A DNA stretch of 64,000 bases from an uncultured Bacteroidota bacterium (GTDB lineage Bacteria; Bacteroidota; Bacteroidia; Bacteroidales; GCA-2748055), in NCBI GenBank assembly GCA_963713725.1, contig CAVQMZ010000014.1, forward strand, positions 69,938-133,937, given 5' to 3'. Within the stretch, counting starts at the first letter, position 1. Every line of letters starts with the position of its first letter. The position numbers and the translations under genes are program-made. Of the stretch, positions 1 to 64,000 are shown piece after piece. The notes under the pieces are model-generated. The model saw nothing but the letters and a program-made list of their open reading frames with translations. It ran no database searches and was not told the DNA's origin.

Positions 1-2312
1 ATACAAACCATTGTATATCAATGTGCTTACTGAAGCTATTCAACCACTTGCTGATTCCAAACCAGGCCAGGGGCCAGCTCACAGCGATGGCGATCAGGAT
101 CAGCCATAGGAATTCTCTGGAAAGCAGGGAGTTTACATCCTTAACCGTGGCGCCATGTACCCTTCTTACACTGATCTCCTTTGTTTTTCGTTCCACCATG
201 AATGAAGTAAGTCCGATGAGTCCCAGGCAGGCAATCACAATGGCCAGGATGGTGAGGATGATAGAGAGCTTACTGAATTTGCTTTCATCCATGTATAAAG
301 TGCGTTTAGTTCTTCATCCAAAAATGAGTATTCGAATGGGCGGGTGGGGGCAAAATGCTCCCAGGAATCCCGGATATATTCCAGAACGGGTCATAGTTGT
401 CTGTATTTACCCTGATGGCCATGTAGCGGGTCAGGGCAGCAGCTCCAAGGGGGTTTTGAAGCATATCAAGTACAAAATTATCAACGGGTTTATGCAGAGA
501 GAGGGCATTAAAGTCGCTGAATACCCCGATTACACGCTCATTTCCGTCAGAACGTATGGCCTTTCCGATGGCTTCCTGATTTGTCCAACCCAGGTGTTTT
601 ACCATGCTTTCATTAATCATAATAGCCTCTGAAGTATCCGAAGGGAAAGTCCCTGGAGAATCCCCGTCCTTCTACTACCTCAATGCCAAAGGTTTCGATG
701 AACTCATAGCGGACAAGAAAAGCCGGGTACCAGAAGGGCTTGTCCTCAAACATCCCTTCAATGGTAAAACTCCGGGTATTGTGGTTGGCTCCAAGCACAT
801 CCTCCATACCCGTTACATTGATGATATCGGGATGTTGCTTTAGATCCTCTGCAAAGGCATCAAATTCATGGCCAGGTTAAATTTGGTGGGAAGTAAAATC
901 ACATTGTCCCTGTTAAATCCCAGGTCGGCATTCTTTAGATAATTTAACTGGCTATAGGCGCTGATGGTTCCAATAATAAGAGCAATGGAAATCAGGAACT
1001 GAACCACAACCAGGGCCTTTCTGGCCACTCCTCTTCCTCCCCCCGAGGAAAGGGTATCCTTCAGGTGACTGGTGTTCTGGGAGGAAAGGAAAAAGGCAGG
1101 GTAGGAGCCCGAAAGCAGACCAACGAAAAAAAGGAGCCCAAGGCCCAGAAGGATGCTTCCGGGTTTCAATAATTATCCCGGTATCGATTTCTTTGCCGGT
1201 GAAATTATTAAAAAGAGGGAAGTAGAAGCTCCACCATTATGGCTGCCAGCAAGGAGGGCAATCAGAGTAAGCATAATGGCTTCTCCGAGGAACTGCAGGA
1301 CCAGGGATCTTTTTCGGGCTCCGATCACCTTCTTCATTCCAATCTCCTTTCCCCTTCCCGCAGAGCTGGCCGTTGCCAGGTTCATAAAATTGATGCAGGC
1401 AAGGATCAGGACGATCAGACCAATTGCTCCGAGAATTTTAATATAGGAGAGTTTTCCGTTGGGATGCATCTCATATTCATGGTGCGAATTCAGATGAATA
1501 TCCGTCAGGGCCTGAAGATAGAGGGTAATGTCCTGGTCCTGGAAGTCGGGGTAATGGGCCAGGTAAAAATCGGGCATGCGGGCTTCCAGCTGTTCGGGTG
1601 TGATATGATCATGCAGGCTAATGTAGGTCCAGCACGGATTCCATATCCAGGTATCGGGCATATGACCGCCTCCCCTTTGTCTGAAGGTGGACATGGATCC
1701 CAGGATGTCAATTTTAAAGTGGCTCTGAGAAGGAAGATCTTTCATTATTCCGGTGATCTCCATACCTGGTCCCTCCTCCACATTCAGGGTTTTACCCATG
1801 GCCGGTTCATCTCCAAAATATCTCTTCGCTGTGGATTCTGTAAGCACAATTGTATTGGGCTCTGCCAGGGCTGTATGCGGATCCCCCTCAAGCAGGGGGA
1901 AGGTGAACATTTCAAATACATTGGAATCGGCAAGGAAAAACCACTCCTCATTAAACTTAATGATATGCAGGCTATCTTCACGGTTTTCAAAAAGAAGCTC
2001 AGATACCTGGAAGTCAAAGAAGCGGACCATGGACTTCACCATGTCGGGATAGTCCTCGGCCAGGGCCGGACCAAAGGGAAAAGAACAGGTGGCGGCATCT
2101 TCATTGATGTCGTTTGAATTGTATAGCCGGTTCATACGATAGATCTGCTCATGGCCTTCATGAAAGCGGTCGTATTTCAATTCATCGCTGACATAGATCA
2201 GGATGAAAAGAAAACTGGCAATTCCGATGGCCAGTCCTGCTATGTTCAGCAGGGAATAATTCAGATGCTTCAGGGTGTTCCTGATGGCAATGGTTAGGAA
2301 ATGTCGGAGCAT
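1..2312 (-). CDS. MacB/FtsX-like ABC transporter permease (large Bacteroidetes type); frameshifted, runs off the left edge
   Basis: Fragments 1173-2363, 840-1169, 613-807, 306-620 and 1-300 join into one protein. It starts MLRHFLTIAIRN..LNIAGLAIG..YDRFH and has two FtsX motifs (ACINFMNLATA..KEIGMKKVIGA; IACLGLIGLTSFMVERKTKEISVRRVHGA). ATG at 2312. Confidence 0.88.
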
Positions 2313-2343
2313 GGAAAATGGCTGTTTATTACATAAACCAGCC

Positions 2344-2452
2344 TTCAAAAGCCTTACCAACAAAACTAAATAACACTAAATCAGTCAGATGGGGGTTTTG
2401 TTATCCCCTGTAAAGTGCACTAATTCGCACACGAGCTGTACGATATCGCACA
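2344..2452 (-). promoter_or_regulatory. Putative sigma54-type promoter with two upstream activator palindromes
   Basis: Minus strand TTGGTAAGGCTTTTGAA (2344-2360; GG-N10-GA). Two related palindromes lie 21 bp apart: TGTACGATATCGCACA (2437-2452) and TGCACTAATTCGCACA (2416-2431). Confidence 0.5.
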
Positions 2453-2464
2453 CAATTATTATCC

Positions 2465-3761
2465 CTATTCCTGCTGTGTTCCCAGGAAGCCCCCGGTAAT
2501 TCGGGTCAGTCTGGTTCTGGAATCGATCAGGTTGTAAATGGACTGGAGGCGCCTAAGGGCCGCGCTCAGGTAGATTAACTGAACATCCCGGAAATTGAAG
2601 GAGTTAATCACCCCCGTCCGATATTTTTCTTCAGAGATGGAGAGGTTCAGTTCGGCTGCAGCCATATTCTCATTGGCCACATTCAGCAATTCCACCCTGA
2701 CCCCGTAGTAATCGGCCAGGTTGAATAACTCATTGGTAAGCGCGTGCTCCATTTGTGAGATCTCAATCTGTGCGATTTCCTCATTGATGCGGGCGATCTC
2801 CACTGATCTTTTCCTGACGCCGGCACTATAAATGTCGAAACCGAGCCTCAGATTCCCATAGGCTGTCGGGTTTCCGGTGAGGGCCTGACCAACCGTGTTG
2901 GGCCAGGATTCACCAATTTCCATTCCTGCACCCAGTGTGAGGGTGGGTGAATAGTTCGCCCTTTTCAGTGAAGTTTCATTCTCCATCAGTAAAAGGTTGG
3001 TGTATTGATTTTTCAGAACCTGGTTGCTGGCTTTCATCCTGGCCAGCAGGTCGGCCAGAATATACTCAGTGGTATCAGCTTCAAAGGGTTCACTAAAGGT
3101 CCATCTTGATGTGGGCTCCTCTCCAAGGAAAAAGTTGAAGTTTCTAATGCTGTTTCTTAAGACCACTTCCTGATTCATGTAGTTTGCCTTGTCGGTGAGG
3201 TAGACATTCTGGGCCTGCAAGACATTGTAGGTAACTGATCCTCCCAGCGATTTTCGATCCAGTTCATAAGCGTAACGATCTTCTGAAAGCTTCATTACAG
3301 ATTCAAGGACCTTGAGCTGTTCCTGTTGCAATAATACATGGTAGTATCCCAGGATTACTTCCTCAATGGTGCTTTCAATCTCAACACCCAATCTGCCCTC
3401 GGAGAGCGCTTCCATGTTCTCCAGCTTATCCAGGGTGATGTTCACGCGCATACCGTCAAAAAGCACCCAGTTTAGACCAACTGCTGCTGCAAAGCGACCC
3501 GAGTAGCTGGAAGAGTTTATATCATAAAAGTTGCTGTTATGAAGCGTCAAATCCAATGGTCGGGTAACGTCCGGCTGTTCCCGGATTGTTGTTGATCCCT
3601 GCAATTTCATTGCTTGCACGGGAGATGATCAGTCCGTAATTGTTCGCCAGGGCCTTTTCCAGTGCACTGGAAAGGCTAAGTATGTCCTGGGCCGGAACCT
3701 GTTGGAAAATCAGGATTCCCGCGAGTATTAACAGGATATTATTTATTCTCTTCATCTTCAT
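2465..3761 (-). CDS. TolC-family outer membrane efflux protein (one frameshift near 3540)
   Basis: Signal peptide and LSLSSALEKALANNY in 3537-3761. Two OEP repeats in 2465-3619. Last gene of the MFP-RND-TolC operon. Confidence 0.88.
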
Positions 3762-6700
3762 CTTTCATTATTTCAAGGGCATTAACATTAGCCCATCTGC
3801 CCCTGTTTCCTTCGAATCTCTCCTTCCTCTTGTTTTGAATAATGGCAGTTTCCACCTCTTCTGGCGTGGGTTTGACACCTGTCCATAAGAAGCGGGTATA
3901 TACCCTGAAATCGTTGAGCAGCATAATCAGCACCGGGAAAAACAAGCAGGATAAATACGGTTCCCAGTGCCACTCCGTATGCCAGGCTAATGGCCATGGG
4001 GATGAGGAACTGGGCCTGCACACTTTTTTCAAACAGCATGGGGAAAAGGCCCACGCAGGTGGTGATGGAGGTGAGGATAATGGGTCTCAATCTTACTTTC
4101 CCAGCCTCCTTCACGGCTTCGGTCACGGTTTTTCCCTCCAGCAGCAGTCCGTCGAATTTGGCAAAGTAAACAATGGCATCGTTGATGATGACCCCTGTCA
4201 GAGCCACAGCCCCCCACATACTCATCATGGAAAGGGGTTGTCCGTGCAGACCATGCCCCCAGGCAACTCCCAGCAGGGAGATGGGTATCATCAGGATAAT
4301 GATGAGGGCTTTGGGCACACTTTTAAAATGAAGCACCAGGATAAAAAACATAATCACAAAGGCAAAGAGGTAATACTTCCCGGCCTTTCCCATGGCTTCC
4401 TTGGAGTATTTCTGTTGACCCTGGTAAATGTAGCGTATGCCGGCAAACTGGGCCTCCAGCTCGGGCATAATTTCGTGTTCAACCTGTTGCAGGATTTCCG
4501 GTACCGAGGCCAGGGGATCGATGGTTTCCGCCTCTACCCTGATTTCCCGTGATCCGTTAAAGCGGTTAATAGCCACCGGTCCGCGCTCCATATGGTAATC
4601 GGCCAGCTCGGAAAGGGGATATTCACCCGAAGCGGTTTTGATTTTCATGTTCTCCAGCTGTCCCAGGGTCACCCGGTCCGATTTGGGATAACGAACCCAG
4701 ACACGGAGTTCATCCCTTCCCACCTGAAGACGTTGTGCCTGGGCGCCATAAAAACCCTGCCTGACCTGGCGGGCAATGGTGCCTTCATCAAGCCCAAGGA
4801 AATAGGCCCTGGGTTTAAGATCCAGCCTGATTTCCTGCTTTCCCAGGGCGATATTTTCATTCACATCTTTCAGCTGGGGCATCTCACTCAGCCGCTCAAG
4901 CATAAAGTCTTTGGCCTCCTCCAGTTCACGAAGGTTTTTGACATGAGACCAATGGATACTGGTGATCCCCAGCGGTTTCTGCCAGCCACCGTAAATTTCT
5001 GGCTTCCGGAACCTGACCGATCTTCTGGTTTACACGTGTGGAGATGTCTCTGCCCGAGAGCGGATAGCCTTCCAGGTCCACCGGGTATACATTGATGCTG
5101 CCTGCGTGTGCCCCTCTTTCCTGTCCGTCAAAGGCACTGCCAAGTCTTTTGCTGGTTCTTTCAATGATGTCATGATCCAGGCCAAGCTCTTCACCAATTT
5201 CATCATTCACCTCCCAGATTGCCTTTTCAAATTTCTCCAGGAAATCCAGGGTCTGTTTCTCCCCGTCGCCCGGGGTAAAAGCCACATTCAGGGAGAAAGC
5301 AGTCAAAATCCACCATGGGGAAAAAGGTGGTTCTGATATGCCCACCCAAGAACAGGCCGGCTGTGATCAGGACAAGCGCTATGGGGATACTCACTGCAAT
5401 ATAGCGCCATCTGACCACCCAGTTGAGGAAGTGGGAGTAAATATTGTCCCTGAGCCAGGTGATGAATTTTTCAAAGTACTTCTTCAGGCCCTTATTCTTG
5501 GCCTCAAGACTTTTCCGGTTCAGCACCCTGTCACTGGCCAGGTGAGCCGGCAATACCAGGAAGGCTTCAAAGAGGGAGAAAAAGAGGGATGCAACAACCA
5601 CAACAGCCACATCAAACATCATTTCCATCCGGGTTCCTGTCAGAAGGAGAAGGGGAGAAAAAGCAACAATGGTGGTTGCCACCGATGTCAATACCGCCGG
5701 AGCTACCTCCATGGTGCCATCCACTGCAGCATGCATGGGGCTTTTACCCTTTTCGAAGTGGAGGTAGATATTTTCTGCGATGACAATCCCGTCATCCACC
5801 AGGATCCCGATCACCAGGATCATGCCGAAAAGCGATTGCAGGTTGATGGTGATCCCTATAAAATGAGCCGCAATAAACATGGCCAGAAAGCTGAAAGGAA
5901 TACCCCAGCTATACCCATAGGGATAGCTTGAAATTCAGGAACATGGACAGGGCAATGATGACCAGCACAAGGCCCAGTAAACCATTCCTTGTAAGCAGAT
6001 CAAGCCGGCTTTGAAGGATCTCCAGATAGGCACGGGAGACGATGATCTCAACCCCCTGGTTACGGCTGTTGAACTCCTCAATATAGGCAAGGGCATACTC
6101 CGTAATTTCATCCAGGTCCTCTTCCGGCAATTTTTCGATGCTGATGGCGACAGAGGGTTTGCCGTTGGTCCACCGCTTATCGGGAGAATCAGCAAATTTT
6201 ATTTTTACATCGGCCACATCCCTGATGTGGATAAAGCACCATTGCTTTCACCTTTTAAAATAATATTCCCGATTTTATTGGGATCGGCACTCCTTGATCG
6301 CAATCGAATCAGGTACTCCTCCTCCTCCGATTTGATCTCACCACCCGAAACATCCTGGTTATTATTCTGGATGGCCCTTACGATCTCGTCAAAGGTCATG
6401 TTGTAGCGAAGCAGCTCCTCTTCCTTGATCTCTACAGAAATTTCAGGTCTGTGCAAATCCTGAGATGCCGATCTGGCTCATCACACCCGAGTTCAGAAAA
6501 TCCTCCTCAATGCGCTGAGCATACTCCTTCAGCGCCATCAGACCGACTTCATGTTCATCCAGGGTACAAGCTCCAGGCGCATGGCTCCTGCCCTGGAGCG
6601 ACTGTTTGGAGACGATGGGTCTTTCGGCAGCCGATGGCAGGGAGGAGATTCCATCCACTGCATTTTTTACTTCCTGCAATATTTCATTGATGGGATACTC

Positions 6701-6996
6701 GCCGGTTGGTTTCGATGGAGACCCTGCAGCTGTTTTCACTGGAGGTGGAAGTGATCTCTTTGATTCCGATCAGGCCTCTTACGGCCTCTTCAATCCGGGT
6801 GGTCACGCCCTCTTCCATCTCCACCGGGAGATGCACCGGGGTAAAATACAGAAACCGAAAGATAGCGGCTTTCTGTTTCAGGGAAAAAGGATTTTTTCAA
6901 AGAGAGCATGCTCACTCCGCCGGCAAGGATTACCACCGCAATAAGCAGGTTGGCATAAACCGGGAACTCAACAAATTTTTCGATTATTTTCCTCAT
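3739..6996 (-). CDS. RND efflux permease (AcrB/AcrD/AcrF family), multiply frameshifted
   Basis: Fragments carry GILVDDGIVIAENI, GVIINDAIV and RLRPIILTSITT..GLFP motifs. N-terminus MRKIIEKFVEFPVYANLL. The exact 3' end is uncertain. Confidence 0.9.
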
Positions 6997-6998
6997 GA

Positions 6999-8226
6999 TC
7001 AGCTCCTGGATTTCCTTTTGTCACCCGCCTCTTTTTTGTCAGATCCTGCTGCCTGGTCACCTCCGGGTTTTCCCTGGGGCTTAGCTCCTGGATTTTCGCC
7101 TTCAATCTGGACCATGGTTCCTTCCGATACATTGATCAGTTGTTGCACCACCACTGAATCTCCCTCCGAGAGGCCGTTGAAAATAAGGGTACGGTCGTTT
7201 TCTTTGATCACATTGATCTGCCGCTTTGCAAGCCGGCTGTTTTTAATGACAAATACCTCATTGGAGTTAAAGACTGAATTTCTGGGGATCTCCATGACTC
7301 CCAGGATGGGTCTTACAGGGAAGGTAGCCTTCAGGTACTCACCCGCGAGAAGGGGCTTTCTTTTGTCGAATGGAATTTGAACAAATATTTCCTGGGATTG
7401 TGTACCCTCATCCACATAGGGGCTGATCCTGATTACTTTCCCTTTCCAGCTCAGGGCTCTTTTTTCAGATTGAACCAGAACCGGATCTCCAACCCTGATC
7501 CATGCTGCATCTACCCGCTTCAGGGGTACCTCAAGTTCCATTTCGTCGGTACGGATGGCACGGGCCACTCTTCCGCCGGTATTGGTATACGCGCCAGCCT
7601 CCAGGTAAACTTCCTTATAGGTTCCGTTAAAGGGGGCCCTAACGGTGCGACGCTGTAATTGCAATTCATCCCTTTGTATGCTGTAATACTCACTGATTAC
7701 ATTTCGGCTTGCCAGAAAAATTTTCAGCTGATCATCGCTTATTTCCGGGAGTGGGGGCAGCGCTTTATCAACAGAGATGGAGTTGAAAAAGGCTCTGTAG
7801 CTATCCACCGCTTCAGGGAAATCGATATTCATATCCGGTAGAATGGTAGCCAGGGTATTCTGATACTGGCTTTTCCGGGCTTTCAGTGAGAGAATGGCTT
7901 CGTCGGGGTAGACTACAAAAAGCACATCACCTTTTGAGAAGGAGGCTCCTTTTTTCAGGGCTACTTTTCCAGCCTCGATGCTCCCCGATGCTTCAGCTAT
8001 GATATCCACTTCTGCCACGGAAGCAAGACGCCCAGTCTCTGAAACTTCTGACTGGATATTGGTGTACCTGACGGGTTCAAATTTTACAAATCTCCGCGCT
8101 TCAACGGAGCGGCGAACCGGTGGGGCTTCCTTTCTGGGCTTCTAAAAATTTCATTAATCCATAAGCCAGGCCAATAATGAAAATTACACTGACTACGATG
8201 ACAATTCTCCTGTCTATTTTTCTCAT
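6999..8226 (-). CDS. RND efflux periplasmic adaptor subunit (MFP); N-terminus frameshifted
   Basis: RRTVRAPFNG lipoyl-like motif and beta-barrel region in 6999-8018. The membrane anchor MRKIDRRIVIVVSVIFIIGLAYG starts at ATG 8226. TATCTTTG -7 box at 8254-8261. Confidence 0.85.
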
Positions 8227-8324
8227 TTTCTGATGTTAAGGGCAAATAATTCGCAAAGATAGATATTTAGACCATTGAAAAGCTTAAAAGTTTAATCTAT
8301 GTCAATTGAAATGTATCTTTGGGT

Positions 8325-8816
8325 ATGATCATCCGGCCAGCAATAGAAGAAGATTTAGCTGCCATTAACGCCATATATAATCAGGCTGTGGAGCAGCGTT
8401 TTTGTACCGCCCACCTCTCTCCCGTGGATATGGATTACAGGCGGGCCTGGTTTTCAGCTCATGCCGGGGATCGTTACCCGGTTTATGTTTCCGAGGAGGA
8501 TGAACAGTTGAGCGGCTGGCTATCTCTGGGACCCTATCGTTCAGACAGGCAGGCTCTTGCCCATGTGGGTGAGGTGAGTTATTACGTGCATAAGGATTGC
8601 CGGGGGAGGGGTGTGGGCAGCCGTTTAATGGAACATGCCCTGGAGCTTGCCCCCTCTTGCGATCTGACCATACTGGTGGCCATCCTCCTGGATAAAAATC
8701 CCGGAAGTATCGCCCTTTTAAAGAAATTTGGATTCGCCTTGTGGGGTTCCATGCCCGGAATTGCCATCATAGGCGAAGAGCATGCAGATCACCTTTACTA
8801 TGGTCTGAAACTTTGA
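8325..8816 (+). CDS. GNAT N-acetyltransferase (phosphinothricin acetyltransferase/YncA-like)
   Basis: IRPA.EEDL.AINAIYN, YVHKDCRGRGVG (acetyl-CoA motif A), N.GSIALLKKFGF. TATCTTTG -7 box at 8314-8321 just upstream of the ATG. Confidence 0.88.
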   Translation: MIIRPAIEEDLAAINAIYNQAVEQRFCTAHLSPVDMDYRRAWFSAHAGDRYPVYVSEEDEQLSGWLSLGPYRSDRQALAHVGEVSYYVHKDCRGRGVGSRLMEHALELAPSCDLTILVAILLDKNPGSIALLKKFGFALWGSMPGIAIIGEEHADHLYYGLKL

Positions 8817-8876
8817 AAGCTCCCGTATTTTAGCTTATTTTGCACTATCGTATAATTAGTCTAAATAAGAATAAGC

Positions 8877-9485
8877 ATGAGTTGTAGTGGAGGGAATTGT
8901 ACTTGCGGGAAGAATAAGGAGTCTGTGGCAGAGGAGCATATTCATCTTGTACAGCGCCCTGTCGGCAGCGCCCCGCTTCCCACTTTTGATCTAAAAAATA
9001 GTCTCAATCATCTTTCCCTTGAACCAGAGCTTGTGGAGCTGAGGTTTAAAAATGGCCGAAAGGCTTTTTTCAGAAATATGGGAGCTCTGGAGCTTGCAAA
9101 GGATGATCGCGTAATTGTGGAGTCAGGTGATGGCTATGATCTTGGGACCGTAGTCCTGACAGGGAAAAAAGCAGGTAATAAATTTTCTGATTCAGGGATG
9201 GATCAATCCTCCGTGGAAAGGGTAGTCCGAAAGGCCACACTTCAGGACCTTGAAAAGTGGCTTAATGCTAAAAAAACAGAGTACACCGTATTGCTAAAGG
9301 CAAGGGAAATTGCGGCTGAGCAGGGGATTGATATAAGTATCAGGGATGCTGAACTGATGGTCGACGGACAAAAAGTGAGCATTTATTTTACCGCTTCCGA
9401 GGGTTTAGACACCAGAGATCTCCAACGGAAGTATGCTTCTGTTCTTGGGATGCGAGTAGACATGCGTCCCACAGAATATTCTTAA
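8877..9485 (+). CDS. PSP1-domain protein (RicT/YaaT-like, C-terminally short)
   Basis: VELRFKNGRKAFF..VIVESGDGYDLGTV..RKATLQDL..DAEL..DGQKVSIYFTA matches the PSP1 pattern. Cys-rich N-terminus. Confidence 0.75.
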   Translation: MSCSGGNCTCGKNKESVAEEHIHLVQRPVGSAPLPTFDLKNSLNHLSLEPELVELRFKNGRKAFFRNMGALELAKDDRVIVESGDGYDLGTVVLTGKKAGNKFSDSGMDQSSVERVVRKATLQDLEKWLNAKKTEYTVLLKAREIAAEQGIDISIRDAELMVDGQKVSIYFTASEGLDTRDLQRKYASVLGMRVDMRPTEYS

Positions 9486-9546
9486 GCCAGGCTGAGTATC
9501 AATCACAAGCTGAAGATGTTCCGCCCTTGTTCATGTACCAGCTTTT

Positions 9547-10830
9547 TTAAAGAAGGGTGGCGATCATTGTGGGTGAATCACCCTTTTCAAGCCCCGAGAG
9601 TTTAACATCTGCAAACCAGTTCCGGGTGGTCTTTTCGGTGGTAAAAGTTACAGGCAGATAGTGTTCTCCGTAACCCCGGGCCACTCCCCTCTCATCCACC
9701 CTTTCAACAAGAACCCGCTGCTGTTTTCCAAGCATGGATTGCATGTAGGCCAGGCGTGTCTCTTCCGTTAGTTTCCTGATCATCTCACTTCTTTCCTGCT
9801 TAATCCTTTCCTTCATCTGGTCTTCCATCCGGTCGGCCCTGGTGCCTTTGCGCCTGGAGTAGCGGAAGGTATGAACATGGCTGAATTGTGCTTTTTTTAC
9901 CAGGTCCAGGGTAAGTTGAAAATCATGCTCGCTTTCACCCGGGAAACCCACGATCACATCGGTGGTGAAATTAAAATCAGGAATGGCGGACCTGAATTTT
10001 TCCACAATGTCCATAAAGGATTTCACTGTATACATGCGTCTCATTTTCAATAAAATCGGGTCCGATCCGCTCTGTATGCAAAGGTGCATATGAGGTGTCA
10101 TCTTCGGGTGTTCAAAGAGGCGGTGGAACTCGGGTCCGAAACCATCCGGCTCCAGGGAAGAAATCCTCACCCGGAAGTCACCCGGAAGCTCAAGAATTTT
10201 TTCCAGGGCAGCTTCCAGTTTCAGGCCCTCATAGTCATAACGCCCGATATTTACCCCGGTGATTACAATTTCCTTAAATCCGTTATCAATCACCCGGCTC
10301 ACATTGTCCAGGATCTGGTCTATGGGGCGGCTTACGGCCTTTCCCCTTACCGAGGGAACAATGCAATAGGTACAGAAATTGTCGCATCCATCCTGGACTT
10401 TTATTGCAGTTCTTGTATGCAGACTCTGATCCACGGTTTCAAAGCCAAAAACATCCCTTGAAAATGAATCAGGATGCACCATCTCTCCCTTAAAGTGGGC
10501 ATCAATCAGGGGGACAATCTGACTCTTCCTTTCATTGTCAACCACGTAGGTTACCTGCTGGTTTGATTCAAGTTGTTCCTTATGGTTGTTGGCCATACAA
10601 CCAGTTACCACCACCAGTCCGTTCTGGTTCTTACGGGCTGCGTGGTTAATGGTATTCCTGGACTTCTGGTCACTCTGGTTGGTAACGGTGCAGGTATTGA
10701 TCACTGTTATATCTGCGGGATTGGAAAAATCCACCACCTTGTAACCTGCCTGGTGAAACTGGGTGACCAGCGCATCGGTTTCGTACTGGTTCAGCCGGCA
10801 CCCCAGGGTTTTAAATGAAACGGTTTTCAT
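9547..10830 (-). CDS. mtaB: tRNA t6A37 methylthiotransferase MtaB (radical SAM)
   Basis: KTLGCRLNQYE, INTCTVT, VTGC, KVQDGCDNFCTYC (CxxxCxxC), RISSLEP, HTFRYSRRKGT. TAGCTTTG -7 box 5 nt upstream of ATG 10830. Confidence 0.92.
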   Translation of the reverse strand: MKTVSFKTLGCRLNQYETDALVTQFHQAGYKVVDFSNPADITVINTCTVTNQSDQKSRNTINHAARKNQNGLVVVTGCMANNHKEQLESNQQVTYVVDNERKSQIVPLIDAHFKGEMVHPDSFSRDVFGFETVDQSLHTRTAIKVQDGCDNFCTYCIVPSVRGKAVSRPIDQILDNVSRVIDNGFKEIVITGVNIGRYDYEGLKLEAALEKILELPGDFRVRISSLEPDGFGPEFHRLFEHPKMTPHMHLCIQSGSDPILLKMRRMYTVKSFMDIVEKFRSAIPDFNFTTDVIVGFPGESEHDFQLTLDLVKKAQFSHVHTFRYSRRKGTRADRMEDQMKERIKQERSEMIRKLTEETRLAYMQSMLGKQQRVLVERVDERGVARGYGEHYLPVTFTTEKTTRNWFADVKLSGLEKGDSPTMIATLL

Positions 10831-10849
10831 AGCTGCAAAGCTAAGAAAT

Positions 10850-11520
10850 CTAGAAATAGACTTCCGTAAATATCTGTTTCTGTGGAATACCCCTGGCATG
10901 AAGGATGTCCATGGCATCAAAAATCATGTTACTGTTGCCACAGAGGAAGACCCTTGCCTCAGGATTAAGATCATTTTGCAGAAGATAGTCGGTTAGCCTA
11001 CCTGGAAAATCACCCTGCTCTCCCCTGGATGTGCATACGGTAAACTCATCCCGTTTGTAATCTTCCAGTTCGTAGGCTTCGCTGATATTTCTGACGCCGT
11101 GAACTATGCTGTAATCACTGTCCGGGTAGGATTTCACAAAGCTGTGAAAGGGTGCCAGACCTGTTCCACTGGAAATAAACAGGAGCTTTCCGGGATCGGC
11201 CTGTACTGCATTTGTGAGAAAAAACCCACGGGGACCCCTGACCTGAATCTCATCTCCCCTTTTAATACTTTTCAGTTGTCTGCTCACCAATCCATCATCC
11301 ACTTCCTTAATAAGAACCTCGAGGAAATCCTCATGAATTCCACTGTAAATGGAGTACTCCCTGAATTCCTTTGCTCCGGGCAGGCCCAGGAGCAGGTGCT
11401 GTCCGGGTTAAAATTCATTTCGTTTCTCGAAAATCTCAACACATATGTGGATTCCGTGAGGTGCCTGACCTGGTCAACCACAAAAACCGATTTTTCAACT
11501 TCTACGTTCATCATTATCAT
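10850..11520 (-). CDS. Ferredoxin/flavodoxin-NADP+ reductase-like FAD oxidoreductase (frameshifted)
   Basis: GPRGFF, ISSGTGLAPFHS, VHGVR, FLCGNSNMI and C-terminal EVYF. The N-terminal part is in ORF 11284-11520. Confidence 0.85.
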
Positions 11521-11600
11521 TATTTTGGACTAAATACTCATAACAAATGGAAATGGATTTTGTGCTATGTATTATCTTGGTCTTTTTAAAACTTCATATT

Positions 11601-13049
11601 ATGCATACTGGATCCTGGATATTCATAGCCCTTTTTGCAGGTCTGATTCTGACCGGCTGTGGAGCCGGAAAGAACTCTGGAACAGAGGAGGAGCATCCCA
11701 ATATTATCTATATTCTTGCCGATGATCTGGGCTATGGGGATCTTGGATCTTACGGCCAGGAAAGGTTCTCCACACCCAACCTTGATAAACTGGCCCTGGA
11801 AGGGCTTCGGTTCACCAGGCACTATTCGGGATCAACGGTTTGCGCCCCATCCCGTTCGGTGTTAATGACCGGGCTGCACACCGGGCATACACCCATCAGG
11901 GGCAATCAGGAGGTAAAACCGGAAGGTCAGAGTCCGCTGCCAGCGTCCAGTTTTACCCTGGCTGAGATGCTTCAGTCGGCCGGTTATGTCACCGGAGCTT
12001 TTGGAAAATGGGGCCTGGGATTTCCAGGATCGGAGGGTGATCCCCTCGAGCAGGGTTTTGACACCTTCTTTGGCTACAATTGTCAACGATTTGCCCATCG
12101 TTATTATCCCGAATACCTGTGGGAGGATGACAGGAAAGTATTTCTGGAAGGCAACGACTGGACCCAAGCCGTCACCTATGCACCTGATCTCATCCAGGAG
12201 AAAACCCTCCAGTTTATCAGGCAGCATAAGGACAGCACTTTTTTTGCCTATGTGCCCTTTGTATTACCTCATGCCGAGTTGATCGTTCCTGACGATGAGG
12301 TTTTCAAAAGCTACCTCGGCCGTTATCCCGAAGAGCCATATCCTTCACGATCGGGATCGGATTATGGTCCCGGACTTGTGATTCCCATGTATTGCAGCCA
12401 GGAAAATCCCCGGGCCACCTTTGCATCCATGGTACATCGCATGGATGCCTATGTGGGAGAGATTATAGCCACTCTTGAGGAGCTTGGAATAGAGGAGAAG
12501 ACCCTGATTATTTTTACCAGTGACAACGGCCCTCACATGGAGGGAGGAGCTGATCCGGATTTTTTTAACAGCAACGGCGGTTTGAGGGGAGTGAAAAGGG
12601 ATTTATACGAAGGAGGGGTGAGGGTACCTATGATTGTGAGCTGGCCGGGTACCATAAAAGGAAACAGGACTTCAGAGCACATTTCTGCATTCTGGGATGT
12701 ATTCCCGACCATGGCAGAGCTCAGCGGAACTGAAGCCCCCGTGGGCGACGGGCTTTCTTTTCTTCCCGAACTTTACGGGGGTGAGCAGGCCAAACATGAT
12801 TTTCTTTACTGGGAATTTCACGAACAGGGTGGAAAACAGGCCATGCTGATGGATCCCTGGAAGGCCGTGAGGCTTGGGGTGGGAAAAAATCCATCGGCTG
12901 CTCTTGAATTATACAATCTGGAAGAGGATCCAAAGGAAGAACACAATGTGGCAGCCGCGCATCCCGACCTTGTGGAGAAGTTCGAAAAAGCCATGATGGA
13001 AGCACGGGTTCCTTCTGAGCGCTTTAATTTTGGTAGAAAAAGTCAATAA
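11601..13049 (+). CDS. Arylsulfatase (family S1, Cys-type), predicted lipoprotein
   Basis: [26 protein letters not shown] (CxPxR), [19 protein letters not shown]. Lipobox LTGC. Confidence 0.93.
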
Positions 13050-13054
13050 GTACA

Positions 13055-14486
13055 ATGAATAAGAAGCCCATCACACTTACCCTGGTCTTTGTTATTTTCA
13101 CCCTGCTTTCCTGTGGGCGTGTGGAAAGGCAGCTCCCTAATATCATAATGATTGTGGCCGATGACATGGGATGGAGGGATCTGGGTTTCATGGGATCCGA
13201 TTATTATGAAACTCCCAATATTGATAAACTGGCTTCCGAAAGCCAGGGTATTTATGCAGGCTTATTCGGCAGCCGCCAATTGTGCTCCCAGCCGTGCCTG
13301 TCTGATGAGTGGAAGGTATACCCCGGCCCATGGCATTTATACTGTGGGTTCTGCGAAAGGGGGAGCAGCTGAGACACGCAGGATTATACCTGCAAAGAAC
13401 AACAGCGTACTTGCCCAGAGTTCAAAACCCTTGCTGAAACTTTGCAGGAGCTGGGATATACCACCGGCAACATCGGAAAATGGCATCTGGGAGATGATCC
13501 GCTCAGTCAGGGTATGAGTGAAAATATTGGAGGGGGAAGATGGGGACATCCCGGGAGCTATTTTGCTCCTTACAGGCAACCCGAGCTTCCTGCTCCTGAA
13601 GGAGAATACCTCACCGATAGATTGACTAGGAAGCCACGGAGTTTATAAGGCGTCACAGGGATAAGCCTTTTTTTCTTTACCTGCCCTACTATGCTGTGCA
13701 CACTCCCATTCAGGCTAAACGAGCCCTGGAACAAAAATACCTGGATAAGGGCGGGATCGCTTGCCAGGCAAGGCCGACTTATGCTGGCATGGTTGAGAAT
13801 CTGGACCGGTGTATTGGATGATAATAAAAGAATTAAACTTACTTGATCTGAGAGAGAATACCCTTGTGATTTTTACCTCAGATAATGGGGGAATCCGTAA
13901 GGTTTCCTGCCAGGATCCGCTCAGGGCAGGCAAAGGTTCTTATTATGAAGGTGGGATCAGGGTTCCCTTAATATTCAGTTTCCCAAAAAGGATCAAGCCG
14001 GCGATAGTTGACAATTGCCGGTAATCAACCTGGATTTCTATCCCACCATCCTTGATATGGTCCAAAAAAGTACCGGGGTTGATTTACAAATGGAAAAGAA
14101 GGTTTTGGAGCTCGATGGGATTTCTTTATGGCCCCTGCTTGCGGAGGGAAAAATTCCCCCTGCCCGTTCACTATATTTTCATTTTCCTGTCTACCTTCAG
14201 GCCTATAGCCCTGGTAATGATGATGGTCGCGATCCTCTTTTCAGAACGCGACCCGGATCGGTCATTATTGAAGCTCCCATGGAAGCTTCATTACTATTAT
14301 GAGGACAGCGGATTGGAGCTGTATAACCTGGAGGAGGATCCCGGAGAGAGCATAAATCTTGCTGAATCGAATGTCAATCAAACAAGGGAAATAGTGGCAA
14401 AGCTTCAGAAATGGCTTTCAGCCAATGACGCAGCTCAATATTTCGAAATAAATCCGCTGTACGATTCCATCTCGAAAGCCGGCTGA
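13055..14486 (+). CDS. Sulfatase (family S1, Cys-type), lipoprotein, multiply frameshifted
   Basis: Fragments: LLSC lipobox, [57 protein letters not shown]. Confidence 0.88.
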
Positions 14487-14495
14487 TAAGAAAGT

Positions 14496-15172
14496 TTAAG
14501 CTTTAGTATGCCTCGTTTTCCTAAAGCTGCAATCTTTCATGGAGCATAGCTCACAGGTATAGTCCCGGAAGCTACCTCTGGTCCTGCGCCCACCACACCA
14601 CTCACCGATTTGATGGGAGACATGAGGGATGATTCCGACAGGGTGATTCCGCAACTTCCTTCCGGGAAGAGACTGAAAAGCTTTTGCTGTTCATCGACTT
14701 TCCAGCCGCAATAACCCGGACTGTAGCGGTTGGTGATTTTATACCTTTCGAGGCAGCCCAGCTCTCTGAGATGATCGTGAAGAATTGTGCAGCTGCTTCT
14801 GCCAAGGGATGAAGCAATCAGGTCCACAATATAAGCCTTCAAGGTATTGACCCTCCGCTATCAGGGCTTTGGCCATTTTTTCTGGTCCGGGACCGACTGT
14901 GGCCATAAAGAAGACATACTGTTCGGCCCCCCTGAGCATTTTCACAATGGTTTTACCGGTATGGAAACTGTTCCCGGAACGGCAATTTCCTCTGGCCCCA
15001 TGGCTGGCAGGGCATCCATGTGCACAAATCCTCCCTGTGGCACCATGATCTTCCGGCACTTTCCAGTTAGATCTGTGTACAGATCAAGGGTGTGTTCATC
15101 AAGTTCTTCCCCATTGCCGGAAAGATGGCCCAGGAGATCAGCCTGGTCGGGATATAATGGCCGTTTTTTCAA
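14496..15172 (-). CDS. Stand-alone B12-dependent methionine synthase activation (AdoMet-binding) domain protein, frameshifted
   Basis: FMATVG, TNRYSPGYCGWKVDEQQKLF, GITLSESSLMSPIKSVSG. C-terminal CELCSMKDC is read in the shifted frame, with a stop at 14496. Confidence 0.8.
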
Positions 15173-15383
15173 TATTCAGCGCAGTGTAAATCAAAGGTCA
15201 GTGATAAGAAATTTGCGAAAGCAAAGCTAAATGATTACAACACAGATTCTGTTAAAAAGATCCTAAAAAAGGACAGCAGAGTCGTAACTTGGGGGCGCGG
15301 GTCTACCTTTGCCCTTCAATTGAGATGTAAGGCTGCCAGCATCAAGCGTCTAATAAAGCAGAACAATATAATGGAGGAAGAAG

Positions 15384-15836
15384 ATGGCAAAATTAAATCA
15401 ACTGGTTTGCCCGATTTCCACGGAAAGAGTGGATGAGAACAGGGTACGGACCACCGCCTTTGGTACATTAACCATTATGGGGCTGTTTTTTATGACCAAT
15501 AATCCGGTTTTCCCTGGTATATTAATGCTTGATTTTTACATCAGGGCATTTACCCGGCTGAAATACAGTCCGCTTAGTTTCCTGGCCCATCTTTTTGTGA
15601 AGGTAATTGGAACGGAGCCGGTATGGATTGATAAGGCTCCGAAGATGTTCGCTGCAAGGGTTGGTTTTTTACTTACCACGCTCACCACGGCAGCAGCATT
15701 GCTGAATTTACCACTCCTGGCTCTTATCACAGGATCGACTCTCGTACTTTTCTCTTTCCTTGAGTGCGGATTGAATTTCTGCGCAGGTTGCTGGGTATAT
15801 ACCTTTGTGGTATATCCCCTGGTGCGGAAAAAGTAA
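15384..15836 (+). CDS. DUF4395-like membrane protein
   Basis: RVDENRVR, DFYIRAF, APKMFAARVG, LECGLNFCAGCWVY. TACCTTTG -7 box at 15304-15311. Confidence 0.8.
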   Translation: MAKLNQLVCPISTERVDENRVRTTAFGTLTIMGLFFMTNNPVFPGILMLDFYIRAFTRLKYSPLSFLAHLFVKVIGTEPVWIDKAPKMFAARVGFLLTTLTTAAALLNLPLLALITGSTLVLFSFLECGLNFCAGCWVYTFVVYPLVRKK

Positions 15837-15873
15837 TCCTTTAGCCTACCTTTAGCCTTACATTAATAAGCTG

Positions 15874-16302
15874 ATGATCATGAAGATCTTGAGATGGATT
15901 GTGCTATCTTGTATGTTGATATTGGTCCTTGCGGCCGAAGTTAATGCACAAAGTATGGAAGAAAAATCAGATAAACTGGCGGTGTTATGGGTTTCGGGCG
16001 ACCGGGATGTGGCGGAGAAGTCCTGCCTGATGTATACCCATGCAGCTAAAAAAAATGGGTGGTTTGATGAAGTTGTGCTCATTGTTTGGGGTTCCTCCTC
16101 AAAACTATTGGCCGGGGATGAGGCCCTTCAGGAAAAAGTTAAGGCAATGATAAGCGATGGAGTGATTCTTGAAGCTTGTATTGCCTGTTCCAATGGTTTT
16201 GGCGTAACTGAGGAGCTAAAGGCCCTGGGTATTGATGTGAAAGGAATGGGTGTTCCACTTACATCTTATCTCAAAAGTGGTTACCATGTGCTGACCTACT
16301 GA
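15874..16302 (+). CDS. DsrE-family protein with signal peptide
   Basis: LMYTHAAKKNGWFDEVVLIVWG, ACIACS, MGVPLTSYLK. Confidence 0.78.
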   Translation: MIMKILRWIVLSCMLILVLAAEVNAQSMEEKSDKLAVLWVSGDRDVAEKSCLMYTHAAKKNGWFDEVVLIVWGSSSKLLAGDEALQEKVKAMISDGVILEACIACSNGFGVTEELKALGIDVKGMGVPLTSYLKSGYHVLTY

Positions 16303-16372
16303 TGATTCTGCCATTCTGTCCGCTTCAGTCGATTGGCTTGATTATTGGACAGTTTCCTGAAACCGAGATAGA

Positions 16373-18601
16373 ATGATCAATGTCCCTCAGATAAATACCC
16401 GCTATAAGCGACTATGTTTTCTTGTGGCAGCCCGACGGGTTAAAGATGCACTTGATGTGCTTAACGACCTGGTAGGTGAATCGGGTTTCAGCGATTTTTT
16501 TATTCAGCAGGAGCACCTTGCACACACTTATGAGCAAATGCTGAATTATATGCTTGAAGGTGTTCAGGATCCCGAAAGGGATAAGGTCTATCATAAATTA
16601 CTTACATCCATACTGGAGCTCGCAGATCGCGTAAGGGATTATCTTATGGAAAAGCACTCCAACTGGCATACCTATATTCTGAAGAAGGAGCTGGACAGAA
16701 AACAGGAGCTTACCGGTAAAAAGGTGATAGAGACCATGGACGACCTTTCCTTCAAGCGGGAGCTGGATGAAATCATCGATGATAAGAGGCTTAGCCCGGG
16801 TGCCAATGAGGCCCGAAGGAAAGAATTATCCATGGAGATTTTCAGGCATCTCTGGTTAAGCAACACCTATAACGAAGCTGAAAACAGCCTTTCATCAGCA
16901 ATCCTTTCGTGCCGGGAATTTCTCTGGTATGAAAAAGCCCTTTACATCAGTGGTATATTACTGTCCGGACTCAGGTACTGGGATGAGAAAAAAGTACAGC
17001 GACTCATCGATTTTGCCGAAGAGGAGGACCAGGAAGTGGCAGCCAGAGCTACTGTAGCGCTGGTGATTATGTTATACAGGTACGATGATCGTATCGAGTT
17101 TTATCCGAACATCATTAACAGACTGAAGCTGCTGAAGGATGACTTAAATTTTGAACAGAGTTTTGAGAAGATTGCTCTTCAATTGATCCGGACCCGCGAT
17201 ACTTTGGAAATTGGCAGGAAATTACAAGAGGATCTGATGCCTGAGATGGCTAAGTTGAGGCCCAAACTTGAGGATAAACTGAAAATGGACGACATCAGTG
17301 ACGAAATGTTGGAGGGGGGGCGAAATCCCGATTGGGAATCCATGTTCAGCGAGTCGGATGATCTTTACAAAAAGGTCGATGAGTTTATGAAATTGCAGAT
17401 GGAGGGTTCGGATGTGTACATGACCACTTTTGCCCACCTTAAACAATTTCCTTTCTTCACTGAGCTTACCAACTGGTTGGTTCCCTTTCACAAGGATAAT
17501 TCAGATTTATCTGAAATTTATGCGGATCGAAGCGATGATTTTGATCCTGATATTTTCATCGACGGATTAAAAAAGACTCCCTTTCTGTGCAACAGTGATA
17601 AATACAGTTTTATTCTGAATTTGAAATACCTTCCCCCGGAGCAAAAGAAAATGCTTTCCACCGCTTTTTTAATGGAGATGGAAGGTATGCAGGAGATGCT
17701 GGCCGATGAAAAACTTACTTCGGGCGACTTTACAAGGAGAACAGTTTATATTCAGTATATCCAGGATCTTTACCGCTTTTTTAAGATATCGCCCTTTAAA
17801 AACGAGTTTGAAGATGTCTTCGACGCAAAGCTGGATCTGTATCGGTCCTATTTCTTCAGGGAAATTGCCGAAGACCAATCTATCACCGGGAATATAGCTG
17901 AGTTTCTTTTTGAGAAGGAGCACTTTGAAGAGGCCCTTGACATATTCAAGATGTTGTTAAAGGCAGAGCCCAATGATCGGGAGTTACTGGAAAAGGCTGG
18001 ATATTCATATCAGAAGCTTGGAAATTTCAGGAAAGCCATTGCTTACTATTCCAGGATTTCATTCACAAGTGAGCAAAATCTCTGGACCCTCAAGAACCTT
18101 GGTATTTGCCACCGGAAAGAGAATGATTATAAAGCTGCCCTTGAGGTGTATGGGCAGGCTGCCATACTTCAGCCCGATGATACCACCATTGAATCGCTTA
18201 CCGGGTATTGTCAGCTCAAACTGGGAGAGTACCAGACAGCCCTGAAGCACTATTTCAAGATCGAGTATCTGAATCCCGGAAATCAAAATATTCTGCGCCC
18301 CATTGCCTGGTGTTATTTTGCCCTGGGTGAGCTGGATAAATCGGAGAAATACTTTCAACAGGTATTTGAACTAAAGCCGGGACACTATGACTATATCAAT
18401 TATGGGCATGTTCTATGGGCACAGGGAAAGAAAAGAGAGGCCATTGAGCTTTACATTCAGTCTCTCAGGGATCTGAAATTTGGAATGGAAGGATTTCTGA
18501 GGACCATGGAGGAGGACCGTGCTCTGCTGATCAGCAATGGTATCAATGAAAAAGACATCCCGCTGATGCTGGATTTTCTACACTATCGTCTTGTAAATTA
18601 G
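16373..18601 (+). CDS. Conserved Bacteroidetes tetratricopeptide-repeat protein
   Basis: Intact 742-aa ORF. NWLVPF and FLCNSDKYSF motifs, with C-terminal TPRs (AGYSYQKLGNFRKAIAYY etc.). Confidence 0.82.
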   Translation: MINVPQINTRYKRLCFLVAARRVKDALDVLNDLVGESGFSDFFIQQEHLAHTYEQMLNYMLEGVQDPERDKVYHKLLTSILELADRVRDYLMEKHSNWHTYILKKELDRKQELTGKKVIETMDDLSFKRELDEIIDDKRLSPGANEARRKELSMEIFRHLWLSNTYNEAENSLSSAILSCREFLWYEKALYISGILLSGLRYWDEKKVQRLIDFAEEEDQEVAARATVALVIMLYRYDDRIEFYPNIINRLKLLKDDLNFEQSFEKIALQLIRTRDTLEIGRKLQEDLMPEMAKLRPKLEDKLKMDDISDEMLEGGRNPDWESMFSESDDLYKKVDEFMKLQMEGSDVYMTTFAHLKQFPFFTELTNWLVPFHKDNSDLSEIYADRSDDFDPDIFIDGLKKTPFLCNSDKYSFILNLKYLPPEQKKMLSTAFLMEMEGMQEMLADEKLTSGDFTRRTVYIQYIQDLYRFFKISPFKNEFEDVFDAKLDLYRSYFFREIAEDQSITGNIAEFLFEKEHFEEALDIFKMLLKAEPNDRELLEKAGYSYQKLGNFRKAIAYYSRISFTSEQNLWTLKNLGICHRKENDYKAALEVYGQAAILQPDDTTIESLTGYCQLKLGEYQTALKHYFKIEYLNPGNQNILRPIAWCYFALGELDKSEKYFQQVFELKPGHYDYINYGHVLWAQGKKREAIELYIQSLRDLKFGMEGFLRTMEEDRALLISNGINEKDIPLMLDFLHYRLVN

Positions 18602-18607
18602 GGGAAT

Positions 18608-18690
18608 AAAAAAAGCGGCCCGATATTGAAGAAAAAAAGCCATGGAATTCAACCCGTCTCTATGAGAATGGAATGTTATCGGAACCGCTC
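18608..18690 (-). ncRNA. Candidate small non-coding RNA (alternatively a long deoC terminator)
   Basis: TATATTTG -7 box (18695-18702, minus strand), then an ~83-nt unit whose ends pair (AGCGGTTCCGATA / TATCGGGCCGCT), ending in T7. Confidence 0.4.
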
Positions 18691-18727
18691 TGGACAAATA
18701 TAGGGTATTTTGTCCTAGGTTGTATGT

Positions 18728-19600
18728 CTAAAAATAAACAAAATCGGGCCCTTGGTCAAAAATAAGGGACATTAGATTGTTTGCGAGGCGGCTGGCACCT
18801 ATTCTGAACCTTTCTGAATTCAACCAGTCTTCCCCCAGAATTTCTCTGACGATGGAATAATACAGAATGGCTGTTTCAGCGTCTGAAATACCTCCCGCAG
18901 GTTTAATCCCGATCTTCTTTCCGGTCTTGTTATAATACTCATTTATGACCGTACACATGATAACCATTGCCTCAGGTGTGGCACCCACTGGTATTTTCCC
19001 GGTGGATGTTTTAATAAAATCGGCTCCTGAGCTAATGGCCAGAAATGAGGCCTTTCTGATCAGGGAGAAATCTTTCAGGCTTCCGGTTTCCAGGATCACC
19101 TTCAGGTGTACATCACGGATGCGTTCCTTGATTACCTGGATTTCGTACTCCACGTACTCAAAGTCCTCCATAAGAAATTTTCCAATGGGAAGCACAATGT
19201 CTATTTCATCAGCTCCCTGGCCAATGGCCTGCTCGATTTCCATCACCTTAATATTGGTGAAAGTTTGAGATGCCGGGAAACCGCCTCCAACAGAGGCAAT
19301 ATTTACCAGGGGGTTAATCAGGTGCTCCTTCACAACCTGCACCAACTCCGGGTAGATGCAAATTGCTGCCACCGGAGGCATGGAGGGGTAGGCATCGTTG
19401 AGCATGTTCACCTTCTCGCACAGATGGGTGACGTTATCAATATTGTCTCTTTCACTCAGGGTGGTTAGATCGATAAAGCTGAATAGCTTTTTTAAAAGCT
19501 CTTTATCGCCCGTGGAAGGGAGATTTGCCCTGATTTTTTCAAGGAGGGAATTGACTTTGTCGGGATCGACAGTCATATTAAAGTCGCTAAAGATCTTCAT
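18728..19600 (-). CDS. deoC: Deoxyribose-phosphate aldolase
   Basis: IDLTTL, AICIYP, GADEIDIV, LKVILETG, GADFIKTSTGK, GIKPAGGI, RIGASRL. Confidence 0.95.
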   Translation of the reverse strand: MKIFSDFNMTVDPDKVNSLLEKIRANLPSTGDKELLKKLFSFIDLTTLSERDNIDNVTHLCEKVNMLNDAYPSMPPVAAICIYPELVQVVKEHLINPLVNIASVGGGFPASQTFTNIKVMEIEQAIGQGADEIDIVLPIGKFLMEDFEYVEYEIQVIKERIRDVHLKVILETGSLKDFSLIRKASFLAISSGADFIKTSTGKIPVGATPEAMVIMCTVINEYYNKTGKKIGIKPAGGISDAETAILYYSIVREILGEDWLNSERFRIGASRLANNLMSLIFDQGPDFVYF

Positions 19601-19614
19601 ACGGGGGAAGTTCG

Positions 19615-19947
19615 TTAGCTCAATTTATCATTTTGTTGATGACGGTCAAAATCCCTGGTGCTTTTTTTGCTCAGATTTTTCAGAAAAGCATCTTCCATAT
19701 CGATGCCAGTCTGATTGGCAATGCAGATCAGGACAAACATCACATCGGCCAGCTCGTCGGCCAGAGCGATCTTCCCCACGGTGGCCGAGCCTGCGGATTG
19801 TTCCCCATAATCCCTGGCCATGATACGGGCCACCTCACCAACCTCCTCTGTGAGAATGGCCATGTTGGTGAGTTCGTTAAAGTAGCGGACTCCATATTTC
19901 CGGATCCACTGGTCAACTTTAGACTGAGCTTCCTGAATTGTCATCAC
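19615..19947 (-). CDS. MazG-like nucleotide pyrophosphohydrolase (YpjD-like)
   Basis: YFNELTNMAILTEEVGEVAR..YGEQS..ADELADVMFVLICIANQTG. Confidence 0.9.
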   Translation of the reverse strand: MMTIQEAQSKVDQWIRKYGVRYFNELTNMAILTEEVGEVARIMARDYGEQSAGSATVGKIALADELADVMFVLICIANQTGIDMEDAFLKNLSKKSTRDFDRHQQNDKLS

Positions 19948-20396
19948 TCTTTGTTTTTAGTGTCAATAAGAATGGTTACCGGTCCGTCATTGCAAAGATT
20001 CACCTGCATATTTGCCCCGAATTCTCCACAAAGCACTTTTTTGTCAAGGTCGGATTCCATTTGAAGGATAAATTTTTCATACAAAGGGATGGCTTTGTCG
20101 GGATTTGCGGCTTTAATATAAGAGGGGCGGTTCCCTTTACGGGTACTGGCATGAAGGGTAAACTGACTAATGATCATCACATCGCCGCCCTCTTCCTTTA
20201 CTGAAAGGTTCATTACCCCATTATGATCATTGAAGATTCTCAGCCTGCTGATCTTCCCGCTTAACCACTGGATGTCGGATTCTTCATCAGAGGCCTCTAT
20301 ACCCAGCAGGATGACCAGTCCGGGGCCCATGGAATGTTTGGTTTCCCCGTTGATGGTCAGGTGGGCATTGGAAGCCCGCTGAATAACAGCCCTCAT
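19944..20396 (-). CDS. dtd: D-aminoacyl-tRNA deacylase
   Basis: MRAVIQR, LRIF, SQFTL, KGNRPS, GEFGANMQV, NDGPVT. Confidence 0.96.
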   Translation of the reverse strand: MRAVIQRASNAHLTINGETKHSMGPGLVILLGIEASDEESDIQWLSGKISRLRIFNDHNGVMNLSVKEEGGDVMIISQFTLHASTRKGNRPSYIKAANPDKAIPLYEKFILQMESDLDKKVLCGEFGANMQVNLCNDGPVTILIDTKNKE

Positions 20397-20818
20397 GAGA
20401 GATTTTCCTTGACCAGCCTGAAAAGGGCAACGCGGTTAATGGGTTTAGAGATGTAATCGTTGAAACCTGCCTTCAGGCACTTATTGCGATCCTCAGAAAG
20501 GGTATAAGCTGTTTGTGCGATAATCGGTATTTCGGGATGTTGTGACTTGATGATTTTCATGGCCTCATATCCATCCATTACCGGCATGTTCAGGTCCATA
20601 AGCACAAGGTCTATAGCTCCACCATGGTCCCTGATCAGATCAACGGCCTCCTTGCCATTTTTAGCCCGGAGAATCTTTGCTTCAGTTTTCTTAAAGATGG
20701 TTTTCAGGTAATAAAAATTAACCTCTTCATCTTCGGTGATGAGAACCACTCGGTTTTCCCACTTGTAATTATTATAATCCGGCTTTGCAATTAGCTGCCC
20801 CTGACTTATATATTCCAT
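20393..20818 (-). CDS. Single-domain response regulator
   Basis: ITEDE, LVLMDLNMPVMDG, IIAQTA, DYISKP. Confidence 0.9.
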   Translation of the reverse strand: MEYISQGQLIAKPDYNNYKWENRVVLITEDEEVNFYYLKTIFKKTEAKILRAKNGKEAVDLIRDHGGAIDLVLMDLNMPVMDGYEAMKIIKSQHPEIPIIAQTAYTLSEDRNKCLKAGFNDYISKPINRVALFRLVKENLS

Positions 20819-20929
20819 GACACATTATTTTCTAAGGTGTTGACACTTACTAATTAATAGTAAAATGGAATGTGAGTGCGGGAGAGTTTTTAACAATTTG
20901 CCTAAAGTCAGAAACCCGGGTGTGAAAGA

Positions 20930-22123
20930 TTAAAAATTCCACTTTAAACGCAAAAATGCGAAGGTATTGCTTTCCCTGGATATGGCTCCGAGGGGGTCAG
21001 TATACTCAAATGTGAAGTACTGAAGCATCAGTGAGAGTACCAGGTTGTCCAGAATGGAGAGGTCAAAGGCGGGTCCCAGGTAGGCTCCTTTTAGTTCCGG
21101 GTACCATATGGCAGCAAAACTTCCGGTGAATAAAGGTGTGATTGGGTAGGAGATGTTTCCCAGGAATGACCACTCTGTAAAGGCCAGGTGTTTTACATCA
21201 AGGTTTCCGGCATAAAACTGAAGAAAATTGGCGGGATCCATCTCTTTTGCAAAGCCCGAGTATATACCCTCGAATTGTAACATCAGAGAGTTGGAGAAGG
21301 TGTAATCAAAGCCCATGGAGGCCAGAAGGTAGCCCGTGGTATCCACAAAGCGCTCAAGATCCCGAAAATAACTCATCTCACCCCGGAAGGAGGTGGGTCC
21401 GAGGTTCCCGCTCCAGCCTGTTCCCAGAACCAGGTCTTCCTGTTGGTACAGCCCACCTAAAAACTGAATATCAAATCCCAGGGTATTGAAGCGGTAATAA
21501 GCGGCAGCTGTGACCCGGTTCGCACTATCGATTTTGGCTGCCAGTTCGATGGTGGATGCATCACCGGTGTAGTACTGGAAACGCACGGCATCACTTCCGG
21601 GCCGTTCGGGATAATCCACCTCGAAATAGGAATAGGAGTTAAAAATGTCATTTGGATTCCAGACCAGGGTTTGAGCCCAGTTAATACGCTGCCTGCCCAG
21701 TGTGATCTCCAGCTTATCAAAGGAGAATTGTAGCCACAGGCGGTCCAGGGTCGTGGTGGTGGCCCAACCCGAAGAAGAGCCAAGATTTCCACTCCTTAAT
21801 AATGTCATGTCCAGCCAGCCCGGATCCTGTCCAAGCGCTTCCGTGTAACCGGGAATTGTGGTGAGTGTCTGGCCTGTGATTATCCTGCTGCGAAACTGCA
21901 TATTGGCAGTCAGCCAGGAGCTTGGATAATAGTTAAAATTGAATCTGTCCATAAAAGTATTCTCCCATAACCAGGTGTCATCGATTTTATAGAAGGCCTG
22001 CAGATCGGAAAGGTAACCCACCGTGGTAAATTTTTTCTGGGCATTCAGAAAAACCGTTCCCAAAAAAAGGAAGGGCAGAAGGAGTAGATATTTTTTCAAG
22101 AGATTTTCAGTTTTTTCTTTCAT
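20930..22123 (-). CDS. Predicted outer-membrane beta-barrel protein of the ABC operon
   Basis: Signal peptide, LDRLW..GRQRINW..WNPNDIFN..ERPGSDA, C-terminal aromatic strand RLKWNF. Confidence 0.7.
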   Translation of the reverse strand: MKEKTENLLKKYLLLLPFLFLGTVFLNAQKKFTTVGYLSDLQAFYKIDDTWLWENTFMDRFNFNYYPSSWLTANMQFRSRIITGQTLTTIPGYTEALGQDPGWLDMTLLRSGNLGSSSGWATTTTLDRLWLQFSFDKLEITLGRQRINWAQTLVWNPNDIFNSYSYFEVDYPERPGSDAVRFQYYTGDASTIELAAKIDSANRVTAAAYYRFNTLGFDIQFLGGLYQQEDLVLGTGWSGNLGPTSFRGEMSYFRDLERFVDTTGYLLASMGFDYTFSNSLMLQFEGIYSGFAKEMDPANFLQFYAGNLDVKHLAFTEWSFLGNISYPITPLFTGSFAAIWYPELKGAYLGPAFDLSILDNLVLSLMLQYFTFEYTDPLGAISRESNTFAFLRLKWNF

Positions 22124-22793
22124 CGGAGATTACCTGGCCGTCTTCAACCGTAATCACACGGCGGGCCTTTTTAACCACCCTGGCATCATGGGTGGAGAAG
22201 ATAAAGGTAATTCCTTCATTTCGATTTAGCTCCTCCATAATATCCAGCAGGGTTTCGGTGGATTTGGAATCCAGGTTGGCAGTGGGTTCGTCAGCCAGCA
22301 CAAATTTAGGCTTGGAGGCCAGGGCCCTGGCAACAGCTACCCTTTGTTGCTGTCCACCGGATAACTTTGAGGGCCTGCTGTTCACCCGCTCTTCCAAACC
22401 AACAGCCTTCAGCAACTCCAGGGTTCGCGCATCGCGTTTCTTCTTATCCCATTTCTGAAGACTCATGATAAACTCCACATTCTCCTTGGCTGTTAAAACC
22501 GGGATCAGGTTGTAGGACTGAAACACAAAACCAATATTTCGCATTCGGAAATCGATGAGGGCCGAAGATTTTAGTCCGGCCAGGTTAGTCTGATCAACCC
22601 TGATCTCTCCCGAGGTGGGATTATCCAGTCCCCCGATCATATTCAACAGGGTGGTTTTTCCCGACCCCGACGGTCCCACTATAGCGGCAAATTCACCCTT
22701 TTCAAAATCCAGGGAAACTCCGTTTACAGCATGGACCTTAACTTCGGAACTGTTGTATATTTTATGTACATTTTTAAGCTCTAGTACTTTCAT
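22107..22793 (-). CDS. ABC transporter ATP-binding protein (LolD/MacB-like)
   Basis: GPSGSGKT, LSGGQQQRVAVARA, LADEPTANLD, STHD. Confidence 0.95.
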   Translation of the reverse strand: MKVLELKNVHKIYNSSEVKVHAVNGVSLDFEKGEFAAIVGPSGSGKTTLLNMIGGLDNPTSGEIRVDQTNLAGLKSSALIDFRMRNIGFVFQSYNLIPVLTAKENVEFIMSLQKWDKKKRDARTLELLKAVGLEERVNSRPSKLSGGQQQRVAVARALASKPKFVLADEPTANLDSKSTETLLDIMEELNRNEGITFIFSTHDARVVKKARRVITVEDGQVISDERKN

Positions 22794-22832
22794 CTCTTTT
22801 TATCTTTTGACTTTCAACTAACTATTAACTCG

Positions 22833-22867
22833 CTAACTTCTAACTTCTAACTTCTAACTTCTAACTT
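22833..22867. repeat. Heptamer tandem repeat (CTAACTT)x5 with degenerate flanking heptamers
   Basis: Five exact copies at 22833-22867, followed by attaacc x2, between the permease and ATPase genes. Confidence 0.9.
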
Positions 22868-22880
22868 ATTAACCATTAAC

Positions 22881-24313
22881 CTATTCTGTTCTCAGCGCTT
22901 CCGATGGATCCAGACGGAGGGCTTTCAGTGCGGGATAAATGGACGACAGAATTCCGGTTAAAACAATCAATACCGCAACCATGATTGAGAATGACAGGGA
23001 AATAACCGGATAAATATGAGCGGTAAATCCCATGGCTTCAAGTCCTTCGGCATAGGAGGCAAAATTAATTCCCTTTCTGGAACTCAGCCCGATGATCACT
23101 TCACTGATGAACATTCCTGCCACTCCGCCAACCAGGGAAAGAAAGACCGACTCCAGCATAATCATTTTAAATACCCGTTTTTTATTCATGCCAATGGCAG
23201 TGAGCATGCCCAGTTCTTTGGTTCTTTCCAATACCACCATCAACATGGTATTGACAATGCCGAAGGCAAGGGCTGCCAGGATAATGACCATAAAAATTGC
23301 ATAGAACTGTTGTACCATATCGGTCATCATGGCCAGGTCGGGCTGAATTTCCTTCCAATGCATTACTTCCAGCCCCGGCAGCTCTTCTTTTAATACATCA
23401 GCCACTTCTTTGCTTGCCTGGGGATCATTGAGCCTGATGATCATCTGGTGACATTCGCCCGGTGCCATGCCTGTCAGGGATATCAGGTCACTGTTTCTGA
23501 CCAGGACCTGGCTCATTTCGAACATTGAATTTTTTATGTCGTATATCCCGGCGATCCGGAAGACAGCCCCGGTCTGAACCTGGTTTTTGTCCAGGAAGGT
23601 GAGGGTCATTTTGGAACGTGCCCTGAATGACCAGGCCTCAGCCAGGATCATGCGACCCCACCTGCGTTGTTCTTTCAGGCATAGTAAATGCTTTTCAGCT
23701 CCTTTTTAAATGCTTTTTCACTTTTAAACCTTTCTCCGGAAAATGGACGAAGCTTTATAATAATTTCTTCGGGGACCTCCATTGCCGCAAGGTTTTCAAG
23801 ATCCTCATCCTCGATGATGAAACGGATAATATTCAGCTCTTTGGCCAGTTCCTGACCAATATATGCCTGGAGGTACCTGCTTTCGGTTTCGAAAAAGTCG
23901 CCCGTTCCCGGGATGGTGGTTTCATAAAGGCGAAATACCTCCTTTTCTCCCTCCGGATCGATTCCCTGGATCTGTACACCTGCACTTTTGCTTGCCGTAT
24001 TGGCCATCCCGGTAATGAGGGTGCGACTTGTTACTGCTTCCACCCCTTTTGTTTTCTCAATAATGCTCAGTACCTGCTCGGGATTATCAATGGTGAGCTG
24101 GATGTCATAATTGTCTCTGAAGTCGGGATCATTGATATGTATGTGTGCAATTTCATCATTCAGGGCAGCATCAACGCGTTGTGCAATGGCCCCGTTCATC
24201 ACAGCCACGGCGAAGATGCCTCCGAAGATTCCGATGGTGACTGAGATAATCACTACGAGGCTTCGGACTTTGTTTCGCCAGACGTTTTTCCAAGCTGTTT
24301 TCCAGATCATCAT
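22881..24313 (-). CDS. ABC permease (LolC/E-like), frameshifted near 23,660
   Basis: AWKNVWRNKVRS at the N-terminus; GIVNTMLMVVLERTKELGML.AIGM and YPALKALRLDP.EALR at the C-terminus. Confidence 0.88.
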
Positions 24314-24336
24314 TTCTATTTTATGCCCTTAAAGCG

Positions 24337-25743
24337 TTAACAACTTTTAATCCCAATGATCTTTCTGATGGGATAGCCTATGGCCATGAGAACCATGGCC
24401 AGTACAATAATGATTTGGGAGATATAATAGCGGTCGATGCCCCAGAATGCCATTTTGGGTTCCATCCCATATTCTTCAAACATGAGGGCCATCTCTCCCT
24501 TAAATATAATCGGGTGGTCTACTCCGTAGAGAATTACAAGGGTCGCAACAGCAGATCCGGCCAGCACTCCCATTAATCCGATCAGTAGCATTTCCATGGT
24601 CATGATCGACGATAGTTTTTTCTTCTGCATCCCAATGGCCACAAGTACTCCGAATTCCCTTTTCCTCTCGGCAGTGAGCATCAGCACAGTTCCAAACACC
24701 CCAAAAGCAATGACCATGTAGAGGATCCCAAGCATGATCTGTCCGCTCTTATCATCGGCATCCATCTGAGAGACCATCACCTCGTTCATCTCCCTCCATT
24801 CCATGATTCGATGCTGACCATATAAGTTGCTATTCAGTCTTCTTACTGTCTCTGCAATGGCTTTGTCCTTGTTGTTGTCAACGGCCAGTGCCAGGGATGT
24901 GATATTATTTTCCGCATTATAAAGTTCCTGGCACACATCAAGTGGCAGGTAAACAATCTTATTGTCCATATCGGGCAGAGGGATTTTAACAATTCCCTTG
25001 ATTTCATATTTACCGGCTGCCGTAGAGGCGTGGTAACCCTGACCGATCAGAACAATGGTATCGCCGATTCCAAGCTCCATGTAACTGGCAAGTTTATCGC
25101 CCAACCAGACTCCCGGCTCACCCATATTGATGCTTCCATTATCGTATGAAGCATATTTTTCTATCAAAGGCATCCACTGGGAAGCCTCCTTGTCTTTTAT
25201 TCCCAGGTCCAGTTGAAGCCTGGAGGAGTGGGTATAGGCACTATTTTCGAAGAGCACTGCCAGCTCTTTTATTTTTTGAGGGAGATCAGGATTCTGACCA
25301 ATCTTCTCAAGCACTTCGGGCGTGAGACGGTATTTGACCATTTTATCACTTACCTTCGAGAGGTGTTTTTCCTTTTCCGGATCCACACCCATAACCAGAA
25401 CTCCCTTGGTTCGCGGGCCATTGGAGGCCAGGGCAAAGGATTCAAAACGAGGAATTGTAGCGCTTACATTTTCATCGGCCAGGGCCTGTTGTTCCATTTC
25501 GGGCTCGAAGGAGAAAGTATTATCCACTGTTTTTTCATCCCAGAAATCCGGGTGTTGTATCTGTATATATCCCGAGTAGGATTCGATGGCATTTTTGTAC
25601 ATATGGTCATATGAGCCCAGTTGGATCGACCGCATCACCAGGGCAAAAAAGACGGCAAAGAAGATGGATGCCGAAGTAATCATTGTTCGGCGACGGTTTC
25701 GCCAGAGGTTTCTCCATGCAAGTTTTAAATTGTTCATAAACAA
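24337..25743 (-). CDS. ABC permease (LolC/E-like)
   Basis: LAWRNLWRNRRRT, GVFGTVLMLTAERKREFGVLVAIGM. The last few codons are probably frameshifted. Confidence 0.9.
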   Translation of the reverse strand: MFMNNLKLAWRNLWRNRRRTMITSASIFFAVFFALVMRSIQLGSYDHMYKNAIESYSGYIQIQHPDFWDEKTVDNTFSFEPEMEQQALADENVSATIPRFESFALASNGPRTKGVLVMGVDPEKEKHLSKVSDKMVKYRLTPEVLEKIGQNPDLPQKIKELAVLFENSAYTHSSRLQLDLGIKDKEASQWMPLIEKYASYDNGSINMGEPGVWLGDKLASYMELGIGDTIVLIGQGYHASTAAGKYEIKGIVKIPLPDMDNKIVYLPLDVCQELYNAENNITSLALAVDNNKDKAIAETVRRLNSNLYGQHRIMEWREMNEVMVSQMDADDKSGQIMLGILYMVIAFGVFGTVLMLTAERKREFGVLVAIGMQKKKLSSIMTMEMLLIGLMGVLAGSAVATLVILYGVDHPIIFKGEMALMFEEYGMEPKMAFWGIDRYYISQIIIVLAMVLMAIGYPIRKIIGIKSC

Positions 25744-25760
25744 GAATTATAATATATTAC

Positions 25761-26522
25761 TTAACGAAGTCGTTTCATATTCTGCTGAGAAAAAAAGCTG
25801 TCTTCGATGGGCTGGTTGAACTGCACCTCCTTTATTTCAATCACAGTTTTATGCCCCTCCTCCTCGGCCGGAACCAGCTCTATGCGGCAGGGAATCAGAC
25901 GTCCGTCCATCTCTTTGATATCACTTCCGGTTTCGCTTCGGACCAGGTAACCATCCTCGTCGTAAAGTTCGGATTTCATGAAGAGGAAATCCTTTTTATC
26001 AATCCATCGGATCTGGTGTCCCCATATGACCGCAGCCTCCTCTTTTGCAAGCATCTTGATTTTAAAGCAAAGCCGGCCATCCATCTCCTCTTCGCCGATA
26101 AGCTCATGGTTATAATCGTTAACTATGGAGGACTCCTTCAAAATATCATCGTTGGTATAATCAGATCCCATCCAGCCCTGTGACATCATGGAAGGGGGAA
26201 GCTTGATCAGACGGCTGATGGTGGGATTCCAGTTCCACATTTCCTGTTCTCTTTTCAGGAAGGACTGTCCCTTGTCCTTAGCCGGAGCCGTAATCAGGGT
26301 CATGGAATATATCTTTCCGCTGTTCCAGGTTTTAAATTCAATGGTCCTGTCCCATGTGGGCCTTACGATGGTCATGGACATGATGGAGGTCGAGGTTTTT
26401 TCGCCGTTGAATTTTTCATCGGCTTTGCGGATGATCTCTTTGGGCGATAAGTCCTGGCCCAGGGCGGGAAGAAAAATCCCTGTGGAAAGTATAATTAAAG
26501 AGAGGACTGCTAATTTTTTCAT
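25761..26522 (-). CDS. Outer-membrane lipoprotein-sorting (LolA-like) protein
   Basis: Signal peptide; AP.KDKGQSFLK, WMGSDYTNDD, FFSQQNMKRLR. Confidence 0.85.
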   Translation of the reverse strand: MKKLAVLSLIILSTGIFLPALGQDLSPKEIIRKADEKFNGEKTSTSIMSMTIVRPTWDRTIEFKTWNSGKIYSMTLITAPAKDKGQSFLKREQEMWNWNPTISRLIKLPPSMMSQGWMGSDYTNDDILKESSIVNDYNHELIGEEEMDGRLCFKIKMLAKEEAAVIWGHQIRWIDKKDFLFMKSELYDEDGYLVRSETGSDIKEMDGRLIPCRIELVPAEEEGHKTVIEIKEVQFNQPIEDSFFSQQNMKRLR

Positions 26523-26538
26523 GGTTTTTGACTTTACA

Positions 26539-27144
26539 TTATGCTTTTTTCTGGGTCAGCATTCCTATGACGCGTTCTTCATAGCTTCGTACCAGTTCTT
26601 CCGGCAATTCATAGCCGCTTTCAGTATAAACCAGCAAAACGCCAAATCCTTCTATCAGTGCTGAAAAGGTGAGCATTTCCAGGGCAGGATTCTCAAATCC
26701 CTGATCGGTGAAATAGTTCATCATCATAGGGCCATATTGATCCATAATATTGCTGAAGGGTTTTCCTGCAAGGAGTTCTTTAACCCTGGGCTGAAAAATA
26801 ATGTTGATATATAGAATCCAGAATTGCTGATTGTCCAGCATAGATCTGAATACTTCCCTGATAAATCCTTCTAACTCTTCGGTGGTAAGAATCCCGTCGT
26901 GATCAGGATCAAAAAATGCCATGATATCACTCATGCCTTCTTCAATAAGGGCTATCAGGAGGGCTTCTTTGCTGTGAAAGTAATTGTACATCAGGCCCTT
27001 GGATATGCCGGCATGAGAGGCTAACCTGGAAATGGAACAATGGCTGTATCCTTCCGTGGCAAATAGTTCAAGGGCAGCATTCATGATCTGCTCCCTTCTT
27101 GATTCGCGCATCTCTTCGAACTGTTCCTTTGTGCGTGGTGACAT
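26539..27144 (-). CDS. TetR/AcrR family transcriptional regulator
   Basis: IMNAALELFATEGY..SISRLASHAGISKGLMYNYFHSKE helix-turn-helix. Confidence 0.93.
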   Translation of the reverse strand: MSPRTKEQFEEMRESRREQIMNAALELFATEGYSHCSISRLASHAGISKGLMYNYFHSKEALLIALIEEGMSDIMAFFDPDHDGILTTEELEGFIREVFRSMLDNQQFWILYINIIFQPRVKELLAGKPFSNIMDQYGPMMMNYFTDQGFENPALEMLTFSALIEGFGVLLVYTESGYELPEELVRSYEERVIGMLTQKKA

Positions 27145-27154
27145 AATTTATGAC

Positions 27155-27174
27155 TGACCGTTCGGTCAAAGATA
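27155..27174 (-). promoter_or_regulatory. TetR operator palindrome overlapping the -7 promoter box
   Basis: TGACCGTTCGGTCA (27155-27168) overlaps minus-strand TATCTTTG (27167-27174), about 10 nt upstream of the tetR ATG. Confidence 0.75.
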
Positions 27175-27225
27175 AAACACGATAGCACATATTTCCAAAT
27201 CTTTTTTAGTTTATTTTGATTTAAC

Positions 27226-27254
27226 TGTAACTTTCACCTGAGCAGATCGTCCTA
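27226..27254 (+). promoter_or_regulatory. ECF sigma-type promoter (probable autoregulation)
   Basis: TGTAAC-N16-CGTC upstream of the ECF gene; a near-identical motif occurs at 42282-42311 on the minus strand. Confidence 0.65.
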
Positions 27255-27275
27255 TTAAGCAAGCAAAGCGTATTC

Positions 27276-27761
27276 ATGACGGTAGAGGAGTACAATAAGG
27301 CAGTAGACACATATGCCGATAATCTTTACAGGTTCGTTTTAAAAAACCTGAAGGATGAGCATATGTCGGGCGATATTGTACAGGAAACTTACGAAAAGTT
27401 ATGGGTGAAGCTGGAGGGAGTAAGCTTTCTTAAGGTAAAGACCTATCTCTTCACAAGTGCCTATCACACCATGATTGATTATATCAGGAAAGAGAAACGC
27501 TATGCCAGCGTGGATCCTGCTGAATTTATCGAGCCTTCCCATTCGGCTCATTATTCGGACCTCTCGGAAGTGCTTGAAAAAGCAGTGGATTCTTTGCCGG
27601 AAGACCAAAAATCAGTAGTAATGCTGAGGGACTATGAAGGATACTCCTATCGGGAGATTGCTGAAATAACCGGTCTTTCGGAATCGCAGGTAAAGGTATA
27701 CATATACAGGGCCAGAATTTTCCTGAAGAATTATATTGGTAGCATGGAAACGGTAATTTAA
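27276..27761 (+). CDS. ECF RNA polymerase sigma factor
   Basis: Region 2 (DIVQETYEKLW..KTYLFTSAYHTMIDYIRK) and region 4 (LPEDQKSVVMLRDYEGYSYREIAEI). Confidence 0.93.
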   Translation: MTVEEYNKAVDTYADNLYRFVLKNLKDEHMSGDIVQETYEKLWVKLEGVSFLKVKTYLFTSAYHTMIDYIRKEKRYASVDPAEFIEPSHSAHYSDLSEVLEKAVDSLPEDQKSVVMLRDYEGYSYREIAEITGLSESQVKVYIYRARIFLKNYIGSMETVI

Positions 27762-27769
27762 GTTAAGGG

Positions 27770-28901
27770 ATGGATATCAACAGAAATAATTATGAAGCAT
27801 GGCTTCTGGATCTTATGGAGGGCAGATTGTCTTCCCGGGAGGCTCAGGAAGTGCGTGATTTTATTTCGCTGAATCCGGATTGTGCCGTGGGTCAGGAGAA
27901 TTTTGAGCCTTTGATTCTCGAAGCGGGGAATCTTTCCTTTTCTGGAAAGACTGCACTCCGAAAAGAGCTCCCCGATTTTAACTCTCCTGTTTCAGAAAAG
28001 GATTTTGATCTTTTTTCCATCGCCAGCATGGAAGGCGATTTAAGTGAAGTCCAGCAGAAGGACTATCAACAAATCCTGGACGGGGATGAGGAAAAAATGA
28101 AGGAATGGCTTCGCTGGAAGCAAATGAAACTAAGGGGAAAAGTCATTTTGTTTCCGCGAAAAAATTCTTTGAAAAAGCGGGTCCTTCCTCCTTCAGGGCT
28201 AATCTGGATTGGTGTCGCCTCTGCAGCTGCTGCGCTCATATTGTTTTTTACCCTCTTCAGCCCCGACCAGACGTATAAATTCCACAGCTCCCGTGGCCCA
28301 GGAGACTCCCCAAAGCATTGTATCTCCTGCTCAGCAGGAGGGCCTGGATGTTGTCGGAGAAGACATCATTACAGAAGCTCCCACAGAGGAAGCCGTGATA
28401 CTGGAAGAGCCTTCAAATACTTCGGCTCGAATGGCCGGTGAAACTTCCATTCTCACCATAAGAAAATACCAGAATCCTCCTGAATTAAGTGGTGAAAAGA
28501 TGGATAGCAGCATCCAGGAACTAAAGGAGGCCGAGCTGCAGGAAAGACCCATCAGAATGGCCGTGCTGGAGTCTAATTTGATGAGACCTCCCCTTGAGGG
28601 GAGTTATGACAAAATAGAGAAGCTCGATTTTGCATCCGAGGCAGTAAATACAGAAAGTCGGAGGGTGGATGAGTATGCAGAAGAGGGATTAAAGGAAAGC
28701 TATCGGACGTTTTTGGAGGAGAAGGATATTTCTTTGCTTAGCATAGCCAGTGCCAGTGTGGATGGAATCAACCGCGTTTCCGGTTCGGATCTTAAATTAA
28801 ATGTAGCCAGGGATGAAGAGGGCGAAGTAAGAGGATTCAGGTTCAGATCCGCATTAATTTCAATTGACGCTCCGGTAAAAAAGCGAAATAATTCCCAATA
28901 A
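27770..28901 (+). CDS. Putative membrane-anchored anti-sigma factor (frameshift near 28,270)
   Basis: MDINRNNYEAWLLDLMEGRLS anti-sigma-like N-terminus directly after the ECF gene; one TM helix; continues in ORF 28209-28901. Confidence 0.65.
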
Positions 28902-28955
28902 ATGCAACCTGCTCTTAGCTTGCTTGTCTTTAAAGCAAAATCAATCGCCTGAATC

Positions 28956-29555
28956 ATGAAAAAATTTACACTCGCAGGATTAATCCTGCTTTTTGCAATC
29001 ACATCCTGGTCACAGGACAAGGAATATAAAACCATTGTCGATTTTAATGATGCAAGAATCTCAGGAATGGGAGGACTGATGATGCAGTTTACTGCAGTGG
29101 ATGGGAATTTCGCCCATATGCTGGGTGGGGGCGGAGCAGTCCTGATTGGTGACTTCTTTTTTGGGGCATACGGACTGGGCCTTACCAACTCGATTTATGT
29201 GGACCGGCCTGACTATTCTGATTATCAGGCAGGCGACAAACTCAGTTTAGGCCATGGAGGTTTCTGGTTGGGCTACTCCCTATTTGGTGAAAAAGCAATT
29301 CACCTGACCTTCTCTTCCCTGATTGGTTGGGGAACCCTTGGCATTCGTTCGGATTATTACCCGGAACCTCTTTATCCGGATGGTGTTTTTGTGATCAGTC
29401 CGACCATTGAGGCTGAAATCAATATGACTCAGTTTTTCAGGATTGGTGTGGGTGCAAGCTATAACATCTTTAGCTTTGTAGATCTTCCGGGATACAGTTC
29501 ATCGGATATCTCGGCTCCGGGAGGCTTCCTCGCTTTTAAGTTCGGTTGGTTCTAA
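28956..29555 (+). CDS. Small outer-membrane beta-barrel protein
   Basis: Signal peptide, Gly/aromatic-rich strands, C-terminal FKFGWF. Upstream TGCAAC-N16-TGTC (28903-28928). Confidence 0.65.
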   Translation: MKKFTLAGLILLFAITSWSQDKEYKTIVDFNDARISGMGGLMMQFTAVDGNFAHMLGGGGAVLIGDFFFGAYGLGLTNSIYVDRPDYSDYQAGDKLSLGHGGFWLGYSLFGEKAIHLTFSSLIGWGTLGIRSDYYPEPLYPDGVFVISPTIEAEINMTQFFRIGVGASYNIFSFVDLPGYSSSDISAPGGFLAFKFGWF

Positions 29556-29620
29556 TCTGTCAGATTATTCTTCATTTTCCTTCCATCAATTTTCCTTACT
29601 TTTGAGTAAAATCATGATGT

Positions 29621-30547
29621 TTGGAAGAGGGAGTTGTTATAAAATCCACGGGTAGCCGCTATACAGTAAAAACAGCTGATGGAGCAATTGTTCCCTGCGG
29701 TATCCGGGGCAAATTCAGAATAAAGGGAATTCGGGCTACCAATCCTGTGGCTGTAGGCGACAGGGTGCGTTTCGAAATGAGTGTGGATAAGGAAGCAGGA
29801 ACCATTGTTTCCATCGGAGAGCGTTCCAACTACATCATACGCCGCTCATCAAATCTCTCAAAGGAGTACCAGCTACTGGCATGCAATGTGGATCTGACAT
29901 GGCTCATGGTATCTCTGGTCTCACCCAGAACCCACACGGCTTTTATTGACCGTTTCCTGGCTTCAGCCGAAGCATACAGGATACCCGTGATTCTCCTTTT
30001 TAATAAGACGGATCTTTATGGGGAAGTTGAGTTAGAGGAAATGCAGGAGCTGGAGGAAATATATTCCCGTATTGGTTACCGTACAATGAGATTATCCCTG
30101 CAAACCAGAGAGGGCCTCGATGAGCTGGCCCTGGAAATGAAGGGAAAGTTGAATGTAATTGCCGGGAATTCCGGTGTGGGGAAATCAACCCTGATAAATA
30201 TCCTTGATCCAAGCTTCAGGCTGAAGACGGGTTTTATTTCTGATTCCCATCAAACCGGAAAACACACCACTACCTTTGCAGAAATGTTTGAACTTAAATC
30301 GGGCATCAAGATTATTGATACTCCGGGAATCAGGGGGTTCGGGACCATTGACATCGAGCGTAGTGAGCTCTTTCATTTTTTCCCTGAAATATTTCTGTCC
30401 AGCAAAAAATGTAAATATCATAACTGCATTCATTTTAATGAACCCGGATGCAGTGTTAAAGCGGATGTGGATGCCGGAATTATCAGTGAATCAAGGTATC
30501 TGAACTATTTGATGATGCTTGAGGAGGAAGATGGAAAATATCGATAA
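29621..30547 (+). CDS. rsgA: Ribosome small subunit-dependent GTPase A
   Basis: NKTD, GNSGVGKST, GKHTTT, DTPG, CKYHNCIHFNEPGC zinc finger. Confidence 0.96.
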   Translation: MEEGVVIKSTGSRYTVKTADGAIVPCGIRGKFRIKGIRATNPVAVGDRVRFEMSVDKEAGTIVSIGERSNYIIRRSSNLSKEYQLLACNVDLTWLMVSLVSPRTHTAFIDRFLASAEAYRIPVILLFNKTDLYGEVELEEMQELEEIYSRIGYRTMRLSLQTREGLDELALEMKGKLNVIAGNSGVGKSTLINILDPSFRLKTGFISDSHQTGKHTTTFAEMFELKSGIKIIDTPGIRGFGTIDIERSELFHFFPEIFLSSKKCKYHNCIHFNEPGCSVKADVDAGIISESRYLNYLMMLEEEDGKYR

Positions 30548-30605
30548 CTTTTCTGAGGCATATGGAAAATAGTTTATAAGTTTATGAGCCAACTCTCAGC
30601 GATTT

Positions 30606-33467
30606 ATGATTAAGAATAATGTCATATCGGGCCTGATCCTGCTTCTCATTCTTGCCCTTAACGGACTTACCATTTACAATATCAATAAGCGATATGTGGG
30701 TTTCCTTAGTGAAACCCTTGAGATGCAGGCCCAGAAATGCGGGGAGTATATGGAGAATACCCTGCTTCTGTTTTCAAGTGACATTAACCAGGAGCTTGAC
30801 CGCTACACTTATTCCGAGATTTTCGGAAATCCGGACAAGTTCAGGGAAGCCACACAGAGTCTGCGTCTTTTCTACACCAAATACAGGGATCTTATCACCA
30901 ATATTTCGGTGTATGATGACAAAAGAAATTTTTATGCCCTCTATCTCGATACGGAGGATAAGTTTGGGAAACGGGACTATTTTCTGGTAGACAGTTTTCC
31001 CCGAAGATACCAGCTGGACCTTAATTCCCGTCACCGGGTCGAGCAAAAGGGCTCCGTCCTGAAATACTTCTATCCCTATTTCGGTGATGATGTGGTTAAT
31101 GGCAATGTGATGGTCGAAGTGGATATTGAACGTTTTGCCAATAAAGTATTTGATCTCTACCCGGTGGGTAAAACGGTAACCTGGCAATGGATTCTGGATG
31201 CCGGCGGCAATGTAATCATTGACAATTTTGACTCAGATTCGGTTTCCATCACTAATCTTGCGGAGTTAAGCGACAGTGTGGCCCATGAGTCGGTGGGAAT
31301 TCTGGAACATACTTTTGTGAGTCCGGAGGGGAAAGATAAAGTTTATACTGCCTACTATCCCCTTTCTATCTATTCCAAGAAAATGGGCATCATGTTTTCC
31401 ATTGCCCGAAGTCATTATTTTCAATTCTTCCTGCACTGGAACCTTTTTGTGGCCATAATAATACAGCTGATATTCACCGGACTGGTCATATTTTTGCTTC
31501 TGAATATGGGGAAACAAAAGAAGAAGGAGAAGCGACTCAAACTTTCGGAAATCATCCTCAGACAGATTCTTGAACACTATCCTGTGGGGATTATGATTAT
31601 TGATGAGAATCATATTATCCGCAATATTAACGGCGCTGCCCAAAAGATGCTGTTCCTGGGTAAATCTGATAACCTGGTTGGAAAGGATTTCAACAAGCAA
31701 TTCCTGATCTCAAATAAATACCTGCTCAGTGATGGCCCCAGTCCGTTTCTGGACGATTCTCATTATCTCTACTATGAAAAAGATGGGATTGAAACCGTTA
31801 TTTTCCGGACCGAAAAGGTGACAAATATTGGGGGTGAAGAGTTAAAACTGATTGCCCTGATCGATGTTTCACCGCTTGAAAAATCAAGAAAGGGAGAAGT
31901 TGCAGCCAACAGGGCGAAATCGGATTTCCTGGCAGCCATGAGTCATGAGATCAGGACACCCATGAATGGCATTCTCGGAATGGTAAATACAGTTCTGGAG
32001 CAGGATAATCCTAAGGAGTTGCAGGGGAAAATCGAGGTTATAAAAAGCTCGGCAGAATTATTGATGACCATCATCAATGATATTCTGGACTTCTCGAAGA
32101 TAGAAGCCGGCCGGATGATGCTTGAGGAAATACCTTTCACCCTTTCGGATGAGCTGGAACTGGTGGGTGAGCTTTTCCGACCACTTGCCGAGGAAAAAGG
32201 TCTCAAACTGGAAATTGGGATGAAACCCGATGTTCCCAATAAGTTGATCGGGGATCCCTTCCGTTTAAGGCAGGTCATCTCAAACCTTGTGAGCAATGCC
32301 GTGAAGTTCACAGAACAGGGAAAAATTGTTATTGGATGCACACTGACTGAATCCTATAAAACCCAGGTAAATCTGCTTTTTACAGTGGAAGATTCCGGGA
32401 TTGGAATCCCCCAGGACCGTATCAAGGAAATTTTCGGATCCTATACCCAGGCTCGGGGATCTGTACAACGAAAGTTTGGTGGAACCGGACTGGGCACTGC
32501 CATTTCAAAACAGCTGGTTGAGCTCATGCATGGAGAGATCTGGGTGGAGAGCCCCTCATCCATTTCCTCAGGACAGGAATTCCCTGGATCTAAGTTCAGC
32601 TTTACCATCGACGCATATTCCAACGAAAGGATTCCCAAAGCATTCAATTTTGAGGAGATTGCCCATTTACGCGATATCAATGTGCTGATCCTTACCAAAG
32701 AGTCAGATCCTTCCAGGAACACCATGGCCAGAATGCTGGACAAATTCGGACTGAAGGTGGTTACCAAGATTTACCAGGACAGTACAATGGATAGTGTGAT
32801 TCACCATCTTCAAATGAAGGAGGGGGTATACCAGCTGGTTATCCTGGTGGATAAAAATCAGCTGGATGGCTTTGCGGTCGCCCAGGAGATGCAGAATAAG
32901 GAGCTTACCAACAAGTATCCCATTGTGCTTGTAAGTTCCAACGACAAAACAGGGAATTATAAAACCTGTCGGAAACTGGGAATTGATTTCTACCTTATTG
33001 AACCCTTCGAAACCAAGGAAGTTTTCGATGTGCTGTCAGAAATATTCCCGGGCATTGTTGACTTGAAAAACTTCGAACCCATGCTAAATGCCTTGCCAGA
33101 AGATCTTTCTATTCTACTGGCCGAGGATAACCTTATCAATCAGAAGGTGGCCCAGTCTATTTTCAAAAATATTGGTTATGAAATTGATATTGCCAAAAAT
33201 GGAAAAGAGGCCGTTGATATGATGGAAAATGGAAAATATGATGTGCTCTTCATGGATCTTTTAATGCCCGAAATGGACGGATACCAGGCCACCTCCCAGA
33301 TCCGGAAATCGGGCCACACCCTTCCCATCATTGCCATGTCGGCAGATGAAGATGATATTACAAGGAAAGCTGCTTTTGAGGCAGGGATGAATGAATATGT
33401 CAGAAAACCCGCCCGGGTAGAAAACGTCAAGCAGCTGCTGATCAAACTATTTTCAACCAGTATTTAG
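30606..33467 (+). CDS. Membrane hybrid sensor histidine kinase (PAS-like, HisKA, HATPase, degenerate REC plus REC)
   Basis: [49 protein letters not shown]. Confidence 0.93.
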
Positions 33468-33471
33468 TAAG

Positions 33472-34239
33472 ATGCATTCACACGATTTGGAATACAGGAT
33501 TATCGGAGACGATATCCAGCTAGTAGAGATTGAACTGGATCCCATGGAAACTGTCATTGCCGAAGCCGGTTCAATGATGTATATGGATTCGGGAATCGCT
33601 TTTGAAACAAAAATGGGTGATGGCTCTGATCCCAACCAGGGAATGATGAGTAAGCTTCTGTCTGCGGGTACCAGGATACTCACCGGTGAATCCCTGTTTG
33701 TTACCCACTTTACCAATCGTGAGGGAAGGAAACAGCGTGTTGCCTTTGCTGCCCCCTACCCGGGAAAAATTGTTCCCATAGACCTGGGCATGCTGGGTGG
33801 TTCTCTGATTGTTCAAAAGGATGGCTTTCTATGCGCGGCAAAAGGAACCCGCATTAGCATTACACTGAACCGTAAGATTGGTGCCGGCCTGGTTGGAGGT
33901 GAAGGCTTCATTCTTCAAAAGCTTGAAGGAGATGGTAAGGCTTTTATGCATGCCGGGGGAACTGTGATTGAGCGCCGCCTGAACAATGAGTCACTGAAAA
34001 TCGATACAGGATGTGTTGTGGGCTATACGCCCGGAATAGAATTTAATATTGAGGCTTCCGGCAGCCTGCGATCCATGGTATTTGGCGGTGAAGGCATCTT
34101 CCTGGCGACCCTGAGGGGAACAGGGACCGTATGGCTTCAATCCATGCCCATCAGGAAGCTTATTCAGGCCATATCCCCCTATGGAAAAAATGTACGCAAG
34201 GAAAGCCAGTCGATTCTTGGTAATTTCCTTGACCGCTAA
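33472..34239 (+). CDS. TIGR00266/AIM24 family protein
   Basis: [53 protein letters not shown]. Confidence 0.9.
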
Positions 34240-34256
34240 ACAAACACTTTAGGGGT

Positions 34257-35288
34257 ATGGCAGAAGTTATCAAAATAGAACGCTTTCTTACCCTGGCAGA
34301 AAATTTTCCGCTAATTGATGTGCGTGCTCCCCTGGAATTCGACCAGGGGCATATCCCCGGAGCCCTGAATGTCCCCCTCTTTTCAGATGAGGAACGCAAG
34401 GTGGTAGGCACTGCTTACAAGCAGATTAATAAGGAGGCAGCCATGTACCTGGGTCTGGATTTTGCGGGCAAAAAACTTGTTGAACTGGCTAAACATGGCG
34501 AGAAGATAGCTGGCAGGGGAAAGACCCTTCTGGTGCATTGCTGGAGGGGAGGGATGAGAAGTAAAAGTATGGTTTGGCTTTTCGAAACCATGGGGATTAA
34601 CTGTTATCTGCTGGAAGGGGGATATAAGTCCTATCGAAATTATCTTCATAAACAACTGGAGGTACCCTTAAAACTATTGGTGGTTGGCGGAAGAACCGGG
34701 AGTGGGAAGACCGATATTCTGTTTCACCTTCAGGGTAAAGGGGAGCAAATCATCGATCTTGAGGGCCTGGCTCACCACAAAGGTTCTGCATTCGGAGCAC
34801 TTGGAGAGAATCCCCAGCCCACCACCGAGCAGTTCGAAAATAACCTGCTTTGGGCCCTTAACAGGCTTGACCGCAGCAGGCTGATCTGGATCGAGGATGA
34901 GAGTCGGAATGTGGGCAGGTGTGTAATTCCCGGGCCTTTTTACCAACAGATGAAGGAGGCTGAGATATTATTTCTGGATATTTCCAGGGAGCTGAGAGCC
35001 ACTCACCTGGTTAAACATTATGCCGGGTATGAAAAGGAGGAACTGAAGACCTGCATACACAAAATTTCAAAGAAGTTGGGTGGTGACAGGACCAGGGATG
35101 CCCTCGAATCAGTGGATAATTCGGATTTCCGGAGTACAGCGATGATCACCCTGCATTATTATGATAAGACCTATATGTTCTCTCTGGAGAAAAACCACGA
35201 AGCACATGAGGTTCTTGTTTCTGACCGGATTGACCCAGAGTATAACGCAAGTATTTTGCTAAAATATATCCATGAAAAAAAGAGCTGA
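34257..35288 (+). CDS. mnmH: tRNA 2-selenouridine(34) synthase
   Basis: Rhodanese domain (DVRAP.EF..GHIPGA, CWRGGMRS) plus P-loop GRTGSGKT, DLEGLAHHKGSAFG, EDESR. Confidence 0.93.
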   Translation: MAEVIKIERFLTLAENFPLIDVRAPLEFDQGHIPGALNVPLFSDEERKVVGTAYKQINKEAAMYLGLDFAGKKLVELAKHGEKIAGRGKTLLVHCWRGGMRSKSMVWLFETMGINCYLLEGGYKSYRNYLHKQLEVPLKLLVVGGRTGSGKTDILFHLQGKGEQIIDLEGLAHHKGSAFGALGENPQPTTEQFENNLLWALNRLDRSRLIWIEDESRNVGRCVIPGPFYQQMKEAEILFLDISRELRATHLVKHYAGYEKEELKTCIHKISKKLGGDRTRDALESVDNSDFRSTAMITLHYYDKTYMFSLEKNHEAHEVLVSDRIDPEYNASILLKYIHEKKS

Positions 35289-36522
35289 TTATGAACTCCT
35301 GGCTCCTGCCGGAAGTTATGAGTCCCTGGTAGCAGCAGCTCAGGGTGGTGCGGATGCAATCTATTTCGGGATCGAACAACTCAATATGCGTGCCCGGTCA
35401 TCGGCCAATTTTACCGGAGAGGATTTAGCCCGGATTGTGTCAGAATCCGGGGCTTTTGGCATGAAGAGCTATCTGACGGTGAATACGGTGATTTTTAATC
35501 ACGAGTTGATCCAGATGCGAAAAATAGTGGACCGGGCCATGGAGCAGGGTGTAACAGCCATCATCGCTTCCGACCAGTCGGTTCTGCAGTATTGTAACAG
35601 CGTGGGGGCAAAGGTTCACCTTTCCACTCAACTGAATATAAGCAATATAGAGACATTAAAATTTTATGCAAAGTTCGCCGATGTAGCAGTACTGGCCCGG
35701 GAACTGGACCTGAAACAGGTAAAGGAAATTTATGATGCCATCCAACTTGAGGATGTCAGGGGAGTTTCGGGTGAGCCCTTTCGGATCGAGATTTTTGTTC
35801 ATGGAGCCCTCTGCATGGCCACTTCCGGAAAGTGTTACCTGAGCCTGCATGAGCACAATCACTCGGCCAACCGGGGAGATTGTTTTCAGGTATGCCGTCG
35901 TGGATACCGGGTGACGGATAAGGACCGGGAGGTAGAGCTGGATATAGACAATGAATACATCATGTCTCCCAAGGACCTGAAAACCATTCACTTTCTGAAC
36001 AAGGTTCTGGATGCAGGTGTATCCATACTCAAGATTGAGGGCAGGGCACGGTCGGCCGAATACGTAAAAACGGTGACTTCCTGTTATGATGAGGCCATTC
36101 AGGCCTATGTGGATGGGGACTTTAGCCCTGGAAAAATTGAGGCCTGGGATGCCAGACTTACATCGGTATTTAACCGGGGTTTCTGGAACGGATACTACCT
36201 GGGTCAGCGGCTGGGTGAATGGAGTGATGTACATGGTTCAAAGGCCACCCGAAAGAAGGTATTTGTGGGCAAGGGGACCAACTACTTTGATCGCATTAAA
36301 GTGGCAGAAGTGAGCATTCAGGCCGGCACCTTGAAAGTGGGTGATGAGATCGTCATTACCGGACCCACAACCGGCGTTATCGAGACTACAGTGAAGGAAC
36401 TCAGGGTGGATGAGAAAAGTGTTGATGAGGCTGTCAAGGGCGATCAGTGCTCCTTCCCGCTGGATCAGGTACTTCGCCGGTCCGACCAGGTATATAAGAT
36501 GCTTCCTATTTCTTCAACATGA
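35272..36522 (+). CDS. Peptidase U32 family Fe-S protein (TrhP/RlhA-like RNA hydroxylase)
   Basis: ELLAPAG, GADAIYFG, HLSTQ, EIFVHGALCMATSGKCYLS..NRGDCFQVCR, SPKDL, LKIEGR. Confidence 0.9.
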   Translation: MKKRADYELLAPAGSYESLVAAAQGGADAIYFGIEQLNMRARSSANFTGEDLARIVSESGAFGMKSYLTVNTVIFNHELIQMRKIVDRAMEQGVTAIIASDQSVLQYCNSVGAKVHLSTQLNISNIETLKFYAKFADVAVLARELDLKQVKEIYDAIQLEDVRGVSGEPFRIEIFVHGALCMATSGKCYLSLHEHNHSANRGDCFQVCRRGYRVTDKDREVELDIDNEYIMSPKDLKTIHFLNKVLDAGVSILKIEGRARSAEYVKTVTSCYDEAIQAYVDGDFSPGKIEAWDARLTSVFNRGFWNGYYLGQRLGEWSDVHGSKATRKKVFVGKGTNYFDRIKVAEVSIQAGTLKVGDEIVITGPTTGVIETTVKELRVDEKSVDEAVKGDQCSFPLDQVLRRSDQVYKMLPISST

Positions 36523-37651
36523 TACGGATAATGGTACTTTCCCCGGGATCGGAGGAGAGGACAAAGATTTTTCCGTTGTGGTAGGTCTCAATGATCCTTT
36601 TGGACAGTGAAAGCCCTAGTCCCCAGCCGCGCTTCTTAGTCGTATATCCGGGTTTGAAGATGGTCTTGAATTTGGATTTGATGATTCCCTTTCCCGTATC
36701 CTCCACATCGATGATCACATGGTTGTCTGTCTCAACGGCATGAACAATCACCCGGCCCTTAGCACCAATGGCATCGGTGGCGTTTTTGCACAGATTTTCA
36801 ATTACCCATTCAAAAAGGGTCTCATTATAGGAAGCGATGATGGGCTCATCGGGAAGGTCAAGCAGGTACTCTATATTGGCAGGCCCCCTGTTTTTGATAT
36901 AATCCAGGCTACCGGCCAGGACATTTGAAAGCTTACCTTCAGTCAGGGTGGGTTTTGAGCCTATTTTTGAAAAACGGTCGGTGATCTTCTCCAGCCTGTG
37001 AGCATCCTTTTGTAATTCGGCCACCGTTTCTGGTGGCAGCGTACTTTCTTTCAGTATCTCCATCCATCCCAGCAGGGAAGAAATGGGTGTGCCAAGCTGG
37101 TGTGCTGTTTCCTTTGACATCCCGGTCCACACCTCGTTCTGCTCGGCCGTTCGGGAAATGTTAAAGGCAATGTAGGAGACCAGGATGAAGAGAATGATCA
37201 CACCCAGCTGTACATAGGGGAAGTAGATCAGGGTACGCAGCAGAATGGAATCCCGGTAATGAAGGTATTGTTTCTCATCCGGTCCGAGGTTAATCACCAG
37301 GGATTCATTTTCCTCCATGGCATGCTCGAGCTGGCGCTGCATATAAACCGGATCCTTCGTTTTAAGGGTATCCAGGTTTTTGTGCCCCAGGATCGTACCC
37401 AAAGAATCAGTGAGAATCACCGGAATGTGTGTATTGCTTTCTATTACAGAGAATGGAAAAGCCAGATCAGCATCGAAGTCGGCCTGGTCCATAATTCTGA
37501 CCGCTTCAGCCCAAAGCTCCATTTTCTGCCTTTCGGTAGTTTGAATTTGTTTAACCAGAGTGTTGGTGTACCACAGAGATCCAACACCAATAAACACTGC
37601 TGCAAAAAACAGGATTTGCTTCCATCTTTGTCGTTTCCGGTATATATCCAA
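36506..37651 (-). CDS. Membrane sensor histidine kinase
   Basis: KETAHQLGTPISSL, ENLCKNA.DA, DTGKG, GWGLGLSL. Confidence 0.92.
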   Translation of the reverse strand: MDIYRKRQRWKQILFFAAVFIGVGSLWYTNTLVKQIQTTERQKMELWAEAVRIMDQADFDADLAFPFSVIESNTHIPVILTDSLGTILGHKNLDTLKTKDPVYMQRQLEHAMEENESLVINLGPDEKQYLHYRDSILLRTLIYFPYVQLGVIILFILVSYIAFNISRTAEQNEVWTGMSKETAHQLGTPISSLLGWMEILKESTLPPETVAELQKDAHRLEKITDRFSKIGSKPTLTEGKLSNVLAGSLDYIKNRGPANIEYLLDLPDEPIIASYNETLFEWVIENLCKNATDAIGAKGRVIVHAVETDNHVIIDVEDTGKGIIKSKFKTIFKPGYTTKKRGWGLGLSLSKRIIETYHNGKIFVLSSDPGESTIIRIMLKK

Positions 37652-37669
37652 ATCTGGTGAGCTTAAGGG

Positions 37670-40327
37670 TTATTCATCAATAACGAACTTAGTGGCCGGT
37701 TTATTCTGAACCGTGTCTTTTTTTTGTCTTCTTCTGCGCCATTTACCTTTATCCGGGACCTGATCGTCAAGGCTAATGGTATCCTGATCCTCAGAAAAGT
37801 CAAACTGAAAAGACTCTTCTTTTTCAGGAGTTACAATAAGACCAGTGTCTTTTTTAAACCAACCCAGCTCCTCGTTCAGAATTTTTTTGAGCTCTAGTTT
37901 TTCCTGTTTCATGTCCTCCCTTACCTTCTCCGCAGCCTTTTCCCGGTCCATCTCTACCTTGCTGCCCGATCCGTCGTCATAAATTTTCAGAAAAAGAATG
38001 CGGGTGTCACTTTCATCTTCAGCAATTACAAATTCACTGTTTTTGGATTTGCGTGCTTTTCCATACAGCAAATGAGAAAGCTTCAGCTTCAAACGATAGT
38101 CATACAGATTATTGAAAGAGTGAATTCCTGAGGCAGACAAATCCAGGGCATTGGACTGAATATCCATGCCTGGTATACTCACCTGGCTGTCCTTTATCAG
38201 GATGGTATTTTCCAGTGTAGAAAAGCGGATGTTCTCCAACTCTTCCACTTCAATAAATCTGGATAATGCCATTATCGGAGTAAAATTGTTTAATTCCCCA
38301 TCTCTGATAATAATATCACTTTCACTGATTATGGATTCCGGAATAATGGAAAAGGTGCTGTCGAAACGGGAGGAAAAGGCAGTTGTTCCGGATATGCTAC
38401 CTTTCAGGTGCTCGTGGGTAAGTTGTTTCTGCCCAAAGTTATTAAAGGCCTCGAAAAGCGATCCTATATCCAGATTGTAGAGCAATGCCTCCACCTTAGA
38501 GAATATACCCTTATCATCTGCCTGAACCAATCCAAAGGAGCCCTGAAGGGTTCCTTCCATGCTTTGCAAACTAAGACTTTCCACTAAAAGGGAAGGAGAA
38601 TCGTAAAGAGCAACCCCCCTTACATTTTCTGCAAGCAGAATCTTCTTGTTTAAATTGTCAATGACAAAATCAAGTTTCAGATCCATGTTTTTGGGAAAAC
38701 TGACAGCTTTTTTCTCAGGCGAGCGCTTCCCGGGAAGTTGATCAAGGATCTCCTGGAGGTCCATTTGATGGGATCTGAATGTGGCAGATGCCACCAGTTT
38801 CTCTTCACCCTGAATATAGGATAGGAGGTTTAAACCGCTTCCGTTTACTTCAAAATCTGTGGAGCCATACATTCCGCTAAAGGAAGGTTCCCAAAAATCA
38901 TTATCGATTCGTACAGAGCCATTGAGGTTGGTGAATGGGGTCATCTTGGGTTTAATTCCCAATAACACATCCTCCAGGGCTATTCCCCCGGAAATATCGA
39001 AGCTTGGGAATTTCTCTCCTCTGGGCTTCTGGCGGTCATAGGAGCCCTTTACCCGGATATCTGTAATCACAGAACCATCTGCCTGGTCCAGCGGTATGCT
39101 TGGGTACCAGTTGAGCCATTGTTTTGGATGCAGGTCTCCCTTTAGATCGAAGGAGAAGTCGGGCTCAAAGAAATTATAAATCTGACCTTTACCTGAGAAA
39201 TGGTCTTTACCGATTACAGCACTGATCTGGTCTATGGTCAAGCGGGTGGTCACCGGGGAGAATTGTCCACCGTTGGAATAGGACCCGGAAAGATTCAGGT
39301 TTTTAAGGGAAAAGGGAACTTTTTCCCAGAAAAGATTGGCATTGCTGGTTTGAAAATCTGCTTCAATACTGGGTTTTAATGTGGAGCTGACCCTGCCTGA
39401 TATCCGGGTATATAGTTGTAGAATTCCATTTCCCCTGATTTGTTGTACAGGCTTACTTAGATGAATGGGTAGAAGGTCCAGAATCTCATGGATTTCAAGA
39501 TTCCTTGCTTCGGCAATCAGGTCCAGATCAACACCCTGCCCCCGGTATATGGAAATCATTCCATCCACATCGGCCAGAATCCGGTCTATCTGAATTTGGC
39601 CGTCATTGATGTTCAGGATTGAGTCCTGAACATCCATGTTCAGTCTGACCTCTACATCCCGCTGGGAGCCGTACAGGATTCCCTTGTTGGAAACCCGCTC
39701 CAGGTAGCCCTTCAAAGATCCCTTGATCTGGGTATTGCGTTTTGTAAAACGGCCGTTTAATTCAAAATCATCCAGCCGGGCCTCGGCTTCAATTTGTTTT
39801 GAAAGGTTAATCACGCGGACGTGAAAATCCGAAATCCTGAATTGAGAGAGGTCGACTGCACCCCCCTTGTTTTCTTTGTCTTTCGGATCCTTTCTAAGGC
39901 GGTAGTTTCCCTCACCCTCTGAATCGGTGAGCAGGTTCAGTGAACCCTCCCTGATCTCAACCTCCCTGATCTCAAATTTCCTGCGAACCATGCCCAGCAG
40001 ATTAAAACTGATGCTTACCGATCGGGCAGTGAGCAGGGTATCTGCTCCGGCTTGTTCAAATTCCTGGATATTGCAATTATGGCTGGACCAGATCGTCACA
40101 TCTTTCAGGAGGAGGGAGGTATTTGGAAATTTATGTAAGACCTTAACGGATACTTCACCTACTTCGGCCTTGGTATCGAGACGCTTATTGACCAGCTCCA
40201 TCACATACTCCTGCATTTCATCACCATAAAACTTAACCACCACCACTCCGGTAATGGTGATCAAAAGCAGAATGATCACTACAAATGCCAGAAAATACTC
40301 AAGTATGATCCGCGCCGGCTTTTTCAT
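37670..40327 (-). CDS. AsmA-like protein
   Basis: N-terminal TM anchor, long beta-rich body, C-terminal IRFSTLEN..I.SNAL..SG.H.F. Confidence 0.78.
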   Translation of the reverse strand: MKKPARIILEYFLAFVVIILLLITITGVVVVKFYGDEMQEYVMELVNKRLDTKAEVGEVSVKVLHKFPNTSLLLKDVTIWSSHNCNIQEFEQAGADTLLTARSVSISFNLLGMVRRKFEIREVEIREGSLNLLTDSEGEGNYRLRKDPKDKENKGGAVDLSQFRISDFHVRVINLSKQIEAEARLDDFELNGRFTKRNTQIKGSLKGYLERVSNKGILYGSQRDVEVRLNMDVQDSILNINDGQIQIDRILADVDGMISIYRGQGVDLDLIAEARNLEIHEILDLLPIHLSKPVQQIRGNGILQLYTRISGRVSSTLKPSIEADFQTSNANLFWEKVPFSLKNLNLSGSYSNGGQFSPVTTRLTIDQISAVIGKDHFSGKGQIYNFFEPDFSFDLKGDLHPKQWLNWYPSIPLDQADGSVITDIRVKGSYDRQKPRGEKFPSFDISGGIALEDVLLGIKPKMTPFTNLNGSVRIDNDFWEPSFSGMYGSTDFEVNGSGLNLLSYIQGEEKLVASATFRSHQMDLQEILDQLPGKRSPEKKAVSFPKNMDLKLDFVIDNLNKKILLAENVRGVALYDSPSLLVESLSLQSMEGTLQGSFGLVQADDKGIFSKVEALLYNLDIGSLFEAFNNFGQKQLTHEHLKGSISGTTAFSSRFDSTFSIIPESIISESDIIIRDGELNNFTPIMALSRFIEVEELENIRFSTLENTILIKDSQVSIPGMDIQSNALDLSASGIHSFNNLYDYRLKLKLSHLLYGKARKSKNSEFVIAEDESDTRILFLKIYDDGSGSKVEMDREKAAEKVREDMKQEKLELKKILNEELGWFKKDTGLIVTPEKEESFQFDFSEDQDTISLDDQVPDKGKWRRRRQKKDTVQNKPATKFVIDE

Positions 40328-40329
40328 TT

Positions 40330-41049
40330 TTAATTCAGGAATGAACTGAAATCATATTTGTTGTCAAGTTCCGCCGGGGTTACCTGGTATCGAAACAGCC
40401 GTACACTGCGCTCGCCGATTAGTTTCATGGATGATCCCTCCACCAGGAACATACAGCCTTCACGTAAGCCCAATACTGTGTCTCCCTGATTTGCTGCAAG
40501 GTATTCCATGATGCGGTCTTCCCTGGTCTCTCCGGCATGACCAGGAGGATTTTTGTCTGTATAGTGGGGATTTATCTGGAAAGGAATCAGATTAAAGGCC
40601 TTAAAGCTATCGGGTTCAAGAATGGGCATATCATTGGTGGTGCGTATGGTGGGGCAGCAAACGTTACTCCCAGCACTCCAGCCCACATAGGGTGTTCCTG
40701 CAAGGACCTTATTTCTGACCGCTTCGATGAGTCCCTTATCCTGGATCATCTTTATAAGCTGGAAGGTGTTTCCGCCTCCCACGACGATGGCCTCTGCCTC
40801 TTCAACCGCTTTTACAGGATCTTCAAAATGGTGTATGGATCTAATGGAATGACCCACCTCCGCAAAACGCTCCTTTACGCGGGCCTCATAGTCATCAAAG
40901 TTGATGGTAACACCTGCATAGGGAATGAAAATACAGGACAGGGGTTTTTTGCCCAGGAAATCCCGGATCTGATATTTTGGGTAGTCAAGATATGCTTCAC
41001 CGGCGTTGGTGGAATTGCTGATCAGTAAGAGCCTCATGGATTGAAACAA
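40330..41049 (-). CDS. pepE: Dipeptidase E
   Basis: FIPYA, VGGGNTF, GWSAG, TTNDMPI, QINPHY, GETRE. TAACTTTG -7 box at 41063-41070. Confidence 0.94.
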   Translation of the reverse strand: MFQSMRLLLISNSTNAGEAYLDYPKYQIRDFLGKKPLSCIFIPYAGVTINFDDYEARVKERFAEVGHSIRSIHHFEDPVKAVEEAEAIVVGGGNTFQLIKMIQDKGLIEAVRNKVLAGTPYVGWSAGSNVCCPTIRTTNDMPILEPDSFKAFNLIPFQINPHYTDKNPPGHAGETREDRIMEYLAANQGDTVLGLREGCMFLVEGSSMKLIGERSVRLFRYQVTPAELDNKYDFSSFLN

Positions 41050-41097
41050 ATTGATTCATTGGCAAAGTTAATATTTTCGTCATGCGGTCAATCCATA

Positions 41098-41136
41098 AAA
41101 AAACCGGTCGTCAGGGACAAATCCCCGGGCGACCGG
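41098..41136 (-). terminator. Intrinsic terminator
   Basis: CCGGTCG..CGACCGG stem followed by a T-run on the minus strand. Confidence 0.65.
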
Positions 41137-41160
41137 CCTGACGGTAGAGGAAAACTTCTT

Positions 41161-42254
41161 TTACCAGGTGAAGGCAACACCTACTGCGAAGGGGTATAAT
41201 TCGGGTCCCATAGTGGGTTTAAACAGGGATGTCATGTAGTAGTTTGCAAAAACGCCAAACCACTTGTATCCAACCCTGGCGGTTACACCCCAGCGTAATG
41301 GAGAGATGTTGAAATCACTTTTATTCTTCTCCTTTGATTTATCGCCGGCCTCGGTATATTTAATTTTTGCATTGGACCAGAGTTTTAATCCGCCGATTAC
41401 CCCGGTTGAGATATAGACCCTACCCCTGTCAGTGGGAATTTGGAATTCAAATAGAAGGGGTATGGTCATATAGCTTATGTTCAATTTAGATTTTGTGATG
41501 AATCCTGCATAAGTAGGAATATATTCCCCCGTTACACCCGTATCGGGGTTCTTCATAATGCTGTTCTGGCCATTAAAATTATAGTTGATAAATTCAAAGC
41601 CGAGTCCGGAAACAAGTCCCACATAAGAGGTGCCCAGGGGAATCCCGAAATCGATGACGTTTATGTTCCAGTTCCAGGATTTTCCGGTGTTCAGATCCAT
41701 ATAATACTGATCAGTTGGCAGTACCATGGAAAAATCAGGAGTCAGGTAGTTGTTCAGGCCCACTTCGAGACCGGCCCAGTGGGGATTGAATTTTTTCTTT
41801 CGGGGTTTGCTTCTTCTTTCATCCATATCAAGCACATTGATCCTTACTCCGTCGCCATCTTCCACAATGCTGATACCCTTATTTCCCAGCCCCACGATAA
41901 CCGAGTCGCCATTTTCTTCCACAATGATAACCTCATTTGAGCCCAGGGTTACCCTTGTCTTATCAGGACTCTCTATGACCTCTACTTTGCCGATAACATT
42001 GGTGGTATCTCCACTCCATTGATGGTTGGGTTTAGCGATGGCTTCGTCAATGACTTGATCAACAGCTTCTTCATCAGAAATTTGAGAGCCTTTTTCAGGC
42101 CTCGGGGCTTCAGCTCGGGTGTCTCGGGTGCCTCTGCCGCTTTAGCTGCTTTAGCTGCTTCTTCTGCTTTGTTCTCTTCCGGAACCACAGGTTCCTGGGA
42201 TATGGCCGGTAAAGTCAGTGAAAAGGCCAGTAGCAGGGTAAATATTCTTTTCAT
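41161..42254 (-). CDS. Outer-membrane beta-barrel (PorT/porin-like) protein with low-complexity N-terminus, frameshifted
   Basis: Signal peptide in 41982-42254; HWAGLEVGLNN, YMTIPLLFEF, ARVGY in 41161-41922. Confidence 0.72.
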
Positions 42255-42281
42255 CCTTATTGTTTTTAGTGAATTTGGTGG

Positions 42282-42311
42282 TAGGACGGAGTAAGGCCAC
42301 GGAAAGTTACA
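42282..42311 (-). promoter_or_regulatory. ECF sigma-type promoter
   Basis: Minus strand TGTAACTTTC-N13-CGTCCTA, versus TGTAACTTTC-N12-CGTCCTA upstream of the ECF gene. Confidence 0.6.
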
Positions 42312-42364
42312 CCCCCCTCTAGTAAATAGCCGGATTTCCTGATCGCTTATTGCTAAAGATAGGT

Positions 42365-42745
42365 CTAGAGCTCAAAAAATTCCTTCAGACTTCCGAAATA
42401 GAAGGTGTTCCAACCGTGCTCCATCTCTTCATAGACTTCATCGGGAATATTGCTGTGGTGAAGCTCAATCTTGGTAAAGTGCCTGTCGGGTCTCAGGGTG
42501 ATGGTGACAATGGATTTGGCCTCCTGATCACCAAAAAACCATTCCTGTACAATTTTTTTGTCCTTTTCAAATTCCAGGTTAATTCCGGAGATATCTCCGT
42601 CGAATAAGGAGAATTCACTTCCCACCTCCTCACTCATAAGGGCCTCGGCACCCGTCCAGAGGGTAATGGAAAATGGATTGGTCAAAGCTGCATAAACCTC
42701 TTCTGCAGTTCCTTTGATGCGGAAATATTTGCGTAGCTCTTTCAT
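42365..42745 (-). CDS. SRPBCC/AHSA1-like domain protein
   Basis: EVYAALTNP..LWTG, FSLFDG.I.G, KIVQEW, L.HSNIP, GW..FYF. Confidence 0.85.
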   Translation of the reverse strand: MKELRKYFRIKGTAEEVYAALTNPFSITLWTGAEALMSEEVGSEFSLFDGDISGINLEFEKDKKIVQEWFFGDQEAKSIVTITLRPDRHFTKIELHHSNIPDEVYEEMEHGWNTFYFGSLKEFFEL

Positions 42746-42878
42746 TGTACAGGAATCTAATCAAAAATAGGGCTTTTTTTCAGGGAAAAGGAAATCCACG
42801 CAACCCTTTGTTCCAAATACCCATCATTTTTATGTTAATCTTCATCTATTCAGTATATTGCTAATATATCTCCGAGTT

Positions 42879-45455
42879 ATGAAAAAAATCCTGCTACCCA
42901 TACTGTCCGCCATAATATTCATATCATCTTCGGATATGATAAAGGCTCAAAGCTCTTTTTCCGGCGATGCTTATATGCAATTCCGGGACATGCATAAAGA
43001 CTATTCAGCAAATGAGCTGATTGCTGACTATCCGGCTAAAACCACTTACTTTTCCTCCAGGCAATATCCTGCTGATCTCAGGCTTATTCCCTGGTATGAT
43101 TCGCTTAACAGCCATTTTTCTTTTACTGATGATGAACAGGACATGTTGAAGAAGAATTTTTTCATGGTTTCGGAGCGACTGGAGTCTATGGACTGGGCAG
43201 CGGCTTTTATTGGTCTCTACAGCAAGGATCTTCCACTTTTTTTAAGCAGCGATTTTATTCTTTCCACCCTGCATAATTCCTATGATGCCATTCTCCAGAC
43301 CGTGGAATGGCAGTTCCTGGAACCCAATCTGAAGGAGCTGCTACATTCTTTATACGACGACCTCCAGTCGATGGCTGCAAAATATGAAGATGATGAGCGA
43401 CTGGGTGATGCGCTGAAGGATGTGGACCTTTATGTTTCCGTGGCCCTTTCCCTTGCTGAGGGCGGGGAGTTCAAACCCCAATTGGATACTCCGGAAAAAT
43501 TCAATACAGTGATGGCCGCCGTGGCTGCAGAAAACCAGGTGGACATGACCCTCTTTACAGAGAGCAAACAAAGACACCTGGATTTCAGTCAGTTTACCCC
43601 CAGGGGTCATTATAATAAACCCATCTATTCAGGGGGCGCGGAGTTCACCCTGGAAAACTATTTCAGGGCTATGATGTGGCTGGGACGAATCGATTTTCTA
43701 ATGACTGCTCCTCCGGAAAATCCATGGGAAGAGGGTTGGACTGATGATGAGTTAAGGAGAATGCAAGTGGGAGCTTTGCTTTTAAATGAGCTATTACACG
43801 GCTCTGACAAATTTGGGAATTTACTTAAGCATGAGCAAATTATTTCCTTCATGGTGGGACCCGATGATAATATGACCCCCGTGGAATTAAAGATGCTGAC
43901 AGAAGCTGAACTATCTTCCCCCGGCGATCTGTTTGAAGCAGCTCAGTTCGCCTCATTTAAGGAACAACTGAATGCTTCAGATGATTACGGTCAGAAAATT
44001 ATGTCCAATTTCTTTTATGTGGATCCGGATGCTTCAGATCCGGGGAAGCTGCCGGTATCATTCAAGCTGCTGGGTCAGAAATTTCTTGTGGATTCCTATG
44101 TTTTTAGTGAAGTGGTCTTTGACCGGATTGTTTTTGAAGGGAAAAAAATCTGGAGGCCCCTTCCGGACCCGCTTGATGCCATGGCTGCACTTGGAAATGA
44201 AGATGCCCTGGCTCTTCTGGAAGATGAAATGGAGACCTATAAGTATGCCTCCAATATGGCTTCCCAAAAATACCTGATCGAGTCCTATGATGACGATTTC
44301 TGGGAACAGTCCCTCTATAATACCTGGCTTGGAGCCCTTCGCGCCCTCAATCCACCGGCCTCCTCAGGAGACTTACCCTATTTTATGCAAACCACCGCCT
44401 GGCATCATAAAAAACTGAATACCCAGCTGACTTCATGGGCCCAGTTGAGGCATGATAATATCCTCTACGGAAAGCAATCTTACACGGGAGGCACAGGATG
44501 TTCTTATCCCTATACTTATGTGGAGCCCTATCCCGAATTATATGGTCAGCTGGCGTATTTTGCTGAGAAGGCCGGTGATTTTTTCGATGATGTATTTAAG
44601 GATAGTCAGGTGGAAAGTAAGGAGCGTATCCGTTTATATTATGAGGGATATGCGGAAATTATGAAAAAGCTTGAAAGTATTGCCCGGAAGGAGCTGGACC
44701 GCCAGGTGCTATCAGAAGATGAAATTACCTTTTTGAAAACCATGATCAATGGCTATATGGCCTCCGGGCCCTCCATATCGGGTTGGTATATGGATCTCTT
44801 TTTCGACGGGCAGAAGGCCCTTTGGATGGATTTTACTGTAGCTGATGTGCATACCCAGCCAACCGATGCTGGTGGGGCCCGTGTGGGTAATGTCCTGCAT
44901 GTTGGGAATGGAAAAATCAACATGGGTGTTTTCCTTGCAGAGAATACCTGTACCCCGGGTCAGTATATGGCCTACGCGGGTCCGGTGTCATCCTTCCACA
45001 CAGATGTTCAGCCTAATTTTAAAAGACTGACCGACCAGGAGTGGGAGGACAGATTTCTTGGCGGTCCCATACCCGGACGGCCCGACTGGGTCTCCAGCTA
45101 CCTGCTGAACAAAGACGGAAAATATTATGCTGAGGGAAGAGAGCTGAAAGGCTCGGTCTATACAGGAACCGGGATATCTCCGGACAGGCAGCCAGAGCAA
45201 GTCGACTACCTGATCCTATTCCCTAACCCGGCTTCGGGTGAAACGGCCCTCCGCTTTATTTTAAACCAGGGAGGAGATCTTTGCCTTGAAGTATATGATG
45301 CCTCGGGGAGGCTAAAATATAAAAGGGTTTATGATGGACTGACTCCTGCCGAACATCACATTCCCCTGCCCCTTGAGAACTGGCAGAGCGGACTCTATCT
45401 TGTGAGATGCCGTATGGGAAATCAGACTTTGGTTAAGCAACTTATGGTAAGATAA
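42879..45455 (+). CDS. DUF3160-domain protein with C-terminal T9SS sorting domain
   Basis: DFSQFTPRGHY, YFRAMMWLGR, LNTQLTSWAQLRHDNILYGKQSY, YVEP, ADVHT. Tail LFPNPA..VYDASGR..SGLYLVR..KQLMVR. Confidence 0.82.
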   Translation: MKKILLPILSAIIFISSSDMIKAQSSFSGDAYMQFRDMHKDYSANELIADYPAKTTYFSSRQYPADLRLIPWYDSLNSHFSFTDDEQDMLKKNFFMVSERLESMDWAAAFIGLYSKDLPLFLSSDFILSTLHNSYDAILQTVEWQFLEPNLKELLHSLYDDLQSMAAKYEDDERLGDALKDVDLYVSVALSLAEGGEFKPQLDTPEKFNTVMAAVAAENQVDMTLFTESKQRHLDFSQFTPRGHYNKPIYSGGAEFTLENYFRAMMWLGRIDFLMTAPPENPWEEGWTDDELRRMQVGALLLNELLHGSDKFGNLLKHEQIISFMVGPDDNMTPVELKMLTEAELSSPGDLFEAAQFASFKEQLNASDDYGQKIMSNFFYVDPDASDPGKLPVSFKLLGQKFLVDSYVFSEVVFDRIVFEGKKIWRPLPDPLDAMAALGNEDALALLEDEMETYKYASNMASQKYLIESYDDDFWEQSLYNTWLGALRALNPPASSGDLPYFMQTTAWHHKKLNTQLTSWAQLRHDNILYGKQSYTGGTGCSYPYTYVEPYPELYGQLAYFAEKAGDFFDDVFKDSQVESKERIRLYYEGYAEIMKKLESIARKELDRQVLSEDEITFLKTMINGYMASGPSISGWYMDLFFDGQKALWMDFTVADVHTQPTDAGGARVGNVLHVGNGKINMGVFLAENTCTPGQYMAYAGPVSSFHTDVQPNFKRLTDQEWEDRFLGGPIPGRPDWVSSYLLNKDGKYYAEGRELKGSVYTGTGISPDRQPEQVDYLILFPNPASGETALRFILNQGGDLCLEVYDASGRLKYKRVYDGLTPAEHHIPLPLENWQSGLYLVRCRMGNQTLVKQLMVR

Positions 45456-45460
45456 GCTCC

Positions 45461-45937
45461 TTACTCCATGGGTTTGTAGACTTCTGAAATTTCAATCTTT
45501 ACAATGCGGTACCCCTTCCATACCTCGATGGCAGCAAAGATAATTCCCACAAAAACGGCAAGCATGCCTGCATAGAAAAAGGCAACAATCAACCAGTCGA
45601 AGGTGGGTGTGTTCTTGTTAATGGTCATCCCAATGAGAACCGAGCTGACAATAAAAAGTGCCACAGCTACTGAGTAGGAAAATACAGCTGTGCGCACAAG
45701 GGATATTCTTTCGATCAGGTGACTGATCTGCAACTCGATATTGCTGAGCCGGCTGACTTCAATTTCATCCATTTTTACCATATGGAAAATTTTCCTCTTC
45801 TCTTCATTGAGCAGGCGGATGCGGTTTACCACCAGGCTGTATTTGTTATTCATTCCAAGTAAGAGCAGTCCGCAGGCTGAGATCATAAGCCCCGGAGCAA
45901 GCATTCCCTGAATCACTTGAACAATGGGTATATCCAT
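45461..45937 (-). CDS. DUF2721-like membrane protein
   Basis: MLAPGLMISACGLLLLGMNNKYS.VVNRIR.L plus two further TM helices. Confidence 0.75.
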   Translation of the reverse strand: MDIPIVQVIQGMLAPGLMISACGLLLLGMNNKYSLVVNRIRLLNEEKRKIFHMVKMDEIEVSRLSNIELQISHLIERISLVRTAVFSYSVAVALFIVSSVLIGMTINKNTPTFDWLIVAFFYAGMLAVFVGIIFAAIEVWKGYRIVKIEISEVYKPME

Positions 45938-46031
45938 AACAAAAATTTTGTTGGTGCAAATGTTAAGAATTATTATGGATTAAGCAAGATGACTGCTCCG
46001 GACAGGGACAGGTGAGCTGAATATGGGATGT

Positions 46032-47325
46032 TTATTTTTCGTCCAGGAAGAATAACTCCTCATTCAGGGCTATGATCCGGTCTTCCACAATTACCCTGAT
46101 GGATATCCCCTGATTGCTTTCCTGTTTTTCCGGAAGCTGATCCAGGGCTTCTATATAACGTTGATAATCCACCAGGGCTTCCCTGGATTTATGCATGCTG
46201 TTGTCCAGAATGGAGGCCATGAAATAAAGCGCTATCACATTTGTACTATCGGTTTCATAGGCCATTTTGTAGAGGGAATATGCCTCTTCATATTCCATTT
46301 CCAGATCGTTTGAGGTTTCCCTGTTCAGAATATATACGTGCGGTGATGCCCGGATCAGGCTGCATGAGCTTCAAAGATTGATTCAGAAGATGCATGGCCC
46401 TGGTTTTTTCCTTGGTGGTGGCCAGGCTTGCCCCAAGGAAAAAGCATATTTCAGCATCGAGCGTATCTTTTTCTCTTGCAATCTCAAGAGACTCTATAGC
46501 TGCTGCAAAGTCCGTTCGGAGGTAATGAGAGATTCCTTTAAACTTAAAAGTAAATATGGTCGAATCACCCAGCTGGTTTGCGTACTCAAAATACCTGACC
46601 GCAAAGTCTGGTCCTGCTTGTTTGTAGTAGGCATAACCCAGCAGCTTGGCGAATTTTATACTTGTGGTATCGATGGTGAGCATGTGCTCGCAGATGGGGA
46701 TGGCCTTCCATGCTTCTTTGGCCTGGATATTCAGGTTCCCCAGCGCAAAAGCAGCCTGCTGGTTATCGGGATAGAGGCGGTAGGCCTTTTCATAATAGGT
46801 AATGGCTCCTTTGTGCTTGTGCTTGTGGAGGATATCACCCATTTTCATCAGGCCTGTCAGGTTGAGGGAGTCTATCCTTAAAACCTGGTTCAGCGCATCG
46901 AGTACCTGATTGTCGTTTTGTCGGAAAGTTGCAATTTCTGCAAGCTTCAGCCAGGAGCTTACATCCAGGCTATCTCCCTGTACCAGGTTTGTGTAGCCCT
47001 CCTGTGCCCGAACATAGTAGCCGGCCTCAAAGAGTTGTCCGGCCAGCATCCTTAGAACGCGGGGGTCCTCCGGATGAGTGTTCAGGGCAAGTTCCAGGGT
47101 CTTTATGGCCTCTGCGGTCTGGCCCAACTGGGCCTCCGAAAGCGCCTGCAGGTAGAATGTATTGAAGGCTGTATCGCCCGCCTGTATCATCGCCCCGGTT
47201 TGTTCCCGCACCTTTTGGTATGCTCCGGAGTAATAAAGGTCAAGTGTTTTATCCTGACCATGGATAAAGGAGCCCGAAAAAGGACAGAGGATAATAAGCA
47301 GGCTGAAAAGGAGGCGCTGTTTCAT
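46032..47325 (-). CDS. Tetratricopeptide-repeat protein (frameshift near 46,300)
   Basis: Signal peptide and serial TPR helices across 46288-47325 and 46032-46298. Confidence 0.78.
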
Positions 47326-47327
47326 GG

Positions 47328-47366
47328 AAAAAATGCAAACACCGGGGAAAAGGCCCGGTGTTTGCA
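47328..47366 (-). terminator. Intrinsic terminator of the blaI-M56 operon
   Basis: TGCAAACACCGGG / CCCGGTGTTTGCA 13-bp stem, T6 on the minus strand. Confidence 0.75.
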
Positions 47367-47376
47367 GTATTTTGGT

Positions 47377-48691
47377 CTATTGAAGAACAAAGTTTATGGG
47401 GAAGGTAAACATCACTTTTACATTCTTTCCCCTCTGTTTTCCGGGAGTCCAGTCTGGTGAAGTGGAAACGACCCTGACGGCTTCATCCTTAAGCATCTGG
47501 ATGTATTTTTCATCAGGTGTCTCAGCATCCTTCTCGAGGGTGCGGTAAGTAACCACAACTACTTCATCGATAGGCTTTCCTTCCATCTTTGCCACTGTTT
47601 CCTGATCAGGAATCACAACCTTTCCTTCTTTGTCTACAATGAATCTGATAAAGATTTTTCCGCTAACTCCATTTGCTGCAGCCTCCTTGGGATACATAAG
47701 GTTTTTAGCAATGTACTTTCTGAACTCGATGGGCTCACCACCATTAAAGGTGGGCATCTCTTCAACTACAAAGAATACTTCAGATTCAGCGCTTGCTTCC
47801 ACTTCGGGAGCAGCAGGATCGTCGCCTTTCACACCCTCTTTTTCAGTACATGAAACGAAAAGAAGTGCAATGGCTGTTACGGGGAGAAGCAAGGCGAGTT
47901 TCCACCGGCTTCCCAATTTATAATTTTTGTTTAACATGGTGATTCGTTTTTTAATTTGACTACTGAATTGATTGGAAATAGAAGCGCTTCCCAGGTATTG
48001 ATTTAAAATTGATAATTGATATTTCAGGGGATCTGTCCCCTTTCGCAGTACGGCCGAGTCTGCGAGGTATTCAAGATTTTGTATCACCGCCCTGCGAAAT
48101 AGCCATGCCACGGGATTGAACCAGTTGATCATGACAAAGAGTTCGGTGAGGATACGGTCTAAGGAGTGCCACTCTTTTTTGTGGGTGCTCTCGTGTTCCA
48201 GGATATGATTGAAATTATCATCTTTCATAGTCTCCGGATCGATAAAAATATAGCCAAAAAAGGAGCTGGCATGAAGAGCTCTGTTTTCCAGCAAGGAGGT
48301 TCCGTTTACCTCAAGACGATGTGAGGAAAACGCTGCGATGCTAATCCGGGCCATCTGGTGGAGTAATTTCAGGATGCCCAGGCCCAGGACCAACAAATAG
48401 ATGATCATGGCAACGCGACCCACAAGAAGGGGAGTGGAAGCCTGGCTATCGGAGCCTTCACCGACGATGGTGACACCTTCAAGCTGAAGTGAGATGGGTG
48501 CAATGTTACCCACCGGCATCTGAACTGAGTCAGGGAGCAGGGGAAGGATGAAGGGCAGGATTACCACACCAAGCAGATATATCCTTCGGACCAGGAAATT
48601 ACTGTCCCTCTCGAAAAAGAGCTTATAGGCCACAAAGAGAATGATCAGGGCAATATTTAGCTCCAGCAGATATATGAATAAGATTATTCAT
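47377..48691 (-). CDS. BlaR1-like M56 peptidase fused to a TonB C-terminal domain (N-terminal frameshift)
   Basis: ILEHESTH (HExxH), WFNP, NLEYLAD, QIKKRITML. C-terminal VEEMPTFNGG..YPKEA..WTPGKQRG..FTFPINF. Confidence 0.88.
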
Positions 48692-49064
48692 TTTTGTCGC
48701 TTTGTTTTTTTAACTCCTCTATCATGGATATAATATCATCAGCCTCCTTTATATCTATTGAACCATCTTTGCCAAAGTGGGAGAGAACCTGTTTCATGGA
48801 GTTATTGAAGTAGTTCTTCATCAGGCTTGAAAATCGCTCGTTGCGATACTCATCCCTGCTTACCAGTGGATAATACTGGTGGGACTTTCCAAAGCTGCGG
48901 TGATCCACAAAACCTTTTTTCTCCAGTATCCTGATAATGGTGGAGACCGTATTGTATGCCGGTTTAGGTTCCGGAAATTTCTGAAGCAGATCTTTCACAA
49001 ACCCCTCCTCTTCGTCCCAGAGGATTTGCATAACCTGCTCTTCTGCTTTTGTAAGTGTGCTCAT
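48684..49064 (-). CDS. BlaI/MecI/CopY family repressor
   Basis: LTKAEEQVMQILW, PAYNTVSTIIRILEKKGFV, YYPLVSR, YFNNS. Confidence 0.93.
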   Translation of the reverse strand: MSTLTKAEEQVMQILWDEEEGFVKDLLQKFPEPKPAYNTVSTIIRILEKKGFVDHRSFGKSHQYYPLVSRDEYRNERFSSLMKNYFNNSMKQVLSHFGKDGSIDIKEADDIISMIEELKKQSDKNE

Positions 49065-49103
49065 TTTTTATTGCTTTCTGTCAAATCTGCTCTACAAACA
49101 TAA

Positions 49104-49139
49104 AACTAAATATTTAGTTCACCAACTAAAAGCTTAGTT
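49104..49139. promoter_or_regulatory. Tandem BlaI-type operators
   Basis: Perfect palindrome AACTAAATATTTAGTT (49104-49119) and AACTAAAAGCTTAGTT (49124-49139), 20 bp apart, upstream of blaI. Confidence 0.75.
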
Positions 49140-49269
49140 TATTTTTAATTATTTCGTTTTCCTTATTTAGAAAGGTATTGTCCTAAACCATTCTATTACA
49201 GCAAAAACCGTGCTATAATTATTTAGAATGAATCTTTATTTCGCAGCGTTATATAAAATACTTAATTCA

Positions 49270-49331
49270 TTGTTATAGAAATCACACAAAAATTCTAATT
49301 TTAATCTTTCATTATGTGAATGAAATAACAA
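49270..49331 (+). promoter_or_regulatory. Two Rex/CRP-like boxes upstream of the hydrogenase operon
   Basis: TTGTTA-tagaaa-TCACAC (49270-49287) and ATGTGA-atgaaa-TAACAA (49314-49331), versus TTGTGA-N6-TCACAA. Confidence 0.55.
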
Positions 49332-49385
49332 TAGCGCCTTAAACAACTAAAAAACAAAGAATTACACTTAATTATTTTTGAGCTC

Positions 49386-49856
49386 ATGGAGATGATAATT
49401 GAAAATGAACTAGTAAAGGAGCTGGCCAACAAGCATGGCCGGTCCCGTGAGAGCCTCATTCCCATCTTGCAGGATCTGGTTGTTCGTAACCGCTTCCTTT
49501 CCAAACAGGATATGATCGATGTGGCCAGAGAACTGGATATGTCAGCAGCTGATGTATTTGGAACAGCAACCTTTTACTACTTTCCTTGATACCCAGCCCA
49601 GGGGTAAATATGTGATCAGGATTTGCAAAACCATCTCCTGTGCCATGAAAGGAAAGAATGAAATCCTCGCTACCATTGAGGAAATTCTGAAGGTAAAATT
49701 GGGAGAAACCACCCCCGATCGAAGTTCAGTCTGCTTGAGGCCAATTGCATAGGATGGTGTCATAAGGCGCCTGCCATGCTGATCAACGATACACCTTACA
49801 CAGAGCTGACTCCACCAAAGGTAACGGAGATACTAAGGGAATACATTAAGCAATAG
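49386..49856 (+). CDS. hydC: [FeFe]-hydrogenase gamma subunit (NuoE-like, 2Fe-2S), frameshifted
   Basis: LIPILQD, ATFY, RICKTISC, then ANCIGWCHKAPAMLIND in a shifted frame; stop at 49856. Confidence 0.85.
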
Positions 49857-49876
49857 TCACTGAAAACATCATAAGC

Positions 49877-51039
49877 ATGAAATCAAAACATATTAAAAGA
49901 GTAGATCTGATTTTCGAAAAGATCGAATGCAAGGATGTCCTGAAAAAGGTCGCTGGTATGGATCCCGATGCCATTTGCCAGGAGATTCTGGATTCGGACC
50001 TGAAAGGCGTGGTGGTGCCGGATTTCCAACAGGATTAAAATGGCGGTTCACCGCACAGGAAGAAGGAGCCTGTAAAATATATCGTTTGTAATGCGGATGA
50101 AGGAGAGCCGGGAACATTTAAGGATCGTGAAATCCTTGACCAGGTACCCGGAAAAGTTTTCTGTGGTATGGCCATTGCCGGAAGGGCGGTGGGTGCAAAA
50201 AAGGGATATGTATACCTGAGGGGGGAATATAAATTCCTTGATTCCAAAGCTGAATGAGGAATTGATTGAAGTTCCATAATACCATGGATGAATTCGATCA
50301 GAATTTCCACATTGAGATTCGGCTGGGAAGCGGGGCATATATCTGTGGTGAGGAGAGTGCACTTATTTGAATCCATTGAAGGAAAAAGGGGAGAACCCCG
50401 AAATAAACCTCCCTATCCGACCACTTCCGGACTTTTTGGTAAACCCACTTCCATAAATAATGTGGAAACCCTGGTGCATACGGTAATGATTATGAAATAT
50501 GGGGCAGACCATTTAAGGAGCTTGGAACTAAAGATTCAAGGGGCTCAAAGGTATTCTCCATTTCAGGAGATACACCCAAAGCGGGCATTTATGAACTGGA
50601 ACTGGGAATGACTGTCGATCAGTTTGTGAATGATTTTGGTGATGGAGATACCAAGGCTGTTCAGGTTGGAGGAGCATCAGGATTCTGTGTTCCCAGGAAG
50701 CGATTTGGCGAGACCATTATCGGATTTGAAGGAGTTCCCACCGGAGGTTCCATGAAGCTGTTTAATTCTTCGCGTTCCATGTACAATGTGCTTCACAATT
50801 ACCTTGATTTCTTTACCGAGGAGTCCTGTGGACAATGCACACCCTGCCGTGTAGGATGCCAGCAACTCCTGAAGGGGGTTGAGGCTGTAAAGCGCGGGGA
50901 AAAGAACTCCAAATACCTGGATGAGCTTGTGAAACTGGCAAAGACCATGAAACGGGCTTCCAAGTGCGGACTGGGTCAGTCGGTTGGAAATGCTTTTGGA
51001 TCCATCGTGGAGAACTTCAAGGAAGAAATCATTTACTAA
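49877..51039 (+). CDS. hydB: [FeFe]-hydrogenase beta subunit (short NuoF-like NADH/FMN subunit), frameshifted
   Basis: [78 protein letters not shown]. Confidence 0.87.
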
Positions 51040-51062
51040 GAATAAACGAAAAACTAGATATC

Positions 51063-52850
51063 ATGGTAAGTTTATCCATAAATGGCATGCTGGTAAAAGT
51101 TCCTGAAGGAACTACCATTCTTGAGGCAGCCAAACAATTAAATTTCAGAATACCCACCCTCTGTCATCACGACGACCTTTGTGTGGCTGGAAATTGCAGG
51201 GTTTGTGTGGTGGAACAGCTGGGAGCGAAATCCCTGGTTGCAGCCTGTGCTGCTCCGGTTAGTGATGGGATGCAGATACTGACCAACTCGTTAAAGGTAC
51301 GTTCAGCACGGAAGCATATTATTGAGTTACTGCTTTCGGAGCACAATGCCGATTGTACCAAATGTTATAAAAATGGAAAATGTGAACTGCAGAATCTCTC
51401 CAATGAGTTTGCAGTGGGCGATCATATTTTCCTGGATCTGACATACCATAAAGGACTATACCATTGACCGCTTTTCACCTTCCATTCAGAAGGACGACAG
51501 CAAGTGCATTCGTTGCCAGAGGTGCGTAAGAACCTGCGAACAACTGCAGGGGGTCAATGCCCTTACAGTAGCACATAAGGGAGAGCATCAGAAGATCAGC
51601 ACCTTTGAGGATCTTTCCATGGCTGAGGTAATTTGTACCAATTGCGGACAGTGCATCAACCGTTGTCCCACCGGAGCCCTTGTGGAAAGAACCTATCTGG
51701 ATGAAGTCTGGGATGCCATCCTGGATCCTGACAAACATGTGGTGGTTCAGACTGCTCCTGCAGTGAGGGTTGGTCTGGGTGAAGAACTTGGTCTGGAACC
51801 AGGGAACAGGGTGACCGGTCAAATGGTTGCCGCTTTGAAGCGGCTTGGTTTTAATTCTGTGCTGGACACAGATTTTACAGCCGATCTTGACCATAATGGA
51901 AGAGGGCACAGAGCTGCTGACCAGGTTGAAGAGGGCGCTGGTGGATAAGGATCCCGATGTGGCCCTGCCCATGACTACCTCCTGTTCACCGGGATGGATC
52001 AAATTTATTGAACACACCTTTCCCGAATTCCTGCCCAATGTTTCCACCTGTAAATCTCCCCAGCAGATGTTCGGGGCACTGGCTAAAACCTATTATGCGC
52101 AAGACCAGGAAACTGAATCCCAAGGATATTGTGAGTGTCTCCATCATGCCCTGTACAGCTAAAAAATATGAGGCAAATCGTCCTGAAATGCGTTCAAGTG
52201 GATACAAGGATGTGGATTTTGTACTGACTACCAGGGAGCTGGCCAGGATGATCAAACAGGCTGGTGTGGAGTTTGAAAAGTTGAAGGAAGATAAGTACGA
52301 CAGCATCATGGGTGAGTCTTCAAGCGGAGCTGCCGTAATCTTTGGTGCCACAGGCGGGGTGATGGAAGCAGCGCTGAGGACGGCCTACGAAATTGTGACC
52401 GGAAGGGAGGTTCCCTTTAAAGGTCTGAACATTACCCCGGTTCGTGGAATGGAGGGTGTAAGACAGGCTTCTGTGTTGATTGAAGACTGCCTGGAAGAAT
52501 GGAGTTTTCTCAACGGAGTGGAGTTGAAGTGTGCAGTGGCTCACGGTCTTGTGAATGCCAGAGAACTTATGGATGGTGTAAAAAGCGGAGAGATCAATGT
52601 TCACTTCATCGAGGTAATGGCCTGTCCGGGCGGCTGCCTTGGCGGTGGAGGACAACCCATCCCCACAAATGAGGAGATTCGCAAAAAACGAACCGAAGCC
52701 ATATATGCTGAGGACATGTCAATGGCCATACGAAAGTCCCATGAGAATCCAGAGGTTATCGGAATTTACAGAGACTTTTTAGGTGAACCGCTCGGTCATA
52801 AATCCCACGAATTACTTCATACCCATTATTCAGAGCGGGTCAGGTATTAG
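51063..52850 (+). CDS. hydA: Group A [FeFe]-hydrogenase catalytic subunit, frameshifted
   Basis: H-cluster motifs TSCSPGW, MPCTAKKYE, EVMACPGGCLGGGGQP. N-terminal 2Fe-2S, HxxxCxxCxxxxxC and two 4Fe-4S motifs (CIRCQRCVRTC, CTNCGQCINRCP). Confidence 0.93.
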
Positions 52851-52871
52851 TAGCACAACTCTAAGTAAATG

Positions 52872-52912
52872 TTGAAAAGGAGGCTGTCCAGGAGGGGCAG
52901 CCTCCTTTTCAA
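52872..52912. terminator. Bidirectional intrinsic terminator
   Basis: TTGAAAAGGAGGCTGTCC / GGGCAGCCTCCTTTTCAA between convergent genes. Confidence 0.85.
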
Positions 52913-53886
52913 ATTTCTTGCTGGATCCAGGAAAGGATGAGGTTCAGGACTTCATCGGGAATCAGGACTGATGAGATTTTTCCATAGCTTGAATCAGGGC
53001 CCGTGGAATCTTCTTTCAGTAGGGCATGGTTATAGCCGGGTAAGATATGCAGACTTACCTGCTCATTTCCGGCCTTGATAAGGGTCTCTTCAAGCAGGCA
53101 GGCATCCGTAAAGGGGACCCTTCTGTCTGTTTGACCATGAATAATCAGTACAGCCTGAGTAAGCAGCCTGATGCTTTCGAGGGGATCAAATTCATTCAAA
53201 AAGCGCATATTCGGATCTCTTCTTAAAATCTTCTGCAGGTCTTCTTCAGGCAGGAGACCATTTTGAACCTGGTAAGCTATAATATCCTTTCCTTTGGTTC
53301 CAATGCCCGAGAGTAGCACAATACCGCTTATGGATGTATCCCTGGAAGCGATTAAATGTGCAATGGATGCTCCTTCGCTCAGCCCCACAAGGCATATCCT
53401 TGCAGGATCAATATCCGGCCTGGATTTGATCCAGGTGATACACTGTTTAATATCGGCTGCCCTTTCCAGGGTATTCATTTTATTGATATCCCCACCTTTT
53501 GATCTGCCCACACCGTGGTCATCCATTCTTAAGACTGCAATGCCATTTGAAGACAGGATGTGTGCGATTTGCCGAAAGGGCCGATAAACCTCAAGTGGCT
53601 TGCCGGGCTTTGAGTTATCCCGGTCATGGGCAGAGCTTCCCGTAATAAGAATCGCAATGGGACTGGCCCTGCTTTCTTTGCCCGGGATAGTCAGGGAGCC
53701 TGCCAGTTGATCTCCATTTTCCAGTTTAATATTCACTTCCTCATGCAGGTAGGTGGCATTTACCGGCGGGTCATAGTTCACCTCTGTTTCCGGGCCATTG
53801 TGACAGCCTGAAAGAAGGAGGAAAACTATGATAAGTGTCTGATTCCGCATATCTGAATAAGCAGACCGGGGATCAGGCCTGTTCAA
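52909..53886 (-). CDS. Alpha/beta hydrolase lipoprotein (S9/S15-like)
   Basis: LSGC lipobox, LITGS...DRD, GLSEG nucleophile elbow, D..V, NH.L. Confidence 0.82.
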   Translation of the reverse strand: MNRPDPRSAYSDMRNQTLIIVFLLLSGCHNGPETEVNYDPPVNATYLHEEVNIKLENGDQLAGSLTIPGKESRASPIAILITGSSAHDRDNSKPGKPLEVYRPFRQIAHILSSNGIAVLRMDDHGVGRSKGGDINKMNTLERAADIKQCITWIKSRPDIDPARICLVGLSEGASIAHLIASRDTSISGIVLLSGIGTKGKDIIAYQVQNGLLPEEDLQKILRRDPNMRFLNEFDPLESIRLLTQAVLIIHGQTDRRVPFTDACLLEETLIKAGNEQVSLHILPGYNHALLKEDSTGPDSSYGKISSVLIPDEVLNLILSWIQQEI

Positions 53887-54250
53887 AGAGTTCCAAGGTC
53901 TCTTTTTGCATCAGGACCCAGATCGAGTATACTCCCTTGGCTGTTCCGATGGGTATATTCAGGCAATTGATTGCTGATACAATCATTACCAGGATACGGG
54001 CCCAGGGCTTGTATGAGAAAAGCCCGATTCCACCAATGATGCCCAGGGCTGCAAAGAACATGATCACAAGAGAGAGAGTACCGCCAAGGAAGGAGAGGAT
54101 TTCCTCGGCCAGAGGTTCGTCCATAACAAAACCCTGGGCGAAGTTAAAGATGATAAACACGGTCAGGGCTCCAAGAAGGCCCAGAACTCCAAAACCAATG
54201 TGAATAGCCCCCACGAAGGAGACATGCTGCTTCATATTTCTATTTTCCAT
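53873..54250 (-). CDS. Hypothetical membrane protein
   Basis: Three hydrophobic helices; WARIL..LNIPIGTA.GVYSIWVL. Confidence 0.7.
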   Translation of the reverse strand: MENRNMKQHVSFVGAIHIGFGVLGLLGALTVFIIFNFAQGFVMDEPLAEEILSFLGGTLSLVIMFFAALGIIGGIGLFSYKPWARILVMIVSAINCLNIPIGTAKGVYSIWVLMQKETLELFEQA

Positions 54251-54272
54251 TTTTCAAGTAATTTTAATTCAT

Positions 54273-54785
54273 TTAATCGGTGTCGTAAAGCTTAATAAAT
54301 TCATAAGAGTTTCCACTCCACTGGAGAAAGCTCAGGAAGTCTGGCTTGCTTATTACCAGTGTTGAGGTGTTTTCATTGGGATGAAAGGATATGGACTCAG
54401 CCTTTTCCAGGGCTTCATCCAGGAAGAGGTGGACATGGTTTTCTTGATCATTTATTAGTCCGAATACAGATACTGACCCTCCAGAAAGAGCAAGGTATTT
54501 TTCCATCCTCTTCGGGGAGGCAAAGGATATTTTTCCCTGCCGAAGACGCTGTTCCAGGTCACGGATATTCAGGAGGCGGTCATGGCGCAAAATTACCAGG
54601 TAATGCCGGTTTCCCTTATGGTTTCTGAAAAAGAGATTTTTACAATGGGTGGCATCAATCTTATTCCAGTATGGTAATGCTTCCTCTACGGTAGGAACCG
54701 GTGGATGTTCATGAAGATCATATTCAATCTTCAGCTCATCCAGGACCTCAAGTACTTTCTCTCTTTTATTCTTCTCTTCACTCAT
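54273..54785 (-). CDS. YbaK/ProX family aminoacyl-tRNA editing protein
   Basis: HPPV.TVEE, CKNLF, SFAS, GSVS.FGLIND, FHPNENT. Confidence 0.88.
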   Translation of the reverse strand: MSEEKNKREKVLEVLDELKIEYDLHEHPPVPTVEEALPYWNKIDATHCKNLFFRNHKGNRHYLVILRHDRLLNIRDLEQRLRQGKISFASPKRMEKYLALSGGSVSVFGLINDQENHVHLFLDEALEKAESISFHPNENTSTLVISKPDFLSFLQWSGNSYEFIKLYDTD

Positions 54786-55734
54786 TTGGACGGATCAGGT
54801 TTGTTAATTGAACACGGTTTTTCACACCTGTTTTAGTGAAAATCCGATGGGTATGGTCTTTGACGGTTTGCAGGGAAATAAAAAGCGCATCACTGATCTC
54901 CTGGTTGGACAGGCCTTTGCTGATCAGCTGGATCACTTCCTTTTCCCGTTTTGAAATTTCATATTTCCTGGCAAAAGAATCCAGTGAAGCCGCATAATCC
55001 CTTTGGAGTGTGGTCTTTTCTCCATGATATTTACCCAGATAAAGACTTATATGCAGAATGGGAATCAGATGCCAGGAGAGAAAGAACAAAATAAATACAA
55101 AGGGAAGAAGGGGATGCAGGTCCGAAAGCAGAAAAGCTGCCACGGTAAGTAGCATATATATGAGGTAAAGCACGGCAGAAATTATGGCAAATCTGCGTTC
55201 GTGGAAAACCAGTTTTCGTGAAAAACCCAGCGACATCATAAATATTGACAGGTAGAGTAACATCAGGATACCTGCAAATACCCAGCGCTGAACCAGGATA
55301 AAAAGCTGGTGGTCTCCCTGCTCAAGTCTGGTAATTCTGAAAGCCCAGAATCCATATAAAACAAGCCCCAGGAAGGAAAGGATGAAATATATCGCGGTAA
55401 ATGATTTCCAGATCTTTCTGGAAAGTAGCTCGGTAAAACTCCGGATGATTGCGTAAAGTGAAAGGGATAAAAGAGGGATGCCCGGAAGGGTTGCAAAAAA
55501 CCTGCTGGTTCGGATGGTATCCTGATCGGCTTCCATGGTGGCCAGAAGGTGTTCGAGAATGCCGGCTCCGATCAGACTGTAGGAACCAAAAATATATAGG
55601 AAGACCAGGAAATAGAAATAAGAGCTCACAAATGCCAGGTGGTATTTTCGCATCAACTGATACGCAAGAAATATACCTATGGCTCCGGCCACCAGCGGTA
55701 TAAAAATGAGTATGAGTTTGAGCGATTCTGCCAT
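54778..55734 (-). CDS. Membrane-embedded LuxR-type HTH regulator
   Basis: About 7 TM helices, then ISKREKEVIQLISKGLSNQEISDALFISLQTVKDH. Confidence 0.87.
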   Translation of the reverse strand: MAESLKLILIFIPLVAGAIGIFLAYQLMRKYHLAFVSSYFYFLVFLYIFGSYSLIGAGILEHLLATMEADQDTIRTSRFFATLPGIPLLSLSLYAIIRSFTELLSRKIWKSFTAIYFILSFLGLVLYGFWAFRITRLEQGDHQLFILVQRWVFAGILMLLYLSIFMMSLGFSRKLVFHERRFAIISAVLYLIYMLLTVAAFLLSDLHPLLPFVFILFFLSWHLIPILHISLYLGKYHGEKTTLQRDYAASLDSFARKYEISKREKEVIQLISKGLSNQEISDALFISLQTVKDHTHRIFTKTGVKNRVQLTNLIRPNE

Positions 55735-55889
55735 AACTTTTGCTTGATGGGTCAATATACAAAATCCAACTTTCGTAGAGGGTAGCCGCCAGGGCAACTT
55801 AGGTAGGAAAAATGAAATCACTACTTAAGTCTGTAGGATGAGGAAGCCCCGCATCTTACATTTGAACATACAATTTAAATCCAAAAGAT

Positions 55890-56576
55890 ATGGTTACAAT
55901 TTATAATAATCCGGAAACAGAATTTATACCCGAAGCTTCGAAAAGTTACAATGCCGGGTGGAGAACAATTGGTATCTACTTTATGGAGTTGCTGGTGATC
56001 GGAATTATCTATTCCATTCTATCGGGACCCATGAGTATCATACAAATTCGGGATGGTGGTTTTGAATGGTACATGATTCCCCTCATCCTGTTTGGGATGA
56101 TGTATGGCATTTTTGTGGCTGGCCCCATAGGTTATGGTGCAAACTGGGTTTTCCTGAAGGCCGTTCGGGGAGAGCGTGTTGAAATCAGGGATATGTTTGC
56201 AGTTTTTCAGCGTAATTACTGGAATGCCGTGGTGGCCAATGTGGTGGTAGCAGTGATTGTGGGTATGGGATTTGTCATGTTGATAGTACCGGGGATTATC
56301 TTCGCCTGTCGTTTGGCTTTCGTTCCCTACCTGGTTGTGGATAAGCAGATGGATGTCATGGAAGCTCTCAGGGTGAGCTGGAATATGACCCGTGGTTACG
56401 GGGGACAAATATTCCTGATGGGGCTGATGGCCTTTTTTATTTGCATCGGTGGTCTGATCTTATTGGTTGTGGGAATATTTGTCTCCATCATGTGGATCAA
56501 AGCATCCTTTGCAGCCATGTACTATGCGGTCGAACAAAAGGATGGAATTCCCGAGTACAATTATCCCGGGCAATAG
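55890..56576 (+). CDS. Integral membrane protein (DUF975-like)
   Basis: LIVPGII...RLAFVPYLVVD..ALRVSW.MT.G. TACATTTG -7 box at 55857-55864. Divergent from the LuxR gene. Confidence 0.72.
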   Translation: MVTIYNNPETEFIPEASKSYNAGWRTIGIYFMELLVIGIIYSILSGPMSIIQIRDGGFEWYMIPLILFGMMYGIFVAGPIGYGANWVFLKAVRGERVEIRDMFAVFQRNYWNAVVANVVVAVIVGMGFVMLIVPGIIFACRLAFVPYLVVDKQMDVMEALRVSWNMTRGYGGQIFLMGLMAFFICIGGLILLVVGIFVSIMWIKASFAAMYYAVEQKDGIPEYNYPGQ

Positions 56577-56587
56577 ATCCTAATAAA

Positions 56588-56615
56588 GACCCGGGAAAAT
56601 TTTCCGGGTCCTTTT
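56588..56615 (+). terminator. Intrinsic terminator
   Basis: GACCCGG..CCGGGTC stem followed by TTTT. Confidence 0.7.
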
Positions 56616-56748
56616 CATAGATAAGTCTTTATTGACTAAATCAGTGCCTTAAGAGCAATCGAAAGATTCAAGGCGAAAACCACCTGTTTTTCTAAAGCTG
56701 ATCATCCCGATTCACAACCAATATTCAATAGAAGCACATTTCCTGCTT

Positions 56749-57534
56749 TTAAAAAACCCTGCTTATCTCATCAAGAGCAAACGCAAAAACTTCTGAAGGT
56801 TTTCCAAGAGTCTCCGGCATAACTTCATGGGGATCTGAAGTATTTGGAAACCACATCTCCTCGTAATTGGTCTGGGGATATACCCGGCAATAAATGGTAC
56901 CGGTATAATCATTCAGAAAATTATACCAACCGCCCCACCACACCCAATTAATATCGTATAAATTGATGGGTGAATAGTCAGGTAGGAATTCAATAAAACT
57001 ATTGGTAAAATTCTCAGCGGAAACGTCAGGTGACTGACTGAAAAAAACATGTATATAATGAATTGGCGGAGATATGTTTGTTGCAAAAGGTTTATTTACC
57101 TCATATGCCTGTAAATAGATGTTAAGCTTGAAGGATCCGTTATAAGCAAGGCTGTCAATACCAAACCAGAATTCAGGAATCTGGTTCATGGTTTGGCTGG
57201 TCAAGGTAGCGGCAGCACCTCCAACATGCCTGAACTGAAAATCTTGAATACTTTCAATATAATTTTCCTTGATCAGGTTAATTCGATAATTTCCAAAAGG
57301 CAGATCTTCAAACAAATAACGTCCCTCCGCATCAGTGAACTGTTCCATAAAGACGGTTTCATTGCTAAGCTGAACCTGAACACCGGATTTATCCTGCAAA
57401 GCGTATCCATAACAATCATTAAGCGACACAATACCTTTAACATCTCCTTTTAAAATGGGCACCTCATCTTTTTTACAGGCAAAAAAGGCACCAATCCCTA
57501 CGAAAAAACAGATATACAAAAGTTTGATTTTCAT
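56749..57534 (-). CDS. Lipoprotein with carboxypeptidase-regulatory-like (prealbumin-fold) domain, paralogue 3
   Basis: FFACKK lipobox; TDAEGRYLFEDLPFGNY.I...KENY. Confidence 0.72.
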   Translation of the reverse strand: MKIKLLYICFFVGIGAFFACKKDEVPILKGDVKGIVSLNDCYGYALQDKSGVQVQLSNETVFMEQFTDAEGRYLFEDLPFGNYRINLIKENYIESIQDFQFRHVGGAAATLTSQTMNQIPEFWFGIDSLAYNGSFKLNIYLQAYEVNKPFATNISPPIHYIHVFFSQSPDVSAENFTNSFIEFLPDYSPINLYDINWVWWGGWYNFLNDYTGTIYCRVYPQTNYEEMWFPNTSDPHEVMPETLGKPSEVFAFALDEISRVF

Positions 57535-57537
57535 ACA

Positions 57538-58293
57538 TCAAGGTGCTATAATTTTTATTACCTGGGAATGCTGTTGCTCATCAACAGTAGAAAATATGGG
57601 TACTCCATAATATTCGCTAAATTCTCCTATTTCTTCGTAGATGCTACAAACATATGCAATTAAATAAAGTGTTTGTCCCTTATCGTATAAATGTTCATTT
57701 TCACTATTAACTATCCCTGGATTAGCACAAAAGACCATAAGCCTGGTATTATTTTCTCTTTCATATGCATAAGCCTGATCACTGTGTGTATAATTTTTAT
57801 TACTTACATTCTCTGTAACATCAACGAACACTCTAATTTGCATTCTATCATTATTATCCCAAGGTATATCTGTTACAATGGCAACCGAATTTTCATCCAT
57901 GTTTGAAAATGAAGGATAATACAATACCGAGCTTAATACTGGTATTTTATAGTCAGCTTTTTTATGCAATTCGATATCAAGAAAGACGGTATCATTCCCA
58001 AAAACCTGTACTCCCTGCCTGAATTTACTCCCATATCCTTCCTTGGAGAATTCGATTTCATAAGTTCCATTACCTAAACCTGGTAATTTAAATTTACCAT
58101 CAAAGTCCGATAAGGTCGATTGACTGCCATACGGTCCATGTGCAATGATAATTGTATTTGTTGCATCAGTATTGTCATGCATCTGAACCGTACCGGTAAT
58201 CATACCGCTGGAATAAAGTGGTTCGGGCTCTTTATTGCAACTACTGCTCAAAAAACCTGTAATAAGTACTATGATTGTGAATTTACAATTCAT
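57538..58293 (-). CDS. Lipoprotein with carboxypeptidase-regulatory-like domain, paralogue 2
   Basis: SSSCNKE lipobox; SDFDGKFKLPGLGNGTYEIEFSKEGYG. Confidence 0.72.
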   Translation of the reverse strand: MNCKFTIIVLITGFLSSSCNKEPEPLYSSGMITGTVQMHDNTDATNTIIIAHGPYGSQSTLSDFDGKFKLPGLGNGTYEIEFSKEGYGSKFRQGVQVFGNDTVFLDIELHKKADYKIPVLSSVLYYPSFSNMDENSVAIVTDIPWDNNDRMQIRVFVDVTENVSNKNYTHSDQAYAYERENNTRLMVFCANPGIVNSENEHLYDKGQTLYLIAYVCSIYEEIGEFSEYYGVPIFSTVDEQQHSQVIKIIAP

Positions 58294-58294
58294 G

Positions 58295-59069
58295 CTAAGG
58301 CATAATAAATGAAAGCTCCTCTGATGCATTGCCTAGGTTTGGGTATATGGTAATATTGTTTTCATAGTCAAAGTAAGTGTCTGTTCCCGTTATGTAGTAG
58401 TAATTGTATACCATTTGAGCAGAAGGGGCCGTGTAAATGCTTGCTTTTAAGTATACCGTATTACCACGATCAAATGGAAGGCCTTCAGTCACTGATGTAT
58501 GGGATCTATAAATATCATAATCATAATACTCAATTAAAGTCAAATTTTTAGTAGCCTTGGCAGATTCAATGGAAAAATTTTCTTCAGTAGAAAAGAACAT
58601 ACGAAGTTTAAGGAGATAAGGTTTATATTGACCGGAAAAAGATACACTTACCCTAATTGAATCATTAATAAATTCAAGATTTATTAGTTGTGTGGTGATG
58701 TATTGACATATGAAAGGTGCATCAGAATAATCTATTACTGTTGGATAACCACCCAAATGCTTCACACTGTGCAATTTCATCGTCCCAAAACCCTCTTTTT
58801 CGAAACTCATATCGTAGGTTCCATTAATCACATTTTTAATTACATATCTTCCATCTTCGTTCGTAATAGCATTGGACTTCCTATCAGGTTCTATAAATAC
58901 ATGTAATACCGCTACAGTCTTCAAGTTGACTTCCATATTCATCGAAACAGAAAGCATAACCAACCATATCCCCTTGAAGATATGGTCTGAATTCATCTTC
59001 TTCGGAACATGCCGAAAAGAAAGGCACAACAAGAATAAAAACGACGGACAGGATTTTTAATGGATCCAT
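58295..59069 (-). CDS. Lipoprotein with carboxypeptidase-regulatory-like domain, paralogue 1 (frameshift near 58,880)
   Basis: FSACSEE lipobox in 58884-59069; TNEDGRYVIKNVINGTYDMSFEKEGFG..HLGG in 58295-59032. Confidence 0.7.
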
Positions 59070-59200
59070 GTGTTTTTATGTTATTATAAATACAAGAGAT
59101 ACAATTATTAAAGATATATTTTACTCTCTGAAATCAGACCTTATTCCTCTCTTTTGTTCTTTCTGATTAATAAATTAGAATATAAGTAATGTAAACTTAG

Positions 59201-59241
59201 GGCGTGACAGGCAGAATGGCGTATGACACAATGTTGTGTGC
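59201..59241 (-). repeat. Truncated attC-like site 1
   Basis: On the minus strand GCACACAAC begins 1 nt after the hydrolase stop codon. It is 8/9 complementary to GTTGTTTGC, which precedes that gene. No matching second arm was found. Confidence 0.55.
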
Positions 59242-59242
59242 T

Positions 59243-60352
59243 TTAATGTAATATTTGAGTTGCAATTTCCTTTGCAATTTTATCGGCGATTAAGAACCTC
59301 CTGGCATTACAAAGCACAACTATGTGCAGGTTTGAAGCTGGAACAGAAAAGATACAGGTTGAAAACCCTCTTCCAGCTCCCGGAGTCCAAACAACTTTTT
59401 GTCCATTCAATTCACTAATAAACCATCCCATCCCATAAGAAGCTTTTTCATCGTAATATATTATCCGACCGACATTTACGGGCTCTCCATTATTTTTATT
59501 GGCCTTCGTCCAGGCTCGATTTAGTTGTTTCTTGGAAATGATCTTTCCAGAAAACAACGCCAATGCCCAATTATTTAAATCATCAAGTGTGGCAACAATA
59601 TCTGCATCTCCTTCTGCCAGATGGTTTTCGTCCAGATATCTTGTAGAATTATTAGGAATACCATTAACATTGCGATAGCCGTTAACCCGGTTTTTGATAA
59701 TACTGAAATAATCCATCCTTTTAGCATTTATCATATTAAATGGGGTGAAGTACACGCTTTTAAGGTATTCCTGATATTTTTGACCGCTTACAGATTCTAC
59801 AATTTTGGCTAACACCCAATACCCTGTATTGGTATAACTCCAGTCTTCACCTGGTGGGAATTTTAAAACTGCTGTGGAATCTCTTACAATTTCGAAAGGC
59901 GTACTGTGCAATTTTTGACCTTCCTTAAAATCATTGAGATAATCCTTTATTCCTCCTGTTTGATTTAATAATTGTTCTATTGTTATTTTATTCCATGCTG
60001 AGGGAATGGAATCAAGATATTTACTTATTGGGTCACTAAGTGCCAGCTTTCCCGCTGCCTCCAATTTGAGTATGGAAACAGCGCAGAATTGTTTTGAAAC
60101 TGACCAAATTCGATAAACTGAAGAATTTGTCATCGGAGCATCCAATTCTAAGTTTGCATAGCCATAGGATTTTTTGATCTTAATGTCATCATCGTGAATA
60201 ACGGATACGGACATTCCAACAATTCCAAGGCTATCCATATATCGAATTACCGTTTCTTCAACTCCCGCTTTGATGTCACTGGAAAACTGAGCAAGTATTG
60301 AATTTGAACAACAGCTAATTGTTAAGATTAGTATGAAATAAAATCTATTCAT
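59243..60352 (-). CDS. Serine hydrolase, beta-lactamase class C/AmpC-like family (cassette 1)
   Basis: SVSK (SxxK), LLNQTGG, F.PG..WSYTN (YxN), YGMGW; signal peptide. Confidence 0.88.
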   Translation of the reverse strand: MNRFYFILILTISCCSNSILAQFSSDIKAGVEETVIRYMDSLGIVGMSVSVIHDDDIKIKKSYGYANLELDAPMTNSSVYRIWSVSKQFCAVSILKLEAAGKLALSDPISKYLDSIPSAWNKITIEQLLNQTGGIKDYLNDFKEGQKLHSTPFEIVRDSTAVLKFPPGEDWSYTNTGYWVLAKIVESVSGQKYQEYLKSVYFTPFNMINAKRMDYFSIIKNRVNGYRNVNGIPNNSTRYLDENHLAEGDADIVATLDDLNNWALALFSGKIISKKQLNRAWTKANKNNGEPVNVGRIIYYDEKASYGMGWFISELNGQKVVWTPGAGRGFSTCIFSVPASNLHIVVLCNARRFLIADKIAKEIATQILH

Positions 60353-60369
60353 AATTTGTTCTTTTTATT

Positions 60370-60510
60370 GCAAACAACGGTTCGGGTAAATAAACTGTTT
60401 GCCAATGGCGCAACATTTTGCGTACGAGATTGCTCTCAATCTAGTTTTGTTACGGGGCGCAAAATGTGTGACATGGCAAATGGAATTTACCACAGTTCAT
60501 TGTTAGCGCC
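60370..60510 (-). repeat. attC-like imperfect hairpin site 2 (141 bp)
   Basis: Plus strand GCAAACAAC-GGTTCG-GGTAAA..TTTGCCAATG..ACATTTTGCG / CGCAAAATGT..CATGGCAAA..TTTACC..GTTAGCGCC. Homologous to 61227-61361. Confidence 0.75.
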
Positions 60511-60516
60511 TGTACA

Positions 60517-60807
60517 CTAAATATCGATCGAAATATTTACTTTGCCGCCCAACCCCTTTTCAACAATATCGTATAAGGTTTTAAGGGTGAGGTTACTCCC
60601 ATTATTTTCTACCCTGGAAATATAGGTTCTCTTCTTGTCCACAAGATCCGCCAATTGGGCCTGTGTAAGATTCTTCTCCTCTCTTGCTTTTCGAAGAAGA
60701 AGACCAATTTTAATTGATTCAAGATCTCGATCAAGTTCATCTCTTCTTTCTGTTCCTGGGTTCCCATAAACAGAATCCTTAATTTCCTTCCAGCTTTTAG
60801 TCTCCAT
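60517..60807 (-). CDS. HigA-like Xre HTH antitoxin
   Basis: YG..GT..R, LRKAREEKNLTQAQLA..KRTYISRVEN; overlaps the toxin stop. Confidence 0.87.
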   Translation of the reverse strand: METKSWKEIKDSVYGNPGTERRDELDRDLESIKIGLLLRKAREEKNLTQAQLADLVDKKRTYISRVENNGSNLTLKTLYDIVEKGLGGKVNISIDI

Positions 60808-61153
60808 TTTCTTGCTCTTTTTCTTTGTAATAATTCTTCATCAAGCGGACTGCCTTATCAATCTCTTTCTGTGGGGTCTTCTGAGTCTTCTTTGTAAAGC
60901 CATTGAGCAGAATAACAAGTTTTCCTTTGTCGAAAAAGCAAAACACCCTCCAGATATCTGATCCAAGCTTAACCCTAGCTTCGTACAGTCCTTTTGTTCC
61001 CTTTAGGAATCTGAGATAGTTTGAGGGAACACGCTCGTAAGTCTCGATTATCTCGATTACCTTATAGATCTTATCCTGCACTTTCGTGTTTTGCTTTCGC
61101 AGGAAAGATTCGAAATAATGCTTATATGCAATTACTTCCCTTACTTTCTCTAT
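60797..61153 (-). CDS. RelE/HigB (Gp49-like) toxin; expected start position reads ATA
   Basis: GLYEARV..WRVFCFFD..VILLNGFTKKTQKTP.KEI..A. The frame is open upstream to ATA-GAG-AAA-GTA at 61153. Confidence 0.85.
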   Translation of the reverse strand: MEKVREVIAYKHYFESFLRKQNTKVQDKIYKVIEIIETYERVPSNYLRFLKGTKGLYEARVKLGSDIWRVFCFFDKGKLVILLNGFTKKTQKTPQKEIDKAVRLMKNYYKEKEQENGD

Positions 61154-61157
61154 AGCA

Positions 61158-61178
61158 CAAAGGTAACTTATAAGTTAC
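61158..61178 (-). promoter_or_regulatory. TA operon -7 box and perfect operator palindrome
   Basis: GTAACTTATAAGTTAC (61163-61178) overlapping minus-strand TACCTTTG (61158-61165). Confidence 0.75.
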
Positions 61179-61226
61179 ATATATCAAAGTAGTGAAATTC
61201 GGAATATTGTTTCCGTATTGGCAAAC

Positions 61227-61361
61227 CGGGTTAACGGTTTGGGTAAACGTACTGTTTGCTAATGACACTACTTTTTGCTTGTAAGGGTACCTGGTCTCTA
61301 TCGTTTGGTTTGAAATGCAAAAAGAGTGACATAGCAAATGGAGTTTACCCTTTGTTGAAGC
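61227..61361 (-). repeat. attC-like imperfect hairpin site 3 (135 bp)
   Basis: Plus strand CGGGTTAAC-GGTTTG-GGTAAAC..TTTGCTAATG..CTTTTTGC / GCAAAAAG..CATAGCAAA..GTTTACCC-TTT-GTTGAAGC. Confidence 0.75.
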
Positions 61362-61391
61362 TTTAGTATATGGACTGTTCTTTTTCTGTTT

Positions 61392-61994
61392 CTATATCTC
61401 ATCATTAACCAAGCTAAAGGTTTGGTTTTCAAATTTTATCTGAATTATCCCATACTCATATGAAAAAATTGCGAATTCTGCATCTCCCAATGAAACGCCA
61501 AAGATCTTTATCGTGTTCTCATAAGTTTGTCCAAGAATTTCTACTGTTGATTTCGCACTCCCTGTATAGGATGCTTTCATAAGGTCATCGTACCCCAAGA
61601 AATCTATATTAGCCATCACATTTTCACCGTTATTAATGTGGGGAGAGATTTTTACTCGCAATATGTTATCACTTTCCCAACCATCCGTACTAAGCCAATA
61701 GGTGACAAAATTGTAATTGGATACTGTCCCGCATCTGTTTTCGTGTATATCAACCATACTACCAAAAGTTCTATCCAAGACTTGAAAAGTAATAAAGGAA
61801 TCGTTTTCAGGGCAGTAAAAAGTAATTGAGTCATTGTCATTGTAATACCTTACTGCATTAGGGGGAGTCCTGTAGGTGATATCATCTGGGCAACACGACC
61901 AGAGAGCTACAATCAAAAGGGGAAATATAAAAGGAAACGATTTATGTGAATATCGGTTTAATCTGGCTGTCAATATTTTGTAAATCAATTTCAA
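61392..61994 (-). CDS. Hypothetical lipoprotein (cassette 3)
   Basis: 200-aa ORF with TTG start and LIVALWSCC lipobox-like motif; ends ..FSYEYGIIQI... Confidence 0.6.
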   Translation of the reverse strand: MKLIYKILTARLNRYSHKSFPFIFPLLIVALWSCCPDDITYRTPPNAVRYYNDNDSITFYCPENDSFITFQVLDRTFGSMVDIHENRCGTVSNYNFVTYWLSTDGWESDNILRVKISPHINNGENVMANIDFLGYDDLMKASYTGSAKSTVEILGQTYENTIKIFGVSLGDAEFAIFSYEYGIIQIKFENQTFSLVNDEI

Positions 61995-62018
61995 TTTTGT
62001 GGCGATTTGAACACTATT

Positions 62019-62093
62019 GCTTCTAACGGAGGTGTTAGGTGTATCGGTTATATATATTTTGTTTCATTCTGGTTTTAAAACGCTGTTATGCTG
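62019..62093 (-). repeat. Short or degenerate attC-like (or attI-like) site 4
   Basis: Plus strand GCTTCTAAC-GGAGGT-GTTAGG has the same AAC-N6-G(G/T)TA geometry as sites 2 and 3. Possible far end GTTATGCTG at 62085-62093. Confidence 0.45.
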
Positions 62094-62483
62094 TCAGTAA
62101 TTGTCAGTAATTACTAATCTCAGAGCTTATTATTTGCAAAATATATTGCACACCAAGTATCCCCAATATCCTTTAATATGGTAAAAAAGGGATAGAGGAT
62201 ACGTGTTATTCAAATGATGTCATGAAGTTGTTGGGGTCCATGGCATGATAAATCTAATGATAATTGACTTATATGCAAGTGTTAGAAATTATCATATACT
62301 CCAGGGCATTAAAGTTGGGCAGGAAATCGACTTCATATAAAGCTTATGTATGGATTATCTCAACACCCTCTATATAAGTTGTGCCTGGGAAGAGCTGCCT
62401 TAGATGAGGCTTAATTGAAGCCCTTAAGTCAGCAGGCGTAAAATAAAGAATTGTTTCAGTAGTGTTTCAGTAGACTGTAAAAA

Positions 62484-62524
62484 AATAGGCGCAAACCCTT
62501 GTCAGTGCTGGGTAATGCGCCTTT
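62484..62524. other. Inverted repeat next to the att core (terminator-like or element end)
   Basis: AGGCGCA..TGCGCCT hairpin with a T-run on the minus strand, directly 3' of the tRNA fragment. Confidence 0.5.
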
Positions 62525-62530
62525 ATCCTT

Positions 62531-62553
62531 GTGGGATGTACTGGAATCGAACC
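62531..62553 (-). mobile_element. att core: duplicated tRNA 3' end (23 bp), isotype not determined
   Basis: Minus strand GGTTCGATTCCAGTACATCCCAC comprises a T-loop, the 3' T-stem, the acceptor strand and the discriminator. The upstream sequence cannot complete a tRNA. An integrase starts about 150 bp away. Confidence 0.75.
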
Positions 62554-62706
62554 TATTCTTTTCCGTTCATTCTATTTCATCCTAAATCTCTGATAACTTT
62601 CTAATTAGCTCATTTACAGCGCGAATTAAAATGTGCTTAAATGAACCGATATGAAAGATTTGTTTTCGTAATGTTTTCGCAATATCTTTACTAAAAGCTT
62701 TGTCCT

Positions 62707-63918
62707 ATGCCAAGTTACCATATACAATTGAATGACAAACCAATTTCAGGAACAAAAGAACATACGCTTCATTTTAGGATTACTGTGGATCGTATCCATG
62801 CCAAGATTAAGTTGGATTATTCCGTTACTAAAAAATATTTCAATCCAAAACCTCAGCAAAATAGGTATATAAGATCAATCACCCAAGGCATGCTATAATA
62901 AACTCAGAAATCGAGAGAAAAATTCAGGAAGCCAAGGATGCTGCAAAAGAATTATATGATGAAGGGAAAATGGTAACTGCCAAAGCAATAAAGGCTCGTT
63001 TGTTAAGGCCAAAGTCCTCAAGTTTTCTGCTCTATGCCGAGGATTACATAAGCAATTAAAACGTAAGAATAAAATTGCAAATGCAAAAAAGCATAATGTT
63101 GTACTGAATAAATTGGAGGAATACCTGGAAGGTGAAGATCTGATGTTCCAGGAAGATGAATCTTGAATTTCTAAATCATTTCAGGAATTTCTCGTAAAGA
63201 AGGGTAATAATCCTAATACTATCCATAATAATTTCACGGCCTTCAGGACAATATTTTATAAGGCGATTGAAGAAGGAAAGGTTAAGCAGGAACAAAATCC
63301 TTTCTTCAGTTTTAAACTAAAGTTGGCTTCGATTGAACGGTCCCGATTAAATTGTAGGAAATTGAAGCAATCGAAAATCTGGTGTTAAAGGAAGGATCAT
63401 TGACCTGGAATGTCAGAAATGCATTCTTGTTTTCATTCTACTGTGCAGGGATAAGGGCAAGTGATATCTTAATGATGAAATGGAAGAATATTGGTTGATG
63501 GAAGATTAATTTACCAAATGCATAAGACTAAAATGCACCATTCAATCAAACTGGTTGAAAAGGCTAACGGTATACTTGAGCTTTATAAGAAAACCGATTC
63601 TAAGCATTTTATTTTCCCATTCTTTAATAATGAATTTGACTATTCAGATCCACAATTTCTCTTTAACCAGATCAGTGCCAAAGACAGCCTTACTTAACAA
63701 GTACCTCAAGATAATTGCAACTAAGGCAGGAATTGAAAAGAAGATCTCAACCCATACAGCCAGACATAGTTTTGCAGATATAGCACGTCAGAAGACAGAT
63801 AATATCTATAACTTAAGCTAAAACTTTAGGTCATTCCAGCATTAAGATCACTGAAGCTTACCTGGCTTCATTTGATGAGAAGGCTGTGGATGATACTATG
63901 GATGAGGTATTTAGTTAG
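62707..63918 (+). CDS. Tyrosine recombinase/integrase (Bacteroidetes arm-binding + SAM-like + catalytic), multiply frameshifted
   Basis: N-terminal FRITVDR arm domain; FLFSFYCAGIRASD, QMHKT, STHTARHSFA, LGHSSIKITEAYL (R-K-H-R-H-Y). Stop at 63918. Confidence 0.9.
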
Positions 63919-64000
63919 TTTTATGATGCATGTTATATGGAGTTCACGTACACAGAGTTTAAGAAATTTAAGAGTAGGATTCTCAATATAGAAATTGTGG

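Follow-up and report, generated by a model that had tools for sequence, protein, structure and literature searches.

An orphan cassette array in a Bacteroidota genome suggests a second integron type, frequent in Bacteroidia and headed by a sister lineage of IntI

Introduction

Which recombinase serves gene-cassette arrays that look like those of integrons and have no IntI beside them? A locus in the stretch of DNA analysed here (64 kb from an uncultured Bacteroidota bacterium, hereafter the window, whose positions are used throughout) raises this question. Integrons are defined by IntI. Surveys require an IntI-specific domain and, as a result, integrons are reported to be rare in Bacteroidetes, in the account given by one such source (PMC9024848). 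On the accepted view, the I2 insertion of IntI was the key innovation for recombination of single-stranded attC sites (PMC4792948, PMC7790495). The array in the window, its relatives in the same genus and comparable loci in other genera point to a second kind of integron that is common in Bacteroidia, and we found no published description of such IntI-less, recombinase-headed arrays.

Results

A three-cassette array in the window

The array lies wholly on the minus strand, and every feature given here for the window is on that strand. It begins at a proximal boundary (62019-62027) consisting of an R'-type core (GTTAGAAGC) matching the R'' of the lipoprotein cassette itself; no attC arm or recombinase gene precedes this boundary, which resembles the attI-like regions of complete platforms only weakly. 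Cassette 1 encodes a predicted lipoprotein of 200 aa (61392-61994), an ORF with no family assigned, for which no Pfam family scored above cut-off and no copy was retrieved by BLAST from the genome itself (G000, 6.06 Mb) or from 18 loci of relatives. In two metagenome runs there are contigs spanning 61783-62029, which show 15-17 differences. The cassette closes with a 136-nt attC site (61227-61362; R'' AGCTTCAAC, R' GTTAACCCG).

Cassette 2 carries a HigB/Gp49-type toxin gene (60797-61081; PF05973, E 1.6e-20) followed by the gene of a 96-aa HigA-type HTH antitoxin (60517-60807; HTH_3, PF01381, E 2.7e-13), the two overlapping by 11 nt as a HigB-HigA pair. The toxin frame is open as far as 61144, and the start codon of its paralogue on contig C15 is ATA in the window. 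A palindrome, GTAACTTATAAGTTAC, then TACCTTTG, forms the probable promoter/operator of the cassette's own (61150-61190), which is kept in the C15 copy and presumably contains a version of the Bacteroidetes -7 motif TAnnTTTG. The whole cassette shares 79-81% DNA identity with each of four further copies, which lie in pairs on C15 and on contig C7 of the relative G020, and its antitoxin protein is 95-96% identical to copies in both of those arrays. A 141-nt attC site ends the cassette (60370-60510; R'' GGCGCTAAC, R' GTTGTTTGC). Cassette 3 encodes a serine hydrolase of 369 aa (59243-60352; PF00144, E 5.5e-57) of a beta-lactamase/transpeptidase-like family, with a signal or lipoprotein-like leader at its N-terminus and no substrate assigned; BLAST against G000 and the 18 loci of relatives gave no close copy, the best match having 32% identity. 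The distal array end is a truncated attC site (59201-59242) that starts with GCACACAAC immediately after the hydrolase stop codon and retains the R''-L'' arm only, the L'-R' arm being absent. The remaining arm resembles the subtype of the site at C23:58339, and its nhmmer match was weak and partial (C14:129138-129177, E 0.94; C14 is the window's contig).

The two ends of each cassette are complementary across the gene: 8/9 for the hydrolase cassette (GTTGTTTGC and GCACACAAC), with one gap for the lipoprotein cassette (GTTAGAAGC at 62019-62027 and GCTTCAAC) and 6/9 for the toxin-antitoxin cassette (GTTAACCCG and GGCGCTAAC). This signature of circular cassettes, in which a cassette's start and the R'' of its own attC are complementary, is found in the window and also in sister arrays, where boundary complementarity is 9/9, as in GTTAGACGC...GCGTCTAAC and GTTATGGGC...GCCCATAAC.

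A covariance-model scan of the 64-kb window detected no site of this attC family (family A) beyond those of the array, and Rfam models gave nothing relevant between 58000 and 64000 (E up to 10). Contig C14 contains no match to the IntI model TIGR02249, and no IntI-type recombinase adjoins the array as in a classical integron. When the recombinase described below was searched by tblastn against 61900-64000, only a generic catalytic-motif match was returned, inside an Arm-type pseudogene; this unrelated pseudogene is the sole recombinase remnant in the window. Because the window holds no recombinase of the IntI or IntI-sister kind, the array at 59201-62027 is an orphan, CALIN-like array of three cassettes. 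The sequence thus bears out an earlier note made from the letters of this DNA, which had described three co-oriented units split by homologous AAC...GTT hairpins with conserved arms and unrelated centres, the three end complementarities, and an integron-like cassette array in Bacteroidota with no IntI beside it and no recombinase identifiable within the window.

Structure and distribution of the attC family

Homologous with each other, the repeats at 60370-60510 and 61227-61362 form imperfect hairpins ending in AAC...GTT. Their outer arms are conserved (80% identity over 46 nt in one, 88% over 33 nt in the other) and their centres are unrelated. Folded as single-stranded DNA of the window plus strand, they reached -29.1 kcal/mol (z -4.4) and -19.8 kcal/mol (z -3.9), respectively, with 0 of 200 shuffles as good in either case, and the opposite strands folded slightly worse (-26.8 and -18.4 kcal/mol). 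In both sites, R''...AAC and GTT...R' cores are combined with L boxes, an unpaired spacer and a variable loop, and 5 of 7 L-box pairs in family A covary through compensatory changes. Family A sites are genuine attC-type sites.

The earlier note had called the cores non-canonical, a claim that is weak given the textbook cores of sister sites (for example GCCTAAC...GTTAGAC); the unusual feature is which arm bears the unpaired extra bases. These bases lie on the L'-R' arm in 16/16 family A sites (mean 6.25, vs 0.69 on the R''-L'' arm), so that the family lacks the classical placement of extrahelical bases on the R''-L'' arm described for IntI substrates in PMC2727003. An IntI-linked family (family B) has its extra bases mainly on the R''-L'' arm (8 vs 4.25, n = 4), and sites from other genera are mixed, with more on the right arm in 22 of 35, more on the left in seven and equal numbers in six.

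A covariance model, R1, built from 11 sites, scored 118.6 bits on 60370-60510 and 116.3 bits on 61227-61362, both being among its training sequences. It also found sites outside its training set, scoring as high as 119 bits, in the relatives G020, G013, G021 and G018. The 17 matches in the genome itself represent 16 sites, one of which was also matched weakly on the other strand, and all lie in arrays, on contigs C15, C14, C23, C28 and C35. The closest relative of 60370-60510 is C15:274364-274482, the site that opens the C15 array (87% identity). Family A was detected in 10 of 24 congeneric genomes, whereas none of 16 genomes representing other families of the order had it. Marine-sediment metagenome contigs of four studies cover the attC arms 10-30 times more deeply than the cassette bodies and show many divergent flanks, as in a cassette pool.

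A recombinase at the head of the arrays

All four family A arrays with an assembled proximal end start at a tyrosine recombinase gene that lies directly upstream in the same orientation (G000:C15, G020:C7, G020:C3 and G013:C25; three genomes), and an attI-like stretch conserved within the genus separates this gene from the first cassette. The window sites share their attC family with these recombinase-headed arrays; directly upstream of the first cassette in the window there is neither recombinase nor attI-like region. The single recombinase copy of the genome itself, on C15, is likely the cognate of the window's array. Since this copy is without its 5' (N-terminal) part, the array is probably inert in its own genome. 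The assembly appears indel-prone, making single frameshifts unreliable as evidence of decay, and the recombinase gene often lies at contig ends. Within the genus the recombinase tracks family A loosely, being present in 9 of 10 genomes with sites and 7 of 14 without.

A canonical IntI with its specific insertion is also encoded in the genome (C1:145703-146646). The canonical IntI genes of G000 and G020 flank family B, and model R1 detected no family A site adjoining either of them. The earlier note had held that a strong hit to the canonical attC model with an IntI elsewhere would make the locus an ordinary CALIN: the IntI is indeed present, and yet its link to a different attC family means that this reading does not apply cleanly.

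The array-heading recombinase contains the domains common to IntI (PF13495 and PF00589) and conserves the catalytic R, K, HxxR, H and Y positions. It scored 205-213 bits against TIGR02249, under the 265-bit cut-off, with model positions ~181-232 unmatched, and 220-227 bits against NF040815 (XerA), its best-scoring named model. Alignment to a congeneric IntI showed that the IntI insertion is absent and that ~120 extra residues are present at the N-terminus; all 80 relatives retrieved have 43-55 gap positions relative to IntI at the I2-containing insertion. Most members have an extra N-terminal domain of ~80 residues resembling HARP, a weak likeness (Foldseek E 0.014; Pfam scores under cut-off) to a fold associated with structure-specific DNA binding. 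The domain cannot be essential, because Ekhidna and Nitrospirae-labelled members do without it and still have arrays. XerA structures were the top fold matches, with VchIntIA (2A3V) among the top at E 2.3e-13. In a tree made by a quick method with two Xer outgroups only, 79 of the 80 family members formed the sister clade of 21 IntIs, family and IntI split jointly from Xer with 99% support, and the remaining member (L103) grouped with IntI at 51% support.

Arrays in other genera and cassette mobility

In Flavobacterium, Draconibacterium, Ekhidna, Chryseolinea and Marinifilum, attC arrays likewise follow a member of the recombinase family. Repeats complementary in the manner GTTN6/N6AAC occur downstream of the recombinase at 11 of 28 loci (at least 5 kb downstream) and upstream at 1 of 60; this test detects self-similar sites only, and the 17 of 28 well-flanked loci where no array was detected may lack arrays. 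Consecutive downstream repeats were complementary in 56 of 102 pairs, vs 13 of 83 in a skip-one control. A TIGR02249 match over the cut-off was found in none of five array-bearing genomes of other genera tested, three of the five being drafts or metagenome bins.

Cassette duplicates that are 99-100% identical and end at the R' GTT were found in Flavobacterium (L086), Draconibacterium (L044) and G020 (L027 and L028), a sign of recent mobility. Two of these cases (G020, 100% identity; Draconibacterium, 99%) have one of the copies right at the attI junction. Duplicates at this junction, together with the lack of IntI in Draconibacterium, call for an active cassette recombinase.

Discussion

Proposed model and alternatives

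We consider it probable that the window contains an orphan cassette array whose family A platform consists of an IntI-sister recombinase, an attI-like region and the array, rather than of a classical IntI system. Such a platform would be ordered as tyrosine recombinase gene, short attI-like region and cassettes, all in the same orientation. Cassettes would leave and enter arrays through recombination at the R' GTT, between attC sites or between attI and attC, as in integrons, and the folded site would be recognized independently of the IntI I2 insertion. The window's array would have arrived by, or been left over from, past recombination, and is probably static now. The anatomy, the linkage of recombinase and array, the absence of IntI from five array-bearing genomes and the duplication breakpoints at GTT are observations; catalysis by the IntI-sister recombinase, use of folded single-stranded sites and any role of the HARP-like domain are inferred by comparison. 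With less assurance, we favour a broader reading, in which Bacteroidia and some other lineages possess a second class of integron whose IntI-sister integrase has no I2, is often fused to a HARP-like domain, is co-oriented with its cassettes and acts on sites with extra bases on the crossover arm. On this broader reading, the I2 insertion, regarded as essential for the recombination of folded attC sites, was either never acquired or lost by the integrase lineage, and the window's array would be an orphan derived from such a system.

The repeats are intergenic, form hairpins and are present in copies, as REP/MITE-like palindromes or terminators unrelated to cassette recombination would be, yet such an origin is scarcely credible: the 16 sites of a 6.06-Mb genome occur in arrays only, on five contigs, with no target-site duplications seen, the flanks across each gene are complementary rather than direct repeats, and duplicated units span exactly from GTT core to GTT core. 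The refutation that the earlier note had foreseen in such elements is thus not borne out, matches being confined to arrays and unit boundaries falling at GTT cores; its expectations of many further sites flanking variable single genes, realized in the genome itself and its relatives, and of variable cassette order, seen in the recurrence of the toxin-antitoxin cassette beside different neighbours, held up. The tyrosine-recombinase clade adjoining such arrays, which that note had left to be found, is the insertion-less IntI-sister family.

An ordinary CALIN of a classical integron, served in trans by the canonical IntI on C1 while the neighbouring Xer-like recombinase is incidental, is unlikely. 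It draws on the true IntI with its specific insertion at C1:145703-146646, on the possible action of the canonical IntIs of G000 and G020 on family A sites in trans, on the canonical cores of sister sites and on the diversity of attC sites that IntIs recombine, as described in PMC2095811. Those IntI genes, however, flank the other attC family with no family A site adjoining, 4/4 family A arrays with an assembled proximal end begin at the other recombinase, 5/5 array-bearing genomes of other genera have no IntI over cut-off, and family A carries its extra bases on the L'-R' arm, as opposed to the R''-L'' arm of IntI substrates (PMC2727003). We also regard as very improbable that the arrays are relics of classical integrons that have lost intI, and that the Xer-like recombinase is a separate element which targets attI, attC or array ends and does not move cassettes. 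Elements that target attC are familiar (IS1111-attC elements and group IIC-attC introns), and the frequent position of the gene at contig ends, as of a repeated element, its two copies at two arrays in G020 and family members with no detectable array within 10 kb downstream would fit such an element. Against it stand the same position and orientation in distant genera with no second element boundary visible, the attI-like stretch conserved within the genus between gene and first cassette, the 100% (G020) and 99% (Draconibacterium) identical cassette copies exactly at the attI junction, and the sister relationship to IntI.

If the proposed platform exists, integron-type gene capture would be far commoner in Bacteroidia than counted, including in cultured Flavobacterium, Marinifilum and Ekhidna, the view of I2 as the key innovation would become directly testable on a natural system, and there would be a candidate vehicle for marine-sediment cassette pools (hydrolase, toxin-antitoxin and lipoprotein cassettes included). 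The consequence for the window itself is modest: a small cassette array, probably inert.

Comparison with known systems

Like sedentary chromosomal integrons (the Vibrio cholerae superintegron and its VCR sites, for example), these arrays consist of co-oriented, mostly single-gene cassettes with lineage-specific attC sites of ~90-140 nt (AAC/GTT cores, R and L boxes, unpaired central spacer, variable loop), and they share toxin-antitoxin cassettes with their own promoters, cassette duplications and crossover at the R' GTT. Unlike in that superintegron, the adjoining recombinase has no IntI insertion and scores under the TIGR02249 cut-off, it is co-oriented with the cassettes rather than divergent, and the unpaired extra bases of the window's family lie on the L'-R' arm rather than on the R''-L'' arm. 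A CALIN, by the definition in PMC9024848, is a group of two or more attC sites lacking a nearby integron integrase, which suits the two full and one truncated attC of the window with no integrase of either type in the vicinity; unlike a CALIN taken as a decayed IntI integron, the window's attC family is tied to another recombinase lineage.

The recombinase family resembles IntI (TIGR02249; VchIntIA, 2A3V) as its sister clade, with PF13495, PF00589 and the catalytic residues conserved, and differs from it in the absence of the I2-containing insertion (43-55 residues, 80/80) and, in most members, in the HARP-like N-terminal domain. With XerA and XerC/D it shares its best named model (NF040815) and its top fold matches (XerA structures), and Xer-type enzymes that have no I2 can use folded single-stranded DNA, as described for CTX phage attP in PMC3442271. 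Unlike this family, Xer enzymes act at dif to resolve chromosome dimers and have no cassette arrays downstream, and a long branch (99% support) sets the genome's own Xer-like genes apart from the family. In Treponema denticola-type integrons intI is likewise co-oriented with the cassettes; their integrases keep the IntI insertion, whereas the recombinase family described here does without it.

Structure of the window array

The array occupies the minus strand and comprises genes for a 369 aa serine hydrolase (PF00144, 59243-60352), an HTH_3 antitoxin (60517-60807) with an overlapping Gp49/HigB-type toxin gene (60797-61081), and a 200 aa lipoprotein-like ORF (61392-61994), the first three identified by ORF calling and Pfam and the last by ORF calling. 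Two homologous attC-type elements on the same strand (60370-60510 and 61227-61362) share arms of 46 nt at 80% identity and 33 nt at 88% identity around unrelated centres, and both form long imperfect hairpins as single-stranded DNA (z-scores -4.4 and -3.9), with none of 200 shuffles folding equally well. The earlier note had claimed that the two ends of each cassette complement one another, which is correct on reading the sequence. The core GTTAGAAGC (62019-62027) marks the start of the array, and a third, partial attC site at 59201-59242 (minus strand) retains only the gene-proximal arm. Within the window, no attC arm, attI-like region or convincing recombinase remnant was found upstream of the array start.

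The frame of the HigB-type toxin stays open upstream of its listed GTG start and, at 61136-61144 (minus strand), the window reads ATA where the paralogue on contig C15 of the source genome (GCA_963713725.1, G000) reads ATG; contigs from three metagenome runs show no difference here. The toxin may have a shortened N-terminus or be translated poorly. An Rfam scan of 58000-64000 at E values up to 10 returned chance snoRNA and riboswitch matches only, and ARAGORN called no tRNA genes in the window.

Close to the array, several frameshifts and stop codons interrupt a tyrosine integrase whose N-terminus is of the Arm-DNA-binding type (62707-63900, plus strand), and an adjoining stretch at about 62520-62560 (minus strand), without an ARAGORN call, resembles the T-arm and acceptor of a tRNA 3' end. 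Together these are probably the degenerate terminus of an integrative element that borders the array. The left flank (56700-59150) gave short, weak matches in only two of 40 congeneric genomes, too little synteny for cassette order to be compared at an orthologous locus.

Family A attC sites in the source genome and its relatives

Searches of G000 by BLAST, nhmmer and R1, a covariance model trained on 11 sites, found the attC family of the window (family A) only in arrays (17 matches in 6.06 Mb, representing 16 sites, one of them also matched weakly on the opposite strand), and R1 site counts are lower bounds because this model missed a 248-nt site on C15. A covariance-model scan of the kind proposed in the earlier note brought out further family A arrays in G000 and relatives; those of G000 lie at C15:274351-287973, on C23 and at contig ends of C28 and C35. 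Among the congeneric genomes 10 of 24 contained family A, compared with none of 16 genomes from other families of the order.

Sister sites measure 97-141 nt apart from the 248-nt example, and include textbook cores such as GCCTAAC...GTTAGAC. Cassette starts in sister arrays match the R'' of their own site at 9/9 positions, as in GTTAGACGC...GCGTCTAAC and GTTATGAGC...GCTCATAAC, and the L-box helix carries compensatory changes in five of seven pairs. The toxin-antitoxin cassette of the window has four further copies at 79-81% DNA identity, a pair in the C15 array and a pair on contig C7 of the congeneric genome G020, each in a different gene neighbourhood. In marine-sediment metagenome contigs from four studies the arms were covered 10-30x deeper than the cassette bodies, and many contigs diverged exactly where attC arms end, which fits a large cassette pool with common family A sites. 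Uncovered parts of the window were not counted as absence, and the small-share runs X5-X24 were not used for habitat.

Several individual sites were unusual. The 248-nt site, placed after the first toxin-antitoxin cassette on C15 (L009:7200-7447, that is, C15:275200-275447, L009 being the recombinase locus on this contig), has a long and highly stable variable stem (-41.6 kcal/mol). At L009:10873-11008 and L009:14160-14295 the central attC bodies are virtually identical while the R''/R' cores and spacers differ, so that it looks as if bodies are homogenised independently of cores. Identical site pairs occur in opposite orientation at C28:2301-2993 and C35:88237-88927; either these contigs overlap or adjoin, or an array repeat broke the assembly. 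A generic structure-only attC finder recovered four of the nine known L009 sites and no site of the second attC family (family B), and was dropped for counting; a hairpin that it flagged at 51535-51775 lies in a coding region.

A recombinase without the IntI insertion heads family A arrays

The earlier note asked which tyrosine recombinase clade sits next to such arrays. At four sites (C15 of G000, C7 and C3 of G020, and C25 of G013), family A arrays start directly downstream of, and co-oriented with, a second tyrosine recombinase that lacks the IntI insertion, and an attI-like stretch is conserved between its gene and the first cassette. Intact copies are 362-400 aa long with domains PF13495 and PF00589, and score 220-227 bits with NF040815 (XerA/'integron integrase', cut-off 220) but only 205-213 bits with the canonical IntI profile TIGR02249 (cut-off 265), of which model positions ~181-232 are unmatched. 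Aligned to congeneric IntI, the recombinase is missing ~43 insertion residues (the I2-containing segment) and has ~120 extra N-terminal residues. The copy on C15 lacks its first ~81 residues and contains a frameshift. A conserved [FeFe]-hydrogenase-like gene in the window (~50950-52850, plus strand) is split over three frames with at least three frame switches (2 -> 3 -> 1 -> 2); the assembly is therefore probably indel-prone, and single frameshifts in recombinase genes may be artefacts.

In a quick maximum-likelihood tree of 103 sequences, from which a 60% fill rule dropped the insertion columns, the 21 IntIs formed one clade with 100% support, and 79 of the 80 recombinase-family members its sister clade. 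The remaining member, L103, grouped with IntI at 51% support, and two Xer proteins of G000 were split from IntI and the recombinase family together with 99% support. A full-length structural model (mean pLDDT 77) matched archaeal XerA (4a8e, 5hxy) and VchIntIA (2a3v) about equally (E 1e-14 to 2e-13). Modelled alone (pLDDT 89), the N-terminal domain had as its top PDB match, a weak one, the SMARCAL1 HARP domain (E 0.014, probability 0.98), and Pfam HARP matched four of 10 members below cut-off (best E 5e-6). This HARP-like domain is absent from the Ekhidna protein (296 aa) and from Nitrospirae-labelled forms, yet arrays are present there.

Canonical IntI and family B

G000 also encodes a true IntI (C1:145703-146646), which carries the IntI-specific motif and is read in three frames. 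Its gene is transcribed away from an array of 13 or more sites of the GC-richer family B, forming a classical integron (C1:145703-160864, locus L011) whose first cassettes include a nucleotidyltransferase/HEPN-like pair; further family B sites form a CALIN, an attC cluster without a nearby integron integrase, at C20:64500-67631. A family B site also lies upstream of the intact IntI of G020, and R1 found no family A sites adjoining the IntI of either genome. It is possible that canonical IntI acts in trans on family A sites in G000, where both are encoded. Against this are the linkage of family A to the insertion-less recombinase and five array-bearing genomes of other genera (those of L086, L044, L061, L065 and L089), in none of which TIGR02249 exceeded its cut-off, the best partial matches being the array-adjacent recombinases themselves.

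Recombinase-headed arrays and cassette mobility in other genera

A scan with one genome per species yielded 80 recombinase-family loci, including Marinilabilia, Marinifilum, Draconibacterium, several Flavobacterium species, Ekhidna, Chryseolinea, Aequorivita and bins labelled as other phyla. All 80 members showed 43-55 gap positions when aligned to IntI, and no match to the insertion segment occurred within 10 kb on either side of the gene. Hairpins with AAC...GTT ends are repeated in arrays downstream of the gene, and complementarity runs from one to the next. By a test that detects only self-similar sites, so that counts are lower bounds, of the 28 loci whose downstream flank reached 5 kb or more, 11 had one or more complementary pairs, against one of 60 upstream, and nine had two or more; consecutive repeat pairs were complementary in 56 of 102 cases downstream, compared with 13 of 83 in a skip-one control and one of 27 upstream.

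The five copies of the toxin-antitoxin cassette are too diverged to reveal which attC travels with it, attC bodies differing on the upstream and downstream sides; this was answered instead by near-identical cassette duplicates, whose ends fall precisely at successive GTT cores. Such duplicates were present at L086 (1095 nt, 99.6% identity), L027 (818 nt, 100%), L044 (two pairs, 99%) and L028 (three copies), and at L027 and L044 one copy directly adjoins the recombinase-proximal region, which is what attI-by-attC insertion produces. Metagenome joints from 60490/60491 to 61232, equivalent to loss of the toxin-antitoxin cassette, had sides of only 20-27 nt that could come from other arrays, and were not taken as evidence.

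Canonical IntI exceeded the cut-off in 90 of 300 other genomes sampled from the phylum. Genomes of the same order or class with any match (n = 47) contributed one of these 90, the other 46 showing the partial pattern only (~100-150 bits). Canonical IntI is frequent in the other classes and the insertion-less pattern dominates the class and order of the window, so that in taxonomic range the two types of integrase seem for the most part to complement one another. In genomes of the genus and at scanned loci, many recombinase genes lie 100-1500 nt from a contig end and point outwards, as would be expected if short-read assemblies regularly broke off in the attC arrays that follow; such arrays are therefore under-assembled in public genomes.

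Proposed mechanism and comparison with known systems

We propose that the insertion-less recombinase would recombine attC sites with each other and with attI at G|TT, the attC sites acting as folded single strands. Hairpin recognition would not depend on the I2 helix and may be the task of the HARP-like domain in the members that have it. We read the window array as an orphan left by such a recombinase-headed system and now static, because it has no platform, its last site is truncated and the only cognate recombinase gene of G000 is also truncated.

In the mostly open-access literature searched, no account was found of attC arrays that begin at a recombinase missing the IntI insertion. Family A shares with sedentary integrons a lineage-specific homogeneity of attC sites. 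It differs from classical attC sites in the placement of unpaired extra bases, which in all 16 sites are found on the L'-R' arm, where the crossover lies (mean 6.25 vs 0.69 on the other arm). Sites from other genera show no more than a tendency towards such an R'-side excess, in 22 of 35 cases and mainly through a lengthened spacer on that side. In G000, the family B sites linked to IntI carry extra bases mainly on the R''-L'' arm; according to PMC2727003, extrahelical bases are by definition on this arm in classical attC sites, the reverse of the arrangement in family A.
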